In this document: positions 1 through 64,000 of the stretch, piece by piece | How positions within the stretch are numbered: the first letter of the stretch is position 1 | How the letters are laid out: each line of letters opens with the position of its first letter | Assembly: GCA_963840145.1 (NCBI GenBank) | Contig: CAWIXR010000005.1 | Coordinates: forward strand, 94,094-158,093 | From: an uncultured Chloroflexia bacterium | Lineage (GTDB): Bacteria > Chloroflexota > Limnocylindria > QHBO01 | Direction: 5' to 3' | Length of the DNA stretch: 64,000 nt | Position numbers and translations under genes: made by a program | The notes under the pieces: generated by a model | Database searches by the model: none | Told to the model about the DNA's origin: nothing | Seen by the model: only the letters and a program-made list of their open reading frames with translations

Positions 1-939
1 CTGCTGTGGACGGGCGAATGGAGGACCGATGCGCACCTCGCCTGCGCCCCGCTCCCCGCGGAGGTGCTCGAGGTCCTGCGCCGCCTGCCACCGTCCACCG
101 GCGCGATGGACGCGCTGCGCACCGCGATCTCGGCGTGGGGGGCGGTCAACGGGACGGAGTGGCCGCCGACCGTCGAGCAGGCTCGTGCCATCACCGCGGT
201 CGCACCCTCGGCGCTGGCCGCATTCGCGCGCCTGCGCGACGGCCTCGAGCCGATCGACCCCGACCCGTCGCTCGGCATGGCGGCCGGGTTCCTCCAGCAG
301 GTGCGTGGCGAGCCGCCGGACGAGGCATCGGCCCGGGCGCTCGATGCGTACTTCGTCGTCGGCGCCGAGCACGGCTTCAACGCTTCGACCTTCACGGCCC
401 GCGTGATCATCAGCACGCACTCGGACATCGCCTCGGCGGTGACCGGCGCGATCGGTGCGCTGAAGGGACCGTGGCACGGCGGCGCGCCGTCGGCGGTCGT
501 CGATCAGCTGCACGAGATGGGCTCCGTCGACCAGGCCGAGGCCTGGATCCGCGGAACCCTGGCGCGCGGTGAGCGGCTGATGGGCTTCGGCCACCGGGTG
601 TATCGCGCTTACGACCCGAGGGCGGCGGCCCTGCGCTCCGTGGCGGAGGGGATGGCCGGGGTCGCCGGCTGGCTCGACAAGGCGGTGGCGGTCGAGGAGA
701 TCGCGCTGCGCGTGCTCGCCGAGCACAAGCCGGACTACCCGATCAAGACGAACGTCGAGTACTACGCCGCCGCCGTGCTGCAGGGCGTCGGGCTCCCGCC
801 CAATCTGTTCCCGGCCACGTTCGCGCTGGCGCGCCACGCCGGCTGGACGGCGCACTGCCTCGAGCAGGCCGAGGCCAACGTCCTGATCCGCCCCGACGTG
901 CGGTACGTCGGGCCTGCCGAGCGGCACCTACCCGCCTAG
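1..939 (+). CDS. citrate synthase, 5'-truncated by the window edge
   Basis: The ORF (track start 64) stays open back to nt 1. The translation has the citrate synthase C-terminal signature GFGHRVY and conserved H/D catalytic residues. Confidence 0.85.
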
Positions 940-2163
940 CCGCTCCTCGAGCAGGCGGCGTTCCGCCGGGTTTGCGACGAGCTCCAGCGCGCGCAGGTCC
1001 GAAACGCGGGCCTCATCGGTCCGGCCCTGGCGTCTGAGCAGCTCGCCGCGCGCGGCGTGAAAGAGGTGGTATCCGTCGAGGCGGTCCGCCAGCGGATCGA
1101 GGGCGGCGAGCCCGGCCTCCGGCCCGTCGCGCTCGGCGAGGGCGAGCGCTCGGTTCAGCCCGACCACCGGGGTCGGCTCGCGCCGATACAGCGCGTCGTA
1201 GAGCGGCACGATCTCGTCCCACGGCGTGGCGTCCCAGCTTGGCGCGCGGGCATGGGCCACGAGGATCGCGGCCTGGAGCTGGTAGCTGCCGGGCCGCTCC
1301 ATCGCCTCGGCCCGCTGGAGCAGCGACTCCGCCTCGCCGATCGCGGGCTGATCCCAGCGTGAGCGGTCCTGGTCGCGCAGCAGGACGATCGAGCCGTCGT
1401 CGCCGAAGCGCGCGTCGACGCGGGCGAGGTGCACGCGCATCAGGGCCAGCAGGCCGAGCACCTCGGGCTCGCCGGGCATGAGCCGGGCGACGAGCGAGGT
1501 GAGCCACTCGGCGTCGCGGGCAAGCTCGCGCCGCTCGGCGACGTCGCCGGACGTTGTCAGGTAGCCCTCGTTGAAGATGAGGTAGAGCACGCTGAGCACC
1601 TCGCCCAGGCGCGCCGGCAGCTCGGCGGCATCAGGCACGCGATAGGGGATGCCCGCGTCGCGGATCTTGCGCTTGGCCCGCACGAGGCGCTGCGCGATCG
1701 TCGCCTCGGGCACGAGGAAGGCCCGCGCGACGGCCGGCGTCTCGAGGCCGCCGATCGTGCGCAGCGTCAGCGCGACCTGCGCCTCCCGGCTCAGCGCGGG
1801 GTGGCAGCAGGTGAAGAGCAGCGGCAGGCGGTCGTCGGCCTCCATCGGCCCACCGGTCTCGACGCCGGCGTCGAAGGCGCTCGCCTCGCGCGTCAGCTCC
1901 GCCATCCGCTCGCGGTAGCGGGCCTGGCGTCGAAGCCGGTCGACCGCCTTGCGGCGCGCCGCGGTCATCAGCCACGCGCCGGGGTTGCGAGGGATGCCGT
2001 CGACGCTCCAGTGCTCGAGGGCGCTCACCGCCGCGTCCTGGACGAGCTCCTCGGCCAGGTCCCAGTCGCGCAGGATGCGCACCAGCGCGCCGGTGAGGCG
2101 GCCGCGCTCGTCGCGCAGAACCTCGGACAGGCGCGCGTCGACGGTGGCGCGGTCGGTGGTCAT
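928..2163 (-). CDS. ECF-type RNA polymerase sigma-70 family factor with long C-terminal (DUF6596-like) extension
   Basis: 411 aa. N-terminal sigma region 2/4 features (DxxLxQD, helix-turn-helix) plus a C-terminal TPR-like domain typical of ~400 aa ECF sigma factors. Confidence 0.7.
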
Positions 2164-2174
2164 CGAGACCGATT

Positions 2175-3194
2175 GTGCCCGCGGACGAGATCGGCCGCTC
2201 GCGTCAGAATGCGGTGGTGACCTCTCCTGCCCGGCGGCCGCCGTCGACGGTCGCCGTCGTCGCCGCGCTCCTCACCGTCTACATCCTGTGGGGCTCGACC
2301 TACCTCGGCATCGCGGTGATGATCGAGACGATGCCGCCGCTGCTGGCGGCAGGCGCACGGTACGGCTCGGCCGGGCTGATCATGCTCGCGGTGCTGGTCG
2401 CCCACGCCCGACTGCGGCCGGGGGCATCCCTGGAGCGGCCGACCGCGATCCAGTGGCGCACCGCGGCGATTGTCGGGACGCTCTTGCTGCTCGGTGGCAA
2501 CGGCGGGGTCGTCCTCGGCGAGCTCTTCATCCCGACCGGCGTCGCCGCGGTCCTCGTCGCCACCGTGCCGATCTGGCTGGCGGTGTTCGACGCGGCCATC
2601 ACCCGCCGGCGGCCGGGTGGCCTCGTCATCGGCGGGCTCGTGGCCGGCATCGCCGGCGTCGCGGTGCTGCTCGTGCCCTTCGAGGGCTTCGGCAAGCTCG
2701 ACCCGCTCGGCATCGCGCTCGTGCTCGGCGGCGCGATCGCGTGGTCGCTCGGCTCGCTGTACGCCCGCTACAACCCGCTGCCGCGATCGGCACTGCTCGG
2801 CACCGGCATGGAGATGCTGCTCGGCGGCCTCGCGCTGATCGTCGGCGGCGTGCTGCTCGGCGAGGTCGGACGGACCGATGTCGCCGAGTTCTCGTCGGCA
2901 TCGGTCATCGCCTTCTTCTACCTCGTCGTCTTCGGCTCGATCGTGGCGTTCACCGCCTACACCTGGCTCCTCGCCAACGTGTCCGTCTCGACGGTGGCGA
3001 CGTACGCCTACGTCAACCCGATCGTGGCCGTGGCCCTCGGCGCCATCTTCTACGCGGAGCCGATCACGCCGCGCACCGTCATCGCGGCGGTCCTGATCAT
3101 CGGCGCGGTGGTGGCGATGGTCTCCGGACGGCCGCGCGAGACCGAGGAGCCGCGGCGGATCGCCGAGGGCGCAATCGAGCCCGACCGGGCCTGA
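2175..3194 (+). CDS. EamA/DMT family transporter
   Basis: 10-TM hydrophobic profile with duplicated EamA halves. The true start may be an internal GTG. Confidence 0.7.
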
Positions 3195-3228
3195 CCGATG
3201 GCACCGATCCTGCGCGTCCGCGCAGACC

Positions 3229-3514
3229 GATGACGGAGCCGATCGTCTCCTGCAGCCCCACCGAGTCCGGCTGGCATTGCACGGTGACGCTCGGGTCCGA
3301 TCCTGGCGCGACCGTCCACGAGGTGAGCGTCGACCGCGAGGTCCTCGACGACCTCGCGCCGGGCGCCACGCCCGAGGAGCTCGTCCGCGTGTCGTTCGCG
3401 TTCCTGCTGGAGCGCGAGCCGCGCGAGTCGATCATGCGGCAGTTCGAGCTCCCGATCATCGGCCGCTTCTTCGGCGACTACCGCGACGAGATGCTCCGCC
3501 GCATGCTCCCCTAG
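3229..3514 (+). CDS. hypothetical small protein
   Basis: ATG-initiated 95-aa ORF with coding-like composition. No recognisable domain. Confidence 0.4.
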
Positions 3515-3996
3515 GCCGGCGGCCGCGGGTGCATCGCCCGCGACCCGGCGACCCGCACCCGGTCGAAGCCCGACGGGAAGACGACGAGGTTCCAGGCATC
3601 GCCGAGCGCCGCGGACGGCACGATCAGCCCGTCGGCGCCCAGCTCCCGGGCCTTCCCCGACAGGCCCTGGGCCCGCGACCGCGCCCCGGTCAGCTGCCCA
3701 TCGGTGATTCCGAGCTGCTCGGCCAGCCCGGGACGCCGGAGATCGACGACGGCGAGGCCGTCGACCTCGATCCGCCACAGGCGACGGCGCTCGTCGGCCG
3801 GATCGATCGCCCCGCGCGTCGCCGTCTGCCACTCGGCCCAGACCGTCGCCGGCTCGAGCGACGCGTAGAGCGGCCACGGTTCGCCGGGCCGGTGGTAGCG
3901 CCCCTCGGTCGGCGCCGGCCGGTCTGGCGGCGTGGCCGGGATGTCGACGCCGGTCTGGCGGTGCGCCCGTCCGCTGAAGCGGCTGATCGGGTTCAG
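3511..3996 (-). CDS. RES-domain toxin (MbcT/ParT-like NAD+-targeting toxin) with a non-canonical start
   Basis: My minus-strand translation reads ...ISRFSGRAHRQTG...GRYHRPGEPWPLYASLEPATVWAEW...LIVPSAALGDAWNLVVFP..., matching the RES conserved R/Y/E/S segments. The stop overlaps the plus-strand gene at 3511. The first ~120 codons contain no ATG/GTG/TTG. A CTG at 3994-3996 forms a CTGA overlap with the antitoxin stop. Confidence 0.65.
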   Translation of the reverse strand: MNPISRFSGRAHRQTGVDIPATPPDRPAPTEGRYHRPGEPWPLYASLEPATVWAEWQTATRGAIDPADERRRLWRIEVDGLAVVDLRRPGLAEQLGITDGQLTGARSRAQGLSGKARELGADGLIVPSAALGDAWNLVVFPSGFDRVRVAGSRAMHPRPPA

Positions 3997-4319
3997 ACGT
4001 AGTCCCCAACGACGTACGACTCGGCGGCCGCGCGAACGGCGTCGAAGTCGCCATCGGCCAGGCGCTCGACCGGGCGAGCCCAGCGCAGGTGGACGTTCGG
4101 GGCCTCCAGCCAGGCGCGCTTGGCGGCATCGGTCATGCCGCGGCCGAGAAGGTCGAGGATCGCCTGGAGCTCGCCGATCCGGTCCCGATAGCGGGACTGC
4201 GGGGCCTGCCCGCTGCGCCAGCGCTCGGCGGTGCGGACGTTTGCGCCGGTCGCCCGCGCGATGAAGCGCGCCGGGAAGAGGCGCACGAGGCGCGGTGACG
4301 GTGCGGCACGAACGGTCAT
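3993..4319 (-). CDS. Xre-family antitoxin with DUF2384 (MbcA/ParS-like) toxin-binding domain
   Basis: 108 aa. The C-terminal ...AWLEAPNVHLRWARPVERLADGDFDAVRAAAES matches the DUF2384 consensus. It lies immediately upstream of the RES ORF. Confidence 0.7.
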   Translation of the reverse strand: MTVRAAPSPRLVRLFPARFIARATGANVRTAERWRSGQAPQSRYRDRIGELQAILDLLGRGMTDAAKRAWLEAPNVHLRWARPVERLADGDFDAVRAAAESYVVGDYV

Positions 4320-4331
4320 GGCGATAGGGTA

Positions 4332-4362
4332 ATGCCGGTAGAAATGCCGGTCAAGATGCCGG
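4332..4362. repeat. three direct ATGCCGG (minus strand CCGGCAT) repeats at 12-bp periodicity upstream of the TA operon
   Basis: ATGCCGG at 4332-38, 4344-50 and 4356-62. On the minus strand they sit 13-45 nt upstream of the antitoxin start codon (4319). Confidence 0.4.
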
Positions 4363-4670
4363 GATCACGGCGCGCCCCGACGTGGATAATGCCTGCCGTG
4401 AGCGAAGTGATGGTCCGGACCTACGCCGGCAAGAACCAGATGGACGCCGCGCGGCTGTACGCGGAGGACGCCCCAAACCTCGCGACCGAGGGCTGGGTCC
4501 CGGTCACCCAGGAATGGGTCGCCGACGAGTGGTCGTTCGCGGCGGTCGCCGTGGCGGCCCTGCTCGTCCTCGTCGGCATCGGGATCATCCTGCTGGCGGC
4601 GATGGCCGTCATCAAGCCGACGCGGACGCTCCTGGTCACGTATCGGCGGGAGACCGCGGCGGCGGCCTGA
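4332..4670 (+). CDS. hypothetical C-terminally membrane-anchored protein
   Basis: ORF with a C-terminal TM helix. The N-terminus as drawn overlaps the repeat array, so the true start is probably an internal ATG (~4389 or 4410). Confidence 0.4.
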   Translation: MPVEMPVKMPGSRRAPTWIMPAVSEVMVRTYAGKNQMDAARLYAEDAPNLATEGWVPVTQEWVADEWSFAAVAVAALLVLVGIGIILLAAMAVIKPTRTLLVTYRRETAAAA

Positions 4671-4679
4671 CGCGTCGGG

Positions 4680-4701
4680 GCTATCATCACCGTCCCATGA
4701 C
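4680..4701. promoter_or_regulatory. conserved 22-nt pre-start element GCTATCATCACCGTCCCATGAC
   Basis: Near-identical copy (21 of 22 nt) at 5446-5467. Both contain the start codon of an OFOR gene and a TATCAT -10-like hexamer 9 nt upstream of the ATG. Confidence 0.4.
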
Positions 4702-5002
4702 TGCCGAGCAGCCCGCGGCGTCGGGCCAGTCCGCCATCGGCTTCGGCTCCGGGATCAGCGACGATCACCGGGACGGCATCCGCTGGGTCGACTACACGAA
4801 CATCAGCTGGAACCCGGTCTTCTGCAAGCGCTGCGACATCTGCGTCGAGATCTGCCCGAAGGCGACGCTCGTCCTGCGCAACGATGCGATCATCGAGGAG
4901 GAGAACTGCATCCTCTGCGGCCTCTGTGAGCGCTACTGCCCGGACCTGGCCATCGAGATGATCCCGGAGGCGGTCACCGCCCACGCCGCAAAGGAGAAGT
5001 GA
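4697..5002 (+). CDS. 4Fe-4S dicluster ferredoxin, delta subunit of 2-oxoacid:ferredoxin oxidoreductase
   Basis: Two CxxCxxCxxxCP motifs. It lies immediately upstream of the OFOR alpha/beta/gamma genes. Confidence 0.8.
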   Translation: MTAEQPAASGQSAIGFGSGISDDHRDGIRWVDYTNISWNPVFCKRCDICVEICPKATLVLRNDAIIEEENCILCGLCERYCPDLAIEMIPEAVTAHAAKEK

Positions 5003-5439
5003 GCCGGCGCCTGATCGGCTACCCGACCGGCTGGACGCTGGCCGTTTTCGACGAGGCCGATGCGGCCGAGGCCGCCGGGGCCGAGCTCGCCGCATCCGGC
5101 ATCGCTGCCGACGACGTGATTCTGCTGGCGGGATCGGACGCCACCGAGCGGATGAGCCGGCTCGGTGCCTCGTCCGGCGTCAGCGCGCGGATGCGGCGCG
5201 CGATGCAGTTCATGACGATGGACCAGCTGCCCGACCTCCACGTCTACGAGCTTGCCCTGGAGGGCGGCCGCCCGGTGCTGGGCATCCGGATCGGCGACGG
5301 CGACCGGCGGCGCGCCGCCACCGAGGTGATCCGCCGCCACGGCGGGCACTTCGTGAACCGATTCGGCGCGTGGGCGACCGAGGAGATATCCCCGTGGCGT
5401 GGCGAGATGCCCAGGCTGCCGCAGCACATGCAGCGCTGA
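4999..5439 (+). CDS. hypothetical protein, YflT/general-stress-protein-like
   Basis: 146 aa. ATGA overlap with the ferredoxin stop. Weak resemblance to the YflT family. It is inserted between the OFOR delta and alpha genes. Confidence 0.45.
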   Translation: MSRRLIGYPTGWTLAVFDEADAAEAAGAELAASGIAADDVILLAGSDATERMSRLGASSGVSARMRRAMQFMTMDQLPDLHVYELALEGGRPVLGIRIGDGDRRRAATEVIRRHGGHFVNRFGAWATEEISPWRGEMPRLPQHMQR

Positions 5440-5462
5440 GCGGCCGCTATCATCGCCGTCCC

Positions 5463-6599
5463 ATGACCCGGAAGCTGACGCAGGGCAACGAGGCGGTCTT
5501 TCGCGGTGCGCTGGCCGCCGGCGCGAGCTACTACGCCGGCTACCCGATCAGCCCGTCCACCGAGATCCTCAACATCGCCTCGGGCCACGCTGCCGAGCAC
5601 CCCGAGTTCCGATTCCTCCAGGCGGAGGACGAGATCGCGTCGGCCAACGCCGTCATCGGCGCCTCGTTGGCGGGCGCGAAGTCGTTCACCGCGACCTCCG
5701 GCCCGGGCTTCAGCCTCATGCAGGAGGCGGTCGGCTACGCCCAGAAGGTCGGCGTGCCCTCGGTCTTCGTCAATGTCATGCGCGTCGGCCCGGCGACCGG
5801 GATGCCGACGATGCCCGGCCAGGGCGACATCATGCAGGTCAAGTGGGGCAGCACCGGCGACTACACCCCGCTCGCGTTCTACCCCAACGGCGTGGAAGAA
5901 GCGTTCCGCGTCACCGTCGACGCCTTCAACGCCGCCGAGGAGTCCCGCTCGCCGGTCGTCGTCCTGTCCGACACGTTCGTCGCGCACCTCAACGAGGTCG
6001 TCGACCTCGACGAGATCGCCGGCTCCGTCTCGGTCATCGACCGTTCGATGCCACCGCTCGGCGACTTCATCGATACGCCGCGCTTCTTCGCCGGCGTGCT
6101 GATGTACGAGCACGGGCCGAACGCGGGCGAGCCGGCCACGGCCGACGCGGACGAGTACCTGCGCCAGTTCTACGAGGCCAAGCACCGCCATCTCGAGGTC
6201 GCCGCGCGCTACGCGCAGTTCGAGCACGGATGGAACGTCGAGGCCGATGTCCTGGTCGTCTGCTACGGGATCGTCTCGCGTGTCGCGGCGCCGCTGCGCG
6301 ACGAGTTCGCCCTCTTCCGGCCGATCCGAATCTTCCCGATGCTCTCGGCCGAGCTGGCCGGCATTGCCGATCGGTACCGCGAGGTGGTCGTGGTGGAGGC
6401 GAACGACGGCCAGTACGCGGACCTCGTGGAGCTTGCGCTGCATCGGCCGGTCAAGCGCGTGCCGCTGCTCGGCGGCCGCATCTCGCTCGAGGCCGTGCGC
6501 GAGGGGATCGACCGCGTGCTGTCGGGTGGGCCATCGGAGCCTCCGATTCCGCCGCAGCCGGCGGAGCCCGGCCCGCGGGCGCCGCTGGGGGTGGGCTGA
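5463..6599 (+). CDS. 2-oxoacid:ferredoxin oxidoreductase alpha subunit (KorA/PorA-like)
   Basis: N-terminal GYPISPSTEI and a pyruvate-flavodoxin/ferredoxin oxidoreductase core. Confidence 0.85.
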   Translation: MTRKLTQGNEAVFRGALAAGASYYAGYPISPSTEILNIASGHAAEHPEFRFLQAEDEIASANAVIGASLAGAKSFTATSGPGFSLMQEAVGYAQKVGVPSVFVNVMRVGPATGMPTMPGQGDIMQVKWGSTGDYTPLAFYPNGVEEAFRVTVDAFNAAEESRSPVVVLSDTFVAHLNEVVDLDEIAGSVSVIDRSMPPLGDFIDTPRFFAGVLMYEHGPNAGEPATADADEYLRQFYEAKHRHLEVAARYAQFEHGWNVEADVLVVCYGIVSRVAAPLRDEFALFRPIRIFPMLSAELAGIADRYREVVVVEANDGQYADLVELALHRPVKRVPLLGGRISLEAVREGIDRVLSGGPSEPPIPPQPAEPGPRAPLGVG

Positions 6600-6613
6600 T
6601 GAGCGGTTGGCAG

Positions 6614-6629
6614 AGTATATACATATATA
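6614..6629. promoter_or_regulatory. GTATATACATATATAC element, copy 1 of 3
   Basis: Lies between the OFOR alpha stop (6599) and the beta start (6651). Confidence 0.4.
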
Positions 6630-6650
6630 CGCGGCCGCCGGAGACGCCAC

Positions 6651-8090
6651 ATGCCTGAGGCACCGATGGCCGAGATGACCTACAAGGATCGGCTCAAGGT
6701 CGACCTGTTCCCGACGATCTGGTGCCCGGGCTGCGGGATCGGCACGATCATGATGATGCTGGCGATGGTGCTCGACGAGATGAAGCTCGACGAGCGCAAC
6801 ACCGTCATCGTGACCGGGATCGGCTGCACCGGCCGGATGGGCGGCTACCTCAAGCACGAGGCCGTCTACACCCTCCACGGCCGCACGCTGCCGGTCGCCG
6901 AGGCGATCAAGGCAGTCAGGCCGGAGATGAACGTCATCGTCGTGGCCGGCGACGGCGACACGGCCAGCATCGGCGGCAACCACCTGATCCACAGCATCAG
7001 GCGCAACGCGCCGGTCACGGTGCTCTGCAACAACAACGAGATCTACGGCCTCACCGGCGGTCAGACCGGGCCGACGACGCCGACCGGCACGAAGACCCTC
7101 TCGAGCCCCGGCGGCAACCCGAACACCCCGATCAACCTCCAGGGCCTCGTCCGGTCCTCGCCACATGCGCTCTACGCGAAGACGACGGTCTACCACCAGC
7201 TGCACATGCGCAACGTGATCGCCGAAGCGATCGAGTGGCCCGGCTTCAGCTTCGTCGACATCACCAGCCAGTGCATCGAGAACAACGGGCGGCGCATCGG
7301 CTTCGCGAGCGCGAACGAGATGCTCACGTTCTACCGCAAGACCTACAAGCGCGCGCCGAAGGACGCAACGCAGCTCAACGCCTTCGAGATCGGCGTCGTC
7401 TATCCGGCGGCGCACCCGGAGAGCAACGGGAACGGCCATCATCCGGCGTCACTCCCTGACCAGCCCGCCGGACCGATGACGTCCGCCACCGAGTCGCCCG
7501 GCGAGGGCGGCGCCACGGCGCCCGAGGCGGCGACGGCCGTCGTCGAGCGACCACCGGCGACCGATGACGAGAAGGCGCGCAAGCGCGCCGAGGCCCAGGA
7601 GAAGGCGGCGCTCATGGCGAAGCTGTCGCCCGAGATCAAGGTCCGCCTCGCGAAGAAGGAGCTGACCCTCGCGCAGGCACTGGCCGATGCCGGCGTGGAG
7701 ATCCCCGAGTCGATGCGGACGGGCGCATCGGCGCCGGATGACGTGGCCCAGCCCGCCGGCGTGGTCGAGACGTCAGCGAGCGGCACAGATCCACACTCGG
7801 AGGCGAAGTCGGAGCTCGATGCGCAGAAGGCGGAGGCGGCCGCGGAGGCGCGCGACCTCGTCGGCGGCCAGCCCGGCGGCGACACCCAGCCGGTCGCGCC
7901 GCGGACCGTGGAGGATGCGGCGCCCGCATCGGTCAGTCCGCCTGCCGATCCGGCCGAGGCCAAGAAGGCCGAGGCGCAGCGCAAGCTGGCGATCATGCAG
8001 AAGCTGCCGTCCGAGCTGAAGCTGCGGGTCGCCAAGCGCGAGATCAGCCTGGAGGACGCGATGCGCGAGGCCGGCGTCGAGCCCGAATGA
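6651..8090 (+). CDS. 2-oxoacid:ferredoxin oxidoreductase beta subunit (TPP-binding) with ~220-aa Ala/Glu/Lys-rich C-terminal extension
   Basis: WCPGCG... GDG TPP-binding core in the first ~260 aa. It is followed by a low-complexity tail carrying two ~45-aa repeats. Confidence 0.8.
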   Translation: MPEAPMAEMTYKDRLKVDLFPTIWCPGCGIGTIMMMLAMVLDEMKLDERNTVIVTGIGCTGRMGGYLKHEAVYTLHGRTLPVAEAIKAVRPEMNVIVVAGDGDTASIGGNHLIHSIRRNAPVTVLCNNNEIYGLTGGQTGPTTPTGTKTLSSPGGNPNTPINLQGLVRSSPHALYAKTTVYHQLHMRNVIAEAIEWPGFSFVDITSQCIENNGRRIGFASANEMLTFYRKTYKRAPKDATQLNAFEIGVVYPAAHPESNGNGHHPASLPDQPAGPMTSATESPGEGGATAPEAATAVVERPPATDDEKARKRAEAQEKAALMAKLSPEIKVRLAKKELTLAQALADAGVEIPESMRTGASAPDDVAQPAGVVETSASGTDPHSEAKSELDAQKAEAAAEARDLVGGQPGGDTQPVAPRTVEDAAPASVSPPADPAEAKKAEAQRKLAIMQKLPSELKLRVAKREISLEDAMREAGVEPE

Positions 8091-8641
8091 GCACGAAGAT
8101 CGCGCTGGACGGGGTCGGCGGGCAGGGCGTGCGGCTGATCGCCGGCGTCATGGGCGCGCTGCTGGCCCGGATGGGCAAGGAAGTCACCGTGCTGTTCGAC
8201 TACGACTCGAGCGTGCGCGGCAGCATGAGCGACGCGTTCCTGATCTTCGACGACCAGCCGATCGCGAATCCCGTCGTCGAGGAGGCCGACATCATGCTGA
8301 AGCTCGCCGACAAGGGGCACCTGCGCATCAGCGGGCGCAAGGTCGTCGCCGACCTGGGCCTCGATGTCCCCGGTGCCGAGCAGATCCCGTTCGCCTCGCT
8401 CGGGTCGCAGCACTTCGGCAAGGAGCTTTTCGGCAACATGATCGCGCTCGGTCGGCTGCTGAGGCTGGCGCAGATCGACTGGGACGACGAGGCCATTCGC
8501 GAGTCGCTGCCGCGCCGCTACGTCGACGAGAACCTCGCCGCCATCCGGTTCGGCTACGACCTGACCGATGACGAGATCGCGCGCCTGGCCGCCGCGGCTC
8601 CGCCGAGCCGCTTCCAGATGAACACCGCGGCCACCAGCTAG
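8087..8641 (+). CDS. 2-oxoacid:ferredoxin oxidoreductase gamma subunit
   Basis: ATGA overlap with the beta subunit. Has the LDGVGGQG motif of Por/Kor gamma subunits. Confidence 0.8.
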
Positions 8642-8651
8642 GGCCCGATCG

Positions 8652-9764
8652 ATGGAGCAGCCGGCCGCCCGTCTCGAGCTCGACGCGATCCGGCACGCCC
8701 CGAAGGTCCTCCTCCACGATCACCTCGATGGCGGGCTGCGGCCCGGCACGGTGATCGAGCTCGCGGCGGAGGCCGGCTACCGCGAGCTGCCGACGACCGA
8801 TCCCGACGAGCTCGCCAAGTGGTTCACGTCGGGCGCCGACCGCAAGGCGCTCGAGCTCTACCTCGAGGGATTTCGGCATACGACCGCGGTGATGCAGACG
8901 CGCGACGCGATCGAGCGGGTGAGCGCCGAGTGCGTCGAGGACCTCGCCGCGGACGGCATCGTCTACGCCGAGGTGCGCATGGCCCCGGAGCTCCTGACCG
9001 ATGGCGGCCTGACCCTTGACGAGTCGGTCGAGGCGATGCTGGCGGGCTTCAGTCGCGGATCTGAAGGTCGGCCGATCACCGTCGGCCTGATCGTCACCGC
9101 GATGCGCCAGGCCGCACGCTCCGTCGAGATCGCCGAGGTGGCGGTCCGCCACCGCGATAACGGCGTGGTCGGGTTCGACATCGCCGGACCGGAGGCGGGC
9201 TACCCGCCGACGCGGCACCTTGACGCCTTCAACCTCATCGCCCACGAGAACTTCCACTTCACGATCCACGCCGGCGAGGGCTTCGGGCTTCCGTCGATCT
9301 GGGAGGCGCTGCAGTGGTGCGGCGCCGAGCGGCTCGGCCACGGCGTGCGCATCGTCGACGACATCACGCTGCGCCCCGACGGCCGCGTGGCGCTCGGGCG
9401 GCTCGCCTCGTACGTGCGCGACACGCGCGTGCCCCTCGAGATGTGCCCGACCTCGAACGTGCACACCGGGGCCGCGCCCTCGATCGAGGAGCATCCGATC
9501 GACCTGCTGCGCCGCCTGCGCTTCCGGGTCACCGTCAACACCGACAACCGGCTGATGAGCGGCATCACCCTGAGCTCGGAGTTCGCGACGCTGGTCCGCG
9601 CGTTCGGCATCGGCCTGGACGACATGGAGTGGCTGACGTTGAACGCGATGAAGTCGGCGTTCTGGCCGTTCGACGGCCGGCTGCGGATCATCAACGAGCA
9701 GATCAAGCCCGGCTACGCCTCGCTGCGCGCCGCCCAGGCAGCCGCCGACCTCGCCACCGCGTGA
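8652..9764 (+). CDS. add: adenosine deaminase
   Basis: [12 protein letters not shown] and HAGE motifs. 370 aa. Confidence 0.85.
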
Positions 9765-9865
9765 CCGTCACCGCGTAACCGCGGGCGTAACGGTTTCAGG
9801 ACCCTGTGCGCTTCCCGGGCGCACTGACGCGCCCGCGTGCCGGATCCGGAGAAAGGAGCTGTGAC

Positions 9866-10381
9866 GTGGGCAAACGCCGCTTCCGCGGGTCCATCGCCCG
9901 TTCGTCGATCATCGCGGTCCTGCTGGTGAGCATTGCGGCGGGGGTCGCGGCCTCGAACTCGAACCGCCTTCGGGCCGAGCTGCTCGGCACGAACGAGATC
10001 CCGGTCGCCGACCTCGATGGTCGCGGCAAGGCATCGGTCCGGCTCGACGTCGAAAACGGAGAGGTCTGCTTCGAGGTCTCGTTCGAGCGCGGCGGCACGG
10101 CAAACCGCGGGCACATCCACCGCGGCGACGCCACCGTCGCCAGTGGTCCGATCGTGGTCGCCTTCTTCGACCTCCAGACCGCGGCGAGCGTGAACGACCC
10201 GCGACACGACCAGCTCGAGCGGCGGAACCGCCTGAGCGGCTGCGTGGACGCGGCGCCGGCGCTCATCGCCGAGATCCAGGACAACCCGTCGGGCTTCTAC
10301 GTCAACCTGCACAACGCCAGGTTCCCGGCCGGATTCGTGCGCGGGCAGCTGCGCGCCGGCGGCGGGGCTGACGACGATTGA
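9866..10381 (+). CDS. CHRD domain-containing secreted protein
   Basis: GHIHRG...NPSGFYVNLHNARFPAGFVRGQL is the CHRD signature. The GTG start at 9866 is preceded by AAAGGAG. Confidence 0.65.
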   Translation: MGKRRFRGSIARSSIIAVLLVSIAAGVAASNSNRLRAELLGTNEIPVADLDGRGKASVRLDVENGEVCFEVSFERGGTANRGHIHRGDATVASGPIVVAFFDLQTAASVNDPRHDQLERRNRLSGCVDAAPALIAEIQDNPSGFYVNLHNARFPAGFVRGQLRAGGGADDD

Positions 10382-10419
10382 GTTCGGCTGCCTGACCTGA
10401 GCCGCGGGTCGAACGTCCG

Positions 10420-12021
10420 TCAGCCGAAGGCGAACTCCTCGGCCGTTGCCGAGGGGACGATGTCCGGCTGGCGGGCCATCCGGAAGGAGATCACCAGCCC
10501 GACGAGTGCCGCGATCAGCGGGACGAGCAAGGCGACCTGGAGGGCCAGGGGTCGAGCCTCGGTGTTGATGCGCACGACCTCGTCGGCGATCTCCTCGGGC
10601 TGCTCCGCGAGTAGGGCATCGAGCTGCGCGTTGCTCAGCAGCTGCGCGTCCTCCTCGAGCACCTCGGCGACTCGCGCCTTGTCGTCGGGGGGCAGGACCG
10701 TGCTCGCGTTCGAGAGCGACGTGAAGGCGACCGACAGCGTCGCGAGCATCACGCCACCGGCGAGGGCCAGCCCGAATGACAGGCCGAAGGAGCCGGCGGC
10801 CGAGTTCACGCCCGCCGCCTCGCTGATGCGCTCCTCCGAGATCGGTGCCAGCGTGTAGTTGTTCAGCTGCGAGACGAGCAGCCCCAGCCCGGCGCCGGCG
10901 ATCATCAGCGGGATCGCCAGCCACCAGCCGGAGTCGACGCGCGGGACGAGCGGGATGATGATCGCGATCCCGACCGCGAGCAGCACGTAGCCAATGCGGA
11001 TGATGCTGCTCGCTCGACGCTTGCCGGCCATGCGCCCGGCGAGGAGGGCGACGGCGAACATCGTCAGCGACAGCGGCGCCAGCGACAGGCCGGCCTCGAG
11101 CGCGTTGTACTCGAGCACCATCTGGAGAAAGATCGGCAGGACGATCATCATCCCGCCCAGCGCGATCTGCTGGAGCCCCTGGCCCGTGATCCCGAGCCGG
11201 AAGATCGCCGAGCGAAGGAGATCGGGGTCGAGCAACGGAGCGTTGCCGGTGCGCTTCTGGCGGAGCAGCCACCACCCCAGGCTCGCGAGCGCCACGGCGC
11301 CCACCGCCAGCAGCGCGACGACCGGTCCGCCGCCCTCCTGCCAGACCAGGATCCCGAGCACGATGCCGCCCATGCCGGCGACGCTGAGAACCGCGCCGAC
11401 GACGTCGATGCGCCGGTCACCAGTGAACGGAACGTCCTTCACGAGGCCGAGGCCGAGCAGCACGACGCCGATGATGACCGCCTCCAACGCGAACCCGACG
11501 CGCCAGGAGAGGAAGGTCGTCACGAAGCCGCCCAGGAGTGGACCGACGGCCGCCGCAATCGCGGCCGAGGCGCCGACGAGCGCGTAGACGCGCTTCTGGG
11601 CATCGCCCTCGAAGTTGCCGTGGATGAGCGACTGCATCGCCGGCAGCAGGAGCGAGGCGCCCAGCCCGCCGAGGATCGCCCAGAAGATGATGACCGTGCG
11701 CAGGTCCTGGGCAAGCGTCATCGCGATCGCCCCGACCGCGTAGCCGAGCAGCCCGAGCACGTAGGCGCGCTTCCGACCGATGAGGTCGCCGACCTTGCTG
11801 CTGATGAGGATGAACGCCGCGGAGACGAGCGCCTCGAGCGCGATCGCCGACTGGACGCCGCTCACCGTGGTACCGAGGTCCTCGACGACGGCCGAGATCG
11901 ACACGTTCATCAGCGACGTGTCGACCACCAGGACGAACATCGCTGCCGCCAGCAGGATGGCAAGACGGAAGTTCCAGGCTCCGGCTTCGGGCTCGCTCGC
12001 CGCCGCCTCCGCTGCTGTCAT
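10420..12021 (-). CDS. MFS transporter, DHA2 (EmrB/QacA) family, 14 TMS
   Basis: 533 aa with a 14-helix hydrophobic profile and GDLIGRKR-type motifs. Confidence 0.8.
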   Translation of the reverse strand: MTAAEAAASEPEAGAWNFRLAILLAAAMFVLVVDTSLMNVSISAVVEDLGTTVSGVQSAIALEALVSAAFILISSKVGDLIGRKRAYVLGLLGYAVGAIAMTLAQDLRTVIIFWAILGGLGASLLLPAMQSLIHGNFEGDAQKRVYALVGASAAIAAAVGPLLGGFVTTFLSWRVGFALEAVIIGVVLLGLGLVKDVPFTGDRRIDVVGAVLSVAGMGGIVLGILVWQEGGGPVVALLAVGAVALASLGWWLLRQKRTGNAPLLDPDLLRSAIFRLGITGQGLQQIALGGMMIVLPIFLQMVLEYNALEAGLSLAPLSLTMFAVALLAGRMAGKRRASSIIRIGYVLLAVGIAIIIPLVPRVDSGWWLAIPLMIAGAGLGLLVSQLNNYTLAPISEERISEAAGVNSAAGSFGLSFGLALAGGVMLATLSVAFTSLSNASTVLPPDDKARVAEVLEEDAQLLSNAQLDALLAEQPEEIADEVVRINTEARPLALQVALLVPLIAALVGLVISFRMARQPDIVPSATAEEFAFG

Positions 12022-12061
12022 CTGGCGCTCCTTGTCTCGATGGACTGGCTTGGGCCTGCGA

Positions 12062-12949
12062 TCATCGCACGATGGCCGACCCGGCCGCGGATGCCCGCAC
12101 CGCGTCCTCGAGGACCGCGGCCTCGTCGGGCGTCAACGCTCGCAGGGGCGCGCGCATGTCGGGGCCGACCGGGACGCCGCGCGTGCCGAGCACGTGCTTC
12201 ACCGCGGCGATGAACTGGCCGCTGGCCTCCACGTCGGCCCGCAGCTTCGCCAGGCGCACTCCAGCCTCCTCGTCGGGGGCGTCGAGCGCCTCGCGCACGA
12301 CGTCGGGGAACGCGGCCGCCATCCCGGACACCGTGCCGATCGCACCGCGCGCGACCCCGGCCGGGATCAGCGGCTCGTTGCCGATCAGCACGGGCAGCCC
12401 GAGCTCGAGGTACGGAGCCACCCGTTCGAACGGCGACTCGCTGACCTTCAATCCGGCCAGATTGTCGACGGATGCCGCGATGCGCTGGATGACCTCCACC
12501 GGCAGCGGGTAGCCCGAGCGGGCGGTGAACGCGTAGCAGTAGAACGGCAGTGGGGCGCAGGCGCGTGCGGCGGCCACGAAGTGCGCCGTCAGCGAGGCGT
12601 CGTCGAGCGGGAAGTACGGCGGCGGGATGACCGCGACCGCATCGGCCCCGAGCTCCGCGGCATCGCCGGCAAGCGCGACCGTGTCGGCCGTCGTCTGGGC
12701 GCCGGCATGGACGATGAGCGCGCCGCGCAGCGAGGCGCGGAACGCCCGGGCGACGCGGCGTCGCTCCTCGAGCGTCAGGAGGATCCCCTCGCCGGTCGTG
12801 CCGCACGCGAAGACGCCATCGGCCCCGTGCGACTCCAGGAAGGCCACGTACGGACCGATCGCCCCCTCGTCGAGCTGCGAGCCATCGTCGCGCAGCGGCG
12901 TGACGGCGGCGACGACGAGCGGCCGGTGGCCGAGATCGGTCAGGGTCAT
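12062..12949 (-). CDS. dihydrodipicolinate synthase/N-acetylneuraminate lyase family protein
   Basis: GTTGEG motif and an active-site Lys region (AGLKVS). Confidence 0.75.
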   Translation of the reverse strand: MTLTDLGHRPLVVAAVTPLRDDGSQLDEGAIGPYVAFLESHGADGVFACGTTGEGILLTLEERRRVARAFRASLRGALIVHAGAQTTADTVALAGDAAELGADAVAVIPPPYFPLDDASLTAHFVAAARACAPLPFYCYAFTARSGYPLPVEVIQRIAASVDNLAGLKVSESPFERVAPYLELGLPVLIGNEPLIPAGVARGAIGTVSGMAAAFPDVVREALDAPDEEAGVRLAKLRADVEASGQFIAAVKHVLGTRGVPVGPDMRAPLRALTPDEAAVLEDAVRASAAGSAIVR

Positions 12950-13097
12950 CCGCGGATCCTAGTGGGCAGGCATGTGCCATGCACTGCGGTATCTGTCCTC
13001 TTCGACCGGCTGCTCTCCCCCTGAGCGAGGGCCGGCCTCGGTGTAGACTCGTTCGCGCCACTCGAAGCTCGCTGGATTTGAGGGTTCTCCCAGCTCA

Positions 13098-13340
13098 ATG
13101 ACCTACGTCATCACCGAGCCGTGCATCGGCGTCAAGGACGCGTCGTGTGTCGACGTCTGCCCGGTCGATTGCATCCACGCGACCGAGGACGACGCGATGT
13201 ACTTCATCGACCCCGACGAGTGCATCGACTGCGGGGCGTGCGAGCCGGAGTGCCCGGTGACCGCGATCTTCGCCGAGGACGCAACGCCCGACGACCAGCA
13301 GCAGTACATCCAGATCAACGCCGACTACTTCAAGCGCTGA
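13098..13340 (+). CDS. ferredoxin (FdxA-type 7Fe/4Fe-4S)
   Basis: CIGVKDASCVDVCPVDCIH...CIDCGACEPECP. Confidence 0.85.
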   Translation: MTYVITEPCIGVKDASCVDVCPVDCIHATEDDAMYFIDPDECIDCGACEPECPVTAIFAEDATPDDQQQYIQINADYFKR

Positions 13341-13350
13341 GCTGCCGCAG

Positions 13351-13659
13351 ATGCCGCGACTGATCGCCCTGTACAACGCCCCCGATGATCCCGACGCCTT
13401 CGACGCCCACTACCGCGACGTCCACACCCCGATCGTCGCGCGCTACCCGAACCTGCGCGAGACGCGTTTGACGAAGCCCGCCGGCGTCGCCGGCCGTCCG
13501 CCGCCGTTCTACCTGATGGCCGAGATGGCCTTCGACTCCGACGCCGACCTCGACGAGGCGCTCACCTCCGAGGCCGGTGCCGAGAGCGCGCGCGACCTGC
13601 GCAACTTCGCGGGCGCCGGCGTCACGATGTTCGTCGCGCCCGACGGGGCCGATGCCTGA
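13351..13659 (+). CDS. EthD-family (TIGR02118) protein
   Basis: MPRLIALYNAPDDPDAFDAHYRDVHTPI matches the EthD family N-terminus. Confidence 0.6.
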   Translation: MPRLIALYNAPDDPDAFDAHYRDVHTPIVARYPNLRETRLTKPAGVAGRPPPFYLMAEMAFDSDADLDEALTSEAGAESARDLRNFAGAGVTMFVAPDGADA

Positions 13660-14608
13660 GCCCGGCTCGCCGGTCGCGTCGGATCCGTCGACCCTCGGCT
13701 ACCGCCGGATCCGCTACGCCCGTGATACCGATACCGGCGTGGCGACGGTCACGATCGATCGCCCCGAGGTGCTCAACGCCCTCGACCTGCCGACGATGAC
13801 CGAGCTCGCCTCCGCCTTCCAGCAGGCATCCTGGGACGATTCGGTGGCCGTGGTCGTGCTCACCGGCGCCGGCGACCGTGCGTTCTGCACCGGCGCGGAC
13901 CTCGACGAGCAGGCTCTGATGGGCCACACCTCGGGCGAGTACTGGCGCTGGATGGGCGCCTTCATCGAGATGCACGACCGGCTGCGGCACATCGGCAAGC
14001 CGACGATCGCCCGCATCAACGGCGCCTGTGTCGGCGGCGGCAACGAGCTGCAGATGGCCTGCGACCTCTCCGTGATCGTCGACGACGGCTACATCCGCCA
14101 CGTCGGGCCGGAGCACGGCTCGGTGCCGGCCGGCGGCGCGACGCAGTGGCTGCCGATCATCGTCGGGGACCGGCGCGCGCGCGAGATCATCATGCTGTGC
14201 GAGCCGGTCGCGCCGGCCCAGGCGTTGGAGTGGGGGTTGGTGTCGCGGGTCGCATCGCGTGCCGACCTCGATGCGGTCGTCGCCGACCTGGCCGCCAAGC
14301 TCGCCCGCAAGCTGCCCGAGGCGATGCGCTACACGAAGACCCAGCTCAACTGGTGGCGCGACCTCGTCTGGTCGCAGACCGTGCAGCACGCGCGCGACTG
14401 GCTGGCGGTCCACTCCACCGCCGACGAGACCCGTGAGGCGGTCGCCGCCTTCCACGAGAAGCGCCGGCCGCGATTCGCCGAGCTGCGAGGCCTCGAGGCA
14501 GGGGAAGGGCGCACCTGCCCGTCCTGCGGCGCGGCCGGGCTGCCGGCGTCGCATCGGTTCTGCGGGGAGTGCGCGGCAGAGCTGCCGAATCCGTGGGGAG
14601 CCGCCTGA
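13652..14608 (+). CDS. enoyl-CoA hydratase/isomerase (crotonase) family protein with C-terminal zinc-ribbon-like tail
   Basis: AFCTGADL oxyanion-hole motif. C-terminal CPSCG...CGEC motif. Confidence 0.75.
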   Translation: MPEPGSPVASDPSTLGYRRIRYARDTDTGVATVTIDRPEVLNALDLPTMTELASAFQQASWDDSVAVVVLTGAGDRAFCTGADLDEQALMGHTSGEYWRWMGAFIEMHDRLRHIGKPTIARINGACVGGGNELQMACDLSVIVDDGYIRHVGPEHGSVPAGGATQWLPIIVGDRRAREIIMLCEPVAPAQALEWGLVSRVASRADLDAVVADLAAKLARKLPEAMRYTKTQLNWWRDLVWSQTVQHARDWLAVHSTADETREAVAAFHEKRRPRFAELRGLEAGEGRTCPSCGAAGLPASHRFCGECAAELPNPWGAA

Positions 14609-14619
14609 TGGGGTCGGTC

Positions 14620-14635
14620 GTATATACATATATAC
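14620..14635. promoter_or_regulatory. GTATATACATATATAC element, copy 2 of 3
   Basis: AT-rich near-palindrome in a 72% GC genome. It sits 11 nt before the GTG start of the next crotonase gene. Confidence 0.4.
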
Positions 14636-14645
14636 TCCGCTCGCC

Positions 14646-15428
14646 GTGAACGACGAACCCCTCGTCCTCGTCGAGCGCCAGGCCGACCAGCGAACGGCCC
14701 TCGTCCGCCTCAACCGGCCGAAGCAGCTGAACGCGCTGAACGGCGCGGTCATGGACGCCCTCTGCGAGGCCCTGGAGGCGCTGGACAAGGACGACGAGGT
14801 CCGCGCGATCGTGGTGACCGGCAACGAGCGAGCCTTCGCCGCCGGCGCCGACATCGGTGAGATGGCCACCGCCACCCCCATCGACATGCTCGTCACCAAC
14901 CGAATCGGCCAGTGGGACCGGATCAGACGCATCACGAAGCCGGTGATCGCCGCGGTGAACGGCTGGGCGCTGGGCGGGGGATGCGAGCTGGCGATGACGC
15001 TCGACACGATCGTCGCCGGCGAGGGCGCGAAGTTCGGACAGCCCGAGATCAACATCGGTGTCATTCCCGGAGCCGGCGGGACGCAGCGGCTGAGCCGCGC
15101 CATCGGCAAGGCGAAGGCGATGGCCATGATCCTGACCGGCGACCCGATCTCCGCGCACGAGGCCCTCGAGGCAGGCCTCGTCGCGCAGGTCACCCAGGAC
15201 GAGCTCGTCGTCGAGGACGCGCTGGCGCTGGCCGCGAAGATGGCCACGAAGTCGCCGCTCGCCCTGCGGCTGGCGAAGGAGTCGGTCAACGCGGCCTACG
15301 AGATGAGCCTGACCGATGCGCTCGCCCACGAGCGACGCCTCTTCTACCTCCTGTTCGCCTCGGAGGACCAGAAGGAGGGGATGGCCGCCTTCGTCGAGAA
15401 GCGCACGCCCGAGTTCAAGGGCCGCTGA
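14646..15428 (+). CDS. enoyl-CoA hydratase
   Basis: GTG start. AFAAGADI oxyanion motif. ~260 aa canonical crotonase. Confidence 0.8.
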   Translation: MNDEPLVLVERQADQRTALVRLNRPKQLNALNGAVMDALCEALEALDKDDEVRAIVVTGNERAFAAGADIGEMATATPIDMLVTNRIGQWDRIRRITKPVIAAVNGWALGGGCELAMTLDTIVAGEGAKFGQPEINIGVIPGAGGTQRLSRAIGKAKAMAMILTGDPISAHEALEAGLVAQVTQDELVVEDALALAAKMATKSPLALRLAKESVNAAYEMSLTDALAHERRLFYLLFASEDQKEGMAAFVEKRTPEFKGR

Positions 15429-15432
15429 GCTC

Positions 15433-16395
15433 GTGACCCTCGGCAATCCCGACCGCCCGGTCGGCGGCCTGGCCGTCCCGCGCCCCGAGGGAGTCGACCT
15501 CCGACCGCTCGGCCGCGACGACTTCACCGATGCGCTCGCGCTCTCCCGCGAGCTGTACGCGCTCGACACCGATACCGATCCCGAGCCGCACCGGGCCGCC
15601 TATGAGGCGCTCGTCGGCGACGTCGACGCGACGCCGTTTCTGGCGATCGCCGACGGCACTCCGGCCGGCCTCATCGTCCACCGGCTCCGGCGGCGCCTGA
15701 ACCACGCCACCTTCGAGGGCTGGGTCAGCGACGTGTTCGTGCGCGAGCGCTTTCGCGGGCGTGGCATCGGCCGGCTGCTGCTCGGGGCGGCGATCGCGGA
15801 GTGGCGGCTGCGTGGCGGCCACCAGATGGAGCTGGAGGTCGGCTACGAGCGCACCGCGGCGCGCGGCCTGTACGAGGCGACCGGCTTTGTCGACCAGGGC
15901 AAGTACTTCGAGATCGGACCGATCCGGACGCGCGACATCGCCCTCGCCACGGGCCTCGAGATCCGCCCGATCGCCGACACCGATGCCGACTTCGAGGCCA
16001 CCACCCGGCTCCTGGCCGAGCTCGGCCGGCCCACGCCGAGCGACGAGAGGCTGCCGGCGCTGCGGCGAACGTACTCGCAGCACGTCGGCCGGGCCGACAC
16101 CGGGTCGCGGCTCGCGCTCCTCGACGGGACGCCGGTCGGCTTCGTCTCCCTCGAGTTTCGGCAGCCGTTCTTCACGCTCAGGCCGCAGGCCTGGATCCCG
16201 GACCTGATCGTCACCGAGGCCGCGCGCGGCCGCGACATCGGCGCGGCGCTGCTCGACGCCGCCTTTGCGGAGGCGCTGAAGCGGGACGCGTACTCGGTGG
16301 CGCTCGAGAGCGGGCACCACCGGGCGGTGGCGCATCGGCTCTACACCGCGGCCGGCATGGCCGACGTCGGGAGCTTCTACACGCTCGCTCGCTGA
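15433..16395 (+). CDS. tandem GNAT N-acetyltransferase
   Basis: Two acetyl-CoA-binding R/Q-x-x-G-x-G/A segments (RGRGIGRLL, RGRDIGAAL). Confidence 0.65.
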   Translation: MTLGNPDRPVGGLAVPRPEGVDLRPLGRDDFTDALALSRELYALDTDTDPEPHRAAYEALVGDVDATPFLAIADGTPAGLIVHRLRRRLNHATFEGWVSDVFVRERFRGRGIGRLLLGAAIAEWRLRGGHQMELEVGYERTAARGLYEATGFVDQGKYFEIGPIRTRDIALATGLEIRPIADTDADFEATTRLLAELGRPTPSDERLPALRRTYSQHVGRADTGSRLALLDGTPVGFVSLEFRQPFFTLRPQAWIPDLIVTEAARGRDIGAALLDAAFAEALKRDAYSVALESGHHRAVAHRLYTAAGMADVGSFYTLAR

Positions 16396-16482
16396 GCGAA
16401 TGGCCGGTCGGTACGCATCATGCAAGAAGGAAGGGTGCACGAGCGCGCACGGCCTACGTGTGCCCGTCCGAAGGAGGTATGA

Positions 16483-16752
16483 ATGAGCATCATTGCATGG
16501 TTGGTCGTCGGTGCGATCGCCGGCTTCATCGCCAGCCGTCTTGTCCCCGGTGACGAGGGATATGGCGTGATTGGCGGCCTGGTCGCCGGGATCGTTGGCG
16601 CCCTGTTGGGCGGTTTCCTGTTCGGCCTGCTGACCAATACGGACTGGACGACCGGGATCAACATCCCGACGCTCATCGCCGCGATCGTCGGTGCGATCAT
16701 CGTCGTGTTCCTGTGGAACATGGTGGCTCGCAACCGCGGGTCCGCGGTCTAG
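16483..16752 (+). CDS. GlsB/YeaQ/YmgE family stress-response membrane protein
   Basis: 89 aa with Gly-rich TM helices. GGAGG RBS. Confidence 0.7.
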   Translation: MSIIAWLVVGAIAGFIASRLVPGDEGYGVIGGLVAGIVGALLGGFLFGLLTNTDWTTGINIPTLIAAIVGAIIVVFLWNMVARNRGSAV

Positions 16753-16828
16753 CAGACGCCCAGACCGATGCGCCCGGCGCCTATGGCGCCGGGCGTTTTC
16801 GTTTTGGGCCGCGGCTACAATCGGCCGC

Positions 16829-17614
16829 GTGCCTGACGAGCCCGCATCGCCGCTGCTCAGCGAGGTCGCCGACGGCGTCGCGACCCTCACGCTGAACCGG
16901 CCCGATGCCCTCAACGCGCTCAACGGCCAGCTCCGCAGCGAGCTGCTGGCCGCCTTCAAGGCCGCCGCCCGTGACGGCGCGACGCGCGCCGTCTTGATCA
17001 CCGGGGCCGGCCGCGGCTTCTGTGCCGGCGCCGACCTGCGCGGCGGGAGCGCGGAGCGCGACTTCCGGACCGTGCTGACCGCCGAGTACAACCCACTGAT
17101 CGAGGCGATCCGCGGCCTTCCGAAGCCGGTCGTGGCCGCGGTCAACGGCGTCGCCGCGGGAGCCGGGGTCAGCCTGGCGCTCGCCGCCGACGTCGTCGTC
17201 GCGTCCGAAGAGGCGCGGTTCGTGCCCGCCTTCAGCCGCATCGGCCTCGTGCCCGATTCCGGCCTGGCACGCATGCTCGTTCGCACGCTCGGCCGGCACC
17301 GCGCCTTCGAGATCCTGATGGGGGAGCGCCAGCTCGGCGCGAACGAAGCCCGAGATCTCGGGCTGGTCGCGGCAGTCGTCCCTGCGGAGCGCCTGGCGGA
17401 GGCTGCGCGCGAGCTTGCGCAGCGGATGGCTGCCGGTCCCACTGCGGCGATCGGCCTGACGAAGCGGCTGCTCAATGCCGCCGAGGACGCGACCCTGCCC
17501 GAGGTGCTCGCGGCCGAGGCCGCGCTGCAGGAGCTTGCCGGCCGCACCGACGACCACGCCGAGGGCGTCGCCGCCTTCGGCGAGAAGCGCGACCCGCGGT
17601 TCGCCGGGCGGTGA
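16829..17614 (+). CDS. enoyl-CoA hydratase
   Basis: GFCAGADL motif. GTG start. Confidence 0.8.
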   Translation: MPDEPASPLLSEVADGVATLTLNRPDALNALNGQLRSELLAAFKAAARDGATRAVLITGAGRGFCAGADLRGGSAERDFRTVLTAEYNPLIEAIRGLPKPVVAAVNGVAAGAGVSLALAADVVVASEEARFVPAFSRIGLVPDSGLARMLVRTLGRHRAFEILMGERQLGANEARDLGLVAAVVPAERLAEAARELAQRMAAGPTAAIGLTKRLLNAAEDATLPEVLAAEAALQELAGRTDDHAEGVAAFGEKRDPRFAGR

Positions 17615-18819
17615 ACGAGATCCACACTGTCGGCGTGCTCGGCGCCGGCACGATGGGCGCGGGGATCGTGCAGGTCGCCGCGGAGGCCGGGCTCGGCGTC
17701 CTCGTTCACGACCCGCTCGACGGCGCCACCGAGCGCGCGCGGGAGCGCATCGGCGGTTTCCTGGAACGCAAGGTGGAGAAGGGGGAGCTGGACGCGAACG
17801 ACGCGGCCGATGCCCTCGCCCGCGTCCGTCCCGTCGACAGCATCGAGGCGCTCTCCGCCGCCGACCTCGTCGTCGAGGCCATCCCCGAGGACCTGGCCCT
17901 CAAGCGCGACGCCTTCCGTCGTCTCGACGCGACCGCGGCCAAGGGCGCGATCCTGGCGTCGAACACGAGCTCGCTGTCGATCGCCGCGATCGCCTCGATT
18001 ACCCAGCACCCGGAACGCGTCGTCGGGATGCACTTCTTCAACCCCGTGCCGCTGATGGCGCTGGTGGAGGTCATCGCCGGCCCGTCGACGACCGCCGAGG
18101 TGACCGACGCGGTCGCCATCCTTGCCCGACGCCTCGGCAAGACGCCCGTCGTCGCCGCCGACACCCCGGGCTTCATCGTCAACCGCGTGGCGCGGCCGTA
18201 CTACCTCGAGGCGTTCCGCATCGTCGGCGAGGGCGGCGCGGGCGTGGACGGGGTGGACGACGCGATGCGCGGCATCGGCTTCCGGATGGGGCCGTTCGAG
18301 CTCATCGACGCCATCGGTGCCGACGTGAACTTCGCGGTCAGCACCACGGTCTTCGAGCAGTTCTTCGGCGACCCGCGCTACCGCCCGCACCCGCTCCAGC
18401 GGACGCTCGTCGAGTCCGGGCGGCTCGGTCGCAAGTCGAATGGCGGGTGCTACGACTACTCGGCCGATGGCGAGCGCGGCGCGCCCTGGACCGGCCTCGC
18501 CCGCCGCGCCGAGGGCCCGCAGGCCGTTCGCCTCCAGCCGGCGCAGGTCGAGGCCCGCATCCTGGCCACGATCGTCAACGAGGCCGCCTCGGCGGTCGCC
18601 GACGGCGTGGCCACGCCGGAGTCGATCGACACCGCCATGCGGCTCGGCACGAACTGGCCGGATGGCCCGCTCGCCTGGGGCGAGCGCATCGGCCTTGCAT
18701 CGGTCGTCCACACGCTCGACGCCTTGCACGCCGCGGTGCCCGACGGGCGCTACCGCACCGTGCCCGTGCTGCGGTCGCTTGCCGAGTCGGGCGGCTCGTT
18801 CTTCGCGTCTCGACACTGA
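17611..18819 (+). CDS. 3-hydroxyacyl-CoA dehydrogenase (NAD-binding), long form
   Basis: GVLGAGTMGAGI Rossmann motif, HFFNP motif and a C-terminal dimerisation domain. GTGA-coupled to the upstream hydratase. Confidence 0.85.
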   Translation: MNEIHTVGVLGAGTMGAGIVQVAAEAGLGVLVHDPLDGATERARERIGGFLERKVEKGELDANDAADALARVRPVDSIEALSAADLVVEAIPEDLALKRDAFRRLDATAAKGAILASNTSSLSIAAIASITQHPERVVGMHFFNPVPLMALVEVIAGPSTTAEVTDAVAILARRLGKTPVVAADTPGFIVNRVARPYYLEAFRIVGEGGAGVDGVDDAMRGIGFRMGPFELIDAIGADVNFAVSTTVFEQFFGDPRYRPHPLQRTLVESGRLGRKSNGGCYDYSADGERGAPWTGLARRAEGPQAVRLQPAQVEARILATIVNEAASAVADGVATPESIDTAMRLGTNWPDGPLAWGERIGLASVVHTLDALHAAVPDGRYRTVPVLRSLAESGGSFFASRH

Positions 18820-18822
18820 CCG

Positions 18823-19470
18823 ATGCCGCTGAGCGGGCGGTATCGGGCCGTCATCTTCGACATGGACGGCCTGCTGCTCGACACCGAGACCCTGTGGCAC
18901 GCCGCCGAGGTCGAGCTCTTCGAGCGCCACGGCGGCGAGTTCACCTGGGACGACAAGATGGCGGTCATCGGCACGAGCTACGACTTCACCGCGGACTACT
19001 TCGCGGATCGGCTGGGCCGGCCCCGGTCCGAGGGCCCCGCGCTCGTCGAGGAGATGGTTGCCGGCATGCACGAGCGCGTGAAGCGCGCGGTCGAAGCCCG
19101 TCCGGGTGCTGTTGAGCTCGTCGAGCGCCTGCGCCAGACCGATGTCCGCATGGGACTCGCCTCGAACTCGCCGCGCGTCCTCGTCGACGACGCCCTGCGC
19201 TCCGCCGGCCTGGCCGATGCCTTCGAGGTGATCGTCACATCCGACGACGTCGCCCAGGCCAAGCCCGCGCCCGACATCTACCTGCTCGCCTGCTCGCGCC
19301 TGGGTGTCGCGCCCGCCGATGCGCTGGCGCTGGAGGACTCGCTGTCGGGCGTCACCGCCGCAAAGGCCGCCGGGCTGACGGTGATCGGCGTCCCGCAGTT
19401 CGCCGAGACCGACGTCTCCGCCGCCGACCGCGTCGTCGACTCGCTGGAGGAGCTGTTGGGCGCGCCGTGA
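18823..19470 (+). CDS. HAD-IA family hydrolase (beta-phosphoglucomutase-like)
   Basis: DMDGLLLDTE motif I and a downstream K...D motif. Confidence 0.75.
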   Translation: MPLSGRYRAVIFDMDGLLLDTETLWHAAEVELFERHGGEFTWDDKMAVIGTSYDFTADYFADRLGRPRSEGPALVEEMVAGMHERVKRAVEARPGAVELVERLRQTDVRMGLASNSPRVLVDDALRSAGLADAFEVIVTSDDVAQAKPAPDIYLLACSRLGVAPADALALEDSLSGVTAAKAAGLTVIGVPQFAETDVSAADRVVDSLEELLGAP

Positions 19471-19583
19471 GGCGCGCGTGGCGGCTGTCAGGACCTCTGC
19501 GTGACAATGTGCAGCACGACGACACGATTTCACGCGGATCCGCAACAGTCGCGGGCGCGATTCAAGCGGTCTATCCTCCACCC

Positions 19584-19808
19584 ATGTGCCGAAGCATCAA
19601 GACGCTGCGCACGGGTGCGGTCCCGGCCAGCGATGACGAGATCAGCGCCGCCGCCCTCCAGTTCGTGCGGAAGGTGAGCGGCTACCGCAAGCCATCGGCT
19701 GCGAATGAGCATGCCTTCGACGAGGCCGTGGCCGAGGTTGCCGCGGCGTCGAAGCGGCTGCTGGAGGCGGTCGCCGCCACACACCCCCACTCGCACCGCG
19801 CCGCCTGA
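19584..19808 (+). CDS. DUF2277-like small protein
   Basis: MCRSIKTLR N-terminus typical of the family. Confidence 0.5.
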   Translation: MCRSIKTLRTGAVPASDDEISAAALQFVRKVSGYRKPSAANEHAFDEAVAEVAAASKRLLEAVAATHPHSHRAA

Positions 19809-19817
19809 CCGATAGCG

Positions 19818-20408
19818 ATGGCGTTCAGCGTCTCGCAGACCGTCGAGCTCGCCCGCTGGTGGTGGACCTTCATCCTGCGCGGGGTGCTGGCGATCGCGTT
19901 CGGTGTGCTCGCATTCCTCGCGCCGGCGTGGGGCCTCGCCATCCTCGTGGCGCTCTTCGGCGCGTGGGCGTTGATCGACGGCATCACGAGCATCTGGACA
20001 GGGGTCCGCACGCGCGGCACCGATCGGAACTGGTGGCTGGAGATCCTCGAGGGCGTCGTCTCGATCCTGGCCGGCCTCATCGCCCTCGTCCTCCCGGGCC
20101 TGGCGGCCGATGTGCTGGTCCTGCTCATCGCCGCCTGGGCGATCGTGACCGGCGCGATCCAGATCTGGAACGCGATCCGCCTCCGCGATCGGATCCAGGG
20201 CGAGTTCTGGCTCGGCCTCGCGGGCGTGGCCTCCATCCTGTTCGGCGTCATCCTTTTCGCCTTCCCGGCCGCGGGCGCTCTGTCGGTGGTGTGGCTGATC
20301 GGCTCCGGCGCGATCGCCATCGGCATCTTCCTGATCATCCTCGGCTGGCGCCTGCGCGGCATCCACGAGCTCGGCAAGCTCGACGCAGCCCGCGATTACA
20401 GCCGTTGA
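19818..20408 (+). CDS. HdeD/DUF308 family membrane protein
   Basis: 6-TM protein with the repeated G..A...G motif. Confidence 0.65.
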   Translation: MAFSVSQTVELARWWWTFILRGVLAIAFGVLAFLAPAWGLAILVALFGAWALIDGITSIWTGVRTRGTDRNWWLEILEGVVSILAGLIALVLPGLAADVLVLLIAAWAIVTGAIQIWNAIRLRDRIQGEFWLGLAGVASILFGVILFAFPAAGALSVVWLIGSGAIAIGIFLIILGWRLRGIHELGKLDAARDYSR

Positions 20409-20474
20409 GGCAAGCCAGACTGGCCGTGCGACCGATGAAGACCCGTTCCTCGGTCGTGTGAACGGCCAGGAGCG

Positions 20475-21260
20475 TCAGCGCTCGCGGCCGCGGAGGCGGG
20501 TGATGAGCACTGTCAGCGCCACGGTGCCGAGCATCAGCAGCACGGCCCCGGCGATCAGCACCGGCAGCCGCTGCGCGAATCGCAGCTGCCCGTAGAGGAA
20601 GACCGGGAAGGTCGGGTCGCCCCCGACGAGGAAGATGGCCAGCGCGATCTCGTCGAAGCTGACGATGAAGCAGGTCAGCCACGCGGCGAGCAGGGTCGGC
20701 CCGATCAGCGGCAGGACGACCCGCCGCAGCGCGACCGGATAGCTCGCTCCGAGGTCCATCGCGACGTCCTCGAGGGCCGGGTCGAGGCCGGAGACCCGCG
20801 CCAGCAGGATGAGCGTGGCAAATGGAACCGCGATGACCGTGTGGCCGATCATCACCGTCAGCAGCGAGCGCGGAACGTCCACCGTCACGAACAGCAGGAA
20901 GAAGGCGACGCCGAGGACGACGTACGGGACCAGCAGCGGCAGCCCTGCCATCGCCAGCAGCACCCGCCGGCCGCGGAAGCGGAAGCGCAGCACCGCCAGC
21001 GCGACGAGAGCGCCGATCGCGGTGGCCAGGGTCGCGCTGCCGATGGCCACCAGCAACGAGTTGCGCGCCGCCGCGAGCATCGGTCCGTTGCCGATCACCG
21101 ACGCGTACCACTCGGTGGTGAAGCCGCTCAGCGGGAATGAGAGGGTCGTCGCGGCGTTGAACGAGAAGACGAAGAGCAGGCCGATCGGCAGGTACAGCAG
21201 GACGAGCATGGCGGCGTAGAAGCCGCGCAACGGCACCCGCGTGCGACCGATGCCGATCAC
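20475..21260 (-). CDS. ABC transporter permease (PotC-like)
   Basis: GTGA-overlapped start with the upstream permease. EAA loop region present. Confidence 0.75.
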   Translation of the reverse strand: MIGIGRTRVPLRGFYAAMLVLLYLPIGLLFVFSFNAATTLSFPLSGFTTEWYASVIGNGPMLAAARNSLLVAIGSATLATAIGALVALAVLRFRFRGRRVLLAMAGLPLLVPYVVLGVAFFLLFVTVDVPRSLLTVMIGHTVIAVPFATLILLARVSGLDPALEDVAMDLGASYPVALRRVVLPLIGPTLLAAWLTCFIVSFDEIALAIFLVGGDPTFPVFLYGQLRFAQRLPVLIAGAVLLMLGTVALTVLITRLRGRER

Positions 21261-22117
21261 GCCGCCACCCGCCGCAGGTCGATGATCCGCAGCGCGATCG
21301 CCACGACCACCAGGGTGAGGACGAGCATGATCATCGCCATCGCCGAGCCCATCGGCCAGTTCGCCGAGCGGGTGAAGAAGCCGTAGATGATGTTGCCGTA
21401 CATGATCCCGTCGGTCCCGCCGACGAGCTCGGGGGTGACGTATTCGCCGACGGTCGGGATGAAGACCATGAAGAACGTCGCCAGCGCGCCGGGCAGGCTC
21501 AACGGAACCGTCACGCGCCAGAATCGAGACCACGGGCCCGCGCCGAGGTCGGCCGCGGCCTCGAGGTGGTGGCGCTCGATCCGCTGCATCGCCGCGTAGA
21601 TCGGCAGCGCCGCGAACGGGATCCAGATGTAGACGAGGGTCACGATCACCGCCGGCCGGCTGTAGAGCAGCAGCTGGAGCGGCTCGTCGGTGAGGCCGAT
21701 CGCCGCGAGCAGGGAGTTGATCCCGCCTTCCGGGCCGAGCATCAGCTTCCAGGCCATCACGCGCAGCAGGTAGCTGACCGCGAACGGGATCAGGAGCAGG
21801 GTCAGGAACAGGGGAGCGCGCGAGCCGGCTCGGAACGTGAGGAAGTACGCCACCGGGTAGGCCAGCACGGTGGCCAGCCCGGCGATGATCGCGGCGGTCA
21901 GGACGGAGAGCCCGAGCAGCCGCATGAACGCGGGCGTGCCGAGCACCTCCGCGTACTGCGCGGTCGTCGGATTCCAGCCGTCGGAGGGACCGAGCGCGCC
22001 CGAGCCCTCGCGGAAGCTGAACGCCGCGATCAGCAGCAGCGGGACGAGGAAGAACGCCGCGAGCACGACGAACGGCGGCCCCGCGACGAACTTCAGGAGC
22101 CCTCGCCGCCCGAGCAC
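21257..22117 (-). CDS. ABC transporter permease (PotB-like)
   Basis: 286 aa, 6 TMS, with a spermidine/putrescine permease signature. Confidence 0.8.
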   Translation of the reverse strand: MLGRRGLLKFVAGPPFVVLAAFFLVPLLLIAAFSFREGSGALGPSDGWNPTTAQYAEVLGTPAFMRLLGLSVLTAAIIAGLATVLAYPVAYFLTFRAGSRAPLFLTLLLIPFAVSYLLRVMAWKLMLGPEGGINSLLAAIGLTDEPLQLLLYSRPAVIVTLVYIWIPFAALPIYAAMQRIERHHLEAAADLGAGPWSRFWRVTVPLSLPGALATFFMVFIPTVGEYVTPELVGGTDGIMYGNIIYGFFTRSANWPMGSAMAMIMLVLTLVVVAIALRIIDLRRVAA

Positions 22118-22148
22118 TACGCTCGTCCCTGGAAGGCGAGCCGGTCCG

Positions 22149-23210
22149 CTACTCCGCCTGCACGCGCTCCCACATCGCCGTCCACGCCGCGCGCTGCTCC
22201 TCGGTGACCAACGGGGTGAAGTTCGTCGACGCCAGGATGCTCGGATCGTCGAGGCCGAACGCCTCGATCAGCACCGGATCCTCGATCGCCTCCATCACCT
22301 CGGCGTTGGCGCAGCCGTAGTAGAAGAGCGTGACCGCGTTGCCGCAGGAGAGCTCCGCGAGCTTGAGATCGAGGAACTCGAGCGCGAGGTCGTAGCTGTC
22401 CGTATCGGCGTTGATGCCGTACAGCCCGACCCACGAGTTGCGCCCCTCCTCCGGGGTGGCGTAGGCGACCGGATCGCCGGCGGCCAGCGCGGTGGCGTAG
22501 CAGCCCTGCCAGGCATACGCGATCCAGACGGTCCCGTCCTGGACGGCCGGGCAGAGGTCCTCGTACTCGCTGGACCAGTAGAAGACGTTGAGTGGCTTCT
22601 GCGCGATCCACTCCGCCTCGATCGCGGCGAGCTGCTCCTCGGTGATCGCGGTCTCATCGTAGCCGTGGATATAGGACGAGACGGTGACGGCGCCGGGGCC
22701 GTCGTTCCACATCGAGACGTGGCCGGCGTACTCGGGGTTGAAGAGCGCGTCCCAGCTCGTGACTTCGGAGACCATCTCGGTGTTGTAGAGGATCGAGGTG
22801 AAGCCCCAGTCCCACGGGACGAAGTACTGCTTGCCGTCGATCTGGCCGAGGGCCTTGAAGTCGTCAGGGACCTTGTCCCAGTTCGTGAGCTTGCTCGTGT
22901 CGATCTCGCGGACGAGGCCCTCGTCGACGTAGAACTTCTGCCAGCCGGTGTAGAAATGGAAGATATCGGCCTGGCTGCCGCCCTGCATCAGGGCCAGGAT
23001 GTTCGCGTCGGTGTCGCCGAACTCGAAGGTCACCTCGGTCTCGGGGTTGGCCTCCGCGAAGTCGGCCCAGAAGTCCTCTGCCTCGTAGCCGCTCCACTCG
23101 AGGACGAGGAGCGAGTTCGGGGCACCTCCCAACGCACACGACGAGAGCACGAAGAGCCCGATGACGGCCGCGGTCGCGGCCTTGCGAGCAGGGTGGAACC
23201 GGTCACGCAC
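22149..23210 (-). CDS. polyamine-type ABC transporter substrate-binding lipoprotein (PotD/PotF-like)
   Basis: Signal peptide with an LSSC lipobox. PotD fold motifs. Confidence 0.75.
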   Translation of the reverse strand: MRDRFHPARKAATAAVIGLFVLSSCALGGAPNSLLVLEWSGYEAEDFWADFAEANPETEVTFEFGDTDANILALMQGGSQADIFHFYTGWQKFYVDEGLVREIDTSKLTNWDKVPDDFKALGQIDGKQYFVPWDWGFTSILYNTEMVSEVTSWDALFNPEYAGHVSMWNDGPGAVTVSSYIHGYDETAITEEQLAAIEAEWIAQKPLNVFYWSSEYEDLCPAVQDGTVWIAYAWQGCYATALAAGDPVAYATPEEGRNSWVGLYGINADTDSYDLALEFLDLKLAELSCGNAVTLFYYGCANAEVMEAIEDPVLIEAFGLDDPSILASTNFTPLVTEEQRAAWTAMWERVQAE

Positions 23211-23307
23211 GGCTGATCACCTCCGATGACCCCCCACGCGCCGAAAGCCGGGCGCTGCAATCGACGGATCCTACGTCCGCTCACGTCGGCCGGTCAACGA
23301 ATTTCGC

Positions 23308-24738
23308 CTAATGACCGATGCGGTAGCCGAGCAGCCTCGGCAGCTGCGCGGCGAGCCTGAGGTACCAGGCCGGCCGCCGGCCGGCGTCGAGCGCGTCGTC
23401 CTTGCGGATCAGCGCCTCGCGCACGATGCGGGCGCCAACGAACCGGATCGGCTCCGGCGGCAGCAGCGGCTGGCGGCGGCCGACGATCGGCATCTGGGCG
23501 ACCGGGTCGTCGGCGCCGGTCGCCAGGGCGGCGAGGATCCGTCCGGCCAGCCGCGAGGGACCCGCGCCGTTGCCGGCGAATCCGTGGGCGAAGTGAACGC
23601 GACCGTCGTGGCTCGACGCGATCTCGGGGAAGCGGTGGCCGGTGATGTCGATCGGCCCGCCCCAGGCGTCGTCGAGGCGGACGTCGCGGAGCATCGGGAA
23701 GAGGTGGTGGAAGTTGGTGGCGACGCGGGCGACCGCGCGGCGGTCATCGGTGAAGGTGGCGCCCATGCGGCCACCGTATCCGGCCGCGCCGACGCCCCCG
23801 CCGAAGGCGATTCGCCCGTCGCGCGTGGTGCGGACGTAGCTGATCGTGAAGCGCGAGTCGCTGAGGACCTCGCCGCCTGTCCAGCCGAGGTCGGCGAGGC
23901 GGTCGGGGATCGGCTCGGTGACGATCATGTAGCTGCCCCAGGCCAGGACGCGGCTGCGCAGGCCGGGCCAGCCGCTGGCCCAGGCGTTGATGGCGAGGAT
24001 TGCCTGGTCGGCGGTGACGCTTCCACCCTTGGTGCGCAGCCGCAGGCGTCCGTCCGCGTCCAGCCTCTCGACGCGGGTGCCCTCGAGGATCCGCACGCCG
24101 CGCTCGAGCAGGACGCGTCGCAGGCCGCGCGCGAGCAGCGCAGGCTGGACCGATGCCGCGCTCGGCATCAGCAGCCCCTCCCGGAAGGCCGGCGAGGCGC
24201 AGGTGCGCTGGACCGCGTCGGGCGCGACGGGTTGGAGCTGGTCGCCTTCACCGGCGGCGCGGAGGTGCTCGACGGCCTCGTCCCAGTCGTGCGGCTCGTT
24301 CGGGAAGGCGTTGATTCGCAGGTAGCCGGCTTTGACGAAGTGCGCGTCGACTCCATGGTCGGCGCACCACCCACCGATGCCGTCGACGACCTCATCGGCC
24401 TCGCGGGCGATCTGTGCCGCGGCGTCCCCGCCGAACCGATCGGTCAGGTAGCCGAGGCTCTCCCACCAGCCGTGGACGAAGCCGCCGTTGCGTCCGGAGG
24501 GCCCGCCGCCGCAGATGTCCTGCTCGAGGAGGACGATCCGCGCGTCGGGATTCCGCTTACCCAGGAAGTACGCGGTCCACATGCCGGTGTAGCCGCCGCC
24601 GACGATCGCGACGTCGGCATCGGTGTCGGATGCCAGCGCCGGGGCCGGTGGCGGATTGCCCTCGGCGGCCAGCGCCTCGCGCAGCCACCAGCTGCGCTGC
24701 CGGCCCGGGATCGGCAGGTTGGCGAGCGGCGGCCTCAA
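23308..24738 (-). CDS. FAD-dependent oxidoreductase, gamma-glutamylputrescine oxidase (PuuB)-like
   Basis: VAIVGGGYTGMWTA dinucleotide-binding motif. The start is probably a TTG at 24738 overlapping the upstream stop. The N-terminal part of the drawn 648-aa ORF is spurious. Confidence 0.65.
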   Translation of the reverse strand: MRPPLANLPIPGRQRSWWLREALAAEGNPPPAPALASDTDADVAIVGGGYTGMWTAYFLGKRNPDARIVLLEQDICGGGPSGRNGGFVHGWWESLGYLTDRFGGDAAAQIAREADEVVDGIGGWCADHGVDAHFVKAGYLRINAFPNEPHDWDEAVEHLRAAGEGDQLQPVAPDAVQRTCASPAFREGLLMPSAASVQPALLARGLRRVLLERGVRILEGTRVERLDADGRLRLRTKGGSVTADQAILAINAWASGWPGLRSRVLAWGSYMIVTEPIPDRLADLGWTGGEVLSDSRFTISYVRTTRDGRIAFGGGVGAAGYGGRMGATFTDDRRAVARVATNFHHLFPMLRDVRLDDAWGGPIDITGHRFPEIASSHDGRVHFAHGFAGNGAGPSRLAGRILAALATGADDPVAQMPIVGRRQPLLPPEPIRFVGARIVREALIRKDDALDAGRRPAWYLRLAAQLPRLLGYRIGH

Positions 24739-25199
24739 GGGCTCGTGAAGGACGGCTTCACCACCATGAGCACGATGATCGCGACGACGAGGACCGCGAG
24801 GAGGATGCCGAACACCCTTCCACGCGCCCCGAGGGCCTTGAACTCGGCCGACTCCGCGCCCCCGCCCTCGTAGGCGGCGATCTGGCGCTTCAGCGTCGGC
24901 GAGTAGAAGAGGATCGCCACCGCGCCCATGACCAGGTAGAGGCCGATGGCGACGGCGATCCAGAAGGTCGTGAACTCGTACGGGCCGATGAGGACGAGGA
25001 TGATCCCGACCACGAGCAGCCCGGCGTACGACGTGTTTGCGACGCGGTCGTCGAGGAACTTGATCCCGCGCAGCGCGAAGCCGGTGTGCTCGGGCGTGGC
25101 CGATGCCCGCGCCTGCCAGATGCCGTAGCTGATGTTCAGGCCGACGGCCACGATCGCGAACAGGATGTGCAGCGTCTTGAACCAGGGATAGAGGTCCAT
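24735..25199 (-). CDS. DUF2269-like integral membrane protein
   Basis: 154 aa, 4 TMS. Confidence 0.55.
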
Positions 25200-25269
25200 C
25201 GCGGGTCTCCTTGCGCGCCCCTCTCGCTGTGGCCGATGGTACGACCGTCGGCAACTCGCGCTAGCATCG

Positions 25270-26483
<1,214 letters not shown>

Positions 26484-26484
<1 letters not shown>

Positions 26485-27110
26485 TGACCGACAAGCGATG
26501 GATCAGTGTCGTGGCCACGGGCGAGGCGTCGGTGGCGCCGGACCTCGCGGTCGTGTCGTTCGCCGTGAGCGGCAGCGGGAAGCAGCTGGCGCCGACGCGC
26601 GACGACGTGAATGCGCGGTCGTCATCGGTCCTGGCGAAGCTTCGCGAGCTGGGCGTGGCCGATGGTGACCTGAACGCCCCCGACGTCGGCATCCACCCGG
26701 AGTACGACTACCGAAAGGGGCAGCGGCTGACCGGCTACCGCGTCGAGCGCCAGATGACGGCGAAGGTCCGCGACCTCGATGCGCTGGGTGACGTGCTCGA
26801 CGGGCTGGTGGCAGCAGGCGCGAACGAGGTGCACGGGACGCAGATGAGCGCGGCCGATCCGTCGGCGGCCGAGCACGAGGCGCTGCGCGCGGCGATCACC
26901 GCGGCGAAGGCCAAGGCCGAGGCGCTGGCCGATGCGGGCGGCGTGACGCTCGGTGGGCTCGCGCGGGTCGAAGAGGAGCCTTCGCACGGGCCGCCGATGC
27001 CGCGGATGCGGATGATGGCCGCGATGGAGTCCGCCGACGTGCCGACCGAGGTGGCGGCCGGCGACCTGACGGTGACCCGCCAGATCCGCGCCTGGTTCGA
27101 CATCGCGTAG
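26484..27110 (+). CDS. SIMPL (DUF541) domain protein
   Basis: Overlapped TGATG start. Family-typical AxGEAS...P motif and length. Confidence 0.6.
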
Positions 27111-27119
27111 CGTCCGGGT

Positions 27120-28109
27120 TCAGCCCAGGCGCAGCTTGGGGAGCACCTCGGTGCCGAACGTGTCGATGAATGCCGCCTGGTCGCGCCCGACATTGTGCAG
27201 GTAGATCTCGTCGAAGCCCATGTCCACGAAGCGCTGGATCTGGGCAGTGTGCTCGTCGAGGTCGGGGCTGATGAGCATCCGGTTGGCGAAGTTCTCGATG
27301 CGCACGAGCTTCGCCATGTTCTCGAAATCCTCGGGATTCTTGATGTCCTGCTTCGGGAACGGCATGCCGCCGTTCGGCCACTCCTTGAGCGCGTTCTGCT
27401 CGGCCTCCTCCTGCGTCGGCGCCCAGCTGATGTGGATCTGGAGCTGGGTCTTCATCGCCTCGGCGTCCTTGCCGGCCTCGGCGGCGCCCTCGCGAAACTT
27501 GTCCCACAGCATCGCGATCTTCTCGTCGGCCGCGCCGACGGTGATGATCCCGTCCGCGTATCGGCCGGTGCGCTTCGCGTTTACCGGTCCCGCGGTCGCG
27601 ACATAGATCGGGATCTTCTCGTCGGGAAGGGTGTAGAGGCGCGCGGACTCGAGGGTGAAGTAGTCGCCGTCGTGCTTGACGACCTTGCCGCTGAACAGCT
27701 TGTTGATGACCTCGATGGCCTCGAACATCATCGCGCTGCGGATGCCGACCTCCGGCCACTCGCCGCCGATGACGTGCTCGTTCAGCGCCTCGCCTGCGCC
27801 GAGCCCCAGCCAGAAGCGGCCGGGGTACATGGCTCCGAGCGTGGCGGCCGCGTGGGCAATCACCGCGGGGTGGTATCGGAAGCCCGGGCAGGTGACCGCC
27901 GTGCCGAAGGGAAGCTTCGTGCGCTGGCCGAGCGCGCCCATGAAGCTCCACGCGAAGGCCGATTGGCCCTGCTGCGGCGTCCACGGATGGAAGTGCTCGC
28001 TGACCTGGAATCCGGCGTCGAAGCCGCTGGCCTCCGCCCGCTCGGCCCAGTCGAGAAGGTCGGTCGGGTGGAACTGCTCGAGCATGCAGGCGTAGCCGAT
28101 CGTCGTCAT
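27120..28109 (-). CDS. F420-dependent LLM-class oxidoreductase, glucose-6-phosphate dehydrogenase (Fgd)-like
   Basis: Collinear similarity to FGD1 (VSEHFHPW, GTAVTCP.FRYHPAVIAHAAATLG, GLGAGEALNE). ATGA overlap with marR. Confidence 0.75.
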   Translation of the reverse strand: MTTIGYACMLEQFHPTDLLDWAERAEASGFDAGFQVSEHFHPWTPQQGQSAFAWSFMGALGQRTKLPFGTAVTCPGFRYHPAVIAHAAATLGAMYPGRFWLGLGAGEALNEHVIGGEWPEVGIRSAMMFEAIEVINKLFSGKVVKHDGDYFTLESARLYTLPDEKIPIYVATAGPVNAKRTGRYADGIITVGAADEKIAMLWDKFREGAAEAGKDAEAMKTQLQIHISWAPTQEEAEQNALKEWPNGGMPFPKQDIKNPEDFENMAKLVRIENFANRMLISPDLDEHTAQIQRFVDMGFDEIYLHNVGRDQAAFIDTFGTEVLPKLRLG

Positions 28110-28591
28110 GGCCGTAGCGTAGCCGCCTCGGCGGCGACCAGTTTCGCCAGCAGCCGGCGCAGCGTCGCGACCTCCGCATCGGTCAAGGTGGCGGTGGCCG
28201 CGCGGTTGACGCCGTCGGCAAGCGGAACCAGCTGATCTCGAAGCGTCGAGCCGCGCTCGGTGAGCGTGATGCGGCTGGCCCGCCGGTCGTTCGGGTCCGG
28301 AGCGCGGGTCACGAGGCCGTCGCGCTCCATGCGGTCGATCGTGCGCACCATCGTCGGCTGCTCGATCGCCACACGCCGGGCGAGCTGCGCCTGGGTCAGG
28401 CCATCGCTGCTCCAGAGGTGCAGCAGGACCGCCCACTGACCGATACCGACGTCGAACGTCCGAAGCTCGTCGGCAAGCTGCGCGGCGAGTGCCCGCGCCG
28501 CCCGGTTGACGAGGTAGCCGAGGCTCTCCTCGATGACGAACGTCCGCGGGCCGGGTGGCTCGCCGGTCGCGGCCTCGACGCGCCAGGTCAT
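28106..28591 (-). CDS. MarR family transcriptional regulator
   Basis: wHTH with QWAVLLHL...LTQAQLA...DRRASRITLTERG. Confidence 0.8.
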   Translation of the reverse strand: MTWRVEAATGEPPGPRTFVIEESLGYLVNRAARALAAQLADELRTFDVGIGQWAVLLHLWSSDGLTQAQLARRVAIEQPTMVRTIDRMERDGLVTRAPDPNDRRASRITLTERGSTLRDQLVPLADGVNRAATATLTDAEVATLRRLLAKLVAAEAATLRP

Positions 28592-29013
28592 CGGGCTGGT
28601 CGCTCGGGCGCGTAGATGTACCCGTCGATGTCGGCCGCTCGGAGGCCGGCGCGCTGGACGGCGTTGAAGGCCGCGAGCGCCTCCTCGACGCCGATCGCCT
28701 CCGGAGCGGCAACGTCGTACTCGACGCCACGCCAGCGGATGAGCCCGCCGCCGGCGGCGACGAGGTTGCGGTACCAGTGCGCTTCGCTGCCGAAGGCCAG
28801 CGCGAGGACGAAGCCGTCCTCGGTCCGGCGCGCGGCGACCGGCGTCTCGAACGTCCTGCCCGAGTGGCGCCCGGTGTGGCGGACGACCGAGAAGATCGGG
28901 TTCCAGCGCTTTCCGGCGAGCGGAAGCATCATGCCGGCGGTGGCACGGGCGGCACGGAGGAAGAATCCGCCCATGCGCGGCTTGCGGGTCTGGGAGAGCG
29001 GTGCGGTGGTCAT
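28588..29013 (-). CDS. deazaflavin(F420)-dependent nitroreductase family protein (DUF385)
   Basis: PNPOx-like split barrel with an AHWYRNL motif. Confidence 0.7.
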   Translation of the reverse strand: MTTAPLSQTRKPRMGGFFLRAARATAGMMLPLAGKRWNPIFSVVRHTGRHSGRTFETPVAARRTEDGFVLALAFGSEAHWYRNLVAAGGGLIRWRGVEYDVAAPEAIGVEEALAAFNAVQRAGLRAADIDGYIYAPERPAR

Positions 29014-29201
29014 CGGTTCTGGATGGTCCTTAGCATGCTACGGAGTTCTCATAGAAGGATAGCATGCTAAGTATCGGTGTCAACCCTGCCGGCGGCTCGG
29101 ACCGTGGGTGCACATCGGCCGCGCGACGGGATCGGTCCGGGCAGCTCGGTTGAGCATCGGATCAACCGATCGGTGGATGGGCGACGCATAATCCGCGGCT
29201 G

Positions 29202-29603
29202 ATGGCAGTCCGTCGGGCGGCGCTGGCCGCCACGCTCCTCCTTGCGGCATGCACGACACCGACCGGCGTCGCGGTCGACGAGTGCAACACGACCTGGACC
29301 GGGCTCGATCCGCAGATCGTGCGCGGCGGCTCCGGCGACCGCGAGAGCGTCCCGATCGCCTGCATGCGGCGCATCGACGAGCGGCGGATCAGCATCGGCT
29401 TCCAGATGCCGCCAGGCCCCGAGTGCTTCGAGCTGGCGGCCGTCGAGCTCGAGGAGTCGGCCGATGCCGCGGCGGTGACGTTGGTCGTGTCGCCGATCGG
29501 GGACGTCGGCGGCACCTGCCCGGCTGAGCCGGTGCGCACGGTGACGGAGGTCGACCTGCAGTCTCCGGTCGGCGATCGCACCCTGCTCGACGGAAGCCGG
29601 TAG
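29202..29603 (+). CDS. hypothetical lipoprotein
   Basis: Signal peptide with an LLAAC lipobox. Confidence 0.5.
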   Translation: MAVRRAALAATLLLAACTTPTGVAVDECNTTWTGLDPQIVRGGSGDRESVPIACMRRIDERRISIGFQMPPGPECFELAAVELEESADAAAVTLVVSPIGDVGGTCPAEPVRTVTEVDLQSPVGDRTLLDGSR

Positions 29604-29612
29604 CGCCCACGC

Positions 29613-29629
29613 GTATATACGTATATACG
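29613..29629. promoter_or_regulatory. GTATATACGTATATAC element, copy 3 of 3
   Basis: Tandem copy of the self-complementary 8-mer GTATATAC. It sits 26 nt before the aldH ATG. Confidence 0.4.
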
Positions 29630-29654
29630 CGGGCAACGACGCTACCATGCACCC

Positions 29655-31133
29655 ATGACCGACGCCCCCACGAAGCTCCTCATCGGCGGTGAGCTGCGCG
29701 ACGCCGCCGCCGGCGCCACCTTCGCGACGTTCGATCCGGCCCACGGCGGTGAGCTGGCGACCGTCGCCCAAGCCGGGACCGATGACGTCGACGCGGCCGT
29801 CACCGCGGCCCGCGGCGCGCTCGAGGGCGCGTGGGCGAAGACCAGCCCAGCCAAGCGGGCGCGCGCGCTGAACAGGCTGGCGCAGCTGCTCGACGAGCAG
29901 ACCGATGATCTCGCCGAGCTCGAGAGCCGCAACAACGGCAAGGCGAAGTGGCAATGCGCGGCCGAGATCAAGGTGGCGGTGGCCACGCTCGAGCTGTTCG
30001 CCGGCACCGCCCAGCACCTCTACGGCCGCTCCCACGTCGTCAACCCTGCGGTCGTCTCGTACACGCTCCGTGAGCCGGTCGGCGTGGTCGGCGCGATCAT
30101 CCCCTGGAACTACCCGCTGATGATGGCCGCCTGGAAGGTGGCGCCGGCGCTGGCGACCGGCAACACCCTGATCCTGAAGCCCGCATCGGCCACGCCGTTG
30201 ACCGCCATCCGCCTCGGCGAGCTGGCGCTCGAGGCCGGCATCCCGCCCGGCGTGCTCAACGTCATCCCCGGGCCCGGCGCCGAGGTCGGGGAGGCGATCG
30301 CCGCCCATCCGGGCATCGACAAGGTCGCCTTCACCGGCGAGACCGATACCGGCCGCCGCATCGCGGCGGCCGCCGCGGCGACACTCAAGAGAGTGTCGCT
30401 GGAGCTTGGCGGCAAGAGCCCGAACATCGTCTTCGCCGATGCGGACCTCGAGGCGGCCGTCCTCGGCTCGCTGTGGGCGATCTTCTATTCGGCCGGGCAG
30501 TCGTGCGAGGCGCGCTCGCGGATCCTCGTGCAGGACGAGGCCTACGACGCGTTCGCATCGGCCTTTGCGGAGAAGGCTCGGTCCCTTGCCGTCGGCGATC
30601 CCCTCGCCGACGAGACGAAGGTGGGCTCGCTGATCAGCCGCGCGCATGCCGATCGGGTGCGCGAGTTCATCGAGATCGGCGTGGCGGATGGCGGCGAGCT
30701 CCTGGCCGGTGGCCCGCGCGTCGAGCTGAACGGAAACCTCGACGCCGATGCGTTCGTCGCGCCGACGGTCATCGGCGGCGTCGGCAACGACGCGCGGATC
30801 GCGCAGGAGGAGGTCTTCGGCCCGGTCGTGACCCTCACCCGCTTCGGCGACGAGGCCGAGGCGGTGGCCTTCGCGAACGGCGTGCGCTACGGGTTGGCGG
30901 CGACGGTCTGGACCCAGGATGGCTCGCGCGGCCACCGCGTCGCGCAGCGGATCCGGTCGGGCGCGGTCGGCATCAACACCCCGTTCATCGCGTTTCCCGG
31001 TGTCCCGTTCGGCGGCTTCAAGGAGTCCGGCTACGGGCGCGAGCAGTCGATCGAGGCGCTCGACCTGTACACCGAGACGAAGGCGATTCTCCAGAACACC
31101 TCGCCCAAGCCGGTCAACCCGCTCGGCGTCTAG
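29655..31133 (+). CDS. NAD(P)-dependent aldehyde dehydrogenase
   Basis: Catalytic Cys (GQSCEA), ELGGKSP motif and GTGR motif. Confidence 0.9.
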   Translation: MTDAPTKLLIGGELRDAAAGATFATFDPAHGGELATVAQAGTDDVDAAVTAARGALEGAWAKTSPAKRARALNRLAQLLDEQTDDLAELESRNNGKAKWQCAAEIKVAVATLELFAGTAQHLYGRSHVVNPAVVSYTLREPVGVVGAIIPWNYPLMMAAWKVAPALATGNTLILKPASATPLTAIRLGELALEAGIPPGVLNVIPGPGAEVGEAIAAHPGIDKVAFTGETDTGRRIAAAAAATLKRVSLELGGKSPNIVFADADLEAAVLGSLWAIFYSAGQSCEARSRILVQDEAYDAFASAFAEKARSLAVGDPLADETKVGSLISRAHADRVREFIEIGVADGGELLAGGPRVELNGNLDADAFVAPTVIGGVGNDARIAQEEVFGPVVTLTRFGDEAEAVAFANGVRYGLAATVWTQDGSRGHRVAQRIRSGAVGINTPFIAFPGVPFGGFKESGYGREQSIEALDLYTETKAILQNTSPKPVNPLGV

Positions 31134-31137
31134 CCCG

Positions 31138-32022
31138 ATGACCGGTCCCGAGCGCTCCTGGTCCTCGCGCTTCCCCGAAGGCTGGTGGGGCTACCACTGG
31201 GAGCCGCCCGTGCCGATGAGCGCGGTCGAGCTGATCGGCACCCCGACGATCGACGCGCGGCTGATGGCCACGTTGTGGGCCGTTGTCGCCCGCCGCCGCA
31301 GCGTGATGCTCAGCTCCGAGGCGCCGCAGGCCGGCAAGACGACCCTGCTGAGCGCGCTCGTCGACTTCCTCCCCGCTGACACGACCGGAATCTTCGTCCG
31401 CGGCTGGTGGGAGGAGTACGACTGGCTCGACGAGATCCCGCCCGGCACCGGCTACCTGCTCATCAACGAGATGAGCGACCACCTGCCGATCTACGTCTGG
31501 GGCCGCGCCGCCCGCGGCGCGCTGATGCTGGCCGGCAAGGGCTGGGGCATCGGCGCCACCATGCACGCCGACTCGCTTCCCGAGGCCCTCGCCACCCTTC
31601 GGACCCACCTTGGCGCGACCGATGCCGACCTCGCCGGCCTCACCGTCTACCTCCAGTACTCGGCCTACCTGACGCCGGCGGGGATGTATCGGCGCATCGA
31701 GGAAGCCTGGCACCTGCGCCTGGATGCCGATGGCGCGCTGGCGCCCGTCCGGCTCGGGGCCATCGAGGGCGATCGGTCCAGTTCGCTGACCGGCGCCCAG
31801 CGTCTGCCCACGCCGCCGATGCTGTCATCGGATGGTGGCCGTGCTGCGCGGCCATTCCTCCACGACCCGGCCGCCTATGCGGTGCTCGCGACCACGCTCG
31901 GCCTGACGCCGGAGGCATTCGAGGCGGAGCTCGCGCATCGGTCTGGCTTCCTCGAGGAGCTGGCCGAGCGCGGTGTCTGCGATCCACCCGCCGTTGCCGC
32001 AGCCGTACGCGACTTCTCCTGA
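31138..32022 (+). CDS. divergent secretion-type (VirB11/CpaF/FlaI superfamily) P-loop ATPase core, stand-alone
   Basis: Walker A APQAGKTT, Asp-box-like GIFVRGWWEE, atypical Walker B YLLINEMSD and His-box GATMHADS, collinear with the CpaF ATPase domain. No N-terminal domain. The ATG is 4 nt after the aldH stop. Confidence 0.5.
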   Translation: MTGPERSWSSRFPEGWWGYHWEPPVPMSAVELIGTPTIDARLMATLWAVVARRRSVMLSSEAPQAGKTTLLSALVDFLPADTTGIFVRGWWEEYDWLDEIPPGTGYLLINEMSDHLPIYVWGRAARGALMLAGKGWGIGATMHADSLPEALATLRTHLGATDADLAGLTVYLQYSAYLTPAGMYRRIEEAWHLRLDADGALAPVRLGAIEGDRSSSLTGAQRLPTPPMLSSDGGRAARPFLHDPAAYAVLATTLGLTPEAFEAELAHRSGFLEELAERGVCDPPAVAAAVRDFS

Positions 32023-32316
32023 CTCGATCCCCGCACCACGGGACATACGCCCAAGGAGGGCAGCGCGGCGGGGAACTCCGGCGTGATCTGACCCGTGCCA
32101 CGGGAATTCGGCGACGGAGGCGGCCGTGCCTGGGAGTATCTCCCGCCCTACGGGAAGGCCATTCCGCGACGTTGACGCGGTACACTCGCCCTGTTCGCGC
32201 TCAGGCGCGTCCCTATCACGAGTGGCCCGAGAGCCCTGGCTCGCTGACGGCCCGGCAACCGACCCGCGTCCTCGCGCGGAAGCGGTGCCCCAGCCAGGAC
32301 CGATAGGAGACAGAGG
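32023..32316 (+). promoter_or_regulatory. 294-nt leader A with three TCCCG-N5-CGGGA palindromic motifs
   Basis: Copies at 32030-32044, 32092-32106 and 32142-32156. It is paralogous to leader B. Confidence 0.45.
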
Positions 32317-33426
32317 ATGACCGCTCCGCCTTCCCCGAACTCGACGACGCCCGAACGCGCCGTCCACCTGGTCGGCAGCACGCCCTTCGACGATCCCGAT
32401 GAGGCACTCGACGTCTTCTACGCGGAGCTGGGTCCGCGGTTGCGCACCGTCCCTGACGGGGAGACCGGCGAGCGCCAGAACTGGATCCAGGGGCTGATCG
32501 ATTCGTTCCGGCACCATCCCAAGCTCGAGGTCGCGCGCCACGGCGACTGGTCCGACTACGACAAGACGCCGACCTTCCGCGTCCGCCGCGGGCAGCGGTT
32601 CACCTCCGCCGACCTCGATCTTGGGTACCTGCGCCACTTCAACGAGTCGTGGCCGCTCTTCGAGCGACGGCGGACCGATGGCCAGCGCTTCCAGGTCGGC
32701 GTCCCTGGGGACTTCGACCTGTCGTCATTCACGTTCGGCCCGTCGCCGAACGGGCTTCGCTATCGAGCAGCCTTCCGGAACGCGACGCTCCGCGACATTC
32801 GCGCGATCCACGACATCGCCGGCGATGAGGTCGTCTACCAGATCGAGGTGCCCTTCGAGCTCATCATCCTGACCTTCCTGCCGCCCACCGTCGGGCGACT
32901 CGCGGCCGGCTACTTCGCCCGCGGGATCGCCGACCTCGCGCGGCGAGCACCGGAGGGAAGCCGCTGGGGCATCCACCTGTGCCTCGGCGACATGAACCAC
33001 CGTGCCTTCGGCCGGCTGCGCGACGTCGGGCCGGTCGTCTGGCTGGCGAACGCGATCGTCGGCCGATGGCCGGATGGCCGTGTCCTCGACTTCGTCCACG
33101 CGCCGCTGGCCGCGGCCGCCGAGCCGCCGCCACTCGAGCCGGAGTTCTACGCACCGCTGCGCGAGCTGCGGCTTCCCCCCGCGACGCGGTTCGTCGGGGG
33201 CTTCGTCCACGAGGGACGGACGCTTGCCGAGCAGCGGGCGCTGATGGCGCGGCTCGACGCGTTGATCGGCCGGCCCGTGGACGTCGCGTGCTCGTGCGGG
33301 CTGGGGCGACGCTCGCGCGACGACGCGCTGCGGACGATCGCGCTGGCACGGGAACTCGTCGATGGGGATCGGGCCGCGGATGAGGTCGCCGAGTTGCCGC
33401 CCGTAACCGTTGCCGCTCGCGAGTGA
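32317..33426 (+). CDS. MetE/UROD-fold protein (cobalamin-independent methionine synthase C-terminal-domain-like)
   Basis: IHLCLGD (His-x-Cys) and C-terminal VDVACSCGLGRRSRDDALRTIALAREL resemble the MetE zinc-site motifs. AGGAGA RBS. Confidence 0.5.
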   Translation: MTAPPSPNSTTPERAVHLVGSTPFDDPDEALDVFYAELGPRLRTVPDGETGERQNWIQGLIDSFRHHPKLEVARHGDWSDYDKTPTFRVRRGQRFTSADLDLGYLRHFNESWPLFERRRTDGQRFQVGVPGDFDLSSFTFGPSPNGLRYRAAFRNATLRDIRAIHDIAGDEVVYQIEVPFELIILTFLPPTVGRLAAGYFARGIADLARRAPEGSRWGIHLCLGDMNHRAFGRLRDVGPVVWLANAIVGRWPDGRVLDFVHAPLAAAAEPPPLEPEFYAPLRELRLPPATRFVGGFVHEGRTLAEQRALMARLDALIGRPVDVACSCGLGRRSRDDALRTIALARELVDGDRAADEVAELPPVTVAARE

Positions 33427-33717
33427 ACCTCGGCTCCCTTGATTCTCGCACCACGGGAGTTAGTCACAGCGAACCATCCGGGATTGCTACCTCGGTCGCG
33501 ATCTGACCCGCAGGACGGGAAGTTCGCGAAGGAGCTGGCGTTCGCTGGGCGGAACTCCCGCACCACGGGATACGCGCCGCCGAATGACGGCCAAGTGGGT
33601 GGTCGGGCAACGAGTGCTACGCTCTGGGGCGTGACCCCGAGCACCGACCGCCCGGCCGATACCACGCTTGGCGAGCTGCGCGCCGTGGGCTACCGGTCGC
33701 GCAGCGTCAAGGAGGAG
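33427..33717 (+). promoter_or_regulatory. 291-nt leader B with three TCCCG-N5-CGGGA palindromic motifs
   Basis: Copies at 33444-33458, 33506-33520 and 33556-33570. It shares blocks such as GATCTGACCCG and GGAACTCC with leader A. Confidence 0.45.
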
Positions 33718-35058
33718 ATGCGAGCCAACCTGCTGGCTCATCTCCGCGAGGGACGGACCTTCCTGCCGGGAATCCTCGGCTACGACGAGACCGTGCTGCC
33801 GCAGCTCGAGAACGCGATCCTGGCCGGACAGGACGTCATCCTGCTCGGCGAGCGCGGGCAGGCGAAGAGCCGGATCGCGCGCAGCCTCATCGGCCTGCTC
33901 GACCCGTGGCTGCCGTATGTCGCCGGCACCGAGCTCCACGACGACCCATTGCACCCGGTCTCGCCGCTCGCGCGCCGGATCCTCGCCGAGGAAGGCGACA
34001 ACGCGACCATCGGCTGGTGGGCGGCGGAGGATCGGTACAGCGAGAAGCTCAGCACCCCGGACATCAGCATCGCCGACCTCATCGGCGAGGTGGACCCGGT
34101 CAAGGTGGCCGAGGGCCGCTACCTGTCCGACGAGCTGACGATCCACTATGGGCTGCTGCCGCGCACGCATCGGGCCATCTTCAGCCTCAACGAGCTGCCG
34201 GACCTGGCCGAGCGCATCCAGGTCGGCCTGCTCAACGTGATGGAGGAGCGCGACGTCCAGGTCCGCGGCTACCGGGTGCGCCTGGAGCTCGACCTGTTCG
34301 TCATCGCCAGCGCGAACCCGGAGGACTACACGAGCCGCGGGCGGATCATCACGCCGCTGAAGGACCGATTCGGCGCGCAGATCCGGACGCACTACCCGGA
34401 GGAGAGCGACACCGAGATGGCGATCGTCGACTCGGAGGCCACCATCTTCGAGACCGATGACGACCGATCCATCCCGGTCCAGGTGCCCGGCTTCATGAAG
34501 GAGGTCATCGCGGAGCTGTCGCAGCTGGCGCGGCGATCCTCGGAGGTCAGCCAGCGCTCCGGCGTGAGCGTGCGGGTCACGATCTCGAACCACGAGACGC
34601 TTGCCGCGGCCGCACTGAAGCGTGCCGTGCGCCTCGGCGAGCCGTCGGCGGCGCCGCGGATCAGCGACCTGCCGGCGATCGTGGCCTCGACCGCGGGCAA
34701 GATCGAGCTCGAGACCCTCGGCGACGAGACGCGCGAGGATCGCGTCGTCGAGAAGCTCGTGGCCCGCGCGGTCGTCAACGTCTTCAACCGCCACTTCGCG
34801 CTCAGCGAGATGGCGCCGCTTATCGAGCGCTTCGAAGAGGAGGGCCTGCAGGCCGAGGTCGGCGAGTTCGTCCCGTCGACCGCCCACGGCTCGCTGGCCG
34901 ACGCCGTGCCCGAGCTGCGGTCGGCCGTCGCGCGGCTGGACGCCGGGGAGTCGCCGGCGGGCGTGGCCTCGGCGATCGAGTTCGTCCTCGAGGGTCTTCA
35001 CCTCAACCGGCGGTTGAACAAGGAGCGCCGCGGCGGCGGGATCCGCTACGCCCGCTGA
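33718..35058 (+). CDS. ChlI/BchI-like AAA+ protein with degenerate Walker A and Walker B motifs
   Basis: Collinear with Mg-chelatase ChlI (FLPGILGYDE..., LLPRTHRAIFSLNELPDL..., SANPEDYTSRGRIITPLKDRFG). Walker A reads GERGQAKS where ChlI has GDRGTGKS. Walker B reads FSLNE where ChlI has YIDE. AAGGAGG RBS 4 nt before the ATG. Confidence 0.6.
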   Translation: MRANLLAHLREGRTFLPGILGYDETVLPQLENAILAGQDVILLGERGQAKSRIARSLIGLLDPWLPYVAGTELHDDPLHPVSPLARRILAEEGDNATIGWWAAEDRYSEKLSTPDISIADLIGEVDPVKVAEGRYLSDELTIHYGLLPRTHRAIFSLNELPDLAERIQVGLLNVMEERDVQVRGYRVRLELDLFVIASANPEDYTSRGRIITPLKDRFGAQIRTHYPEESDTEMAIVDSEATIFETDDDRSIPVQVPGFMKEVIAELSQLARRSSEVSQRSGVSVRVTISNHETLAAAALKRAVRLGEPSAAPRISDLPAIVASTAGKIELETLGDETREDRVVEKLVARAVVNVFNRHFALSEMAPLIERFEEEGLQAEVGEFVPSTAHGSLADAVPELRSAVARLDAGESPAGVASAIEFVLEGLHLNRRLNKERRGGGIRYAR

Positions 35059-35200
35059 CGACGTAACCGGGGAGCAGCGCCCGGACGACGGATTCCCGCG
35101 CGATCGCTTCGTCGCGCTCGTCGGACGCTTCCCGAAGTACGGGCGCCTGGCGTGGCATCTCGCCCGCGACGATCGCCTGTCCGCCGCGCGAAGGGCGGCA

Positions 35201-35530
35201 TTGCTCGCCGGCACCGCCTACCTCGTCTCACCGATCGACCTGGTGCCCGGCTTCATCCCGGTCGTCGGCCAGCTCGACGACGCCCTGGTCGTGCTCCTGG
35301 CCATCCGTCACGCCTTGACCGGCCTGCCGCCGGCGGACCGCGAGGCCGCGCTCACCCGGGCCGGCCTGGATGCGCGGGCGCTCGACGACGACCTGCGAAC
35401 GATCGCGGCGACCTACGCCTGGCTGGGCCGGAAGGGGGCGCGGCTCACCTGGCGCACTGCCCGCACGCTCGCCCGTGCGGGGTCGCGGCTCGGTCATCGT
35501 CTGGCTGCTCGGGCGCGACGCGAGGGCTGA
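35201..35530 (+). CDS. DUF1232 (YkvA-like) domain protein
   Basis: SPIDLVPGFIPVVGQLDD is the family motif. The track start is a TTG. The ORF stays open and protein-like for ~45 codons further upstream with no canonical start. Confidence 0.5.
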   Translation: MLAGTAYLVSPIDLVPGFIPVVGQLDDALVVLLAIRHALTGLPPADREAALTRAGLDARALDDDLRTIAATYAWLGRKGARLTWRTARTLARAGSRLGHRLAARARREG

Positions 35531-35590
35531 TCGGTACCATCGGGCCATCCCCTCAGGCTCGACTCACCCGTAGGCTCGCCCGATGGGTGC

Positions 35591-38305
35591 GTGCCTGGCG
35601 GGGCGGAAGTCTCCTCGATGACCCTGAGCGATGAGCGTGCCGCGCGATTTGCCGCCGCTGGCGCCTATCGGCGCCTCTTCCTCGTGGCCGGCGTGGGCAT
35701 CGTCGCCCTCGTCGCGGGCGTCCTGGCGAGCGGTGGCGCACCCTGGCCGCAGCTCGTCCGCCTCGCCGCGGCTGCAATCGGCTTCGCGTTAGCGTTCCGC
35801 GGCTGGCACGCCGCGGTCGGCCGCCGCCGTCGCGTCCGCGGGTGGATCACGTTCGCGATCGGCGTCTGGCTCGTCTCCGAGACCGGCCGCCTGGTCGCGG
35901 CCTGGACCGGCGAGCCGGCCATCCTCGCCGAGCTGAGCGTCGTCGCCCTCGCTGTCGCGGCGGTCGGCACCTACATCGCCATCGTCCGCGGTCGGATGCG
36001 GCCGGCCGAGGAGGCGGCCCTCTACCTCGACCAGGCGGCCCTCTTCTTCGGGCTGATGGCCGCGGTGGTGCTCATCGGTTCGAGCGTGCTGTACGACGGC
36101 CACAGCGTGGCGGTGCTGGCGCACGGGGCCTTTTTCCTCGGCGTGCTGGCGGCGACGCTGTTGCTCGATCTCGCCACCCACACGCCGCTCCGCTTCGTGG
36201 GCCCATGGGAGATCCTCGTGGGGCTGGCGTTGGTCGCGGGCGGCTACATCGGGCTGCTGACCCGGACGGGACCGGAGACGGTGACGACGGCGCTGCAGCT
36301 GAGCGTCGCCTTCGGCGTGATTCTGGCCGGACACGGGGGCGGCCACTGGACCGATCTCGAGGCGCGATCGCCGCGATACCTCAGGGCCGCCGACACGTTG
36401 CGGAGGATCCTGCCGATCGGCAGCGCGATTCTGACCGTCGCGATCGGCGTCGTGCTGATCTGGCAGCCGGAGATGATCGCCGGACCCGCGCGCATCGGCG
36501 TGGCGGTCGCGGCCGGCACCGCCGCGCTCGCCGTGCTCGCCCGCCAGACGCTGCTGCTTTTGGATCGCGACAGGGTCATCGGCAGCGAACGCCGCCTCAG
36601 CGACGAGCTGACGGTCGCCGAGGCGCAGTACCGATCCGTCGTCGAGCGCGTGCCCGGCGTCGTCTACGTCGCCGAGGCCGGACAGCACGGTCGCTGGCAT
36701 TTCGTCAGCCCGAAGATCAAGCAACTGCTCGGCTACAGCGCCGAGGAGTGGATGGGCGATCCGACGCTCTGGATGACCCGCATGCATCCGGCCGATCGCG
36801 CCCGGATGATCCAGGCCGAGAACGACGACCTCGAGCGCGCCGACAGCCAGGGGCGCTGGGAATACCGATTGATCGCGCGCGACGGTCGCGTCGTGTGGGT
36901 CATCGACGACGAGGCGGTCATCAGCCGCGACGTCGACGGCCGGCCGATCATGGTGCAGGGCATCCTCGTCGACATCAGCGACCGCAAGGACCTGGAGGAA
37001 CAGCTTCGCCACCAGGCCCTGCACGACCCGCTCACCGGCCTGCCGAATCGGGTGCTCTTCGTGGATCGCCTCTCGCATGCCCTGGTGCGCCGCGCGCGGG
37101 CGACGAACGGTCTCGCGGTGCTGTTCGTCGACCTCGACGACTTCAAGGACGTCAACGACAGCCTCGGCCACGCGGTCGGCGACCGCCTCCTGCGCCTTGT
37201 CGCGGCGCGGCTGCGCGGCGTCCTGCGCGCCGAGGACAGCGCCGGGCGCCTGGGGGGCGACGAGTTCGCCTTCCTGCTCGAGGACGCCACCCCGGCTCGC
37301 GCCGAGCGGGTGGCCGAGCGCATCCTCGCCGCCCTTGGTGCGCCGTTCGAGCTGGGCGAGGGCAATGCGACCCTGTCGGCCAGCATCGGCATCGCGGTCC
37401 GCTCGGGACCGATCGACGAGACCGATGCCACCGCCGCGGCCGACGAGCTGCTGCGCGACGCCGACACCGCGATGTACGCCGCCAAGGCGATGGGCAAGGG
37501 CCGCGTCCGCCTCTTCGACCGCGGCATGTCCGAGCCGGCGGCCCGCCGCCGTGAGCTCGGCGCGGCCCTGGCCCGGGCCTTGGACGATGACGATCAGCTG
37601 TTCCTCGAGTACCAGCCGATCGTCGACCTGCGCAGCCGCTCGTGGTTCGGCCTCGAGGCACTCGTGCGCTGGGATCACCCGCAGCTCGGCCGCCTGATGC
37701 CCGCCGAATTCATTCCGCTGGCAGAGGAGAACCGCCTGATCAGCCGCCTCGGCGACTGGGTCCTGCGCCGCGCCTGCAGCGACCTCGCCGGCGGGAACAC
37801 GCTGGTCTCGGTCAACGTGTCCGCCCACCAGCTCGGCGGCGATCTCTCCGGCGTCGTCGCGGCCGTCCTGGCCGAGACCGGGCTGAAGCCCTCGCGCCTG
37901 ATGCTCGAGCTGACCGAGAGCACGATCGCCTCGGCCGGCGCCGGGGCCGAGGGCGAGCTCCAGGCGATCCAGGGCCTCGGCGTACGGATCGCGCTCGACG
38001 ACTTTGGATCGGGCTACTCCTCGCTCGAATACCTCGGCCGCATCCCGATCGACATCCTGAAGATCGACCGCTCGCTGGTCGAGCAGGTGCACGTCGAGCC
38101 GCAGCGCCAGGAGGTGCTGCGGGCCATCGGCCACATCGCCGAGAAGCTCGGCCTGCGCACGATCGTCGAGGGCGTCGAGCACGAGGCCCAGCGGGAGGCG
38201 CTTCTCGATCTCGGCTTCCACCATGCGCAGGGATTCCTCTTCGCCCACCCGCTGCCGCTCACCGAGGCCCTCGCCCCTCCCTCCGAGCTGTCGCGAGCTT
38301 CGTAG
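35591..38305 (+). CDS. membrane sensor protein with PAS, GGDEF and EAL domains (c-di-GMP turnover)
   Basis: ~9 N-terminal TM helices, a PAS region, GGDEF (RLGGDEFAF) and EAL (EALVRW, ELTES, DDFGSGYSS) motifs. Confidence 0.85.
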   Translation: MPGGAEVSSMTLSDERAARFAAAGAYRRLFLVAGVGIVALVAGVLASGGAPWPQLVRLAAAAIGFALAFRGWHAAVGRRRRVRGWITFAIGVWLVSETGRLVAAWTGEPAILAELSVVALAVAAVGTYIAIVRGRMRPAEEAALYLDQAALFFGLMAAVVLIGSSVLYDGHSVAVLAHGAFFLGVLAATLLLDLATHTPLRFVGPWEILVGLALVAGGYIGLLTRTGPETVTTALQLSVAFGVILAGHGGGHWTDLEARSPRYLRAADTLRRILPIGSAILTVAIGVVLIWQPEMIAGPARIGVAVAAGTAALAVLARQTLLLLDRDRVIGSERRLSDELTVAEAQYRSVVERVPGVVYVAEAGQHGRWHFVSPKIKQLLGYSAEEWMGDPTLWMTRMHPADRARMIQAENDDLERADSQGRWEYRLIARDGRVVWVIDDEAVISRDVDGRPIMVQGILVDISDRKDLEEQLRHQALHDPLTGLPNRVLFVDRLSHALVRRARATNGLAVLFVDLDDFKDVNDSLGHAVGDRLLRLVAARLRGVLRAEDSAGRLGGDEFAFLLEDATPARAERVAERILAALGAPFELGEGNATLSASIGIAVRSGPIDETDATAAADELLRDADTAMYAAKAMGKGRVRLFDRGMSEPAARRRELGAALARALDDDDQLFLEYQPIVDLRSRSWFGLEALVRWDHPQLGRLMPAEFIPLAEENRLISRLGDWVLRRACSDLAGGNTLVSVNVSAHQLGGDLSGVVAAVLAETGLKPSRLMLELTESTIASAGAGAEGELQAIQGLGVRIALDDFGSGYSSLEYLGRIPIDILKIDRSLVEQVHVEPQRQEVLRAIGHIAEKLGLRTIVEGVEHEAQREALLDLGFHHAQGFLFAHPLPLTEALAPPSELSRAS

Positions 38306-38313
38306 GCCGACGG

Positions 38314-38745
38314 CTATGCGGCGGGCTCCGCGACGAGCCGTCCCGCGTGGGCGCTCTCGGATGCATCGGCCGTCCAGTACGCGCTCGATCGCTTCGCCAG
38401 GGTGACCGCCGCATAGGTCAGGACGAGCGCGTTCACCGGATGCAGGGCCGCGACGACGGCGAAGCCCTCGAACAGCTGGTGGACGTGGACGAGCATGCCC
38501 TGCACGACGAGCAGGCCGAGGACGCCGAACACGAGACGCTTCTCCGGGACGCGGCCGACGAAGGTGGCGGCGATGAGCAGGATCGTCAGCGCACCGATGA
38601 CATGCGCCATGTTCCGATGCAGCTCGATGTTGCTGGCGCCGGCGAAGACATACAGGCCGGCGAAGAACACCTGGGTCGCGAGCGCGGCGACATACGCCCA
38701 GGCGAGGATCGGGAAGGCGCGGGTGCGGGCAACGGTGCGGACCAT
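38314..38745 (-). CDS. hypothetical integral membrane protein
   Basis: 144 aa, 4 TMS. GGAGG RBS 9 nt upstream of the internal ATG. The longer drawn ORF N-terminus is spurious. Confidence 0.5.
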   Translation of the reverse strand: MVRTVARTRAFPILAWAYVAALATQVFFAGLYVFAGASNIELHRNMAHVIGALTILLIAATFVGRVPEKRLVFGVLGLLVVQGMLVHVHQLFEGFAVVAALHPVNALVLTYAAVTLAKRSSAYWTADASESAHAGRLVAEPAA

Positions 38746-38960
38746 CGGGCAGGTGACCTCCGAATTGCATGCGGGCTGGCGTGATCGCCAGCCGGCACTG
38801 TCGCCGACGAGCCGATGCGTGGTCATCGGTCGAGTGCTGGGGAGCGGCGGAGTCCGTTTGACGTAGGACACGTCGGCCGCTCGTCCGCACGCCGGCCGCG
38901 CTGGCATGGCGTGTGCGTTAGGGGTCTGGGTAGACCACGAGCCGCAGGGGAGAATCACTC

Positions 38961-39440
38961 ATGCCATCAGGCACCGCATTCATCAAGCACGAATTCGACG
39001 AGGCCATCGCGATCCAGCAGTCGATCGTGGAGTCCGGCAGCGCCCTCAGCACTGCGCACCCGGTCGCCGCCGTGAAGCGGCAGATCGCGTCGGACCTCAA
39101 GACCGACCGCCAGCACCTGACGAAGCTCCAGCAGTTCGGCAAGCCGTACGGGGCCGCCGGCAAGCGCGAGGACGTCGCGAAGTCGATGGGCGAGCTCGCC
39201 AGCGAGACGGCTCGGAAGGCCGGCAGCGACGAGAGTGAGGCCTACGAGGCGCACGCGGTCCTGCTGAGCCTGAAGCGAAAGCAGCAGGACTCGGCCGACG
39301 CGATGATCAAGATCGCGCGCGACCGCAAGGAGACCGATCTGCGCGACGCCGCCACGAAGATGAAGCGCGAGATCAAGTCGAGCGCCGACGACCTCGCCAA
39401 GAGCCTGGCCGACTTCGCCGTCCGCATCGCCTCGGCCTGA
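38961..39440 (+). CDS. hypothetical protein, possibly ferritin-like/DUF892-type
   Basis: 159-aa soluble alpha-helical protein. Weak family resemblance only. Confidence 0.4.
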   Translation: MPSGTAFIKHEFDEAIAIQQSIVESGSALSTAHPVAAVKRQIASDLKTDRQHLTKLQQFGKPYGAAGKREDVAKSMGELASETARKAGSDESEAYEAHAVLLSLKRKQQDSADAMIKIARDRKETDLRDAATKMKREIKSSADDLAKSLADFAVRIASA

Positions 39441-39516
39441 CCGACGGGGGACAATCGACCTAATCGGTTGAAGATCGCTCACAGGAAGCGCCTGCGGTGA
39501 GCGGCGAATAGAGCGT

Positions 39517-40368
39517 CTACTCGCGCTCGCCATCAAGAAGCCGATCGACGGCGCGCTGGTACTGCTCGTCAGTCAGCGCGCCGTCTTCGTGCAGCTCCTT
39601 CAGGCGCCGGATCTCCTTCGTCATCGCGCGGCTGGATCGATCCGGCCGCGGCGGCCCCGGAGGCGCATGCGGGCTGCCGAGCGGGAAGCCCTCGCCGAAG
39701 GTCTGCTCCAACGTGCCGAGGACGCGCGACTCGATCAGCTCGCGCGTGCGCCGCGCGAACTCGGACCGCCCGTCCTCCGACGCTGGCTCGTCCGGCATCG
39801 GCTCCGGATCGCCGGCCGATGGGCTCGGCGACGCCGAGACGCCGTCGATGACGAGCTCGAAGATCGGTTCCGGCCGGTCGATGTCCTTCAGCTGGCGATC
39901 GCCCAGTGACCGAAGCTCGCAGCCCTCGCCGAGGTCGCCGGCCACGATCGAGCGGGTCGTGTCCGACAGCAGCACCTGGCCGCCAGCTCCGGTCGCGGCG
40001 ATTCGCGAGGCGCGCACGACGTCGAGGCCGGTGTAGCCCTCGTCGCCGACCGCCGGCTCGCCGGTGTGCAGGCCGAGGCGGATGCGGACCTCGACACCAC
40101 CGGGCCACGATCCCTTGGCGTGGGCGCGCGTCACCTCGACTGCGGCAGCCACGGCCTGGCGGGCGCGGACGAAGGAGTAGAAGAAGGCATCGCCCTGGGT
40201 GTCGATCTCCTGGCCTTCGTGCGCGGCGAAGATGTCGCGCACGAGCCGCCGATGCACGGCAAGCAGTTGCCCGTATTCGGTGTCGCCGAGCTGCTTGAGC
40301 AGCGCCGTGCTGCCGGCGATGTCACTGAATACGAAGGTGACCGTTCCCGAGGGTAGCGTCACGCCCAT
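39517..40368 (-). CDS. class III adenylate/guanylate cyclase with C-terminal SHOCT motif
   Basis: Cyclase homology domain (FSDIAGST...GDAFF...GLHTGE) and C-terminal EIRRLKELHEDGALTDEQYQRAV. Confidence 0.8.
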   Translation of the reverse strand: MGVTLPSGTVTFVFSDIAGSTALLKQLGDTEYGQLLAVHRRLVRDIFAAHEGQEIDTQGDAFFYSFVRARQAVAAAVEVTRAHAKGSWPGGVEVRIRLGLHTGEPAVGDEGYTGLDVVRASRIAATGAGGQVLLSDTTRSIVAGDLGEGCELRSLGDRQLKDIDRPEPIFELVIDGVSASPSPSAGDPEPMPDEPASEDGRSEFARRTRELIESRVLGTLEQTFGEGFPLGSPHAPPGPPRPDRSSRAMTKEIRRLKELHEDGALTDEQYQRAVDRLLDGERE

Positions 40369-40401
40369 CGGGCCGATAGTACCCGTGGTGTCACTGAATC
40401 G

Positions 40402-41376
40402 GTGACGGTGGCGTTGCGACCCGGCCGGCGTCGGGGTAGGGTAGCGGTCCCGATGAGTCTTCCCAGGTCGCCATTCCGTAGCCGTGCCCGACGGAGGGTT
40501 GCCAACGTCCTGGGCGCCATCGTGCTGCTCGTCGCCGGCGTGGCGCCAGTCGCCGCGTACGATCCGGCCGACCTGTTCGAGCTCGAGCCGACGCCCTCGC
40601 CGCGCCCGACGCGGGTCGTTGAACCGCCCTCCCGCCCGTCGCCGCCGCCGGCCCCCACCCCGTCACCCAACCCCACGCCGAAAGCGCCGAGCCCGCTCGG
40701 CCTCGACGTGTCGTGGCCGCAGTGCAACGACGAGCTTCCGGAGTCGTTTGGCTTCGCGGTCGTCGGCGTCAATCGCGGCCGCACGTTCAGCGAGAACGAC
40801 TGCCTCGCCACCCAGCTCGAGTGGGCTGGCCGTGGCGCCGACTACTACCTCAACACCGGCAACCCAGGACCCGATCACTCGCGCTTCTGGCCGGTCGGCC
40901 AGTCGGACCCGGTCGCCTGCACCCGGCGCGAGGACGACACCCGTGATTGCGCCTACCTCTACGGCTGGAACGCCGCGGCCGATGGCTACGAGCGCGTGCT
41001 GGCTGCGCACGTCGCACTCGGCTGGGCCGAGGCGGGCGCAGACCGCGTCCCCGGCGACGCGACCTGGTGGCTGGACGTCGAGACCGCCAACAGCTGGCGC
41101 GGCGACCGCTCGCTGAACGTCGCCACACTCCACGGGGCGGTCGACTTCCTCGAGTCGATGGACGTCGCCGAGGTCGGCTTCTACTCGACGCCACTGCTGT
41201 GGTGGCGCGTCACCTTGGGCACGAACGACTTCGCCGACTACCCGGCCTGGCACGCGGGCGGACTCACCCGGGCCGGTGCGCAGGATCATTGCGAGCACGA
41301 TGCCTTCACCGGCGGCGAGCTGCGCATGGTCCAGTGGGTCGAGGACGGGCTCGACCGAAACCTGCGCTGCCCGTAA
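40402..41376 (+). CDS. secreted Rv2525c-like glycoside-hydrolase-fold (GH25-like/DUF1906) protein with Pro-rich linker
   Basis: Arg-rich, Tat-like signal. LGLDVSWPQCN...FAVVGVNRG resembles the DUF1906/Rv2525c family. Confidence 0.55.
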   Translation: MTVALRPGRRRGRVAVPMSLPRSPFRSRARRRVANVLGAIVLLVAGVAPVAAYDPADLFELEPTPSPRPTRVVEPPSRPSPPPAPTPSPNPTPKAPSPLGLDVSWPQCNDELPESFGFAVVGVNRGRTFSENDCLATQLEWAGRGADYYLNTGNPGPDHSRFWPVGQSDPVACTRREDDTRDCAYLYGWNAAADGYERVLAAHVALGWAEAGADRVPGDATWWLDVETANSWRGDRSLNVATLHGAVDFLESMDVAEVGFYSTPLLWWRVTLGTNDFADYPAWHAGGLTRAGAQDHCEHDAFTGGELRMVQWVEDGLDRNLRCP

Positions 41377-41386
41377 CGGGCTCGCG

Positions 41387-42664
41387 TCAGGCGGCCGGCG
41401 CCTCGGCGGCGGGCGTATCGGCCTCGTCGGCGGTGATCGGGTCGGACTTCGCGTTCTCGCGCCGCGCGAGCAGCGCGAACGGCAGGGCCAGCGCCTGGAT
41501 CCCGGCCGCCGCCAGGTACGACGTGCCGTAGCCGAACGCATCGGCCGTGCGACCGAGCACAGGCTGGATGACCACGCCGCCGGTCGAGCCCATCAGCGAG
41601 TCGAACGAGAGCACCGTCGCCCGCTGCTCGGAGGGGATCAGCGGGTTGATGAACGCGCGGCGCATCGGCTCCTCGATGGCGGCGATCACGCACCAGGTGA
41701 CCAGGATCACGAGCGCCACCACGAAGCTGTCGGTGAGGCCGATGCCGGCCAGCAGCAGCACGCTGCCCGCGGTGGCGAAGATGATGAAGTGGGTGCGGCG
41801 GCTGACGAAGCGTCGGACGAACGGCACCGCGAAGCCGCCGAGGATCTGGGCGCCGGCCACGATCGCCGCCGCCAGGCCGGCGATGCTGTACGCGTTCGGG
41901 TCGCCGTACAGCTCGAGCAGGTACGGCTGGAAGGCGTAGAAGGCGTAGAAGCCGACGCCCGTGCTGAACGGCGCGGCCAGCATCAGCCAGCGCACCGGCC
42001 GGTTGCGCAGGCCGCCGTCGACCGCACCCGTGACGACGTTGCGCACCGCCCTCACCGGGCTCGCCTCGCGATCAGGTTTGAAGCCGATGTCGTGCATGAA
42101 GCGCCACGCCACCAAGAGGGTGATCCCGAGCATCGCGGCCCGCACGATGTACGGCACGCCGAGGTCGGTGAGCTGCGCGATCACGCCGCCGAGGACCGTG
42201 CCGACGAGCATCGCACCGCCGCCCACCATCTGGGCGCGGCCGAAGACCGTCTCGAGGTCCTTCGTGTAGCCGGTCGCCGTCAGCGCGTCGACGAGCCAGG
42301 CCTCGGTGGCGCCCGAGAAGAAGGTGAACCCCAGCCCCAGCAGGGCCGATGCGATCGCCCAGCCCCAGAACGGCGCGCTCACGTTCCACATGTACAGGTA
42401 CAGCAGCGTCGAGAGCAGCAGCGTCGCCGCACCGAGGAGGAAGCTGAAGCGACGACCGCGGGTATCGGCGATGACGCCGGTCGGGACCTCGAAGATCACC
42501 TGGCCGACGCTGAAGAAGGCGTTCGCCGCGAAGGCCTCCGCGTTGCTCAGCCCGGCATCCAGCAGGAAGAGCGTGTTGACGCCCCAGATGAACGAGGCGG
42601 CCAGCGTCGTCAGCAGCGTCAGGACGAGGTAGACCCGCTGGACGGATCGGGCCGCATCGGTCAT
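41387..42664 (-). CDS. MFS transporter
   Basis: 425 aa, 12 TMS, with a DTRGRR-type loop motif. Confidence 0.8.
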   Translation of the reverse strand: MTDAARSVQRVYLVLTLLTTLAASFIWGVNTLFLLDAGLSNAEAFAANAFFSVGQVIFEVPTGVIADTRGRRFSFLLGAATLLLSTLLYLYMWNVSAPFWGWAIASALLGLGFTFFSGATEAWLVDALTATGYTKDLETVFGRAQMVGGGAMLVGTVLGGVIAQLTDLGVPYIVRAAMLGITLLVAWRFMHDIGFKPDREASPVRAVRNVVTGAVDGGLRNRPVRWLMLAAPFSTGVGFYAFYAFQPYLLELYGDPNAYSIAGLAAAIVAGAQILGGFAVPFVRRFVSRRTHFIIFATAGSVLLLAGIGLTDSFVVALVILVTWCVIAAIEEPMRRAFINPLIPSEQRATVLSFDSLMGSTGGVVIQPVLGRTADAFGYGTSYLAAAGIQALALPFALLARRENAKSDPITADEADTPAAEAPAA

Positions 42665-42673
42665 TCGGGCACT

Positions 42674-43090
42674 CTAATCCTGCTCCGGCGCTCTACCAAT
42701 CGACGCGCCATCGGTCGGTGCCGGGGACCGCTTCGTCAGGAGCATGCGCGCCGCGACGACGAGCAGCACGACGGCGAACAGGCGTTGGAGGAGCTGGTCG
42801 TCGATCGACAGCGCGGAGAGGCTGCCGATGGCCGCACCGATGATCCCGCCGGCGGCCACCATCGCCGCGTCGCGCACCACGAGCCGCCCGCGGCGGTAGT
42901 GCGTCAACGAGCCGGCAAGCGCGGCCGGGATGATGACCAGCAGCGAGGTGCCCTGCGCGACGTGCTGGTCGAAGCCCAGCAGCAGCACGAGGGCCGGCAC
43001 GATCAGGATGCCGCCACCGATCCCGAGCAGGCCTGCCAGGAAGCCCGCGGACAGGCCGATCGCCAGCAGCGCCAGCACGTTCTCGGGCAT
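42674..43090 (-). CDS. TauE/SafE (DUF81) family half-size membrane protein
   Basis: GIGGG motif. 4 TMS. Confidence 0.65.
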   Translation of the reverse strand: MPENVLALLAIGLSAGFLAGLLGIGGGILIVPALVLLLGFDQHVAQGTSLLVIIPAALAGSLTHYRRGRLVVRDAAMVAAGGIIGAAIGSLSALSIDDQLLQRLFAVVLLVVAARMLLTKRSPAPTDGASIGRAPEQD

Positions 43091-43461
43091 CAGCGCACCA
43101 GCAACGTGACGGCGACGACGATCAGAAAGACGGCGAAGACGCGCGCGAGGAGCACCTCGCTGAGCCGATGCATGAGCAGCGCGCCGGCCCGAACGCCAAC
43201 GAGGCTGCCCGCCGCAAGCACCACCGCCGCACCGATGTCGACGTTCGCGGCCTGGCCGAAGAGGATCGCGCCGACGATCGCGATCGGCACGATCGCCGCC
43301 AGCGAGGTCGTCTGCGCCCGATGCTGGCCGAGCCCCGCCATGACGAGCGCCGGGACCATGACCACGCCGCCGCCGATCCCGAGCAGCCCGCTGAGGATGC
43401 CCGCGCCGACGCCGATGGCGGCCAGCAGGAGTCGCGGAACCCCGCGTTCGTCGTCGGCCAT
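43090..43461 (-). CDS. TauE/SafE (DUF81) family half-size membrane protein
   Basis: GIGGG motif, 4 TMS. The stop overlaps the start of the downstream half. Confidence 0.65.
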   Translation of the reverse strand: MADDERGVPRLLLAAIGVGAGILSGLLGIGGGVVMVPALVMAGLGQHRAQTTSLAAIVPIAIVGAILFGQAANVDIGAAVVLAAGSLVGVRAGALLMHRLSEVLLARVFAVFLIVVAVTLLVR

Positions 43462-43488
43462 GCTGCGCCGCCGGTCAGGGCGTCGCGA

Positions 43489-43872
43489 CTACATCCCGCC
43501 GAAGAACTGGTTGATTCGCTCGGTGTCGTCCGAGAAGGCCCAGCGCTCGGTGATCTTCCCGTCCTTGACGTGATAGATCTCGGCCGTGCGGTACGTGAGC
43601 GACCGGTCTCCCATCGTGGCCGTCGCGGTCACCAGCGCCACCGCGTGCTCGTCGTTGGCGATCACGTCGTGGGTGTCGACGGTGATGCTGCCGCCCGATC
43701 CCATGCTCTGGTAGCGCTCCATGAGCGCCTGCTTGCCGCGGATTGGCTCGTCGCGGCCGATCTCGTGCCAGACGACGTCATCGGCGAGGTTGTCCACGGA
43801 GGCCTGCATGTCGCCGCGCTCCATGGCCTTTGCGGAGTCGCGGATCATCGCGGCGTTGGGATGGTCGGCCAT
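43489..43872 (-). CDS. NTF2/SnoaL-like family protein
   Basis: 127-aa alpha+beta cone-fold pattern. Confidence 0.55.
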   Translation of the reverse strand: MADHPNAAMIRDSAKAMERGDMQASVDNLADDVVWHEIGRDEPIRGKQALMERYQSMGSGGSITVDTHDVIANDEHAVALVTATATMGDRSLTYRTAEIYHVKDGKITERWAFSDDTERINQFFGGM

Positions 43873-44014
43873 GACGATGTCTCCTTCGTGTGAGCAGGAC
43901 GGGGACGTGATCGTAGCCTCCGCTCACCGCGGCTGGGAAGGGCCCAGCAGGCGCCGTTGATGCCGCCATCACGAATCGCGGGTAGAGTGCTGGCAACCCA
44001 CGAGGAGCCCAACC

Positions 44015-45679
44015 TTGACCGCCGTGACCCACGACGACCACGACCGCGCGCCGATCGAGCTGCCGCATCGCGTCCGCCTCGAGATCCTCGGCGCCGTCCT
44101 GCTCGGCATCTTCCTGGCGGCCCTCGACCAGACCATCGTCGGGACCGCGCTGCCGACGATCGTCACCGACCTCGAGGGCAACGACGTCTACGTGTGGGCG
44201 TTCACGGCGTACCTGCTCACCGCGACGGTGTCCGGGCCGCTGTACGGGAAGCTCTCCGACATCTTCGGCCGCCGCCCGATCTTCCTCTTCGGCGTGAGCG
44301 TCTTCCTGATCGGCTCGCTGCTGTGCGGCCTCTCCCAGGAGATGTGGCAGTTCCTGCTGTTCCGCGGCGTTCAGGGTCTCGGCGCCGGAGCGCTGTTCCC
44401 GATCGCGCTCGCGATCATCGGCGACATCTTCGCGCCGTCGGAGCGCGGCAAGTACCAGGGCTTCTTCGGCGCGGTCTTCGGCGTCAGCTCCCTGCTCGGC
44501 CCGGCCATCGGTGGACTGATCACCGACAACTTCGGCTGGCACTGGATCTTCTTCGTGAACCTCCCGATCGGTGCCGTCGTGCTGGTCGTGATCTCGCGCA
44601 CGCTGCCGACACGGCGGCTGGAGGACGCGGACCGGCACATCGACTACCTCGGCGCGGCGCTGCTGGTCGGCGCGCTCGTGCCGATTCTCATCGGCTTCAC
44701 GAACAAGCAGTTCGACGACTGGAGTGATCCCTCCGTCGGCGGGCTGATCCTGCTCGGCCTGGCCCTGGCCATTGCCTTTGTCTTCGCCGAGTCGCGCGCC
44801 CATGAGCCGATCGTTCCGCTGCGCCTCTTCCGCATCCGGACCTTCAGCGCCAGCGTGATGGCGATGTTCCTCGCAGCCATGGGCTTTTTCGCCGCGATCG
44901 TCTTCCTGCCCCGCTGGTTCCAGTTCGTGGCCGGTAGCTCGGCGACCGAGTCGGGCTATCAGATCCTGCCGCTGCTCGGCGGCCTGATCATCTCGGCTGT
45001 CGGCTCCGGCCAGCTCGTCGCGCGCACCGGCCGCTACAAGGCGCTGATCATCACCGCGCTGCTGCTGCTCGCCTTCGCGCTGTTCCTGCTGACCAACATC
45101 CGGCCCGACACGCCCCAGCCGCTCCTGTGGCTGTGGATGGCGCTGGCCGGCCTGGGCGTCGGACCGTCGTTCGCGGTCTTCACGCTGGCGGTGCAGAACG
45201 CCGTGCCGGTGCGCGACCTCGGAACCGGCACGAGCAGCCTGACCCTGTTCCAGCAGGTCGGCGGCACCGTCGGACTGGCGATCGCCGGCACGATCTTCGG
45301 CTCGACGCTGCTCGAGGAGACGCCCGCGCAGCTCGTGGAGGCCGGCGTCCCACCGGAGTTCGCCGACCAGTTCGCCAGCGCCGATGCGACCCAGTTCAAC
45401 GAGCTCACCAGCGTCGGCGACCTCGGCGCGGCGATCCTGGCGCAGGTGCCCGAGCAGTTCCAGGCGCAGGTCGAGCCGCTGATCCCGGCCATCGTCGAGG
45501 GGATCCACCAGGCGTTCTCGATCGCCACCGGCGCGACGTTCGTGGTCGGGATCGTGACCGCGCTGCTCGCGGCGCTGCTCGTCGCGGTGGTGATGCCGGC
45601 CGGAAAGATCGGCGAGCGTCAGGAGTCCGGCTGGCGCGCATCGGCCCCGAAGCCGGAGCCGCAGCCGGCCCTGGAGTAG
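44015..45679 (+). CDS. MFS transporter, DHA2 family, 14 TMS
   Basis: GKLSDIFGRRP motif and 14 hydrophobic segments. Confidence 0.8.
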   Translation: MTAVTHDDHDRAPIELPHRVRLEILGAVLLGIFLAALDQTIVGTALPTIVTDLEGNDVYVWAFTAYLLTATVSGPLYGKLSDIFGRRPIFLFGVSVFLIGSLLCGLSQEMWQFLLFRGVQGLGAGALFPIALAIIGDIFAPSERGKYQGFFGAVFGVSSLLGPAIGGLITDNFGWHWIFFVNLPIGAVVLVVISRTLPTRRLEDADRHIDYLGAALLVGALVPILIGFTNKQFDDWSDPSVGGLILLGLALAIAFVFAESRAHEPIVPLRLFRIRTFSASVMAMFLAAMGFFAAIVFLPRWFQFVAGSSATESGYQILPLLGGLIISAVGSGQLVARTGRYKALIITALLLLAFALFLLTNIRPDTPQPLLWLWMALAGLGVGPSFAVFTLAVQNAVPVRDLGTGTSSLTLFQQVGGTVGLAIAGTIFGSTLLEETPAQLVEAGVPPEFADQFASADATQFNELTSVGDLGAAILAQVPEQFQAQVEPLIPAIVEGIHQAFSIATGATFVVGIVTALLAALLVAVVMPAGKIGERQESGWRASAPKPEPQPALE

Positions 45680-45863
45680 CGCGACCTCGGCGTCGCCGGC
45701 GCGTGCTCCGATCCGTGCATTGAGCGATCGGCGTCAACCACGCCCAAAACGAGGTGGCCTACGTGAACCTCTCGATCCGCTCGGCCTCGCCTTCTTCGCA
45801 GGCGCGTTCCCGTCGGCGAAGGCGGGTTCGGGGTCCGCACCCGCTAGGCGACCGCGTCGGCGG

Positions 45864-46519
45864 TCAGTCCTGCTCGATGTCCACCGACTCGAGCACGGGC
45901 TCGGCCGCCGCGAGCGCCTCTTCCCAGCGCTCGATCGAGCCGCCGACCATGATGGCCAGCAGTCCCTCGTCGGCGTCGAAGAAGGCGATCCAGAGGCGCC
46001 GATCCGATTCGAGGGCGATCGTGCCCTGCGGCACACGCAGGAACTCGACCGCCTCGGTTCCGGCATTCTCCACCGTGATCTGGCTGCCCTCGAGGCCACC
46101 CATCTGCGACGTGCTGGTTTCGACGACCTCGAGGCCCGGGTTCGTCTCGAGGATCGCGGCCGCGTCGGCCGCATCGGCCGGCTCCTGCTCGCCGTCCTCG
46201 CCGTAGACGCCAATGGGTCGGGCGAACTGGACGGCGATGACGTGCGGGTCTGCGGCCGCGCCCTGCTGGATGGTGTAGTAGCCGTCGAAGATCTGGCGCC
46301 CGGACCACTGGTCATCGACCTCGAAGGTCACGCGCGGGGCGAAGTCGTGGCGCGTATAGCGCCCTGGGGCCAGGGTCGTGTCGCCGGTGTCGGTGATGTT
46401 CGCCACGCCGGACGGCAACGGAGACGGAGAGGGCGTGGGGGTCTCTCCCTCGGGATTCAGCATGTTGCCGCAGCCCGCCAGGATGACGAGACCCACCAGC
46501 AGGCCAATTCGACGCATCA
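45864..46519 (-). CDS. hypothetical lipoprotein
   Basis: MRRIGLLVGLVILAGC lipobox. The longer drawn ORF is spurious upstream of this ATG. Confidence 0.5.
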
Positions 46520-46677
46520 CGGGTAGATACTGCCATGCAGGGACCTTCCGTTCATTTCGCGCTCCGGCGACTGTCGTATCCGTGGATCGGTCACACGGCC
46601 GATGGCGACTGACTCCGCGCCCCGGAAACTCTCGGGCGAGGGAGACCACAAGCCATCATCCGAAGGAATTCAGACCG

Positions 46678-47142
46678 ATGTTCCGCAAGCTCACGCTCTC
46701 CGCCGTCATCGCCGCAACCGCGGTCCTGGCGCTCGCCCCCGCCGCCCTGGCCGCCGCGCCCAAGCCGAAGCCGCCGGTCGTCACCGTCGAGCCGATCAGC
46801 GACTACAACGTCCACTGGGAGTTCGACGGGACCGTCGTCCAGACCTGGACCGCCGGCACGCGCAAGTTCGTCAGCTATTCCACCGGACGTCTCGACGTGA
46901 CCGAGACCTACACGATGGACCAGACCGCCACGAAGGGCGAGATGCTCGTCTACAACAGCTCCGCGAGGATCACGTCACGCCATGTCTCGCAGGGGAACTT
47001 CACGATCCTCTACTCGGTCACCTCGCACACCGACATGCTGTGGGGCGACGGTCGCGACTGCGACATCGACTCGCGCCTGCTGGTCTCCCGCAACAACATG
47101 ATCATCAACGAGCAGATCGGTCCCGTCTGCACCACCCCGTAA
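46678..47142 (+). CDS. hypothetical secreted protein
   Basis: Signal peptide (AALAAAP). 154 aa. Confidence 0.5.
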   Translation: MFRKLTLSAVIAATAVLALAPAALAAAPKPKPPVVTVEPISDYNVHWEFDGTVVQTWTAGTRKFVSYSTGRLDVTETYTMDQTATKGEMLVYNSSARITSRHVSQGNFTILYSVTSHTDMLWGDGRDCDIDSRLLVSRNNMIINEQIGPVCTTP

Positions 47143-47243
47143 CGCTCACGCCCAGACCGATGACGCCCGCGTCCGCGCGGGCGTCATCGGTTCCTGACCG
47201 GAACCGGCATGATGCCCGGCGCAGAATACGGGGCGTGAACGCG

Positions 47244-47888
47244 GCTCCCGACGGCATCACCCTCGAGCCCGATGGCATCCCCCGCTGCTGGTGGGGCGCC
47301 GGCGACGAGCTCTATCGGCCCTACCACGACCACGAGTGGGGGAGGCCGGTCGCCGACGATCGGCGCCTCTTCGAGAAGCTCAGCCTGGAGGGCTTCATGT
47401 CCGGCCTCTCCTGGCTCACGATCCTGCGCAAGCGCGAGAATTTCCGCGCCGCCTTCGCGGGCTTCGAGATCGCGACCGTCGCATCCTTCGGTACCGATGA
47501 CGTCGACCGCCTCATGGCCGATGCGGGCATCGTGCGCCACCGCGGGAAGATCGAGGCGACCATCAACAACGCCCGCCGCTGCGGGGAGCTGCGCGACGAG
47601 TTCGGCAGCCTCGCGGCCTACGCCTGGTCCTACGAGCCAGACCCCGCGTCGCGGCCCTCGATCCTCGATCGCGAGGCGCTCATGCAGCTGCCGACGAGCC
47701 CGGAATCGGTGGCGATGAGCAAGGACCTCCGGCGTCGCGGCTGGTCCTTCGTCGGGCCGACGACCGTGTACTCGTTCATGGAGTCGATGGGCATCGTCAA
47801 CGACCACCTCGAGGGCTGCTTCGCGCGCCCCGAAGTGGAAGGGGAACGGGCTTCCTTCACGCGACCCGGGTATTCCCTGGGTGACTGA
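47244..47888 (+). CDS. tag: DNA-3-methyladenine glycosylase I
   Basis: RCWW...YHDHEWG...LSLEGFMSGLSW motifs of Tag. GTG start. Confidence 0.85.
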   Translation, partial: APDGITLEPDGIPRCWWGAGDELYRPYHDHEWGRPVADDRRLFEKLSLEGFMSGLSWLTILRKRENFRAAFAGFEIATVASFGTDDVDRLMADAGIVRHRGKIEATINNARRCGELRDEFGSLAAYAWSYEPDPASRPSILDREALMQLPTSPESVAMSKDLRRRGWSFVGPTTVYSFMESMGIVNDHLEGCFARPEVEGERASFTRPGYSLGD

Positions 47889-47989
47889 AGCGGCCACTTC
47901 TTGGCCGATACACGCACTGGGGGAATAGCCACGGCGCCGACCTCGATTCGCGGTCTGGGCGGACTGGCGGTGCCACGGATAATGGCGCC

Positions 47990-48805
47990 ATGCCGGAGCT
48001 CGAGACGCGACAGCCACTGCCACCCAACGAGGCGGACGAGGACCACTGGCGAACGTTCCTGGAGCACCCGGACTCGCTGATGGGGGTCGGCCGGCGCATC
48101 TTCAGCCGGCTACCCGCCAACCCGCGCTGTCAGCTGTGTGCGTCACCCTTCACCGGTGCCGGCGGTGCGGTCATGCGCACGATCGGGAAGCGGCAGTCGG
48201 CGGTGAATCCGAACATGTGCACGACCTGTGAGCGCCAGCTGCTGAAGCGACGCGGCGGGGCCGAGGTCGAGGCGTCGACCCTCTTCGCCGACATCCGTGG
48301 CTCGACGGAGCTCGGAGAACGCCTCTCGCCGGCGGACTTCCGTGCGACGCTCAACCGCTACTACACGGTCGCCTCGGACGTCGTGTTCGCGAACGGCGGC
48401 CTGGTCGACAAGTTCGTGGGCGACGAGCTGGTGGCTGCCTTTCCACCGTTCCTCGGCGCCAATCACGTCGAGCGGGCCATCGAGGCGGCTCGCGCACTGC
48501 TTCGCGAGACCGGACACGAGGATCCGGCCGGGCCCTGGGTCCCGGTCGGTGCGGGCGTGCATACGGGCCGGCTGTGGTTCGGGACGGTCGGCGCGGGCAG
48601 CTTCGTGGAGATCACTGTCCTGGGGGACGTGGTCAACACGACGGCGAGGATCGCGGCGGCTGCCGAGGCCGGCGAGATCCTCGTCTCAGCCGAAGCCGCG
48701 AACGCCGCGGGGCTCGATGGCGCCCTCGATCGGCGAAGCCTGGAGCTGAAGGGCAAGGAGCTTCCGACCGAGGTGGTGAGCGTCCGAGTCGGAGCGGGAG
48801 GCTAG
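47990..48805 (+). CDS. class III adenylate/guanylate cyclase with N-terminal zinc-ribbon
   Basis: CxxC...CxxC N-terminus, followed by a cyclase homology domain (FADIRGST, GDELVA, GVHTG). Confidence 0.8.
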   Translation: MPELETRQPLPPNEADEDHWRTFLEHPDSLMGVGRRIFSRLPANPRCQLCASPFTGAGGAVMRTIGKRQSAVNPNMCTTCERQLLKRRGGAEVEASTLFADIRGSTELGERLSPADFRATLNRYYTVASDVVFANGGLVDKFVGDELVAAFPPFLGANHVERAIEAARALLRETGHEDPAGPWVPVGAGVHTGRLWFGTVGAGSFVEITVLGDVVNTTARIAAAAEAGEILVSAEAANAAGLDGALDRRSLELKGKELPTEVVSVRVGAGG

Positions 48806-49002
48806 CGCCGGCGACGACGATGGCCGAGGTGCCACCGGTCGCAGAAGCGGCAGTGGTACGGGGTCACCGAGCCGTCGAAGCGCCGGTTGTGGGACGCGCT
48901 GCGCGCCTCGCCGCGGCTGACGTAGACGACCTTCGACTCGCAGGCGCGGACCCGCAGCGGCAAGTCGCGGTTGATGAACTGGCGGTAGTCGACGACGGGC
49001 AT
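48802..49002 (-). CDS. hypothetical small Cys/His-containing protein
   Basis: 66-aa ORF with a HCRFCDRWHLGH motif. It overlaps the cyclase stop by 4 nt on the opposite strand. Confidence 0.35.
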   Translation of the reverse strand: MPVVDYRQFINRDLPLRVRACESKVVYVSRGEARSASHNRRFDGSVTPYHCRFCDRWHLGHRRRRR

Positions 49003-49100
49003 GGCCCGATCGTGCGCATCGGTCGCGACAGCTCAGGCGTCGTGTTGGGCAACGGCGGTATTGACGCAACGCACCACAGGGTCCTAACTGCACGCCACGC

Positions 49101-51641
49101 ATGGGTGTTTTGCAGCGGACGGAGGCGGCCGAGCGCTCGAGGCTGCTGCGCGTCCGCGGCTACGACGTGGAGCTCGACCTGACGCGGGGCGAGGAGCTGT
49201 TCGGCTCGACTACGCGGATCGCGTTCGACTGCACCGAGCCGGGGGCGGCGACGTTCCTCGACCTTGCCGCGTCGAACGTCGAATCGGTCGTGCTCAACGG
49301 TCAACCGGTCGAGGCGGAGGCCGTCGATGGTGAGCGAATCGGCCTGGCGGCGCTGGAAGCGACCAACGAGCTCGTCGTCAGCGCGGACTGCTCCTACTCG
49401 CGGATGGGGGAGGGGCTGCATCGGTTCGTGGATCCGGCCGACGAAGAGGTCTACGTCTGGGCCGAGAGCGTCGTCAACAACGCCGGGCGCATCTTCGCCT
49501 GCTTCGACCAGCCCGACCTGAAGGCGCCGTTTCGGCTGCGAGTCCGCGCGCCGGCGCACTGGACCGTCCTCTCGAACGGCGCCGGCGAGAGCGACGGCAA
49601 CGGTTCGTGGACCTTCGAGGCCACGCCGCCGCTCTCGACGTACCTGATGGTGCTCGTCGGGGGCGCCTTCCACTCGGCGTACCAGACCCACGGCGCGATC
49701 CCGTTGGGCCTCCACGTCCGCCGTTCGCTTGGCGAGCACCTCGACTCGGATGAGCTCTTCGAGCAGACCCGCCAAGCCTTCGACTTCTACCACCGCGTCT
49801 TCGCCGTTCCGTACCCGTTCGGCAAGTACGACCAGGCCTTCCTGCCCGAGTACGAGATGGGCGCGATGGAGAACCCCGGCTGCGTGAAGTTCAGCGACAA
49901 GTTCATCTTCCGCTCGCGCGTGACCGATGACGAGCGCGCCGAACGCGCGATCACGATCGCGCACGAGATGGCGCACATGTGGTTCGGCGACCTCGTGACG
50001 ATGCGCTGGTGGGACGACCTGTGGCTGAACGAGTCGTTCGCCGAGTACATCGGCACGCTGGCGACGGACCAGTCGATGCGCTTCAGCTCTAGGTGGGCGT
50101 GGTTCTGCGCGGCGATGAAGGCCTGGGGCTACCGACAGGACGAGCTGCCCTCGACCCATCCGATCGCGGCCGATGCGCCCGACACCGAGGCGGCGCTCCT
50201 CAACCTCGACGGGATCTCGTATGCCAAGGGCGCCGGGGTCCTGAAGCAGCTCGTCGCGTGGGTCGGCTTCGACGCCTTTGTCACCGGGCTGCGGGACTAC
50301 TTCGACCGCCATGCGTACGGGAGCACGACGCTGGCCGATCTGCTCGCGGCCCTCGAGCCCGCCAGTGGCCGGGACCTCGGCGCGTGGAGCAAGGAGTGGC
50401 TCGAGACGGCCGGCGTGAACGTGTTGCGCTCGGAGATCCACGAGGACGGCGACGCGTATCGGTCGGTGGCGGTGCTCCAGGAGGCGCCGGCCGACCATCC
50501 CACGCTGCGCTCGCACCGGATCGCGATCGGCCTGTACGACCAGGACGGTGACCGTCTCGTGCGTCGCGATCGGATCGAGGTCGATGTCGTCGGCGTCCGG
50601 ACCGAGGTGCCGGCGCTCGCCGGCGTCCGCGTGCCGGACCTGCTGCTCCTCAACGACGACGACCTGACCTGGGCGAAGATCCGGCTCGACCCGCGCTCGC
50701 TGGCAACGGTCCGAGCCGGCGGGCTGTCCGGCCTCGACGACGCGCTGCCGCGCGCGCTGATCTGGGCCTCGACGTGGGACACGGCCCGCGACGCCGAGCT
50801 GCCGGCGGGAGACTACGTCTCGTTCGTGATCGGCTCGGTCGGCGCGGAGCGCGACGTCTCGCTCGTCGAGGACATTCTTGGGCGGGCCCGGTTGGCGATC
50901 GACCGATACGGCCTGCCGGACGAGCGAGACGCCCGACTCGCCGCGCTCGCGGCGCGCAGCGCCGAGCTCCTGGCCGCGGCGGAGGCGGGGAGCGACCTCC
51001 AGGTCATCTTCGCGCGCGTCTACGCTCGCTCGGCGGCCGCCGGTGACGACGCGGCCCGCATCGCCGGCTGGCTGGATGGACGCGAGGTTCCCGTCGGGCT
51101 GACCCTCGACCCCGAGCTGCGCTGGCTGATCGTCAAGCGGCTGGCCGTCATCGGTGCGGCGGATGATGCGGCCATCGCCGCCGAGCTCGAGCGCGATGCG
51201 ACCTCCCACGGCGCAGAATCGGCGACCGCGGCGCGGGTCTCACGACCGACCGCGGAGGCCAAAGCCGCGGCATGGGAGTCGGTCGCCGGCTCGGACTCCC
51301 TCTCGGTCGCGATCCTCCGCGCGACGACCGAGAACTTCTGGCACACCGAGCAGCTCGAGCTGTGCGCGCCGTACGTCGAGCCGTACCTCGCCGCGCTGCC
51401 GGGGATCTGGCGAACGCGGCCGGCAGAGGCGGCGTGGAACATCACGCGCGCGATGTTCCCGGCGCTGCTCGTCTCGCGGAACACCGTCGAGCTCGTCAGC
51501 CGCGCGCTCGACGCGGATCTCGACGACGCGCTGCGACGGGTGCTCGTCGAGGGCCGCGACGACCTCGAACGGGCGCTGCGGGCTCGCGCCGCGGACCGCG
51601 CCGATCAGCCGAGCCAGGCGATCGTCACCAGCTCGGCATAG
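49101..51641 (+). CDS. pepN: aminopeptidase N (M1 family)
   Basis: HEMAHMWFGDLVT...WLNESFAEY (HExxH + E) zinc site and GAMEN motif. Confidence 0.9.
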   Translation: MGVLQRTEAAERSRLLRVRGYDVELDLTRGEELFGSTTRIAFDCTEPGAATFLDLAASNVESVVLNGQPVEAEAVDGERIGLAALEATNELVVSADCSYSRMGEGLHRFVDPADEEVYVWAESVVNNAGRIFACFDQPDLKAPFRLRVRAPAHWTVLSNGAGESDGNGSWTFEATPPLSTYLMVLVGGAFHSAYQTHGAIPLGLHVRRSLGEHLDSDELFEQTRQAFDFYHRVFAVPYPFGKYDQAFLPEYEMGAMENPGCVKFSDKFIFRSRVTDDERAERAITIAHEMAHMWFGDLVTMRWWDDLWLNESFAEYIGTLATDQSMRFSSRWAWFCAAMKAWGYRQDELPSTHPIAADAPDTEAALLNLDGISYAKGAGVLKQLVAWVGFDAFVTGLRDYFDRHAYGSTTLADLLAALEPASGRDLGAWSKEWLETAGVNVLRSEIHEDGDAYRSVAVLQEAPADHPTLRSHRIAIGLYDQDGDRLVRRDRIEVDVVGVRTEVPALAGVRVPDLLLLNDDDLTWAKIRLDPRSLATVRAGGLSGLDDALPRALIWASTWDTARDAELPAGDYVSFVIGSVGAERDVSLVEDILGRARLAIDRYGLPDERDARLAALAARSAELLAAAEAGSDLQVIFARVYARSAAAGDDAARIAGWLDGREVPVGLTLDPELRWLIVKRLAVIGAADDAAIAAELERDATSHGAESATAARVSRPTAEAKAAAWESVAGSDSLSVAILRATTENFWHTEQLELCAPYVEPYLAALPGIWRTRPAEAAWNITRAMFPALLVSRNTVELVSRALDADLDDALRRVLVEGRDDLERALRARAADRADQPSQAIVTSSA

Positions 51642-52384
51642 AGCGCCTCGACGTCCACTGACACGCCGCGCCGGCCGAACCAGTCGCCGACGTTGGCGAC
51701 ATCCCGGTGCAGCAGCTCGAAGGCATCGGGGTTGGTCGTGAACTCCACGGCCTGCGGCAGGTCGATCACCACCAGCCGCCCCTTCCACCACAGCAGGTTG
51801 TAGGCGGACAGGTCGGCGTGGGCGAGGCCGGCCGCGGTCAGCGCACGCAGGTTGCCGGCCAGCTGCGCCCAGGCCGATGCGAGCTCATCGGCCTTCAAGC
51901 GTGCCTGCGCCAGCTTCGGTGCCGCCTCCGACTCGTCGCCGATGAACTCCATCAGGAAGCCGTCCTCGCTCTGCTCGACCGGGAACGGGACCGATACGCC
52001 CGCCTCCCAGGCACGACGGACGACCGCCCACTCCTGCATCGGCCACAGCTGGGCGGCCAGCTCGAGGCCGTGGCGGCTCTTGTTGCCGGCCGCGAGCGCG
52101 CGACGGTCGCGCGCGCCGACGTTCCAGCCCTCGCGGTACATGGCGTGGCGCCGGAACGACGACGAGTTCGAGAAGCCCTCGTCCCGGAGCTGGTCCTTGC
52201 CGGGATGGCGGATGCGGTATCGCTTGTGGGCGAGCAGGCGCGGACCGGACTCGGCGAAGCGACGCTCCACCAGGAAGATCTCGGCCTCCTTGCCGGACTT
52301 GAGGGTGCCGCGCGGGATGTCGGTGTAGGCCTCGCCATCGGGCCAGGCGAACGACGGCCCGCGCAGCGGATGCGTGACGGACAC
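51605..52384 (-). CDS. RIO1-like atypical protein kinase
   Basis: HADLSAYNLLWWKGRLVVIDLPQAV catalytic/metal-binding loop typical of RIO kinases. Confidence 0.6.
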   Translation of the reverse strand: MSVTHPLRGPSFAWPDGEAYTDIPRGTLKSGKEAEIFLVERRFAESGPRLLAHKRYRIRHPGKDQLRDEGFSNSSSFRRHAMYREGWNVGARDRRALAAGNKSRHGLELAAQLWPMQEWAVVRRAWEAGVSVPFPVEQSEDGFLMEFIGDESEAAPKLAQARLKADELASAWAQLAGNLRALTAAGLAHADLSAYNLLWWKGRLVVIDLPQAVEFTTNPDAFELLHRDVANVGDWFGRRGVSVDVEALYAELVTIAWLG

Positions 52385-52615
52385 GAGAAAACGCTCCCGT
52401 TTCGGGGTGGGACATGGGTGAATTCGTCCCGACCGCCTGGGAGCGCCGGTGCCTCAGGTCAGACCGATGAGGTCAGGCGTGCTCCGCACGGCCGGGAGGA
52501 ACGACAAGGGCGATCGTCACTGCCTTGGTCCTCCTGGTGAGATGGTTCGATGGTCGGGCGGCATGATGCCCCACCGTTACGGTTGGCGCAAGGTGCCCGG
52601 CCCTAGACTGCCACG

Positions 52616-53377
52616 GTGACCTTCGACGTGGCCGCCGATTCCTACGACCGCTTCATGGGCCGATACTCGCGCCTCCTGTCGCCGCAGATGGCCGATCTCG
52701 CTGGAATCGCAGGCGGCCAGCGCGCGCTCGACGTCGGCTGCGGCCCCGGCGCGCTGACCGAGGAGCTGGTGCGCCGTCTTGGCGCCGATGCCGTGACGGC
52801 GGTCGACCCATCCGGGCCGTTCGTCGAGGCTGCGCGTGCCCGTCACCCAGGCGTCACGGTCCTCGCGGCGAGCGCCGAGGCGCTGCCCTTCGACGATGAC
52901 GCCTTCGACGTGGCGATCGCGCAGCTCGTCGTCCACTTCATGGCCGATCCGGTCGCCGGCCTTGCCGAGATGCGTCGCGTCTCACGCCCCGGCGGCGTGG
53001 TGGCGGCCTGCGTCTGGGATCTCGCCGGCGGGCGGGCGCCGCTCAGCGACTTCTGGCGCGTTGCGCGGGAGCTCGACTCCGACGTCGCGGACGAGTCGTT
53101 GATGGCCGGCGCGCGCGAAGGCCACCTCGCCGAGCTCTTCGAGTCGGCCGGTTTCCGCGACGTCCAGCCTGCGGCTCTATCGGTCAGCCACGAGCATGCC
53201 GGATTCGACGACTGGTGGGAGCCGTACACGCTGGGCGTCGGCCCGGCCGGCAGCTACGTGGCTCGACTGGACGACGGCCATCGGGCCGCGCTTCGGGAGA
53301 GGGCGCGCGAGATGATGCCGAGCGGCCCCTTCACGCTCACCGCCTGGGCCTGGGCGGCCCGCGCCGTCAGTCCCTAG
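52616..53377 (+). CDS. class I SAM-dependent methyltransferase
   Basis: LDVGCGPG motif I. Confidence 0.8.
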   Translation: MTFDVAADSYDRFMGRYSRLLSPQMADLAGIAGGQRALDVGCGPGALTEELVRRLGADAVTAVDPSGPFVEAARARHPGVTVLAASAEALPFDDDAFDVAIAQLVVHFMADPVAGLAEMRRVSRPGGVVAACVWDLAGGRAPLSDFWRVARELDSDVADESLMAGAREGHLAELFESAGFRDVQPAALSVSHEHAGFDDWWEPYTLGVGPAGSYVARLDDGHRAALRERAREMMPSGPFTLTAWAWAARAVSP

Positions 53378-53440
53378 ACAGCGCCGCCTCGCGCGCTTCG
53401 TGCGCATCAGTGGCCGATCTATCGGCCGCGCGGTCGGTGC

Positions 53441-53460
53441 TGATAACAAAAGTGTTATCA
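53441..53460. promoter_or_regulatory. perfect inverted repeat TGATAAC-N6-GTTATCA immediately upstream of the XRE gene
   Basis: Ends 8 nt before the ATG at 53469. AT-rich island. A second palindrome GGCCGAT-CT-ATCGGCC lies at 53413-53428. Confidence 0.55.
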
Positions 53461-53468
53461 TCCGACCG

Positions 53469-53798
53469 ATGAATGCCGCACGAGCCCTTCGATACGCCCG
53501 CCGACACGCCGGCCTGACCCAGCGAGCCCTGGCCGCCAGGGCCGGCGTGCCCCAGCCGGCGATTGCTCGCATCGAGGCGGGTGCCGTTTCGCCACGGGTG
53601 GACACGCTCTCGCACTTGATCGCCGCGACCGGGAGCACGCTCGAGCTGGCTCCGAGGGTCGGCGCTGGCGTCGACCGCACGATGCTCGCGGCCACCCTGG
53701 CGATGACGCCCGAGGAACGCATCGAGGCCGCCGGCCGAGCCGGGACGAGCCTCGCGGCCTTCCGGGACGAGGTCCGACGTGGCCGGACGGGCGCCTGA
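53469..53798 (+). CDS. XRE-family HTH transcriptional regulator (putative antitoxin of an NTase module)
   Basis: GLTQRALAARAGVPQPAIARIE HTH. The alternative start at 53400 would place the operator inside the CDS. Confidence 0.7.
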   Translation: MNAARALRYARRHAGLTQRALAARAGVPQPAIARIEAGAVSPRVDTLSHLIAATGSTLELAPRVGAGVDRTMLAATLAMTPEERIEAAGRAGTSLAAFRDEVRRGRTGA

Positions 53799-54279
53799 CT
53801 TCCGGCCCGCGGAGGTCATCGGCCTCCTCGGCCGTCATGAGGTCCGCTACGTCCTGATCGGCGGCCTCGCCGCGATCACGCATGGGGCCGGCGTCGTCAC
53901 GCAGGACGTCGACGTCTGCCACGCACGCGATCCTGAGAATCTGGAGCGCCTGGCCGATGCGCTGCGCGAGGTCCACGCCGACCTCCGCGGTGCCGAGCCG
54001 GGCCTGCCGTTTCGGCTCGACGCCAAGGCGCTGGAGCGCGGGGACTCGTTCACCTTCACGACGGACGTCGGCTGGGTCGACATCCTGGGCACGCCCTCCG
54101 GCGGCGTGGGCTACGAAGAGCTGGCTCGGACGGCCGATGCGTACACGCTCTTCGGTCACCGAGTCCTGGTCGCATCGCTCGAGGACCTCATTCGGATGAA
54201 GCGAGCGGCCGGTCGCCCCAAGGACCTGCTCGCGGTGGAGGAGCTTGGCGCCCTCCGGGACGAGATCGATCGGTCCTAG
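53779..54279 (+). CDS. minimal nucleotidyltransferase (Pol-beta superfamily, AbiEii/MNT-like)
   Basis: LIGGLAAITHGAGVVTQDVDV (G[GS]...DxD) and C-terminal LEDLIRMKRAAGRPKDLLAV. 20-nt overlap with the XRE gene. Confidence 0.6.
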   Translation: MAGRAPDFRPAEVIGLLGRHEVRYVLIGGLAAITHGAGVVTQDVDVCHARDPENLERLADALREVHADLRGAEPGLPFRLDAKALERGDSFTFTTDVGWVDILGTPSGGVGYEELARTADAYTLFGHRVLVASLEDLIRMKRAAGRPKDLLAVEELGALRDEIDRS

Positions 54280-54659
54280 AAGGCCCGGGGCACGATTGTT
54301 GCGGATGCGTTGGCTCCGTCACATCAGGTGGGCAGGTGGACCGTCGTCGATTCGAGTTGCAGGTCGAGGCAGTGCTCGTCGTGTATCGCGCGCACCGTCG
54401 AACCGGGCGCCCGGAGTCGATGGGGCCTCTGCGCCAACGCAGCCACGAGATCCTGGATGGCCTCGCCTCGGAAACCGACGGCGACCCGAAACGAGCACAT
54501 CTGCTTGTGGACGCGCGGCAGGAGCTGGATGCACCGGTCGGTGACGGCCAGGACTAGTTCCGAGCGGCCTCGCCCAATAACCGTTCGACGGACTCCGTCA
54601 GCTCAGCGATCGCGAACGGTGTACGAGCAGGCATAGACCCGCGCCGATAGCATCCGGAC

Positions 54660-55073
54660 GTGGATCGTCCCGTTGCCCGCGGTTTCGTCGCCGTCTACGG
54701 CACGCTGCGCCGCGGCCAGCGCAACCACGGGCTGCTCCGCGGGGCGCCGCTGGTCGGCAGCGGCCACGTGGACGGCGTGCTGCACGAGGTGCCGCGGGCG
54801 CCGTATCGGCCGTATGCCTATCCGGCGCTCGTGGAAGGCGACGGTCGCGTGGTCGTCGAGGTCTATCCGCTCGCGGACGAGGCGATGCTGGCGACGCTCG
54901 ACGCGCTCGAGCTGTACGACCCGGCCGACGAGGCCGGATCGCAGTACGTGCGGCGGCTCGCGCGGATGTACGACCAACCGGTTGACCATGCCTACGTCTA
55001 CTTCTACAACGGCCCGCCGGAGGAGCTCGGCGACGTCATCGAGGGCGGTGACTGGGTCGCGCGAGGTAAGTAG
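54660..55073 (+). CDS. gamma-glutamylcyclotransferase (AIG2/GGCT-like) family protein
   Basis: [15 protein letters not shown]-terminal motif. Confidence 0.7.
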
Positions 55074-55107
55074 ACGACCGGCCCAATGCGACGGCGATCG
55101 GAACGCG

Positions 55108-55734
55108 CTAGCGCCGCAGGCCTCCAACCACCAGGCCGATGACGTGGGCCGCCACCTGGCGCGCGCGCTCGCGCTGGTCTGCGCGGATCCCGATCGCGCC
55201 CTCCAGGATCAGCGACGCCAGGCCATGGACCGATGACCAGGCCGTGACGGCGGCGCCGCCCGCATCGGTCCCGTCGCGCAGCAGCCCCTGGTCGGCGGCG
55301 TCCTGGACGACGGCCATCAGCGTGGCGAAGGCGCCGCCACCGGCGAGGTCGGCCTCGGTTGGCGCATCCGTGTCGGTCGATCTGCTCAGCTCGGTCCTGA
55401 ACATCAGCCGATACCGCTGCGGGTGGTCCAGCGCGAAGTCGACGTAGGCGAGGCCCATCGCCTCGAGGCGGTCGAACGGATCGTCGCCGGAGACCAATGC
55501 CGCATCGGCCAAAGCCGAGCCGAGCAGCTCGAAGCTCTCGGCCACGATCCCGCGGACCAGCGCGCCCCGATCGGCGAAGTGGTGGTAGGGGGCGGCGTGG
55601 CTCACGCCGGCGCGGCGCGCCACCTCGCGCAGGGTGAAGCCGTCCGGACCGCGCTCGGAGAGGAGCGCAAGGCCCGAGTCCAGCAGCGCCCGTCGCAGGT
55701 TGCCGTGGTGGTAGCTCGACCGCTTCGCCGTCAT
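55108..55734 (-). CDS. TetR/AcrR family transcriptional regulator
   Basis: FTLREVARRAGVSHAAPYHHF HTH. Divergent from the SDR gene. Confidence 0.85.
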   Translation of the reverse strand: MTAKRSSYHHGNLRRALLDSGLALLSERGPDGFTLREVARRAGVSHAAPYHHFADRGALVRGIVAESFELLGSALADAALVSGDDPFDRLEAMGLAYVDFALDHPQRYRLMFRTELSRSTDTDAPTEADLAGGGAFATLMAVVQDAADQGLLRDGTDAGGAAVTAWSSVHGLASLILEGAIGIRADQRERARQVAAHVIGLVVGGLRR

Positions 55735-55811
55735 GAACTTGACACCGTCTAGATACGGTCCTAGGATCGCTATCTTACCACTGACTAGATTAGCGCGGAA
55801 GGACGAAACCA

Positions 55812-56714
55812 ATGAGCACGGACCAGGAGCTGCACGTCGTCATCGGTGGCACCGGCGCCATCGGCGGAGCGGTCGTCGAGGAGCTATCGCGGCGCGGACG
55901 CCGCGTCCGCGCAATCGGCCGCAAGGACGGCGACCTCATGGACAGCCGGCAGGCGATCGACGCCGTCGCGGGCGCATCGGTCGTGTACGCCTGTGCCGCT
56001 CCGGAGTACACGCGCTGGGTTGAGGAGTTTCCGACGCTCCAGGCGAACGTCGCGGACGCCGCGGAGGCGGCGGGGGCGAGGCTCGTCGTCGTCGAGAACC
56101 TGTACATGTACGGGCCGACGGATGGACCCATGACCGAGTCGACGCCGATGGCGGCGACCGGCAAGAAGGGTGGCCTGCGAGCCCGGCTCAGCAACGAGCT
56201 CTTAGAGCGGCATGCCGGCGGCAGGCTGCGCGTCGCGATCGGCCGAGCGTCCGACTATTACGGCCCGCGCGCCGTCAATTCGGCGGTCGGGGAGCAGTTC
56301 TTCGGCGCCGTGGCGCGCGGCAAGGCGCCCCGCTGGATGGGCCGTCTGGACCAGCCGCACGCGCTCTCGTTCCTTCCCGACATCGCCGCCGGGCTCGTGA
56401 CCCTCGGCGAGCATCCTGAGGGCGACGGCCAGGCCTGGCACCTGCCTGTCAGCCCTGCGCTGAGCGGCGCGGAGTGGTCCGAGCGGACTGCGGCGATCGT
56501 CGGGCGCCCGGTGCGGCCGTCGCGGGTGACGCGGCCGATGCTCCTCGGCCTCGGTCTATTCATGCCGCTGCTGCGGGAGCTGCGCGAGACGCTGTACCAG
56601 TGGGAGCGTCCATGGGTCGTCGACGACTCGAAATTCCGCACCGCGTTCGACGTCGGCGCCACGGACGCCGACGAGGCGATCCGCCGGTCACTCGATTGGT
56701 TCGATCGGCGCTGA
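55812..56714 (+). CDS. NAD(P)-dependent epimerase/dehydratase (atypical SDR/NmrA-like) family protein
   Basis: VIGGTGAIG Rossmann motif. Confidence 0.75.
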   Translation: MSTDQELHVVIGGTGAIGGAVVEELSRRGRRVRAIGRKDGDLMDSRQAIDAVAGASVVYACAAPEYTRWVEEFPTLQANVADAAEAAGARLVVVENLYMYGPTDGPMTESTPMAATGKKGGLRARLSNELLERHAGGRLRVAIGRASDYYGPRAVNSAVGEQFFGAVARGKAPRWMGRLDQPHALSFLPDIAAGLVTLGEHPEGDGQAWHLPVSPALSGAEWSERTAAIVGRPVRPSRVTRPMLLGLGLFMPLLRELRETLYQWERPWVVDDSKFRTAFDVGATDADEAIRRSLDWFDRR

Positions 56715-56760
56715 CGCGCTAGCCTTTGGGTCCACGTCAACGCACTCACAGGAGGGGAAT

Positions 56761-57603
56761 GTGTCCGTGACAGCACGCGCCGGGCGACGCGGGATCGTCG
56801 CCACCATCACCGCGCTCGTCCTGGTCCTCACCGCGCTCGTCCAATCGGTTGCGGCCGCGCCGAAGCCCGAGCCGCGCATCATCGGGGGCGAGCCCGCCGA
56901 CTTCGGGGAGTACCCGTTCATGGTCGCGCTCCTCTTCGAGCCAACGGCCGGCAACGACTTCCAGAAGCAGTTCTGCGGCGGATCGCTGATCGCCTCGCGC
57001 TGGGTCCTGACCGCGGCGCATTGTGCCGACTTCCTGGCAGGGCCGGAGGAGGTGGCCGTGGCCGTCAGCCGCACTCACCTCAACAGCACCGAGGGCCAGC
57101 GGATCGCGGTCCGATCGATCCACATCCATCCCGATTACGACCCGAACCAGATCTCTCCCGACGTCGCGCTGCTCGAGCTTGCCAGGCCGGTGAGGGGCAT
57201 CACGCCCATTCGGCTGGCCGGACCGAGCGACAACGGCTTCGAGATCGCCGGGACCCAGCTGACCGTCATCGGCTGGGGCAACACCTCGAAGACCGGACAG
57301 GCGAGCTTCCCGAACGAGCTTCGCGAGGTCGTCGTGCCGGTGGTGGCCGACGCGACGTGCGACACGGCGTATCACGGCTTCGTGACGGTCGAGACGCAGC
57401 TATGCGCGGGCCAGAAGGGGGTCGACAGCTGCGGTGGCGACAGCGGCGGGCCGCTGTTCGCGACCACGTCGAGCGGCACTCGGATCCAGGTAGGGATCGT
57501 GTCCTACGGCATCGGGTGCGCCAAGCAGCGCTACCCCGGCGTGTACACCGAGGTCAACAGCCCGACGGTTCGCAGCTTCATCGCCGAGGTCGCCGGGGTC
57601 TAG
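56761..57603 (+). CDS. secreted trypsin-like serine protease (S1 family)
   Basis: Signal peptide, IIGG mature N-terminus, TAAHC (His), DVALL (Asp), GDSGGP (Ser). Confidence 0.85.
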   Translation: MSVTARAGRRGIVATITALVLVLTALVQSVAAAPKPEPRIIGGEPADFGEYPFMVALLFEPTAGNDFQKQFCGGSLIASRWVLTAAHCADFLAGPEEVAVAVSRTHLNSTEGQRIAVRSIHIHPDYDPNQISPDVALLELARPVRGITPIRLAGPSDNGFEIAGTQLTVIGWGNTSKTGQASFPNELREVVVPVVADATCDTAYHGFVTVETQLCAGQKGVDSCGGDSGGPLFATTSSGTRIQVGIVSYGIGCAKQRYPGVYTEVNSPTVRSFIAEVAGV

Positions 57604-57627
57604 GCAAGCCCAGACCGATCGACCTCG

Positions 57628-57735
57628 ATGCGACCGACAGTCGCCCGGGCGCTGCCGCCGCTCGCCATCGCGTTCGCGCTGGTGGCGTGCGCTGGCGGCG
57701 CATCGGTCCCGTCGCCGGAGGTCCCCGACCGATGA
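57628..57735 (+). pseudogene. lipoprotein signal-peptide remnant (truncated after 35 codons)
   Basis: MRPTVARALPPLAIAFALVACAGG..., then a stop 14 codons after the lipobox. Confidence 0.3.
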
Positions 57736-57964
57736 CCTAGGCGCCCCGTTCTTGTTCCAGCGCGCCGTCGTGCTCGTGCCTCCGGTCGATCTCTGGTATG
57801 TCGACTGGTACTCCGACTTCGGCGACGAGGGCGGAGATCGCCAGGGCTTCCTCCCGTTCGTCCGCTCGTTCATTCCGGCTCCCGACTTCGGAGACGAGGA
57901 GGGAGCCTTACGATGCGGCTGCGGCCCAATCCGTTTCGGAGGCGTGGACGAAACTGTCAGGGAT

Positions 57965-57982
57965 TATATCGATAGTGATATA
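57965..57982. promoter_or_regulatory. 18-bp element TATATCGATAGTGATATA (upstream copy), candidate operator
   Basis: Ends 8 nt before the ATG at 57991. Contains the palindrome TATCGATA. Identical copy at 58729-58746. Confidence 0.45.
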
Positions 57983-57990
57983 TTCGGTGA

Positions 57991-58689
57991 ATGGACGCGA
58001 CGGCGATCGGACCGACGGTCAGGTGGGCGCGCAAACGCGCCGGTATGACCCAGCACGAGCTCGCGCAGGCGACGGGCCTGCCCCAGCCGAGCATCGCGCG
58101 AATCGAGAGCGGAGCGGTGGTCCCGCGGACGGCGACGCTGATCACCATCCTGCACGCCGCCGGGCACCGGCTCGCCATTGAACCGATCGGTTCAGTGGTG
58201 GATCGCGAGGCCATCCGCAGACAGTTGGCCCTGACTGTGCCGCGACGCACGCAACTTGCACTCGGGCGCGCTGCGAAGGACCCGATGACCAGTCCCGTTC
58301 GGATCCTGCGTCGGCTGCGCCGCTTCAGCGTGCCGTTCGTGCTGGTCGGCGACCTGGCGGAAGTCGCGCACGGCGCGCTCGGGAAGGTCGGCGGTCTCAT
58401 CGAGGTCTGCGTCGCGACGACTGATATCGCCCGCGAGCGGCTCGAGCTCGCCAGGAAAGACCTTGGCGAGTCAGCCGATCCCAGCCGCCTGCACGTCCTG
58501 ACCAGCACCGTCGCCGGCGACGACTATGACGTGCTCGTTCGCAATGCCGTCCGCTTGCGGGTGGACGCGGGATTGCTCGTACCGGTCGCAGCCGTCCAGG
58601 ACCTGATCCGCGTCCGACGTGCGCGCCGCGCACCCGACGACGAGGCGGCAGCGGCTACCCTCGCCGCCATCCTCGACGAGTCGGCCTAG
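57991..58689 (+). CDS. fused XRE-HTH / nucleotidyltransferase-like protein (paralogue of the 53469-54279 module, NTase motif degenerate)
   Basis: N-terminal GMTQHELAQATGLPQPSIARIE. C-terminal FVLVGDLAEVAHGA...QDLIRVRRARRAPDD is collinear with the split NTase but lacks the DxD pair. Confidence 0.6.
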   Translation: MDATAIGPTVRWARKRAGMTQHELAQATGLPQPSIARIESGAVVPRTATLITILHAAGHRLAIEPIGSVVDREAIRRQLALTVPRRTQLALGRAAKDPMTSPVRILRRLRRFSVPFVLVGDLAEVAHGALGKVGGLIEVCVATTDIARERLELARKDLGESADPSRLHVLTSTVAGDDYDVLVRNAVRLRVDAGLLVPVAAVQDLIRVRRARRAPDDEAAAATLAAILDESA

Positions 58690-58728
58690 TCAGCTCGTTT
58701 CCTGGGCGTTGTTGCCCCTGTCGACGAA

Positions 58729-58746
58729 TATATCGATAGTGATATA
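58729..58746. repeat. 18-bp element TATATCGATAGTGATATA (downstream copy)
   Basis: Perfect direct repeat of 57965-57982. It lies between convergent gene ends. Confidence 0.45.
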
Positions 58747-58769
58747 AGCGCTGACAGAATGGAAAGCCC

Positions 58770-59633
58770 CTACGACTCCGTTGCGGGCTCCACCTCGTAC
58801 ACCCGCCGCGGCTCCGACAGTCCCTTCAACTCCTGGTCGCCGCGGTCGATGAACTCGATGGCCGAGCCCGCCAGCAGCTCGCGCGTCGCCCACGACGCGT
58901 AGACCGTGCCCGCGCCGGCAAGGTCGGCAATGCGAGCCGCGATGTGGACGCCGACGCCGCGGACGTTGCCGCCCTCCTGCTCGATCTCGCCGGTATGGAC
59001 GCCCGCCCGAACCTCGAGACCGATCTCCGATGTGACCCGGCTGATCTCAAGCGCTGCGCGGATCGCCCGCTCGGCGCCGTCGAAGAGGGCAACGAACCCG
59101 TCGCCGGTCGTCGACACCTCGCGGCCGCGGAACCGGTCGAGCAGGTCTCGCACCGCTCGATCGTGCCGCGCCAGCAGGTCGCGCCAGGCTCCGTCGCCCA
59201 GCTCGAGCGCCCGAGCCGTCGAGTTGACGATGTCGGTCACCAGGAGCGTGGTGACGATCCGATCGAAATCGCCGCCTTCCGCCTGGCCGAAGGCCACGCT
59301 CGGCTGCCACTCGAGATTCACGTACGGCTCGTCGCCCTCGATCCAGGAGTCGTGGCCGGCCGGGATCTCGTAGAACTGGCCCGCCTCGACCGCGAGCTCG
59401 GCGCCCTCGCGCGTCCGGACGCGCATCCGTCCGGAGAGGCAGACCCCGATGTGGTGGTACTCGCACAGCTCCGTGCGCGAGATCGGCTGGATCGACTCGC
59501 TCCAGCGCCATCCCGGCTGGAGGATCGAGCGACCGATGCGGATCTCGCCCAGGTCGTACGTCTCGAGGCGGCCGAACGGGACCTCGCGCACGCTGTCGGG
59601 CTCGCCGAAGGGCCGGCGCTGCAGCTTGACCAT
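58770..59633 (-). CDS. class III adenylate/guanylate cyclase with N-terminal cupin-like domain
   Basis: Cyclase homology domain (VTDIVNST...TGDGFVALF...GVHTGE). Confidence 0.75.
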
Positions 59634-59692
59634 GACATGCCCACGATAGACGGCCAGAGCGCTCAGGCGGCACCAGCCTTAGGATTCGACGC

Positions 59693-61568
<1,876 letters not shown>

Positions 61569-61598
61569 GGGTTTGCGGCGGTCGCCACAATACGCGGC

Positions 61599-64000
61599 GT
61601 GACGATGAGCGACGAGCGGAGGCTCGTTACGGTGCTGTTCGCCGACCTCGTCGGCTTCACCGGACGCGCCGAGTCGACCGATCCCGAGCAGGTCCGCGAA
61701 CTCCAGCGCTCGTACTTCGGCGCGGTGGCCGCGGAGGTGGAGCGGTACGGGGGCAGCGTCGAGAAGTACATCGGTGACGCGGTCATGGCGCTGTTCGGCG
61801 TGCCGCAGGCTCACGACGACGACGCCGAGCGCGCGCTCCATGCGGCGGCCGCGATCCGCGAGGCGGTGGCCGCGCTCGACGAAGGGCTCGAGGTCCGCAT
61901 CGGCGTCAACACCGGCGAGGTGGTCGGCGGTCCGGGCGGGCCGAACCAGGGCGAGTACAGCGTGAGCGGCGACGCGGTGAACGTCGCGGCACGCCTCCAG
62001 CAGAGCGCGCAGCCGAGCGAGGTGCTGGTCGGCGGCACGACTCGCCGTCTCGCATACGAGGCATTCGACTTCGCGCCTCGCGAGTCCATGGCGGTGAAGG
62101 GGCGGACCGATACCGTCGAGGCATGGCGACTGGAGTCGGCGGTGGCCGAGCGCCGGCGCGCTCGCGGCGGCGAGGCCCGGCTCGTCGGACGGGAGCGAGA
62201 GCTGGCCGCGCTGGAATCGGCCATCGAGGAGGCGCGCGAGGGCCGCGGCATGATGGTTGCGCTGGTGGGGGAGCCGGGAATCGGCAAGAGCCGGCTTGCG
62301 CTCGAGCTCCTGCGGCGCGCGGAGACGAGCGGCTTTGCAACGGCCTGGACCTCGTCGCGGTCGTATGCCTCGGCGTTTCCGTATCACCTCGTCGGGCAGC
62401 TCGTGCCGCAGCTCCTTCGCGTTCCGGACGGCCGCACGGACATGAAGACCGATGCAGCGCTGCGCGCCGCCGTGACCGACGTCGACGGGGCGACGATCGC
62501 GACGTGGGCGCGCGTCCTGGACGACGTCCTGGGCACCGCCGCCGCGAGTACGCTCGAGCTCGCCGATCTCTCACCGGCCGGGAAGCAGCGGGTTCTCGTG
62601 CAGGCGATCGGTGCAATCCTGGCCGCTCGCTCCGCGACCATTCCGACGCTACTCGTGCTCGACGACCTCCACTGGGCCGACCCGGCGAGCCTGGCGGTCA
62701 TCGAGGAGCTGTTGGCGATCGTGCCGGAGCTGCGCGTCGCGCTGCTCGCCACGTACCGCTCGACCTGGTCGCACGGCTGGGAGGGCCGCAGCGCGTACGA
62801 GCAGATCAACCTCCGCCCGTTGCGGCCGGACGACGCGCGGCGGATGGCCGCCGAGCTCGCGACGGGCGCGCCGATGGCGGACGAGGTGACCGAGCAGGTC
62901 CTCGAGCGATCGGGCGGCAACCCGCTCTTCCTCGAGGAGCTCGTCCAGGGCGAGCGCGAAACGGCGACCGGGGAGCGCGGCGCCACTGCCCAGCTGCCGG
63001 CGTCGATCCACGAGATGCTGCTCGCCCGGCTCGACGCGCTTCCGGCCGAAGTGCGGCGCGTGCTCCAGCTTGCCGCGGTCGTCGGAGCCGAGTTCGGTGA
63101 GCGAACGGTCGGCGACCTCGCGGAGACCGAGGCCACGAACACCGACGACGCGCTGCGTACCCTCCAGCGGGCAGAGCTGGTCCAGGCGCGCGGCGCCGAC
63201 ACGACCGATCGGACCTTCGTCTTCCGCCACCCGCTTATCCACGAGGTGGCATACGGGAGCCTCCTCACCAGTGCGCGGCGAACCCTGCACGGCCGCGTTG
63301 GACGGTGGCTCGAGGAGCACGGAGGCGAGGATCGCGTGAACGAGCTCGCGCGCCACTTCGACCACAGCGACGACCGGGAGCGTGCCCGCCGCTACCTCCG
63401 CCTCGCCGGCGAGCGGGCCCACGCACTCAACGCCAGCCGCGAGGCGTTCGACTGGTTCCGCGCCGCCGCAGAGGCGCATGCCGACGAGCCCGAAAAGCGC
63501 GCCGAGATGCTCGAGGCGGCCGCGCAGGAGATCTACCTCCTGGGAGACACCGGCGAGGCGAGCGAGATCCAGCGGGAGGCGATCGGCATCCACGAGTCGG
63601 CCGGCAACGACCGCGCCGCCGCGCGCGCGCGGATCTGGCACGGACGATACATCTGGCTCCTCGGCGACCCCGACGAGGCCGAGCGGCAGAACGCGCTCGC
63701 CGTCGAGGGACTCGAGCGGCACGGCCCGAGCCCCGAGCTGGCCATGGCCTACAGCTTCCGCGCGCAGAGCCTGATGCTCGTACCGAACTTCCCGGAGGCC
63801 GAAGGGTGGGCGCGCAAGGCGATCGCCGTCGCCGAGGCGACCGGTGCCACCGCTGCGTTGATCCACGCCACGAACAATCTCGGCACGTGCCTCATCGGTC
63901 GGTCGGATGCGCAGGGCGTCGAGTACCTCCGCCGGAGCCGCGACCTCGCCCTCGAGCACCACTTGTCCGACGAGGTGGGTCGCGCCAACAACAACCTGTC
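61599..64000 (+). CDS. multidomain adenylate cyclase - STAND/AAA ATPase - TPR regulator, 3'-truncated by the window edge
   Basis: I translated it directly from the sequence. It has a cyclase domain (VTVLFADLVGFT...GDAVMALFG...GVNTGEV), a P-loop (GEPGIGKSR) and helical repeats. It runs open to nt 64000, which is why it is absent from the ORF track. Confidence 0.8.
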   Translation, partial: MTMSDERRLVTVLFADLVGFTGRAESTDPEQVRELQRSYFGAVAAEVERYGGSVEKYIGDAVMALFGVPQAHDDDAERALHAAAAIREAVAALDEGLEVRIGVNTGEVVGGPGGPNQGEYSVSGDAVNVAARLQQSAQPSEVLVGGTTRRLAYEAFDFAPRESMAVKGRTDTVEAWRLESAVAERRRARGGEARLVGRERELAALESAIEEAREGRGMMVALVGEPGIGKSRLALELLRRAETSGFATAWTSSRSYASAFPYHLVGQLVPQLLRVPDGRTDMKTDAALRAAVTDVDGATIATWARVLDDVLGTAAASTLELADLSPAGKQRVLVQAIGAILAARSATIPTLLVLDDLHWADPASLAVIEELLAIVPELRVALLATYRSTWSHGWEGRSAYEQINLRPLRPDDARRMAAELATGAPMADEVTEQVLERSGGNPLFLEELVQGERETATGERGATAQLPASIHEMLLARLDALPAEVRRVLQLAAVVGAEFGERTVGDLAETEATNTDDALRTLQRAELVQARGADTTDRTFVFRHPLIHEVAYGSLLTSARRTLHGRVGRWLEEHGGEDRVNELARHFDHSDDRERARRYLRLAGERAHALNASREAFDWFRAAAEAHADEPEKRAEMLEAAAQEIYLLGDTGEASEIQREAIGIHESAGNDRAAARARIWHGRYIWLLGDPDEAERQNALAVEGLERHGPSPELAMAYSFRAQSLMLVPNFPEAEGWARKAIAVAEATGATAALIHATNNLGTCLIGRSDAQGVEYLRRSRDLALEHHLSDEVGRANNNL

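Follow-up and report, generated by a model that had tools for sequence, protein, structure and literature searches.

The window, that is the complete 64-kb stretch of DNA analyzed here, contains a two-gene operon on the minus strand, in which an antitoxin gene (3993–4319, minus strand) is followed by the gene of a RES-domain toxin (3511–3996, minus strand). The antitoxin gene starts with ATG, encodes a protein of 108 amino acids of the MbcA/Xre/ParS type and terminates with the codons GTC TGA. A comparison with Pfam revealed a score of 23.4 bits for the domain Xre_MbcA_ParS_C (PF09722, formerly DUF2384), slightly under the cutoff of 24.5, and the same domain is matched by 23 of 25 antitoxin orthologues with an E-value of at most 0.01. 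Furthermore, a profile built from 25 orthologues aligns over nearly the full length of the protein (residues 21–105) with MbcA (PDB 6FKG, chain C; E = 4.6e-10). The orthologue matches and the family profile together identify the Xre/MbcA/ParS C-terminal toxin-binding domain in the antitoxin.

The second gene encodes an MbcT-like protein of 161 codons followed by the stop codon TAG (3513–3511). Residues 21–150 match the Pfam RES domain (PF08808) with 56 bits at a cutoff of 23.2, and a profile of 21 homologues detects MbcT of Mycobacterium tuberculosis with E = 9.7e-7. The AlphaFold2 model of the toxin has a mean pLDDT of 93.3 and a pTM of 0.89, and a Foldseek search with this model identified MbcT (6FKG) as the best solved structure (TM 0.79, E = 1.6e-10), with matches 1 to 12 consisting exclusively of RES toxins. 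Using NCBIfam, no match was obtained for the toxin and only weak, sub-threshold matches for the antitoxin. The residues R33, Y44, E55 and S128 are invariant in the 21 toxin sequences, and from what is known about the RES family we take R33, E55 and S128 to be the catalytic R-E-S residues. MbcT is an NAD+ phosphorylase, which is also the product name of the toxin homologues at NCBI. Taken together, these data assign the operon to the chromosomal type II toxin-antitoxin systems of the MbcTA-like RES/Xre kind, with the antitoxin as the first and the toxin as the second gene.

A detailed analysis of the toxin reading frame confirmed the original prediction that the 161 codons between 3511 and 3996 lack an early ATG, GTG or TTG. 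The first canonical in-frame start is a GTG at 3619–3621 (minus strand), which corresponds to codon 126 of 161 and opens the reading frame 3511–3621 of the ORF list. As the larger part of the fold, with R33, Y44 and E55, is located upstream of this codon, the GTG is too late for a functional toxin. In the other direction, the toxin frame is open upstream of the CTG as far as position 4350, and ATG, GTG and TTG are missing from this part as well. The protein itself is under purifying selection, with a dN/dS of 0.31 for the whole toxin at a pooled dS of about 0.9 (77 sequences with at least 55% identity), and to judge from the substitution pattern this includes the residues directly after the CTG: for residues 5–17, which are encoded wholly downstream of the antitoxin stop codon, dN/dS amounts to 0.21. 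In the AlphaFold2 model residues 4–16 form the first beta-strand with a pLDDT of about 94. Since residues 4–16 are modelled as a strand and residues 5–17 are constrained, translation of the toxin must begin at or before residue 4. With regard to codon usage, we also noted that the share of GTG among the valine codons of the toxin is 22% in codons 2–30 and 37% elsewhere, which is a weak trend.

The codon at the 5' end of this reading frame is a CTG (3996–3994), which overlaps the TGA stop codon of the antitoxin (3995–3993), so that the two genes are joined by the sequence CTGA (3993–3996, minus strand). Both the position and the NTGA geometry are as originally described. To compare this junction with orthologous loci, 156 related loci were retrieved from GTDB species representatives, from metagenome-assembled genomes (MAGs) of Limnocylindria and other Chloroflexota and from JGI soil metagenomes, which originate from several projects. 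The region was present in 115 loci with at least 40% amino acid identity (range 40–88%), 111 of which were unique after removal of duplicates. A comparison of the start codons, which had been suggested as a test of a CTG start, revealed not a single canonical codon at this position: the CTG overlaps the TGA of the antitoxin and is in frame with the toxin in all 111 unique loci (115/115 with the duplicates included), although these loci share descent and are partly syntenic and the counts therefore overstate the number of independent events. The CTGA loci comprise two subfamilies with 42–50% and 55–88% identity, respectively. The distance between the CTG and the RQT motif of the toxin varies considerably, with 13 different linker lengths from 6 to 25 codons, and throughout the CTG remains in frame and in overlap with the antitoxin stop codon.

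The constraint at the junction is most obvious at the level of single bases. The last antitoxin codon is GTC in 64, ACC in 30, GCC in 13, ATC in 3 and AGC in 1 of the 111 loci, and thus the encoded residue varies while the third base is C throughout. As a control, 114 columns of four-fold-degenerate codons were compared, and an invariant third position (1.00) is seen solely in the junction column; in the other columns the frequency of the commonest third base is mostly around 0.4–0.8, with no value above 0.92 at a distance from the junction, and the strongest constraint after that of the junction is found in the codons that directly precede it (GTC with 0.94 and GGG with 0.91). In the case of GTC, the commonest last codon, a change of the third base leaves the antitoxin protein unaltered, whereas substitution of the C by A, G or T would result in ATGA, GTGA or TTGA, each of which is a normal overlapping start. 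Conservation of the C alone argues only for selection against a canonical start, and the invariant TGA as well as the conserved frame are needed to argue for the use of the CTG. The antitoxin stop codon is TGA in 111/111 loci, whereas the stop codon of the toxin is mixed (TGA 75, TAG 27, TAA 4), and the CTG would be lost if the antitoxin gene ended with TAG or TAA. It is therefore the whole CTG triplet that is kept and not just a base that prevents a start. On the basis of these sequence comparisons, the CTG at the junction looks like a selected start codon and a trait of the family and not like a lesion.

The distribution of the junction has clear boundaries. More distant relatives with 30–35% identity, which are mostly found in MAGs of Actinomycetota (Solirubrobacterales, Acidimicrobiales and others), have ATG, GTG or TTG starts located just after the antitoxin stop codon, and because these relatives use ordinary starts, the CTGA design is specific to a Limnocylindria-type clade. 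A protein search identified 232 toxin homologues, and those with a named source are assigned to Candidatus Limnocylindria or Chloroflexota. The annotated lengths of the homologues cluster at 104, 110–112, 140, 151–153 and 161 amino acids, which indicates that gene callers disagreed over the start codon. One orthologue (P0001, identical to locus L003) is annotated by NCBI from the CTG. This is also a practical problem for annotation: as the public gene calls begin at various internal codons, most of the database entries of this toxin family would be truncated at the N-terminus, through the first beta-strand or beyond.

In the region upstream of the antitoxin gene we found a putative operon promoter consisting of a -35-like hexamer TTGACC (4349–4354, minus strand) and a -10-like hexamer TACCCT (4326–4331, minus strand), which ends 6 nt before the ATG of the antitoxin. 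Both hexamers are conserved across loci: the arrangement TTGACN, 17 or 18 nt, TAnnnT, 6 or 7 nt and ATG or GTG is present upstream of the antitoxin in 83 of 93 loci, and in 82 of these 83 promoter matches the gap between the -10 element and the start codon is either 6 nt (74 loci) or 7 nt (8 loci). A consensus-based scan for promoters and terminators between 3300 and 4600 called none, and the promoter was missed because the -10 element matches TATAAT at only three of six positions. It was recognized solely by its conservation across loci. As the -10 element is located just 6 nt from the antitoxin start, a leader or a Shine-Dalgarno (SD) sequence would not fit in between, and to judge from this position of the -10 element relative to the expected transcription start, the antitoxin mRNA is probably leaderless or near-leaderless. 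The promoter is overlapped by three direct repeats of the sequence (A/C)CCGGCAT with a period of 12 nt (4363–4356, 4351–4344 and 4339–4332; together 4332–4363, minus strand). The repeats are conserved in front of orthologous antitoxin genes, CCGGCA or CCGTCA occurs two to four times within 60 nt upstream of the antitoxin in 59 of 93 loci, and it is plausible that the repeats represent a candidate operator for the HTH domain of the antitoxin.

The last codons of the antitoxin gene contain the SD-like motif GGGGA (4003–4007, minus strand) at a distance of 6 nt upstream of the CTG, with a synonymous-site conservation of 0.91–0.94. Of 101 sequences, 98 have GGG or GGA as the glycine codon within the motif (third base G in 92, A in 6, T in 2 and C in 1), and the codon in front of it has a C at the third position in 94%. 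For the duplex of this region with CACCUCCUU from the 16S tail we calculated a median of -5.7 kcal/mol compared to -2.6 kcal/mol for control windows, 17% of which are as strong. In view of this modest duplex energy, the motif is described as SD-like and not as a strong SD sequence. GGGGA also encodes a conserved Gly-Asp. Analysis of 22 sequences with RNAalifold predicted a hairpin of 7 bp at the junction, in which CGuCUGAA (3999–3992) pairs with UUCAGCG (3978–3972) at a total of -7.65 kcal/mol; within these 22 sequences a compensatory change was found in none of the pairs, and the hairpin does not enter the interpretation given here.

Based on these features we consider it likely, with a probability of roughly 0.78, that the toxin is translated from the CUG which overlaps the UGA of the antitoxin, that its synthesis is held far below that of the antitoxin and that the start is kept weak by selection. 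The operon would be transcribed as a leaderless mRNA beginning at the AUG of the antitoxin, and initiation at the CUG with the initiator tRNA would then be carried out either by the ribosome that has just completed the antitoxin or by a 30S subunit which the modest GGGGA motif attracts. As the CUG is a poor start, synthesis of the toxin would stay far below that of the antitoxin and would be tied to translation of the antitoxin, and selection would keep the start weak at a position where any replacement of the C yields a canonical overlap. CTG initiation or coupling by termination and reinitiation, perhaps as a means to keep the toxin sub-stoichiometric, had been proposed for this locus from the start, and the constancy of the C and the TGA together with the conserved reading frame supports the CTG as a selected start. 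In E. coli reporters CUG gives 1–2% of the activity of AUG, compared to 10–100% for AUG, GUG and UUG (bioRxiv 10.1101/063800), and the initiation fidelity of the host organisms discussed here, which are uncultured, may differ from these reporters. Termination-reinitiation at overlaps of 4 nt is established in bacteria as well as in archaea (PMC6728339), and according to reviews some toxins are kept below their antitoxins by non-canonical starts or poor ribosome-binding sites (PMC10643148).

A stricter version of this mechanism would be a hard-wired stoichiometry device, in which 70S ribosomes load at the leaderless AUG of the antitoxin and the toxin is made only by re-initiation of the same ribosome at the CUG. 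We regard this as rather unlikely in such a strict form. If it were true, the toxin would be capped at a small fraction of the antitoxin, and the ratio of toxin to antitoxin would respond to IF3 and RRF, i.e., to the policing of weak starts and to ribosome recycling. Such a system would monitor the condition of the translation machinery and would not depend on proteolysis of the antitoxin.

Several other explanations have to be weighed against a weak CUG start. The original prediction had also considered a mutational or sequencing lesion, which means that the start of the toxin was lost in the source genome by a sequencing error, a recent mutation or pseudogene formation. The sole support for this view is the absence of ATG, GTG and TTG, and it can be ruled out with near certainty, as the identical CTGA is present in 111/111 unique loci from independent assemblies of several projects (MFD MAGs, SMAG soil MAGs and JGI metagenomes), as the toxin is under purifying selection with a dN/dS of 0.31 at a dS of about 0.9 and as none of the catalytic-type residues R33, Y44, E55 and S128 varies. 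The toxin could also be produced only as a fusion with the antitoxin by a -1 frameshift, or by stop suppression combined with a shift, and the C would then be conserved merely against the synthesis of a free toxin. In favour of this idea, a -1 shift leads from the antitoxin frame into the toxin frame, which in many loci is open on the upstream side of the junction, and a frameshifted uPPE2-PPE2 product has been described for an AUGA overlap in M. tuberculosis reporters (PMC11260477). However, the conserved sequence GTC GGG GAC TAC GTC TGA does not contain a slippery heptamer of the type X XXY YYZ, and the GGGG run would favour a +1 and not a -1 slip. In addition, the space for a shift is very small in several loci: a TGA in the toxin frame is located three codons ahead of the CTG in two of them (L022 and L134), and an upstream stop in the toxin frame leaves only 8 codons in front of the CTG in four. 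Furthermore, the invariant TGA in 111/111 loci would have no explanation. We therefore consider an exclusive production as fusion protein highly improbable, whereas a minor fusion product may exist in analogy to the AUGA overlap of M. tuberculosis (PMC11260477).

More attention has to be paid to initiation a few codons downstream of the CTG, for example at the ATC which is codon 4 in the window, or at the sporadic GTG, TTG or ATG codons in the linker of some lineages. One orthologue (P0006, identical to locus L158) is indeed annotated by NCBI from ATC, in E. coli AUC initiates about as weakly as CUG does (bioRxiv 10.1101/063800), and a canonical codon at varying positions between the CTG and the first strand is present in 10 of 106 complete loci. 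Such a codon is also found in a separately fetched locus (L157), which has an ATG eight codons past the CTG, with the CTG still in frame. In the remaining 96 of 106 loci there is no ATG, GTG or TTG in this interval, and the codon-4 column contains ATC only in 21 of 106 cases, next to CTC (35), GTC (28), CTG (15), GTG (4), GTT (2) and GCG (1). Thus, none of the downstream candidates is conserved, whereas the CTG is invariant and in frame across 13 linker lengths, and a downstream start leaves the invariant C and TGA unexplained. For these reasons we judge it improbable, if less so than the fusion. Finally, CTG might be a routine start codon in this lineage, and the toxin would not be special at all. 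CTGA is indeed frequent among the four-nucleotide junction candidates between coding frames in the window (5 of 13), but the other four CTGA junctions (3191 and 4667 on the plus strand, 5436 on the plus strand and 43093 on the minus strand) all have an in-frame ATG 1–12 codons downstream, and at the other genuine 4-nt overlaps of the window the start codon is ATG, GTG or TTG (ATGA 3, GTGA 4 and TTGA 1). For the antitoxin, the start codon is ATG or GTG in 83/83 scored loci. As far as 64 kb can show, CTG initiation thus seems to be no general habit of this genome, and there is very little to be said for a routine use of this codon.

With these alternatives in mind, we assume that the weak CUG start is of interest beyond this operon. 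As three of the four possible bases at the junction would give a normal start and none of the three occurs in 111 diverged loci, the locus resembles a clean natural experiment, and the comparison across loci provides direct evidence that a weak start of a toxin gene has been favoured by selection. To our knowledge, there are very few cases of a conserved CUG start in bacteria. Furthermore, the junction is a system that can easily be engineered to ask whether termination-reinitiation can use a CUG and whether the start codon sets the ratio of toxin to antitoxin.

The closest known counterpart of the operon is MbcT-MbcA of M. tuberculosis (Rv1989c-Rv1990c, 6FKG), which has the same toxin fold and the same gene order with the antitoxin first. 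The sequence identity is only about 23–24%, and the likeness is based on profiles and the fold model. There are two differences in the toxin: it is shorter at the N-terminus than MbcT, as position 6 of the profile aligns with residue 22 of MbcT, and it starts at a conserved CTG within a CTGA overlap. The toxins of Xre-RES from Pseudomonas putida (6GW6, 9R35), ParST (6D0H/6D0I), NatRT (8QNL) and VPA0770/0769 (8GUG) belong to the same fold class, with Foldseek values below those of MbcT (E-values of 3.6e-8 to 2e-4 and TM of 0.56–0.70). These solved pairs follow the same two-gene logic with an Xre-type antitoxin, which binds promoter DNA according to the title of entry 9R35. In our literature search, no non-canonical toxin start was found to be reported for the solved RES-Xre pairs.

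With respect to the mode of control, the AUU start of infC, the gene of IF3, is a non-canonical start that is conserved for regulation and keeps translation at a low, tuned level. It differs from our case in codon and gene, it does not overlap an upstream stop codon, and it serves the autoregulation of IF3 and not a ratio of toxin to antitoxin. A toxin with a weak CTG start is the orphan Rhs-CT of Salmonella, which has a cognate immunity or antitoxin protein and is expressed at a very low level from an internal CTG (PMC7043789); in contrast to the junction described here, this is an internal start within the large rhs gene with an internal promoter, in a single species and with no overlap of stop and start codon, and it is not known to be conserved in a clade. 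The arrangement at the junction itself is most similar to termination-reinitiation at ATGA or TGATG (Huber et al., 2019; PMC6728339), which likewise has a stop/start overlap of 4 nt, with the modest GGGGA as a candidate counterpart of the SD-like motif within the upstream gene, and by analogy translation of the toxin would be expected to depend on translation of the antitoxin. The starts in that study are canonical and neither CTGA nor CUGA occurs in its text, whereas the operon described here has a CUG in every locus, which seems to be maintained by selection. A CTG or CUGA start was also not found to be described for RES/Xre or other type II toxin-antitoxin systems in our literature search. 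Therefore, systems of this type and control of this type are both known, while the conserved CUGA junction in combination with selection against stronger starts appears to be new.

Among the homologous toxin proteins retrieved by database search (P0001-P0120), the annotated start of the RES-domain toxin differs from entry to entry in the public annotations. NCBI places it at CTG in one orthologue (L003) and at ATC in another (L158), and the internal GTG or ATG codons chosen by other gene callers lead to products of 104-153 aa, in which the first beta-strand or more is missing. Four further CTGA junctions between coding frames are present in the window at 3191(+), 4667(+), 5436(+) and 43093(-), but these are ordinary junctions, because all four downstream genes have an ATG 1-12 codons past the CTGA, with one forming a TGATG overlap.

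The toxin N-terminal linker past the CTG is 3-13 codons longer in the lineages of L015, L013, L016, L025, L026, L030 and L032 and in the group with 42-50% amino-acid identity (L037-L051 and L121-L137). In all these lineages ACC frequently stands as the final antitoxin codon before the stop, and both the CTGA overlap and the toxin reading frame are retained. At RNA level, the junction (CGuCUGAA) could pair with UUCAGCG in a possible 7-bp hairpin at 3972-3999(-). The UUCAGCG arm lies within the Phe-Ser-Gly codons of the toxin, and every pair is either invariant or altered on one side only, so that covariation speaks neither for nor against the hairpin.

Conservation across the upstream regions of L001-L134 pointed to a promoter and repeat region in front of the antitoxin at 4320-4363(-). 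The TTGACC-17 nt-TAnnnT pattern is conserved in the window and in 83 of 93 related loci, and its 3' end is located only 6 nt from the antitoxin ATG, so the transcript is probably leaderless. This promoter is overlapped by three (A/C)CCGGCAT repeats with a 12-nt period, which are probably the operator.

Gene order is conserved between the window (2175-3514, plus strand) and L158 (731-1134), a locus in a Chloroflexota MAG (GCA_030852905.1). Both have, convergent to the toxin, an ORF of ~96 aa and a gene for an EamA-family transporter, and this shared neighbourhood suggests that the toxin-antitoxin locus is chromosomal and vertically inherited rather than mobile.

What the first reader, a model, noticed from the sequence alone, without database searches (positions are those of the whole stretch)
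31138..35058. Unclassifiable three-gene cluster: divergent secretion-type ATPase core, MetE/UROD-fold protein and ChlI-like pseudo-ATPase
Three consecutive co-directional genes form a combination I cannot assign to any characterised operon. The first is a stand-alone VirB11/CpaF-superfamily ATPase domain with an altered Walker B (INEMSD) and no N-terminal domain. The second has MetE-like His-x-Cys/Cys zinc-site motifs but is only 369 aa. The third is a ChlI/BchI homologue with substitutions at the Walker A Gly (GERGQAKS) and Walker B Asp (FSLNE). Mg/Co chelatase partners (ChlD/ChlH, CobN/CobT) are absent from the window. The first gene is translationally coupled to an aldehyde dehydrogenase. 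A DUF1232 protein and a PAS-GGDEF-EAL sensor follow the ChlI-like gene. The second and third genes each carry a long paralogous leader bearing repeated palindromes (separate finding). It could be a novel metal-insertion, methyl-transfer or signalling module.
Basis: partly seen in the sequence, partly recalled or inferred. Interest (0 to 1): 0.8.

Follow-up and report, generated by a model that had tools for sequence, protein, structure and literature searches.

The report
Riboswitch-controlled MetE-like gene splitting ATPase pair
The "three-gene cluster" is really two unrelated things: a SAM-riboswitch-controlled gene for an unannotated methionine-synthase-like zinc enzyme that has landed between two ATPase genes, and those two ATPase genes, which belong to a widespread, uncharacterised ATPase/ATPase/VWA operon (the family of M. 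tuberculosis Rv0958/Rv0959).

Summary
They are not one module.

Gene 2 (32317-33426):
- It is preceded by a SAM-I-clan riboswitch at 32210-32309 (E 5.6e-7). The 3' strand of its P1 helix overlaps the Shine-Dalgarno sequence.
- The same riboswitch travels with gene-2 relatives in six other loci, whatever their neighbours.
- H220-x-C222...C327 and S21/E71/E177 are invariant in the family.
- No Pfam, NCBIfam or PDB sequence profile detects the family.
- It is most likely a SAM-repressed, zinc-dependent homocysteine methyltransferase of a new "core" family.

Genes 1 and 3:
- Gene 1 is a FlaI/GspE-like ATPase C-terminal domain with nothing in front of it. Gene 3 (true start GTG 33631) is a ChlI-like AAA+ protein of the Rv0958 type.
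- They are neighbours in 77 of 80 Limnocylindria species, usually directly adjacent.
- Distant relatives, including Thermomicrobium roseum, carry a triad: gene 1, gene 3, then a VWA protein (Rv0959 type).
- This window has no VWA gene.
- The function of the triad is unknown. An AAA+/VWA remodelling motor is the best guess.

The parts
31138..32022 (+). Gene 1: 294-aa stand-alone FlaI/GspE/CpaF-type ATPase C-terminal domain, with no N-terminal domain. First member of the conserved gene1-gene3(-VWA) unit.
   Evidence: - Homologues of 294-305 aa cover 100% of the protein.
- AlphaFold pLDDT 90.6.
- Foldseek best hits are 2OAP, 4II7 and 8RKD.
- Family-conserved: WWGxHW, AGKTT, NExSDHLPxYxWG, TxHA.
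- No Pfam hit for this protein. T2SSE matches weakly in 35 of 74 family members.
32012..32155 (.). Repeat copy 1: a 144-nt segment with three palindromes (32030-32043, 32092-32105, 32142-32155). It lies upstream of the gene-2 promoter and begins inside the last codons of gene 1.
   Evidence: - Direct repeat with 33427-33570, offset 1415 nt, 73-75% identity.
- Motif counts.
- Absent from the other loci then held, L002-L092.
- No RNA-fold signal, z 0.72.
32181..32186 (+). Putative -10 hexamer TACACT of the gene-2 promoter (inferred).
   Evidence: Read directly from the sequence. L009 has TAGACT at the equivalent place before the riboswitch. Not tested experimentally.
32210..32309 (+). SAM-I-clan riboswitch aptamer with a reduced P4. 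The P1 3' strand GAUAGG (32302-32307) overlaps the Shine-Dalgarno AGGAG (32305-32309). The ATG is at 32317.
   Evidence: - RF00162, full-length match, 39.4 bits (gathering score 44.4), E 5.6e-7.
- It is the only Rfam hit in the whole window at E<=0.01.
- Equivalent copies in L009, L021, L037, L006, L065 and L018 score 36-45.6 bits.
- Consensus fold.
32317..33426 (+). Gene 2: 369-aa MetE/MesD-like (beta/alpha)8 protein with an H-x-C...C zinc motif. Predicted SAM-repressed homocysteine S-methyltransferase.
   Evidence: - 873 homologues, all named 'hypothetical', no Pfam hit.
- AlphaFold pLDDT 90.9.
- Foldseek 3RPD E 1.4e-6.
- Invariant S21, E71, Q175-x-E177-x-P179, H220, C222, C327.
33427..33570 (.). 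Repeat copy 2: paralogue of 32012-32155, with palindromes at 33445-33458, 33507-33520 and 33557-33570. It lies upstream of the gene-3 promoter.
   Evidence: RNA fold z -2.0.
33615..33623 (+). Extended -10 element TGcTACGCT, ending 7 nt before GTG 33631. This implies that the gene-3 mRNA is leaderless (inferred).
   Evidence: Sequence read directly. TGGTAGGCT lies 6-10 nt before the start codon in most loci of the same clade.
33631..35058 (+). Gene 3: 475-aa ChlI-like AAA+ ATPase of the Rv0958 family, with a C-terminal extension of about 140 aa. Second member of the conserved unit.
   Evidence: - Homologues of 470-476 aa at 100% coverage.
- ChlI 8OSF E 2e-6, and 1.6e-9 with a profile.
- 61% identical to T. 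roseum TRD_RS11480 and 49% to the Tsukamurella orthologue next to purH.
- Motif conservation.
35063..35530 (+). DUF1232 (YkvA-type) small protein, starting 4 nt after the gene-3 stop. An occasional member of the operon.
   Evidence: Pfam DUF1232, E 3e-12. Gene call of 155 aa in L001. It follows gene 3 in 11 of 80 species loci and lies between gene 3 and the VWA gene in L071, L083 and L084.

Best explanation
The region is a composite of two independent units.

(A) A monocistronic cassette at about 32160-33426.
- It consists of a promoter, a SAM-I-clan riboswitch, and gene 2.
- Gene 2 encodes a zinc enzyme (H-x-C...C) with the fold of MetE/MesD 'core' methionine synthases.
- Proposed mechanism: when SAM is plentiful it binds the aptamer. 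This stabilises helix P1, whose 3' strand overlaps the AGGAG ribosome-binding site, and translation is shut off.
- When SAM is scarce the enzyme is made. It methylates homocysteine (thiolate activated by Zn) to methionine, from a methyl donor that is not identified.

(B) Genes 1 and 3, plus DUF1232.
- These are the local, VWA-less version of a conserved operon: a CTD-only FlaI/GspE-like ATPase, an Rv0958-type ChlI-like AAA+ ATPase, and an Rv0959-type VWA protein.
- By analogy with ChlI-ChlD, CobS-CobT and MoxR-VWA pairs, this is most likely an ATP-driven remodelling or cofactor-insertion motor acting on an unknown client.

Gene 2 was inserted into the variable spacer between genes 1 and 3 in this lineage.

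Shown here: the riboswitch match and its linkage to the gene-2 family; the folds; the conserved residues; the gene-order statistics.
Inferred: SAM binding; the OFF mechanism through the Shine-Dalgarno sequence; the homocysteine substrate; zinc binding; the function of the triad.
For: Riboswitch:
- RF00162, full-length, E 5.6e-7 at 32210-32309, ending in GAUAGGAG 8 nt before the ATG. It is the only Rfam hit in 64 kb.
- The same aptamer sits directly upstream of gene-2 relatives in L009, L021 and L037 and in L006 (45.6 bits, above gathering).
- It also precedes a 26%-identical paralogous subfamily in L065 (44.4 bits) and L018. That makes two subfamilies and three different genomic positions.
- The consensus fold shows P1-P3, with compensatory changes in P3.

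Enzyme:
- pLDDT 90.9.
- Invariant S21, E71, Q-I-E177-V-P, H220-x-C222 and C327-G match MesD Ser22/Glu73/Asp188 and MetE H641/C643/C726, as listed in PMC7857596.
- hhalign placed QIEVP on MetE QIDEP and HLC on HMC.
- In a Geodermatophilaceae contig the homologue abuts a TrpB-like PLP enzyme, with a PatB C-S lyase nearby.

Composite nature:
- Gene 3 follows gene 1 in 77 of 80 species loci, and in 62 of them the gap is under about 300 nt.
- Gene 2 lies between them only in the window/L001 and in L009.
- Fifteen loci carry other inserts at that junction.
- The cassette is flanked by 144-nt direct repeats.

Triad:
- T. roseum TRD_RS11475-11480-11485.
- 29 Limnocylindria loci have the VWA gene after gene 3.
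- Of 55 distant metagenomic gene-1 relatives with at least 1.5 kb of downstream sequence, 45 have gene 3 next and 42 have a VWA gene after it.
Against: - The window's riboswitch scores 5 bits below Rfam's gathering threshold and has almost no P4. SAM binding is untested.
- No riboswitch was found at gene-2 homologues from other taxa (L007, L173-L176), so SAM control is shown only for Chloroflexota-type loci.
- Gene 2 has no sequence-level similarity to any methionine synthase: Pfam, NCBIfam and a PDB profile all find nothing, and hhalign to E. coli MetE gives E 0.57.
- The residue equating to MetE Glu665 was not identified, and residue equivalences were not checked on superposed coordinates.
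- MesD, the closest structure, needs a partner (MesX) and oxygen (PMC7857596). No partner is evident here.
- A gene-2-family gene lies within 8 kb of genes 1 and 3 in 6 of about 81 Limnocylindria loci. That is more than random placement would give, so a loose link cannot be fully excluded.
- No experiment exists for the triad. The Rv0958 orthologues are uncharacterised.
Confidence: 0.7

Rival explanations
1. One reading: the three genes are one functional module, for metal insertion, methyl transfer or signalling. For example, the two ATPases would mature or metallate the MetE-like enzyme.
For: - The genes are co-directional and contiguous here and in L009.
- Both gene 2 and gene 3 are preceded by the same triple-palindrome segment, which could mean co-regulation.
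- Gene-2-family genes lie within 8 kb of genes 1 and 3 in 6 Limnocylindria loci.
- AAA+/VWA pairs elsewhere mature metalloenzymes (general knowledge).
- A transposon insertion 49 bp upstream of the M. marinum Rv0958 orthologue appeared in a B12-toxicity screen that hinges on methionine synthesis (PMC11237697).
Against: - 75 of 80 related species have genes 1 and 3 with no gene-2-family gene within 8 kb.
- None of the 80 distant gene-1-relative loci has gene 2 nearby.
- Gene-2 homologues in L006, L007 and L173-L176 have no gene 1 or gene 3 nearby.
- Gene 2 has its own riboswitch and promoter, and gene 3 has its own promoter.
- The palindromes are specific to this strain.
- The junction also hosts unrelated inserts.
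Confidence: 0.05
2. Gene 2 belongs to the SAM regulon but is not a methionine synthase. It would be another Zn-dependent alkyl or methyl transferase acting on a different thiol or substrate (for example a methylthio-salvage or S-methyl-donor-utilising enzyme), or a decarboxylase-type UROD relative.
For: - There is no sequence-level membership in any methionine-synthase family.
- Some genomes hold two paralogues in tandem, which suggests diversified substrates.
- The actinobacterial homologue is paired with a TrpB-like enzyme rather than with obvious met genes.
Against: - The three best structural matches are all methionine synthases, with a clear gap to MtaA and UROD.
- The Ser/Glu/acidic triad that binds the amino-acid moiety of homocysteine in MetE and MesD is invariant at matching positions.
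- UROD has no zinc site, whereas H-x-C...C is invariant here.
Confidence: 0.22
3. Gene 3 (with gene 1) is a true Mg- or Co-chelatase component of tetrapyrrole biosynthesis, as its database name says.
For: - The closest solved relatives are ChlI and BchI.
- There are weak hits to TIGR02030, TIGR02031 and TIGR02442.
- The VWA partner in orthologous operons resembles the ChlD/cobaltochelatase C-terminal part.
Against: - Scores are 23-40 bits against equivalog cut-offs of 467-779.
- No ChlH/CobN-type subunit is present in any of the contexts inspected.
- The Walker-B Asp is replaced by Asn across the family, and the extra C-terminal domain of about 140 aa is absent from ChlI.
- The family is conserved in non-phototrophic Actinomycetota next to purH.
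Confidence: 0.05
4. The gene1-gene3-VWA triad is an NTP-dependent conflict or defence system of the MoxR-vWA type, and the variable junction holds cargo genes.
For: - Two NTPases plus a VWA protein.
- A weak bpMoxR Pfam hit.
- The junction between genes 1 and 3 carries diverse inserts in 15 of 80 species.
Against: - No PADLOC model matches gene 1, gene 3, the VWA protein or DUF1232.
- The pair is nearly universal and syntenic in the class, and highly conserved (70-94% identity), unlike typical sporadic defence islands.
- The actinobacterial pair sits in a housekeeping neighbourhood, purN-purH.
Confidence: 0.08

Closest known systems
MesD / MetE 'core' cobalamin-independent methionine synthases (PDB 3RPD, 1T7L, 1YPX; Price et al. 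2021, PMC7857596)
   Same: - A single (beta/alpha)8 barrel of about 340-370 aa.
- H-x-C...C zinc motif.
- Invariant Ser/Glu/acidic residues at the positions that bind homocysteine in MesD (S22/E73/D188).
- Membership of a methionine/SAM regulon.
   Different: - 12-13% sequence identity; not detected by Pfam Meth_synt_2, NCBIfam or profile searches.
- The equivalent of Glu665 is unidentified.
- No MesX (DUF1852) partner or corrinoid protein gene is adjacent.
- It has its own family signature, PDGETGERxNWI.
- The methyl donor is unknown.
SAM-I (S-box) riboswitch, Rfam RF00162, clan CL00012 (with SAM-IV and SAM-I/IV)
   Same: - Full-length match to the covariance model.
- P1-P2-P3 and the conserved junction nucleotides.
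- Location in the 5' UTR of a methionine-related gene.
- P1 overlaps the Shine-Dalgarno sequence, as in translationally acting SAM riboswitches of high-GC bacteria.
   Different: - P4 is reduced to about 2 bp.
- The score is 39.4 bits, below the gathering score of 44.4. Orthologous copies reach 44.4-45.6.
- No intrinsic terminator follows.
- The regulated gene family is not a known member of the SAM regulon.
FlaI / archaeal GspE / CpaF(TadA) secretion-superfamily ATPases (PDB 2OAP, 4II7, 8RKD)
   Same: - Fold of the C-terminal RecA-like ATPase domain (TM about 0.68 over about 300 columns).
- GKT(T) P-loop.
- Glu in the 'NEMSD' strand, equivalent to the GE(I/M)RD Walker B.
- His-box TMHA and Asp-box Glu92.
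   Different: - No N-terminal domain at all.
- The P-loop has a one-residue insertion and lacks the first Gly.
- An N-terminal WWGxHW motif is present.
- No pilin, platform or secretin genes are nearby.
- It is always paired with a ChlI-like AAA+ gene instead.
ChlI-ChlD / CobS-CobT / MoxR-VWA two-component AAA+ motors, and M. tuberculosis Rv0958-Rv0959
   Same: - Gene 3 is a ChlI-like AAA+ protein, 49% identical to the actinobacterial orthologue encoded beside purH (the position recalled for Rv0958 in M. tuberculosis, not checked here).
- Orthologous operons encode a protein of about 680 aa with a C-terminal VWA domain directly downstream, as in ChlD/CobT-type adaptors.
   Different: - No VWA gene in this window.
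- Walker B is N-E instead of D-E.
- An extra C-terminal domain is present.
- Chloroflexota have an additional partner, gene 1.
- No ChlH/CobN client is present.
- The function of Rv0958/Rv0959 is itself unknown.

Membership tests
SAM-I riboswitch (RF00162 / CL00012) | Match to the covariance model at or above Rfam's gathering score | tested here: inconclusive
   The window copy scores 39.4 bits against a gathering score of 44.4, E 5.6e-7, or 2e-5 for the whole window. Copies before relatives of the gene score 45.6 (L006), 44.4 (L065) and 43.4 (L037) bits.
SAM-I riboswitch (RF00162 / CL00012) | Four-way junction with P1-P4 and conserved core nucleotides | tested here: inconclusive
   P1, P2 and P3 and the core are conserved across 7 copies, with compensatory pairs in P3. 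P4 is reduced to about 2 bp, where the model has 18 nt more.
SAM-I riboswitch (RF00162 / CL00012) | Lies in the 5' UTR, on the same strand, of a sulfur/methionine/SAM metabolism gene, with an expression platform | tested here: met
   The aptamer ends 8 nt before the ATG, and the P1 3' strand overlaps AGGAG. The downstream gene has a methionine-synthase fold.
SAM-I riboswitch (RF00162 / CL00012) | Binds SAM selectively | not testable with these tools
   Needs in-line probing or ITC.
Core / cobalamin-independent methionine synthases (MetE C-terminal domain, MesA-D) | MetE-type (beta/alpha)8 fold | tested here: met
Core / cobalamin-independent methionine synthases (MetE C-terminal domain, MesA-D) | Zinc ligands His-x-Cys ... 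Glu/Asp ... Cys (E. coli H641, C643, E665, C726) | tested here: inconclusive
   H220, C222 and C327 are invariant in 54 sequences. hhalign puts HLC on HMC. The residue matching E665 was not identified, and metal content is untested.
Core / cobalamin-independent methionine synthases (MetE C-terminal domain, MesA-D) | Homocysteine-binding Ser, Glu/Gln and Asp (MetE S433/E484/D599; MesD S22/E73/D188) | tested here: inconclusive
   S21, E71 and E177 (in Q-I-E-V-P, compare Q-I-D-E-P) are invariant at near-identical positions. Not verified on superposed coordinates.
Core / cobalamin-independent methionine synthases (MetE C-terminal domain, MesA-D) | Sequence-profile membership (Pfam Meth_synt_2 or NCBIfam MetE models) | tested here: not met
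   No Pfam or NCBIfam hit for the protein, or for any of 54 family members. A PDB profile search finds nothing.
Core / cobalamin-independent methionine synthases (MetE C-terminal domain, MesA-D) | Catalyses homocysteine to methionine | not testable with these tools
   Needs an enzyme assay or complementation.
Type II/IV secretion-superfamily ATPases (T2SS-E, FlaI, VirB11, PilT, CpaF) | C-terminal RecA-like ATPase domain with Walker A Lys, Walker-B-strand Glu, Asp box and His box | tested here: met
   Foldseek: 2OAP 2.6e-14, FlaI 2.4e-13, CpaF 1.6e-8. G66, K67, E92, E111 and H143 are invariant or nearly so. The P-loop is deviant (A-G-K-T-T with one extra residue).
Type II/IV secretion-superfamily ATPases (T2SS-E, FlaI, VirB11, PilT, CpaF) | N-terminal (N1/N2) domain that packs on the neighbouring CTD in the hexamer | tested here: not met
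   The protein is 294 aa. Matches cover only the CTD of 420-510-aa ATPases (query residues 25-90 align to 2OAP 233-296).
Type II/IV secretion-superfamily ATPases (T2SS-E, FlaI, VirB11, PilT, CpaF) | Encoded with pilus, secretion or archaellum components (platform protein, pilins) | tested here: not met
   None within +/-10 kb here or in relatives. The constant neighbour is the ChlI-like gene.
Type II/IV secretion-superfamily ATPases (T2SS-E, FlaI, VirB11, PilT, CpaF) | Pfam T2SSE at the gathering threshold | tested here: not met
   No hit for the window protein. Only weak hits (best E 4.4e-6) in 35 of 74 family members.
Mg-chelatase subunit I (ChlI/BchI) | ChlI-type AAA+ module | tested here: met
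   8OSF E 2e-6, and 1.6e-9 with a profile; 1G8P E 5.6e-8.
Mg-chelatase subunit I (ChlI/BchI) | Equivalog-level score (TIGR02030, cut-off 467 bits) and canonical Walker B hhhhDE | tested here: not met
   23 bits. Walker B is S-L-N-E, with Asn invariant across Chloroflexota and Actinomycetota orthologues.
Mg-chelatase subunit I (ChlI/BchI) | Partners ChlD and ChlH (or CobN/CobT) encoded in the genome or locus | tested here: not met
   None in the 64-kb window. Orthologous operons have a VWA protein but no ChlH/CobN. The rest of the genome was not searchable.
AAA+/VWA two-component motors (MoxR-VWA, Rv0958-Rv0959 type) | AAA+ gene directly followed by a VWA-domain gene | tested here: not met
   Met in relatives: T. 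roseum, Tsukamurella, 29 of 80 Limnocylindria loci and 42 of 55 metagenomic loci. Not met in this window, where tblastn finds no VWA hit.
Sigma-54 enhancer-binding proteins (the name NCBI gives to gene-3 homologues) | GAFTGA loop and a C-terminal HTH DNA-binding domain | tested here: not met
   No GAFTGA in the sequence or in the family alignment. Only a 59-residue partial Sigma54_activat match, 24 bits. The M. smegmatis orthologue showed no DNA association (PMC7092591).

The most novel reading that the evidence does not exclude
Two readings survive the evidence.

1. Gene 2 founds a fifth family of folate-domain-less 'core' methionine synthases.
- The family is undetectable by sequence, with two subfamilies.
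- It is SAM-riboswitch-controlled in Chloroflexota and widespread in Actinomycetota.
- It would use a methyl donor different from those of MetE/MetH.

2. The gene1-gene3-VWA triad is a new kind of machine. A domain-stripped secretion-type ATPase works with a ChlI-like AAA+/VWA motor. This would give the first functional handle on the conserved mycobacterial pair Rv0958/Rv0959.

The most speculative extension is that the triad matures or metallates the gene-2 enzyme.
Probability: 0.4. Interest if true: 0.7.

Novelty: new variant of a known kind. Interest (0 to 1): 0.55.

Why it matters
- If gene 2 is a methionine synthase, it adds a widespread enzyme family that annotation cannot see to a central pathway. 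At least 873 clusters hit at E<=0.001, in the soil phyla Chloroflexota and Actinomycetota and in one Archangium MAG. That would change how methionine and B12 dependence are inferred from genomes and metagenomes, and it raises the question of its methyl donor.
- The riboswitch linkage gives an immediate, testable functional assignment for a family of 'hypothetical proteins'.
- The conserved triad links a stripped-down secretion-type ATPase to the Rv0958/Rv0959 family, which is conserved in mycobacteria and still has no known function. Thermomicrobium roseum, a cultured organism, offers a place to study it.
- The analysis also shows that gene adjacency in a single genome misled the module hypothesis.

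Tried and rejected
- Rfam at gathering thresholds found nothing in the window. The riboswitch appeared only with E-value thresholds.
- Pfam, NCBIfam, phmmer against PDB and a family profile against PDB gave nothing for gene 2. hhalign against the E. coli MetE C-terminal domain was not significant, E 0.57.
- PADLOC gave no hit for any component.
- The search for related loci with a 30-sequence alignment failed because no stretch was conserved enough. The genome scan with a smaller alignment returned only Limnocylindria, so distant relatives were reached through a metagenome scan seeded with distant family members.
- The afdb50 fold library was unavailable.
- The palindrome-bearing segments were tested as RNA structures and are no better than shuffles (z 0.72 and -2.0). 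They were also sought in 91 other loci (L002-L092) and found in none. They are therefore not a conserved regulatory feature of either gene family.
- A SAM riboswitch was sought and not found at gene-2 homologues of other taxa (L007, L173-L176).
- The Tsukamurella gene upstream of the gene-3 orthologue was tested as a gene-1 homologue and rejected. It is an HTH_67 protein.
- Flanking genes of distant triads (amidase, luciferase-like, CCG/Fe-S, GT87) reflect taxon synteny. They gave no functional clue.
- A literature search for Rv0958/Rv0959 found no functional study.

Full report
**1. What is in the sequence**

The window has 70% G+C. It is identical to an ENA metagenome contig (L001) and syntenic with MAGs of Candidatus Limnocylindria, phylum Chloroflexota.

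Three co-directional genes are present:
- Gene 1, 31138-32022 (294 aa).
- Gene 2, 32317-33426 (369 aa).
- Gene 3 lies in the ORF 33439-35058. Its real start is GTG 33631 (475 aa), because homologues are 470-476 aa and cover 100% of that version.

An extended -10 element (TGcTACGCT, 33615-33623) ends 7 nt before that GTG. The same TGGTAGGCT arrangement recurs in most loci of the clade. Gene 3 is therefore probably translated from a leaderless mRNA with its own promoter.

**2. Gene 2 is a separate, SAM-riboswitch-controlled unit**

The 5' UTR of gene 2 is almost identical between the window and a relative whose protein is only 81% identical. That conservation prompted an Rfam scan with E-value thresholds.
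- The scan gave a full-length match to the SAM riboswitch RF00162 at 32210-32309: 39.4 bits, gathering score 44.4, E 5.6e-7.
- It is the only Rfam hit in the whole 64 kb at E<=0.01.
- The aptamer ends in GAUAGGAG. The P1 3' strand (32302-32307) overlaps the AGGAG Shine-Dalgarno sequence (32305-32309), 8 nt before the ATG. SAM-stabilised P1 should therefore occlude ribosome binding. This mechanism is inferred.

The same aptamer sits directly before gene-2 relatives wherever they lie:
- L009, between genes 1 and 3.
- L021 and L037, downstream of gene 3.
- L006, an unrelated locus, at 45.6 bits (above gathering). There it precedes two tandem paralogues.
- L065 (44.4 bits) and L018, before a second subfamily that is only 26% identical to gene 2.

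Seven copies give a consensus P1-P2-P3 fold with compensatory changes in P3 and a vestigial P4.

No riboswitch was detected at homologues from other taxa (L007, L173-L176).

**3. What gene 2 encodes**

Sequence methods see nothing:
- Pfam and NCBIfam give no hit.
- phmmer against PDB gives no meaningful hit.
- A family profile against PDB gives no hit.
- Pfam on all 54 aligned family members gives no consistent hit.
- All 873 database homologues are 'hypothetical'.

Structure gives a clear answer. The AlphaFold model is confident (pLDDT 90.9, pTM 0.89).

| Method | Match | Score |
|---|---|---|
| Foldseek | 3RPD, the MesD core methionine synthase | E 1.4e-6 (best hit) |
| Foldseek | MetE structures, then UROD and MtaA | lower-ranked |

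The family-invariant residues fit the functional residues listed by Price et al. (PMC7857596):
- H220-x-C222 and C327-G correspond to MetE H641/C643/C726.
- S21, E71 and Q-I-E177-V-P correspond to MesD S22/E73/D188 and the MetE Q-I-D-E-P motif.
- A non-significant hhalign alignment nevertheless placed these motifs on one another.

One actinobacterial homologue directly follows a TrpB-like PLP enzyme, with a PatB C-S lyase nearby.

I conclude that gene 2 is most likely a Zn-dependent homocysteine S-methyltransferase of a new, sequence-invisible 'core' family, repressed by SAM. Still unknown are the methyl donor, the fourth zinc ligand and the activity itself.

**4. Genes 1 and 3 are the conserved pair, and their usual third partner is missing here**

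Gene 1:
- It models confidently (pLDDT 90.6).
- It matches only the C-terminal ATPase domain of archaeal GspE (2OAP, E 2.6e-14), FlaI and CpaF. There is no N-terminal domain.
- Its family has about 513 clusters at 50% identity.
- The family conserves WWGxHW, AGKTT, NExSDHLPxYxWG and TxHA.

Gene 3:
- It is a ChlI relative.
- K79, S/T80, E188, N229 (sensor 1) and the KDRFG arginine are invariant.
- The Walker-A Ala is Gly in the Tsukamurella orthologue.
- The Walker-B Asn187 is invariant across phyla.
- 'Pseudo-ATPase' is therefore unproven.

Gene order in 80 Limnocylindria species loci:
- Gene 3 follows gene 1 in 77. Two of the three exceptions are truncated contigs.
- The two genes are directly adjacent in 62.
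- In 15 loci the junction holds other inserts: LuxR-like ORFs, a 1190-aa ORF and others.
- Gene 2 lies in the junction only in the window and in L009.

The VWA partner:
- In Thermomicrobium roseum the order is gene-1-like, gene-3-like, then a 699-aa VWA protein.
- The same VWA gene follows gene 3 in 29 of the 80 loci.
- Of 55 distant metagenomic gene-1 relatives with enough flank, 45 have gene 3 next and 42 have a VWA gene after it.
- In Tsukamurella the gene-3 orthologue and a VWA gene lie beside purN-purH, the position recalled for Rv0958/Rv0959 in M. tuberculosis. There is no gene 1 there.
- The window contains no VWA homologue.

DUF1232, which starts 4 nt after gene 3, is an occasional operon member. 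It follows gene 3 in 11 of 80 loci and lies between gene 3 and the VWA gene in three.

No functional study of the Rv0958 family was found:
- It co-purified in an RNA-polymerase-centred screen but showed no DNA association.
- A transposon insertion upstream of the M. marinum orthologue surfaced in a B12-resistance screen and was not followed up.

**5. How the present arrangement arose**

The cassette (promoter, riboswitch and gene 2) is bracketed by 144-nt direct repeats, 32012-32155 and 33427-33570, at an offset of 1415 nt and 73-75% identity. The first repeat begins in the last codons of gene 1. This fits a duplication that accompanied insertion or rearrangement in the spacer between genes 1 and 3.

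Each repeat carries three (T)CCCG-N5-CGGGA palindromes spaced 62 and 49 nt apart.
- They are absent from the 91 other loci scanned, L002-L092, including the closest relatives.
- They do not fold better than shuffled RNA.
- They may be protein-binding sites specific to this strain, but this remains open.

**6. Verdict**

- A weak residual association remains. Gene-2-family genes lie within 8 kb of genes 1 and 3 in 6 Limnocylindria loci, in none of the 80 distant metagenomic gene-1-relative loci, and in none of the gene-2 loci from other taxa. This is best explained by regional synteny.
- Two things of interest remain: (a) a riboswitch-supported functional prediction for an unannotated MetE-like family, and (b) a conserved triad of stripped secretion-type ATPase, ChlI-like AAA+ protein and VWA protein, which includes the Rv0958/Rv0959 family.

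Both are new variants of known kinds, not categorically new systems. Both still need experiments.

Noticed in passing
window 32012-32155 and 33427-33570: Two 144-nt direct repeats (73-75% identical, offset 1415 nt) bracket the riboswitch and gene-2 cassette. Each has three (T)CCCG-N5-CGGGA palindromes spaced 62 and 49 nt apart. They are absent from the other loci scanned (L002-L092) and show no significant RNA fold. They might be strain-specific operator sites or a scar of the insertion.
   Followed up: partly
L010, L013, L017, L018, L020, L023, L031-L034, L039, L043, L047, L051, L065 (junction between genes 1 and 3): The spacer between genes 1 and 3 is an insertion hotspot in Limnocylindria. 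In 15 of 80 species it holds 0.8-3.8 kb of different genes. These include a recurrent ORF of about 250-280 aa beginning MGR(L/V)S..DLR, a reverse-strand ORF of about 1190 aa with an N-terminal zinc-ribbon-like motif, and a signal-peptide protein of about 630-645 aa.
   Followed up: partly
L006 8771-11080: One SAM riboswitch (45.6 bits) precedes two tandem paralogues of the gene-2 family (362 and 359 aa, 26% identical). Both keep the H-x-C and C-G motifs. The first defines a second subfamily that is also found behind SAM riboswitches in L065 and L018.
   Followed up: partly
L175 2629-5032 (Geodermatophilaceae MAG): The gene-2 homologue starts 2 nt after a TrpB-like PLP-dependent enzyme (PRK12391 family). 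MoeZ and a PatB-type C-S lyase are nearby. This is a possible functional partner or pathway context outside Chloroflexota.
   Followed up: partly
L099, L105, L125, L137, L149, L162, L164, L170: A subfamily of gene-1-like proteins (about 34% identity) is not followed by a ChlI-like or VWA gene. In several loci it lies between an acyltransferase-domain gene and a HAD hydrolase gene.
   Followed up: partly
window 33615-33633; L002 10930-10948; L009 11295-11312: Gene 3 appears to be leaderless in the window's clade, with TGnTAnnnT 6-10 nt before the start codon. Other Limnocylindria have a GAGGAG Shine-Dalgarno sequence instead. The expression signal of the same gene therefore switches between lineages.
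   Followed up: partly
literature: PMC11237697 (M. marinum mmar_4541, the Rv0958 orthologue): A transposon insertion 49 bp upstream of the Rv0958 orthologue was recovered among B12-resistant mutants of a cobC metH strain, a phenotype that hinges on methionine synthesis. The authors did not follow it up. It is a curious echo of a methionine-synthase-like gene sitting next to the orthologue here.
   Followed up: no
window 35591-38305 and 39517-40368: A membrane-anchored PAS-GGDEF-EAL protein follows the DUF1232 gene and keeps that relative position in many Limnocylindria loci. A guanylate-cyclase-domain protein with a SHOCT tail lies nearby on the opposite strand.
   Followed up: no
L163 8763-10217 and equivalents in L113, L115, L124, L128, L132, L166, L171: In one metagenomic lineage, an ORF of about 480-750 aa with no Pfam match recurs directly downstream of the VWA gene of the triad. 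It could be a fourth component or the client.
   Followed up: no

Follow-up and report, generated by a model that had tools for sequence, protein, structure and literature searches.

Two hairpin triplets flanking a MetE-like gene as probable copies of an interspersed palindromic repeat family of Candidatus Limnocylindria

Introduction

BOX elements of Streptococcus pneumoniae are modular (boxA-boxB(n)-boxC), with AT-richer modules of 45–59 nt, and PATEs, which derive from IS200/IS605 elements, carry similar subterminal hairpins in direct sense, as for recognition of one strand by a Y1 HUH transposase. REPINs of Pseudomonas fluorescens are REP doublets that form hairpins (Bertels & Rainey 2011, PMC3116915); the spacer of these doublets is conserved in length, and compensatory changes are seen (PMC3116915). 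REPs tagged with GTAG or CGTC are stem-loops of 5–13 bp, mostly located close to the downstream end of ORFs (Di Nocera et al. 2013, PMC3733652). Their head-to-head dimers have conserved, sometimes structured spacers of 20–100 bp, and clusters occur; GTAG-23 of Thermomicrobium roseum is an example from the Chloroflexi (PMC3733652). We found no description in the literature of the repeat family considered here, or of any repeats for Limnocylindria.

This study concerns two sets of small palindromes in a 64-kb stretch of DNA, the whole of which was analyzed and is referred to as the window. A first-pass annotation had placed them in long leaders or operator arrays of the two downstream genes, which encode a MetE-like protein and a ChlI-like ATPase. 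Our data point instead to copies of a larger, dispersed element.

Results

All six of the inverted repeats reported earlier are present, in two sets of three on the plus strand. The first set consists of H1 at 32029–32043 (CCCCG CACCA CGGGA), H2 at 32091–32105 (ACCCG TGCCA CGGGA) and H3 at 32141–32155 (TCCCG CCCTA CGGGA); the second, of H1 at 33444–33458 (TCTCG CACCA CGGGA), H2 at 33506–33520 (ACCCG CAGGA CGGGA) and H3 at 33556–33570 (TCCCG CACCA CGGGA). The earlier positions were exact for the second set and one base too high for the first. The hairpins had been described as TCCCG-N5-CGGGA palindromes, a motif that is perfect in only two of them; the other four deviate, and the consensus is (C/A/T)C(C/T)CG-N5-CGGGA. 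Loops of CACCA, TGCCA or CAGGA were correctly assigned to five of the six. Five hairpins also have a CCCG-N5-CGGG core in common, the exception (33444–33458) having CTCG, which gives one G·U pair, and the 3′ arm ACGGGA is invariant in all six. Centre-to-centre spacings are 62 and 50 nt in both sets, which align gaplessly across ~135 nt, and the proposed homology of the two ~290-nt regions is supported. As for the longer blocks thought to be shared, GATCTGACCCG is common at homologous positions, while GGAACTCC is common but at non-homologous positions. Across the whole 64-kb window, the loose palindrome motif (≤1 mismatch) gives 13 matches versus 9.7 ± 3.1 expected, which is no enrichment; the signal lies in clustering and architecture, not in motif frequency. 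A hairpin at 35131–35143 is an isolated chance match (5.6 bits).

Each triplet is a full copy of a 146-nt structured element. Copy 1 occupies 32020–32165 (core ~32026–32156) and copy 2 33435–33580 (core ~33441–33571). In order, the unit (~135–146 nt) comprises H1, a long-range helix of 16 bp (P2), an internal arm (P3) with H2 at its tip, and H3. P2 joins the segment after H1 to the segment before H3, its strands directly abutting these hairpins: 32044–32059 pairs with 32125–32140 in copy 1, and 33459–33474 (GUU..CAGCGAAC) with 33540–33555 (GUUCGCUG..AAC) in copy 2. P3 extends over 32076–32119 in copy 1 (32076–32086 with 32108–32119), where it carries H2 and the conserved tail GGGAAUUCGGCGACGGAG, and over 33491–33534 in copy 2 (33491–33501 with 33523–33534), where it likewise carries H2. 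The layout is thus a short palindrome doubled in inverted orientation around a structured spacer of conserved length, and in window-type units the distance from H1 to H3 is fixed at 112 nt. All three hairpins have the stem CCCG/CGGG, usually inside TTCCCG-N5-CGGGAA. These half-sites are nearly invariant, while the 5 bp at the center occur in either orientation (L058; L011 versus L069). The loops of H1 and H3 are in direct orientation in eight of nine close copies, unlike those of a plain inverted repeat, and in many copies the element ends, GATTCCCG...CGGGAATC, form inverted repeats. H3 is preceded by the pentamer GTATC, GGAAC, GTAAC, GTTAG, GTAAG or TTAAG; a strict GTAG or CGTC tag never lies beside the terminal hairpins, and many copies have a GTWAG/GTAAC-like pentamer.

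Comparison of the copies shows that P2 covaries. Among the proposed pairs, 80.8% of cells are paired, compared to 29–46% when the partners are slid as a control. Eleven pairs are changed on both sides, eight of them within the 16 pairs of P2 (alignment columns 25–40 with 106–121). In a set of 21 elements, including copy 1, the match of the P2 arms is 10.5 of 14 positions to their own partner and 7.0 of 14 to the partners of other elements, an excess reached in none of 20,000 permutations. The RNAalifold consensus gives P3, with 87.7% of cells paired in P3 and 95.6% in H2. The earlier view of the palindromes as hairpins therefore holds in the sense of a structure-constrained element with an adjacent, covarying long-range helix, but not in that of hairpins in 5′ UTRs.

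A covariance model of the element (R1) finds exactly two sites in the 64-kb window, copy 1 at 134.8 bits and copy 2 at 127.1 bits; the best match beyond these, an unrelated one, has 11 bits, and read on the minus strand the two sites give 26 and 19 bits. Seven further full-length copies in other assemblies score 114–134 bits (L001, L042, L049, L050, L054, L058, L066), corresponding to six new sites and the L001 ortholog of copy 1. Distant versions are found in many Candidatus Limnocylindria MAGs, six of them scoring 40–49 bits (L009, L014, L021, L041, L069, L079). The nine close copies are 58–78% identical, with one 1-nt gap in the alignment, and orthologous copy pairs are 83–89% identical. 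Relatives have three, four or more hairpins, 16 in the case of L004. A two-hairpin pattern gave 29 genome matches, 10 with clustered hairpin arrays, all in Limnocylindria or uncultured Chloroflexia MAGs; its strict form matched on two contigs each in two MAGs, and there were no matches in viral contigs. Many matches in other taxa (Streptomyces, Bacillus, Poribacteria and others) were plain tandem repeats that fit the pattern by chance, and these were left out. Pfam searches of the ORFs beside large hairpin arrays returned housekeeping genes only, or no match.

In all loci examined the element is intergenic, usually ≤30 nt downstream of a stop codon. Its neighbors are unrelated: SLH, glyoxalase/NfeD, PEP-utilizer/PspC, ATP synthase epsilon/PfkB and UvrD genes, and also aminotransferases, DUF885, MFS, ThrRS and amidohydrolase genes. 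Both orientations relative to the neighbors occur. In two of seven independent contexts (L042, L049) the element is antisense to both neighbors, and in L066 it lies between convergent gene ends. In three related genomes the 60 kb surrounding pepN yielded no repeat copies, versus two in the 64 kb analyzed here. The best named matches of PepN are from Candidatus Limnocylindria, at 62–72% identity, and the window is accordingly assigned to this lineage. They speak against an actinobacterial origin, which a PepN model match of actinobacterial type and Actinomycetota-named homologs of the MetE-like protein had suggested.

Conservation upstream of orthologous genes, on which the first-pass annotation had itself staked its reading, is not seen. 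At site 1, only the closest relative (L001) has an orthologous copy, and the other four of five loci (L002, L086, L087, L088) are empty; at site 2, the element is absent from all four orthologous loci (L001, L002, L086, L087), with no intergenic gap at all in L086. A MITE would combine terminal inverted repeats with a target-site duplication; no such duplication is visible when filled and empty sites are compared. With orthologs lacking the element, unrelated neighbors elsewhere and both orientations occurring, the proposal of leaders or operators belonging to these two genes is unsupported. Because the element is scattered between unrelated genes, it does not represent a gene-specific control region for the two genes downstream.

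Copy 1 sits between the TGA of the upstream gene (32020–32022) and the promoter of the MetE-like gene. The probable –10 box of the latter, TACACT (32181–32186), deduced from ortholog alignment, aligns with TAGACT in L002, L086 and L087; in these the box overlaps the stop codon of the upstream gene or comes right after it. The 294-nt region described here as a leader does not hold as a 5′ UTR, and a probable SAM riboswitch fills the final 100 nt upstream of the ATG. This aptamer (32210–32309), RF00162-like with a reduced, minimal P4, scores 39.4 bits (E 6e-7) against a gathering score of 44.4. It is found in all five orthologous loci (36.5–44.7 bits), including the four that lack the repeat, and at 44.7 bits the L087 version exceeds the gathering score. 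The 3′ strand of its P1 overlaps the Shine-Dalgarno sequence. We conclude that this probable SAM riboswitch, not the repeat, constitutes the conserved leader of the MetE-like gene.

Copy 2 sits between the stop codon of the MetE-like gene (33424–33426) and the promoter of the ATPase gene. The ATPase, an AAA+ (MoxR/ChlI-like) protein of 475 aa (33631–35058; Pfam AAA_5, Sigma54_activat, Mg_chelatase), begins at GTG 33631 and not at ATG 33718, so the 291-nt leader attributed to it does not exist as a 5′ UTR. In support of the GTG start, an identical 475-aa protein is on record, and its cluster spans 462–476 aa; the L086 ortholog is also 475 aa long and overlaps the MetE-like stop codon. A probable –10 box, TACGCT (33618–33623), suggested by comparison of the window with L001, L002 and L087, lies 7 bases before the GTG, and orthologs have TGGTAGGCT. 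This spacing suggests a leaderless or near-leaderless mRNA, and on sequence grounds the ATPase gene is probably leaderless. The repeat thus lies upstream of both probable –10 boxes, and conserved regulation is to be found outside the palindromes, in the SAM riboswitch of the MetE-like gene and in the promoter abutting the ATPase start codon. A scan with consensus promoters and terminators gave no matches.

Discussion

The triplets are instances of a structured element that forms a family, is dispersed between unrelated genes, and is present or absent at orthologous sites. Both are likely to belong to an interspersed palindromic repeat family of Candidatus Limnocylindria, as independent copies that have diverged; the family is comparable to REPINs, BIMEs and BOX, and the repeat is probably non-autonomous mobile DNA. 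Such an element would fold, or would once have folded, as single-stranded DNA and would be moved in trans by an enzyme encoded elsewhere. At both sites in the window it would simply occupy the gap between one gene's stop codon and the following gene's promoter, where it may incidentally serve the upstream transcript as a 3′-end hairpin or insulator.

In plan the repeat corresponds to REPINs and head-to-head REP dimers, and its relatives show BOX/BIME-like modularity. As in REPINs, a short palindrome occurs twice, separated by a spacer whose length is conserved; the complete unit forms one long hairpin with compensatory changes on both sides, and copies are extragenic, dispersed, and present or absent between relatives. 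However, the Limnocylindria repeat has no GT[AG]G head, and no RAYT was found for it (a weak search of ~560 kb). It carries a third identical hairpin on its internal arm, its terminal loops are mostly direct, and its stems are only 4–5 bp; it is also apparently much lower in density and far more diverged (58–78% identity). With head-to-head REP dimers and the BIMEs of E. coli it shares stem-loops near ORF ends, a conserved structured spacer and clusters. Unlike the tagged REPs, it has a variable GTWAG/GTAAC-like pentamer as its tag rather than GTAG or CGTC, and its spacer (97 nt in the window type) bears its own copy of the hairpin. Similar hairpins at both ends in direct sense recall PATEs, but no TnpA or TnpB was found near the repeat, no conserved cleavage tetranucleotide was identified, and both the loop flips and the balance of G·U and A·C mismatches (see below) argue against strict single-strand specificity. 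Like BOX, the repeat is intergenic and modular (terminal plus variable internal modules), with strong predicted structure and no encoded protein; the two differ in that their sequences are unrelated, their lineages are different, and BOX modules measure 45–59 nt and are richer in AT.

Several observations run against a mobile repeat. Despite their age and divergence, the copies contain hardly any indels, a pattern that resembles purifying selection on structure or spacing, for a function of host or element, more than it does decaying junk. Density is low, the H1 and H3 loops are in direct orientation, there is no strict tag, and target-site duplications are not visible. A phmmer search for a transposase or RAYT among six-frame ORFs of the ~560 kb of DNA fetched gave nothing below E = 1, although with the seeds used (IS200 TnpA and YafM) this is a weak test. 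A lesser possibility is that the element is a selected module and not selfish DNA in decay. It could be engaged in a long-lived, REPIN-like partnership with an unrecognized enzyme of Chloroflexota that is not GTAG-specific, or it could be a Limnocylindria-specific element of a new class, structured DNA or RNA bound by protein, e.g. a 3′-end insulator. Identities of 58–78% almost without indels, three identical TTCCCG-N5-CGGGAA hairpins spaced 62/50 and a junction helix that covaries would be compatible with either version.

Another reading that we consider rather unlikely is that of a host-functional structured RNA, carried on transcripts and conserved for its function rather than as mobile DNA, be it a 3′-UTR block (exonuclease stop, terminator or insulator), an RNase processing site or a small non-coding RNA. 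The nearly gapless conservation of length at such divergence, the covariation of P2 and P3, and the usual position within 30 nt of a stop codon are all consistent with this idea, and for REPs such action on RNA is known (PMC3733652). The copies differ in folding: copy 2 is better than shuffled sequence (z = –2.0), whereas copy 1 is no better (z = +0.7). Mismatched pairs comprise 15 G·U and 19 A·C, a balance that indicates no strand bias and favors a DNA-level palindrome over a strand-specific RNA. Also unfavorable are the two contexts in which the element is antisense to both neighbors, the empty orthologous sites in close relatives and the absence of a T-tract terminator. Finally, the palindrome modules matched none of 4227 Rfam covariance models, either at the gathering threshold or at E ≤ 10; around copy 1, the only match was the SAM riboswitch downstream.

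An operator array, in which a dimeric protein would bind the three 15-bp palindromes as double-stranded DNA and regulate the MetE-like and ATPase promoters, is very improbable. The almost invariant half-sites with a flippable center, the absence of strand bias and the position of H3, 25–47 bp upstream of the probable –10 boxes, are what one would expect of such sites. But orthologs have no conserved upstream element, neighbors are unrelated and include convergent gene ends, no regulator gene is adjacent, and neither the covarying long-range helix nor the fixed 146-nt architecture is accounted for by a transcription factor. A local segmental duplication of a single leader, or a chance cluster of GC-rich palindromes in a 70% GC genome, accords with the unenriched loose motif but is already refuted, since the window copies are no closer to each other (64% identity) than to copies on other contigs (58–70%), full-length matches of 114–134 bits occur in unrelated contexts, and the nearest relative has copy 1 without copy 2.

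Other candidates were also rejected. A cobalamin riboswitch or T-box, considered in view of the MetE/ChlI context and the CACCA loops, finds no backing in Rfam, and the promoters lie downstream of the element. A small ORF within the modules would have neither start codon nor reading frame conserved between copies. For a CRISPR-like array, the conserved unit is only ~15–20 nt and the 'spacers' are homologous between copies; for an attC site or integron cassette, synteny is conserved with and without the element.

Recognition of the probable repeat removes a false lead, namely that of novel riboswitch-like leaders or an operator array for methionine- or chelatase-type genes. What is gained is a family of structured interspersed repeats, defined and searchable by model, in Limnocylindria, an uncultured class of soil and freshwater. 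Such repeats matter for annotation, because they mimic regulatory motifs, for assembly and binning, and as markers of insertion polymorphism; they offer a possible handle on a putative mobilizing enzyme as well.

The regulatory layout of the locus itself consists of a probable SAM riboswitch before an uncharacterized MetE-fold family and an ATPase gene that is probably leaderless. The MetE-like protein (369 aa, 32317–33426) matched no Pfam or NCBIfam family, and its AF2 model (pLDDT 88) matches B12-independent methionine synthases and UROD. Homologs of this protein include Actinomycetota-named ones.

Two copies of one structured element

The window holds two sets of three inverted repeats with the pattern (C/A/T)C(C/T)CG-N5-CGGGA: 32029-43, 32091-105 and 32141-55, and 33444-58, 33506-20 and 33556-70. 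The first-pass annotation had described them as TCCCG-N5-CGGGA. All six are present as inverted repeats, in two sets, although only two have that perfect form, and the coordinates reported for the last three are correct while those for the first three were each one base too high. Five palindromes share the core CCCG-N5-CGGG, the sixth has CTCG and a G·U pair, and the 3' arm ACGGGA is invariant in all six. Centre-to-centre spacing (62 and 50 nt) is the same in both sets, and an alignment of the two regions runs for ~135 nt without a gap. The loose motif shows no enrichment across the window (13 matches versus 9.7 ± 3.1 expected); hence the signal lies in clustering and common architecture.

An alignment of nine close copies (A2) spans 147 columns with a single 1-nt gap. 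On A2, the RNAalifold consensus contains the first and third hairpins (H1 and H3) and, beneath the second (H2), an extended arm, P3. By inspection, a further 16-bp helix, P2, joins the stretch immediately 3' of H1 to that immediately 5' of H3. The sequence of P2 varies among copies: AUAC.CCCA with UGGG.GUAU in copy 1 (32020..32165), GUU..CAGCGAAC with GUUCGCUG..AAC in copy 2 (33435..33580), and AACGAACAAGAAG with CUUCUUGUUCGUU in L009, a stretch from another assembly. Paired cells make up 80.8% on A2, compared to 29-46% when partners are slid, and eight of the eleven pairs with changes on both sides fall in P2. In a comparison of 21 independent elements, pairing across the 14 positions next to the terminal hairpins averaged 10.5 with an element's own partner, versus 7.0 with partners from other elements, and the own-partner mean was reached in 0 of 20,000 permutations. 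Pairing of the flanking segments is thus real and covarying. Together with the gapless alignment, these data bear out the homology and hairpins originally proposed for the two regions.

A repeat family of Limnocylindria

Scanning with the two-hairpin pattern CCCGNNNNACGGGAA-N33-37-CCCGNNNNACGGGA gave 29 matching stretches in species-representative genomes and 53 in metagenomes; many matches in unrelated taxa were plain tandem repeats and were set aside. The three-hairpin unit of the window occurs on six metagenome contigs (L042, L049, L050, L054, L058 and L066), and clusters of 2 to 16 CCCG-N5-CGGG-type hairpins, spaced 50, 51, 62 or about 81 nt apart, stand at ten loci in MAGs assigned to Candidatus Limnocylindria, Limnocylindrales or 'uncultured Chloroflexia'. 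The window belongs to this lineage too: its aminopeptidase N has its best named matches in Limnocylindria (62-72% identity), ahead of Chloroflexota and Actinomycetota, neither of which exceeds 58%. R1, a covariance model built from A2, finds exactly two copies in the window (134.8 and 127.1 bits; next unrelated match, 11 bits), and it gives 114-134 bits for the seven further close copies and 40-49 bits for the Limnocylindria MAG versions. Copy density appears low, and R1 found no copy when run on 60 kb surrounding pepN from three related genomes. One Chloroflexia MAG stretch (L004, 3274-4210) is an expanded array of the hairpin unit, with ~16 CCCG-N5-CGGG hairpins within 1 kb, tandemly repeated with periods of 62 and 70 nt and adjoining an aminotransferase gene.

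Copies usually begin no more than 30 nt after a stop codon, and their flanking genes are mutually unrelated: SLH-domain protein, glyoxalase/NfeD, PEP-utilising enzyme/PspC, ATP synthase epsilon/PfkB kinase, UvrD helicase, aminotransferases, DUF885, MFS transporter, ThrRS and amidohydrolase. We consider it likely that the element belongs to a Limnocylindria family of structured, interspersed palindromic repeats, which resemble REPIN, BIME and BOX elements and are probably non-autonomous mobile DNA. The family has no Rfam match, and we found no description of palindromic repeats in the literature on Limnocylindria. A selected function, whether of the element (transposition competence) or of the host (3'-end hairpin, insulator or protein-bound module), is a live alternative, mainly because conservation is almost indel-free at 58-78% identity, which is unusual for decaying selfish DNA.

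REPINs are doublets of a short palindrome with a spacer of conserved length; they form a long hairpin with frequent compensatory changes, are extragenic and differ among close relatives (PMC3116915). The Limnocylindria repeat has the same layout. Head-to-head REP dimers, which are located a short way downstream of ORFs, contain conserved spacers with structure of their own (PMC3733652), and the repeat matches them in both its spacer and its position near ORF ends. As in BIME and BOX mosaics, the number of internal hairpin modules varies among relatives, up to the 16 of the L004 array. Unlike RAYT-associated REPs, the repeat lacks a strict GTAG/CGTC tag and has only a GTWAG/GTAAC-like pentamer. 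A search of the fetched DNA for a Y1 transposase, a weak test, gave nothing, and the sites show no target-site duplication. With its apparently low copy density as well, the repeat is no more than a candidate member of the RAYT-REP family.

DNA-level versus RNA-level element

In a strand-specific functional RNA, G·U pairs are expected in excess. Non-Watson-Crick cells of the structure are balanced, with 15 G·U versus 19 A·C. The 5-nt loops can be flipped against conserved flanks, which suggests, from sequence comparison, frequent loop inversion between stem arms. Between L058 (19-164, minus strand) and L066 (479-624, plus strand), all three loops are inverted (CACCA to UGGUG etc.) with flank orientation kept; L011 and L069 differ likewise, and relatives show mixed loop orientations inside single elements. 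In two of seven independent contexts (L042 and L049) the element is antisense to both flanking genes. Against shuffled sequence, copy 1 shows no gain in folding (z = +0.7) and copy 2 only a modest one (z = –2.0). The G·U/A·C balance, loop flips, antisense contexts and folding scores favour a DNA-level palindromic element; incidental RNA effects may occur beside it.

Position relative to genes and promoters

The first-pass annotation had placed both palindrome sets in leaders before a MetE-like and a ChlI-like gene, and had read them as either an operator array or RNA hairpins in 5' UTRs. At fold level the 'MetE-like' label is apt: an AlphaFold model of ORF 32317-33426 (plus strand; 35 homologs, pLDDT 88) resembles B12-independent methionine synthases, MtaA-type methyltransferases and UROD (Foldseek, TM 0.5-0.58). 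Its family has no Pfam, NCBIfam or PDB sequence match and is large (873 homologs at E ≤ 0.001 among 8000 candidates scored); the family's invariant residues, H220-x-C222, E299 and C327, resemble the MetE zinc site. The protein may be an uncharacterised 'core' methionine-synthase-like methyltransferase. Directly upstream lies an RF00162-like SAM riboswitch aptamer (32210-32309, plus strand; 39.4 bits, E 6e-7, just under the Rfam gathering score of 44.4), with a shortened P4 of 2 nt and a P1 3' strand that overlaps the Shine-Dalgarno sequence. Each of the five orthologous loci examined keeps it (36.5-44.7 bits, the highest in L087). A –10-like box, TACACT (32181-86), aligns with TAGACT in the orthologs, where it directly follows or overlaps the upstream gene's stop codon.

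The second downstream gene encodes an AAA+/MoxR/ChlI-like ATPase (475 aa on record, start GTG 33631). Another –10-like box, TACGCT (33618-23; TGGTAGGCT in orthologs L001, L002 and L087), precedes the GTG by 7-8 nt in the window and these orthologs. Because only seven bases separate the two in the window, the ATPase mRNA is probably leaderless. In L086, by contrast, the MetE-like stop codon and the ATPase gene overlap (ATGA; L086 1704), and operon structure therefore varies among close relatives. Both palindrome sets lie immediately 3' of the preceding gene's stop codon and upstream of these probable promoters, which puts them outside the 5' UTRs.

Relatives keep the gene order hypothetical gene, MetE-like, ATPase, DUF1232, PAS-GGDEF-EAL. 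Copy 1 is present only in L001, the closest relative (85% protein identity), and is absent at the orthologous sites of L002, L086, L087 and L088; copy 2 is absent at those of L001, L002, L086 and L087. The element is thus not conserved upstream of orthologous genes, which the first-pass annotation had itself named as a refuting outcome, and the leader or operator reading falls, while the homology and hairpins stand. The DUF1232 and PAS-GGDEF-EAL block (window 35591-38305 and neighbours) accompanies the MetE-like/ATPase pair in L001, L002 and, as far as the contig reaches, L086; related regions (L089) contain many guanylate-cyclase-domain genes.

Local duplication fails as the source of the window copies. 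Their mutual identity of 64% falls within the 58-70% that each shares with copies from other contigs, whereas orthologous pairs reach 83-89%, and they are therefore two separate members of an old family.

Assembly observations

Within copy 2, a single base distinguishes the ENA version of the contig from the window (L003 ~2232 versus window ~33546; GCTGGGGGGAAC versus GCTGGGCGGAAC), so the two public versions of the assembly are not identical. The TypA ORF (59693-61568 region) matches only 1-440 of a 594-position model and is followed by a second, overlapping ORF (61032-61568), and on the related contigs L089 and L090 the PepN coding sequence is called as two separate genes. Frameshift-type assembly errors or real pseudogenes in these MAGs are the likely cause.

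Follow-up and report, generated by a model that had tools for sequence, protein, structure and literature searches.

The AAA+ gene described here raises the question of whether a protein that carries asparagine in place of the canonical aspartate of its Walker B motif is still a working ATPase, or whether it has become a pseudo-enzyme. The gene lies in a 64-kb stretch of chloroflexotal DNA, which was analysed as a whole and is referred to below as the window.

33631 to 35058, forward strand: gene of the ChlI-like AAA+ protein, 475 aa, GTG start, TGA stop, open throughout in this frame

The reading frame is intact, and a GC content of 0.91 at the third codon position marks it as the coding frame. 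An earlier reading of the letters alone (the sequence-only reading) had placed the gene at 33718 to 35058. Its end, the TGA codon at 35058, stands, whereas the start at 33718, an internal Met, most likely has to give way to the GTG codon at 33631. The GTG start is preferred because residues 10–29 (TLGELRxxGYRxRSVKEE) are kept across phyla and because most orthologues have a length of 464–480 aa; the N-terminal 30 residues as a whole are conserved, and the homologues among the matches listed, which are 57–95% identical, mostly fall into the same length range. Some gene callers use the internal start (MRANLL). Scans of its surroundings with Rfam and for promoters and terminators yielded nothing that could be attached to it, and a PADLOC scan for defence systems gave no meaningful matches.

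The relationship to the I subunit of Mg-chelatase is evident on several levels. A phmmer search with the single sequence matched ChlI (PDB 8osf) with an E-value of 2.6e-6, and the family profile matched ChlI 8osf (1.6e-14), BchI 1g8p (1.2e-11) and archaeal LonB (approximately 1e-10). The top whole-chain structural match was also a ChlI chain (8osh_B; probability 1.0, target-normalised TM-score 0.57), and the fold matches comprised clade-7 proteins, NorQ among them, and Lon only. Pairwise and profile alignments to 8osf and 1g8p stay collinear all the way from the P-loop past the arginine finger and set GERGQAKS on GDRGTGKS and hhhhNE on ILYVDEV, by which Asn187 comes to stand at the position of the Walker B aspartate of ChlI. 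As these alignments are both collinear and significant, the assignment of the P-loop and of Walker B is correct and far above chance. The motifs and domains of the protein map as follows.

33847 to 33870, forward strand: Walker A motif (P-loop), G73-E-R-G-Q-A-K79-S80, aligned to GDRGTGKS of ChlI; family pattern G[EL]RGQ[AG]K[ST]
33898 to 34035, forward strand: insert after helix alpha2, residues 90–135, equivalent to insertion i1 of ChlI and aligned to ChlI residues ~67–115
34045 to 34119, forward strand: KLxTPDxxxxDLIGxxDPxKxAxGR, residues 139–163, equivalent to the helix-2 insert region of ChlI, with invariant or near-invariant columns, aligned to ChlI ATEDRVCGTIDIEKAL
34177 to 34206, forward strand: Walker B motif, I-F-S-L-N187-E188-L-P-D191-L, Asn for the canonical Asp, from the translation and the alignments to ChlI and BchI
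34312 to 34329, forward strand: sensor 1, A-N229-P-E-D-Y, aligned to GNPEE of ChlI
34363 to 34368, forward strand: arginine finger, D245-R246, equivalent to LLDRFG (R210) of ChlI by alignment
34561 to 34575, forward strand: putative sensor 2, G-V-S-V-R315, in the lid domain, placed by its position in the helical lid; the alignment to ChlI R291 is not significant
34843 to 35055, forward strand: C-terminal domain of three helices and a beta-hairpin, possibly winged-helix-like, AlphaFold pLDDT above 90, ending in the conserved motif EFxLEGLHLxxxLNK

Insertion i1 has been described as specific to ChlI-like proteins, and R210 is the arginine finger of ChlI (PMC10653834). The codon of Asn187 is AAC (34189–34191). 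K79/S80, E188, N229, R246 and R315 all map on ChlI motifs and are 87–98% conserved, which leaves Asn187 as the sole deviation. The protein also aligns through the two insert regions of ChlI (helix 2 and pre-sensor 1), and it is precisely in these segments that the pLDDT of the AlphaFold model falls below 50. As the low-confidence residues (140–177, 188–218 and 229–253, all below 50) surround the nucleotide pocket, the model is uninformative on pocket geometry. A Foldseek search with the separately modelled C-terminal domain returned winged-helix proteins as all of its best matches, none of them significant (E 0.4–3).

Compared with ChlI and BchI (PDB 8osf, 6l8d, 1g8p), which are the best match in both sequence and fold, the protein thus shares the P-loop, i1, the helix-2 insert region, Walker B, sensor 1 (xNPEx) and the DRxG arginine finger in the same order, and a vWA/MIDAS protein is the partner in both cases. 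However, identity is only about 20%, ChlI has the regular Asp in Walker B (hhhhDE), and roughly 40 N-terminal residues and 90 C-terminal residues past the lid are extra. Judged by these comparisons, the gene product can be assigned to a very large, strongly conserved chelatase-type AAA+ subfamily, probably within the helix-2/pre-sensor-1 insert clade (clade 7), with ChlI and BchI as its closest solved relatives. Sequence, profile and structural matches hence bear out the earlier view that the protein is ChlI-like and collinear with Mg-chelatase subunit I.

The family is indeed large. With one genome scanned for each species, at least 600 matching stretches were obtained, and 702 clusters at 50% identity match the protein with E-values below 1e-30; the family spans Chloroflexota, Actinomycetota, Dormiibacterota, Binatia, Myxococcota and Proteobacteria, with 52–65% identity between phyla. 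In the literature on ChlI-like proteins and on Walker B motifs that depart from the canonical form, searches turned up no study of this family, which in databases is mislabelled as ‘magnesium chelatase subunit I’ or ‘sigma-54-interacting regulator’.

Conservation of the ATP site was counted over representatives of the 50%-identity clusters. Asn187 is present in 135 of 140 representatives, the adjacent E188 in 139 of 142 and D191 in 139 of 143, and sensor-1 N229 (130/137), the arginine finger R246 (135/143), sensor-2 R315 (89/96) and the P-loop residues K79 (82/94) and S/T80 (86/93) are widely kept as well. Some of the representatives are visibly frameshifted metagenome ORFs, which probably account for much of the deviation. 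Among the matches listed, all 240 homologues read NELPDL, and their P-loop follows G-E-R-G-Q-[AG]-K-[ST] with 239 Ala and one Gly, barring one homologue without a P-loop match. A family signature of G[EL]RGQ[AG]K[ST] together with a Walker B of hhhhN-E-L-P-D-L can be derived from these sequences. Relative to the nearest relatives, which likewise lack an adjacent vWA gene, dN/dS is 0.13–0.19, a range that indicates purifying selection; within its family, the gene of the window is intact and in no way exceptional. The replacement of the Walker B Asp by Asn, which the sequence-only reading had noticed and proposed to check in orthologues, is therefore real and family-wide. Its statement that both ATPase motifs are degenerate is, however, wrong, as a catalytic position is changed in Walker B alone: Gly73, Gly76, Lys79 and Ser80 of the P-loop are all present, the canonical Gly at position 78 occurs in 15 of the 93 scored representatives, and the P-loop of the active MoxR ATPase RavA reads GPPGIAKS (PMC6987120).

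At 58 of 80 genome loci, drawn from many phyla, a vWA gene comes next on the same strand, usually at a distance of less than 100 nt. The partner has 530–700 aa, an N-terminal coiled coil and a C-terminal vWA domain with an intact MIDAS, whose residues (DxSxS, T, D) are at least 90% conserved. A Pfam scan of three partner proteins detected no AAA+ domain, so that the AAA+ protein is the only NTPase of the module. Owing to this synteny, the family can be regarded as supplying the motor in a so far uncharacterised pair of AAA+ and vWA proteins. Among cultured carriers, Thermogemmatispora and Tepidiforma flava have the pair or the orphan gene. The window deviates from this arrangement: tblastn with five partner sequences gave no match in its 64 kb, nor within 8 kb on either side in 12 loci without an adjacent vWA gene, the nearest Limnocylindria loci included. 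Related metagenome contigs carry a vWA gene alone at another locus, and these contigs are the sole source for placing one elsewhere in the source genome. In the lineage of the window, the vWA gene is gone from the AAA+ locus and probably acts in trans. The rare relative with Asp in Walker B (P0172/P0409) has no adjacent vWA gene.

Two other neighbours are specific for the lineage.

35201 to 35530, forward strand: DUF1232 small protein (Pfam PF06803, E 3.4e-12)
31138 to 32022, forward strand: distant FlaI/GspE/VirB11-like P-loop protein (NF058587, E 1.9e-6; PDB 2oap, E 1.4e-3)

The DUF1232 gene is found between the AAA+ and the vWA gene in those closest relatives in which the pair is retained (order AAA+, DUF1232, vWA at L004, L082, L083 and L091). 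The FlaI-like gene is an upstream neighbour in Limnocylindria and some other Chloroflexota and adjoins the AAA+ gene at eight loci (L001, L002, L004, L005, L011, L016, L017, L018) and at many metagenome loci. When 3,833 ORFs of 81 loci were clustered, the only further synteny concerned housekeeping genes and was specific to lineages (succinate dehydrogenase, rpsA/IHF/cmk, WhiB); neither ChlH nor CobN turned up.

The two-gene arrangement resembles that of MoxR-type pairs (RavA-ViaA, CbbQ-CbbO, NorQ-NorD, CoxD-CoxE), in which a AAA+ gene is likewise followed by a vWA gene with intact MIDAS; both groups probably belong to the helix-2-insert clade, and RavA shares the A-K-[ST] variant of the P-loop. 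Nevertheless, the matches to the MoxR profiles of Pfam stay below their cut-offs (AAA_3, PF07726: 22.6 bits, cut-off 27; bpMoxR: 16.4 bits, cut-off 27), the protein is nearer to ChlI, and with 475 aa it exceeds most MoxR proteins (~270–330 aa; RavA with ~500 aa is the exception). Walker B of RavA reads VFLDEI, and other MoxR proteins are not known to have Asn at the position of the Asp.

These observations lead to the reading which we favour, though with some reserve: the family would consist of Mg-ATP-binding, ring-forming AAA+ proteins that still hydrolyse ATP and act as vWA-paired remodellers in most genomes, with the partner supplied in trans in the lineage studied here. Mg-ATP would be bound via Lys79 and Ser80, Arg246 and Arg315 would touch the nucleotide at the subunit interface upon ring assembly, and Glu188 together with sensor-1 Asn229 would carry out hydrolysis. 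The uncharged Asn187 would hold the Mg-bound water in the stead of Asp, and turnover would then probably be slow or require a partner or a substrate. The AAA+ protein would, in most genomes, act jointly with the protein encoded directly downstream, the vWA domain capturing an acidic residue of a target protein that the AAA+ ring then remodels. This proposal draws on the analogy with ChlI/ChlD, CbbQ/CbbO, NorQ/NorD and RavA/ViaA; the general mechanism of AAA+/vWA systems has been reviewed (PMC7159879; PMC5385338).

The main alternative is a pseudo-ATPase, which the sequence-only reading had advanced with a scaffolding or regulatory role in mind. Such a protein would bind ATP or nothing, would be unable to hydrolyse it and would act on the vWA partner, or on some other protein, as a scaffold or switch locked by its nucleotide. 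We regard this as possible but rather unlikely. In its favour stands the exchange of Asp for Asn in essentially all members, and engineered Asp-to-Asn and Asp-to-Ala mutations in Walker B generally impair hydrolysis by AAA+ proteins and usually spare binding and oligomerisation (PMC6344862). Moreover, Asn is only one transition away from Asp and yet almost never reverts, which implies that the uncharged residue itself is under selection. However, Glu188, Asn229 and Arg246 serve hydrolysis more than binding, and these residues as well as Arg315 are 93–98% conserved across phyla, whereas a dead AAA+ module would be expected to have lost several catalytic residues or to keep them less strictly. 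Conservation of the arginine finger and the sensor residues would also be expected of a protein that needs only ATP-dependent oligomerisation. The AAA+ domain of ChlD and AAA5/6 of dynein are examples of degenerate modules. Another is the N-terminal FtsH-type domain in FtsH ternary systems (PMC7159879). The family resembles these modules in deviating from the canonical Walker motifs; unlike them, it is altered at a single position with its other catalytic residues near-invariant. In addition, the conserved two-gene module contains no other NTPase as a source of energy. There is also a precedent against the pseudo-ATPase: green-type Rubisco activase (PDB 3t15), an active AAA+ ATPase, has Asn at the position of the Walker B Asp (PMC5385338), and its CCLFINDLDA aligns to CIIFIDEIDA of FtsH (LFINDLD to FIDEID). 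The precedent is inexact, as in Rubisco activase the following residue is Asp instead of Glu; this enzyme furthermore belongs to the classical AAA clade, has no vWA partner and is related at superfamily level only. Altogether, the protein is more likely a working ATPase, perhaps a slow or regulated one, than a dead relic, although it may conceivably hydrolyse ATP at a reduced rate or only with its partner, or even be a switch that stays bound to ATP.

A bolder reading, less probable still and offered as speculation, sees the family-wide Asn as setting apart a branch of the chelatase-type AAA+ proteins that has a mechanism of its own. Its members would be ATP-loaded switches with hydrolysis off by default, fired only once the MIDAS-vWA partner or its captured substrate completes the metal site, and would form a housekeeping remodelling or metal-insertion machine in many phyla, which in Limnocylindria has become unlinked from its vWA gene and stands beside the FlaI-like protein.

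That the protein is a true I/S subunit of a Mg- or Co-chelatase and takes part in tetrapyrrole metalation is very improbable, even though the database name says so, ChlI and BchI are the nearest solved relatives, and weak matches to TIGR02442 (putative cobaltochelatase) exist for the AAA+ protein as well as for its vWA partner. With 32 bits, the match of the AAA+ protein lies far below the cut-off of 779, and the BchI-ChlI profile TIGR02030 reaches 23.2 bits against a curated equivalog cut-off of 466.95. No ChlH accompanies the family, the 80 neighbourhoods contain no conserved gene of ChlH/CobN size or of ChlD type (AAA+ fused to vWA), and the partner has a coiled coil where ChlD has its AAA+ domain. 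The family is also found in many lineages that are not known to make chlorophyll, including Acidimicrobiia, Binatia, Dormiibacterota and Dehalococcoidia. The chelatase identity is close to refuted.

Fainter yet is the case for a sigma-54-dependent transcriptional activator, the name given by the NCBI annotation pipeline, which labels relatives ‘sigma 54-interacting transcriptional regulator’. Pfam PF00158 does score 24.0 bits, above its cut-off of 20.2, and the possible winged-helix-like domain at the C-terminus would fit. However, the match is confined to 59 of the 168 positions of the profile (85–143), around Walker B and sensor 1, neither an HTH_8 DNA-binding domain nor a receiver, GAF or PAS domain was found, and the best relatives are chelatase-type rather than NtrC-type AAA+ proteins. 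As the GAFTGA loop is missing (the pattern G[AS]F[TS]G[AG] is unmatched), this identity is effectively refuted. Least tenable is the idea that the sequence contains an error or that the gene is a pseudogene in decay; only the atypical motif speaks for it, and it is refuted by the identical motif in all 240 homologues among the matches listed, from independent assemblies, by the intact frame and by the low dN/dS.

Time and again, ATP-driven remodelling or the insertion of a metal is carried out by a pair of AAA+ and vWA proteins, as in Mg- and Co-chelatase, CbbQO, NorQD and RavA-ViaA, and the family described here is among the largest of these pairs without a known client. Its Walker B motif cautions against calling pseudo-enzymes from a single motif. 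With a strict Asn where textbooks hold Asp to be obligatory, the family poses a clean and testable question on how Mg-ATP is handled in AAA+ sites.

The third-codon-position GC of 0.91 sets the coding frame of the AAA+ gene, whose longest ORF covers 33439-35058 (+) of the window; the long ORF antisense to it is the usual high-GC shadow. Position 33718, taken as the start in the sequence-only reading and also by some gene callers, is an internal Met. As the homologues listed (240 proteins, 57–95% identical) are mostly 464–480 aa long and their conserved N-terminus, TLGELRxxGYRxRSVKEE, begins 5′ of 33718, the most likely start is GTG 33631, giving 475 aa. The feature and its position are thus borne out, with the start replaced. 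Translation of the ORF contains both motifs quoted in that reading:

33847-33870 (+), P-loop, GERGQAKS
34177-34206 (+), Walker B, IFSLNELPDL
34189-34191 (+), AAC, codon of Asn187

A PDB search with the single sequence led to ChlI (8osf; E = 2.6e-6), and a family profile built from 20 diverse members matched ChlI (1.6e-14), BchI (1.2e-11) and archaeal LonB (~1e-10). The motifs had been assigned correctly, as these alignments place GERGQAKS on ChlI GDRGTGKS (P-loop), RGIFxxNEL on RGILYVDEV (Walker B), ANPEDY on GNPEE (sensor 1) and KDRFG on LLDRFG, the Arg of which is R210, the ChlI Arg finger (PMC10653834). The segment after helix alpha2 aligns with the ChlI-specific insertion i1. ChlI (8osh_B; probability 1.0, TM-score 0.57 on target) is also the best whole-chain structural match, followed by MCM, NorQ and Lon. 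In the AlphaFold model (pLDDT 74, pTM 0.79) strand 181–187 ends at Asn187 and a strand-loop-helix occupies residues 69–89, predicted elements that would be expected for Walker B and the P-loop, respectively. As confidence is below 50 in residues 140–177, 188–218 and 229–253, pocket geometry cannot be judged from this model. The segments with an AlphaFold2 pLDDT <50 (the helix-2 insert region, the post-Walker B segment, and sensor 1 through the Arg finger) are exactly the most conserved core segments of the protein encoded at 33631-35058, whereas the less conserved C-terminus exceeds 90; these core segments may need the oligomer or bound nucleotide in order to fold. The last ~70 residues are modelled confidently as three helices and a beta-hairpin. 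In a fold search with this C-terminal domain the best matches were all winged-helix proteins, none of them significant.

An exhaustive HMMER search over 1.84 billion cluster representatives (one sequence per 50%-identity cluster) yielded 3,677 matches at E up to 1e-3, of which 702 have E <1e-30. The 150 best representatives have a P-loop of the pattern G[EL]RGQ[AG]K[ST], with 72 Ala and 15 Gly at position 78, and a Walker B of the pattern hhhhNELPDL, in which the residue is Asn in 135/140, Asp in two and Gln in two. Within the homologues listed, NELPDL occurs in 240/240 and G-E-R-G-Q-[AG]-K-[ST] in all but one. Canonical motifs in the orthologues, which by the sequence-only reading's own criterion would have refuted it, were looked for in both sets, and what the orthologues carry is the Asn; the Walker B deviation is a family signature. 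The same best representatives keep Lys79 (82/94), Ser/Thr80 (86/93), Glu188 (139/142), sensor-1 Asn229 (130/137), the Arg finger Arg246 (135/143) and a putative sensor-2 Arg315 (89/96). Much of the residual deviation probably comes from metagenome ORFs among the representatives that are visibly frameshifted. Identity between phyla is 52–65%, very high for an AAA+ family. P0409, a homologue at locus L161 (2328-7395), is the rare family member with the canonical Walker B Asp (DELPDL). Its gene has no vWA neighbour there; directly upstream of it are genes for a PAS/GAF histidine kinase and for a true sigma-54 enhancer-binding protein with receiver domain, Sigma54_activat and HTH_8.

The earlier claim that both motifs are degenerate was overstated for the P-loop, where A-K-S is no defect, since GPPGIAKS is the P-loop of E. 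coli RavA, an ATPase that has been characterised and whose structure was solved with Mg-ADP (PMC6987120). For Walker B it was right, Asn standing at the canonical Asp position. Rubisco activase is a natural precedent for this residue, as BLASTP aligned CCLFINDLDA of the tobacco protein (3t15) to CIIFIDEIDA of FtsH; the ATPase activity of the activase is constitutive (PMC5385338). A pseudo-ATPase is not favoured by the conservation evidence, with the other catalytic residues kept and dN/dS at 0.13–0.19 against the closest relatives, a pattern that argues against decay. We rather expect, with moderate confidence, that the ATPase is active, with a turnover that is probably slow or gated by a partner. 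The main alternative, an ATP-bound switch that does not hydrolyse, appears less likely. In its favour, engineered Walker B Asp mutants are generally impaired in hydrolysis, with binding and assembly unaffected (PMC6344862), and Asn, although one transition from Asp, almost never reverts, so that the neutral residue at position 187 is itself selected; yet the near-invariance of Glu188, Asn229 and Arg246, the low dN/dS and the Asn of active Rubisco activase speak against such a switch.

The curated models show that the protein is not ChlI itself: it scores 23 bits with TIGR02030 (BchI-ChlI; cut-off 467), 32 with TIGR02442 (putative cobaltochelatase; 779), 22.6 with Pfam AAA_3 (MoxR; 27), 28.4 with the generic AAA_5 (22) and 24.0 with Sigma54_activat (20.2; 59/168 positions matched). 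Naming it "magnesium chelatase subunit I", as JGI does, is therefore an over-call, and the NCBI name "sigma 54-interacting transcriptional regulator" a domain-hit artefact, as neither a GAFTGA loop (motif search) nor an HTH_8 domain (Pfam) was found in the protein.

The AAA+ gene is flanked by a riboswitch-led ORF upstream and by DUF1232 and PAS-GGDEF-EAL genes downstream:

31138-32022 (+), FlaI/GspE/VirB11-like protein, ~290 aa (NF058587, E 1.9e-6; PDB 2oap, E 1.4e-3)
32210-32309 (+), SAM-I riboswitch-like element (full-length match to RF00162; 39.4 bits, gathering score 44.4, E 1.6e-6)
32317-33426 (+), 369-aa ORF, 8 nt 3′ of this element
35201-35530 (+), small DUF1232 protein
35591-38305 (+), PAS, GGDEF and EAL protein whose long N-terminal region appears to span the membrane
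39517-40368 (-), nucleotide cyclase with SHOCT domain, just downstream

The last two form a second-messenger signalling cluster beside the AAA+ gene; the GGDEF-EAL neighbour is common to homologous loci L002 and L166. The ~290-aa protein, without a Pfam match, shows distant homology to FlaI/GspE/VirB11 secretion ATPases in their ATPase domain. In Limnocylindria and some other Chloroflexota its gene immediately precedes the AAA+ gene, the riboswitch and 369-aa gene being inserted between them in the window and L166. The 369-aa ORF matched nothing in Pfam, NCBIfam or PDB. Its family numbers 873 proteins at E up to 1e-3, annotated as "hypothetical"; where a source is named, it is mostly Actinomycetota. 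A close relative has the riboswitch too (40.6 bits), and in the locus of a 57%-identical homologue of the ORF product it exceeds the gathering threshold (45.6 bits) and is followed by a two-gene unit; the elements outside the window lie at L166 2892-2992 and L162 1771-1861, and none was found in two other loci. The ORF may be an uncharacterised Met/SAM-related gene. At L163 (4043-6068, -), probably by coincidence, a homologue of the 369-aa protein adjoins an unrelated pair of AAA and VWA_CoxE genes on the other strand.

A scan of one genome per species gave at least 600 matching stretches, the best 80 of which come from Chloroflexota, Actinomycetota (mainly Acidimicrobiia), Dormiibacterota, Rokubacteria, Binatia, Myxococcota, delta- and gamma-proteobacteria and a spirochaete. 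Clustering all ORFs of these 80 loci revealed one conserved neighbour, a protein of 530–700 aa encoded on the same strand, usually <100 nt downstream, in 58/80. It combines a long coiled-coil N-terminal part with a C-terminal vWA domain (VWA_2) whose MIDAS residues (D-x-S-x-S, T, D) are at least 90% conserved and which is weakly similar to the vWA part of the putative cobaltochelatase model; no AAA+ domain was found in it. All other neighbours are lineage-specific housekeeping genes, with no ChlH/CobN-like gene among them.

No vWA gene was found in the 64-kb window or up to 8 kb from the nearest orthologues in Limnocylindria (L001, L002, L003, L005). The order FlaI-like gene, AAA+, (DUF1232), vWA is kept in L004 (79% identical) and many soil metagenome contigs, DUF1232 lying between the pair in the nearest relatives that keep it. 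Other contigs of the same GC content (0.69–0.71) carry, in a different context, a vWA gene 77–80% identical to that of L004, with no AAA+ gene found in the 6 kb upstream. As the AAA+ genes of the window and of L004-type loci (78–79%) have diverged to a similar extent as these lone vWA genes and those of L004-type loci, the simplest reading would be that the pair was split in the window's lineage.

The conserved pairing with a kept MIDAS and no other shared neighbour suggests a unit of AAA+ motor and MIDAS adaptor, as likewise in ChlI/ChlD, CbbQ/CbbO, NorQ/NorD and RavA/ViaA. In such pairs the vWA domain captures a client peptide or acidic residue and the ATPase transmits conformational change (PMC7159879; PMC5385338). 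In this large chelatase-type AAA+/vWA family, which is uncharacterised and mis-annotated and has the Walker B Asn as its hallmark, the gene is an ordinary, intact member.
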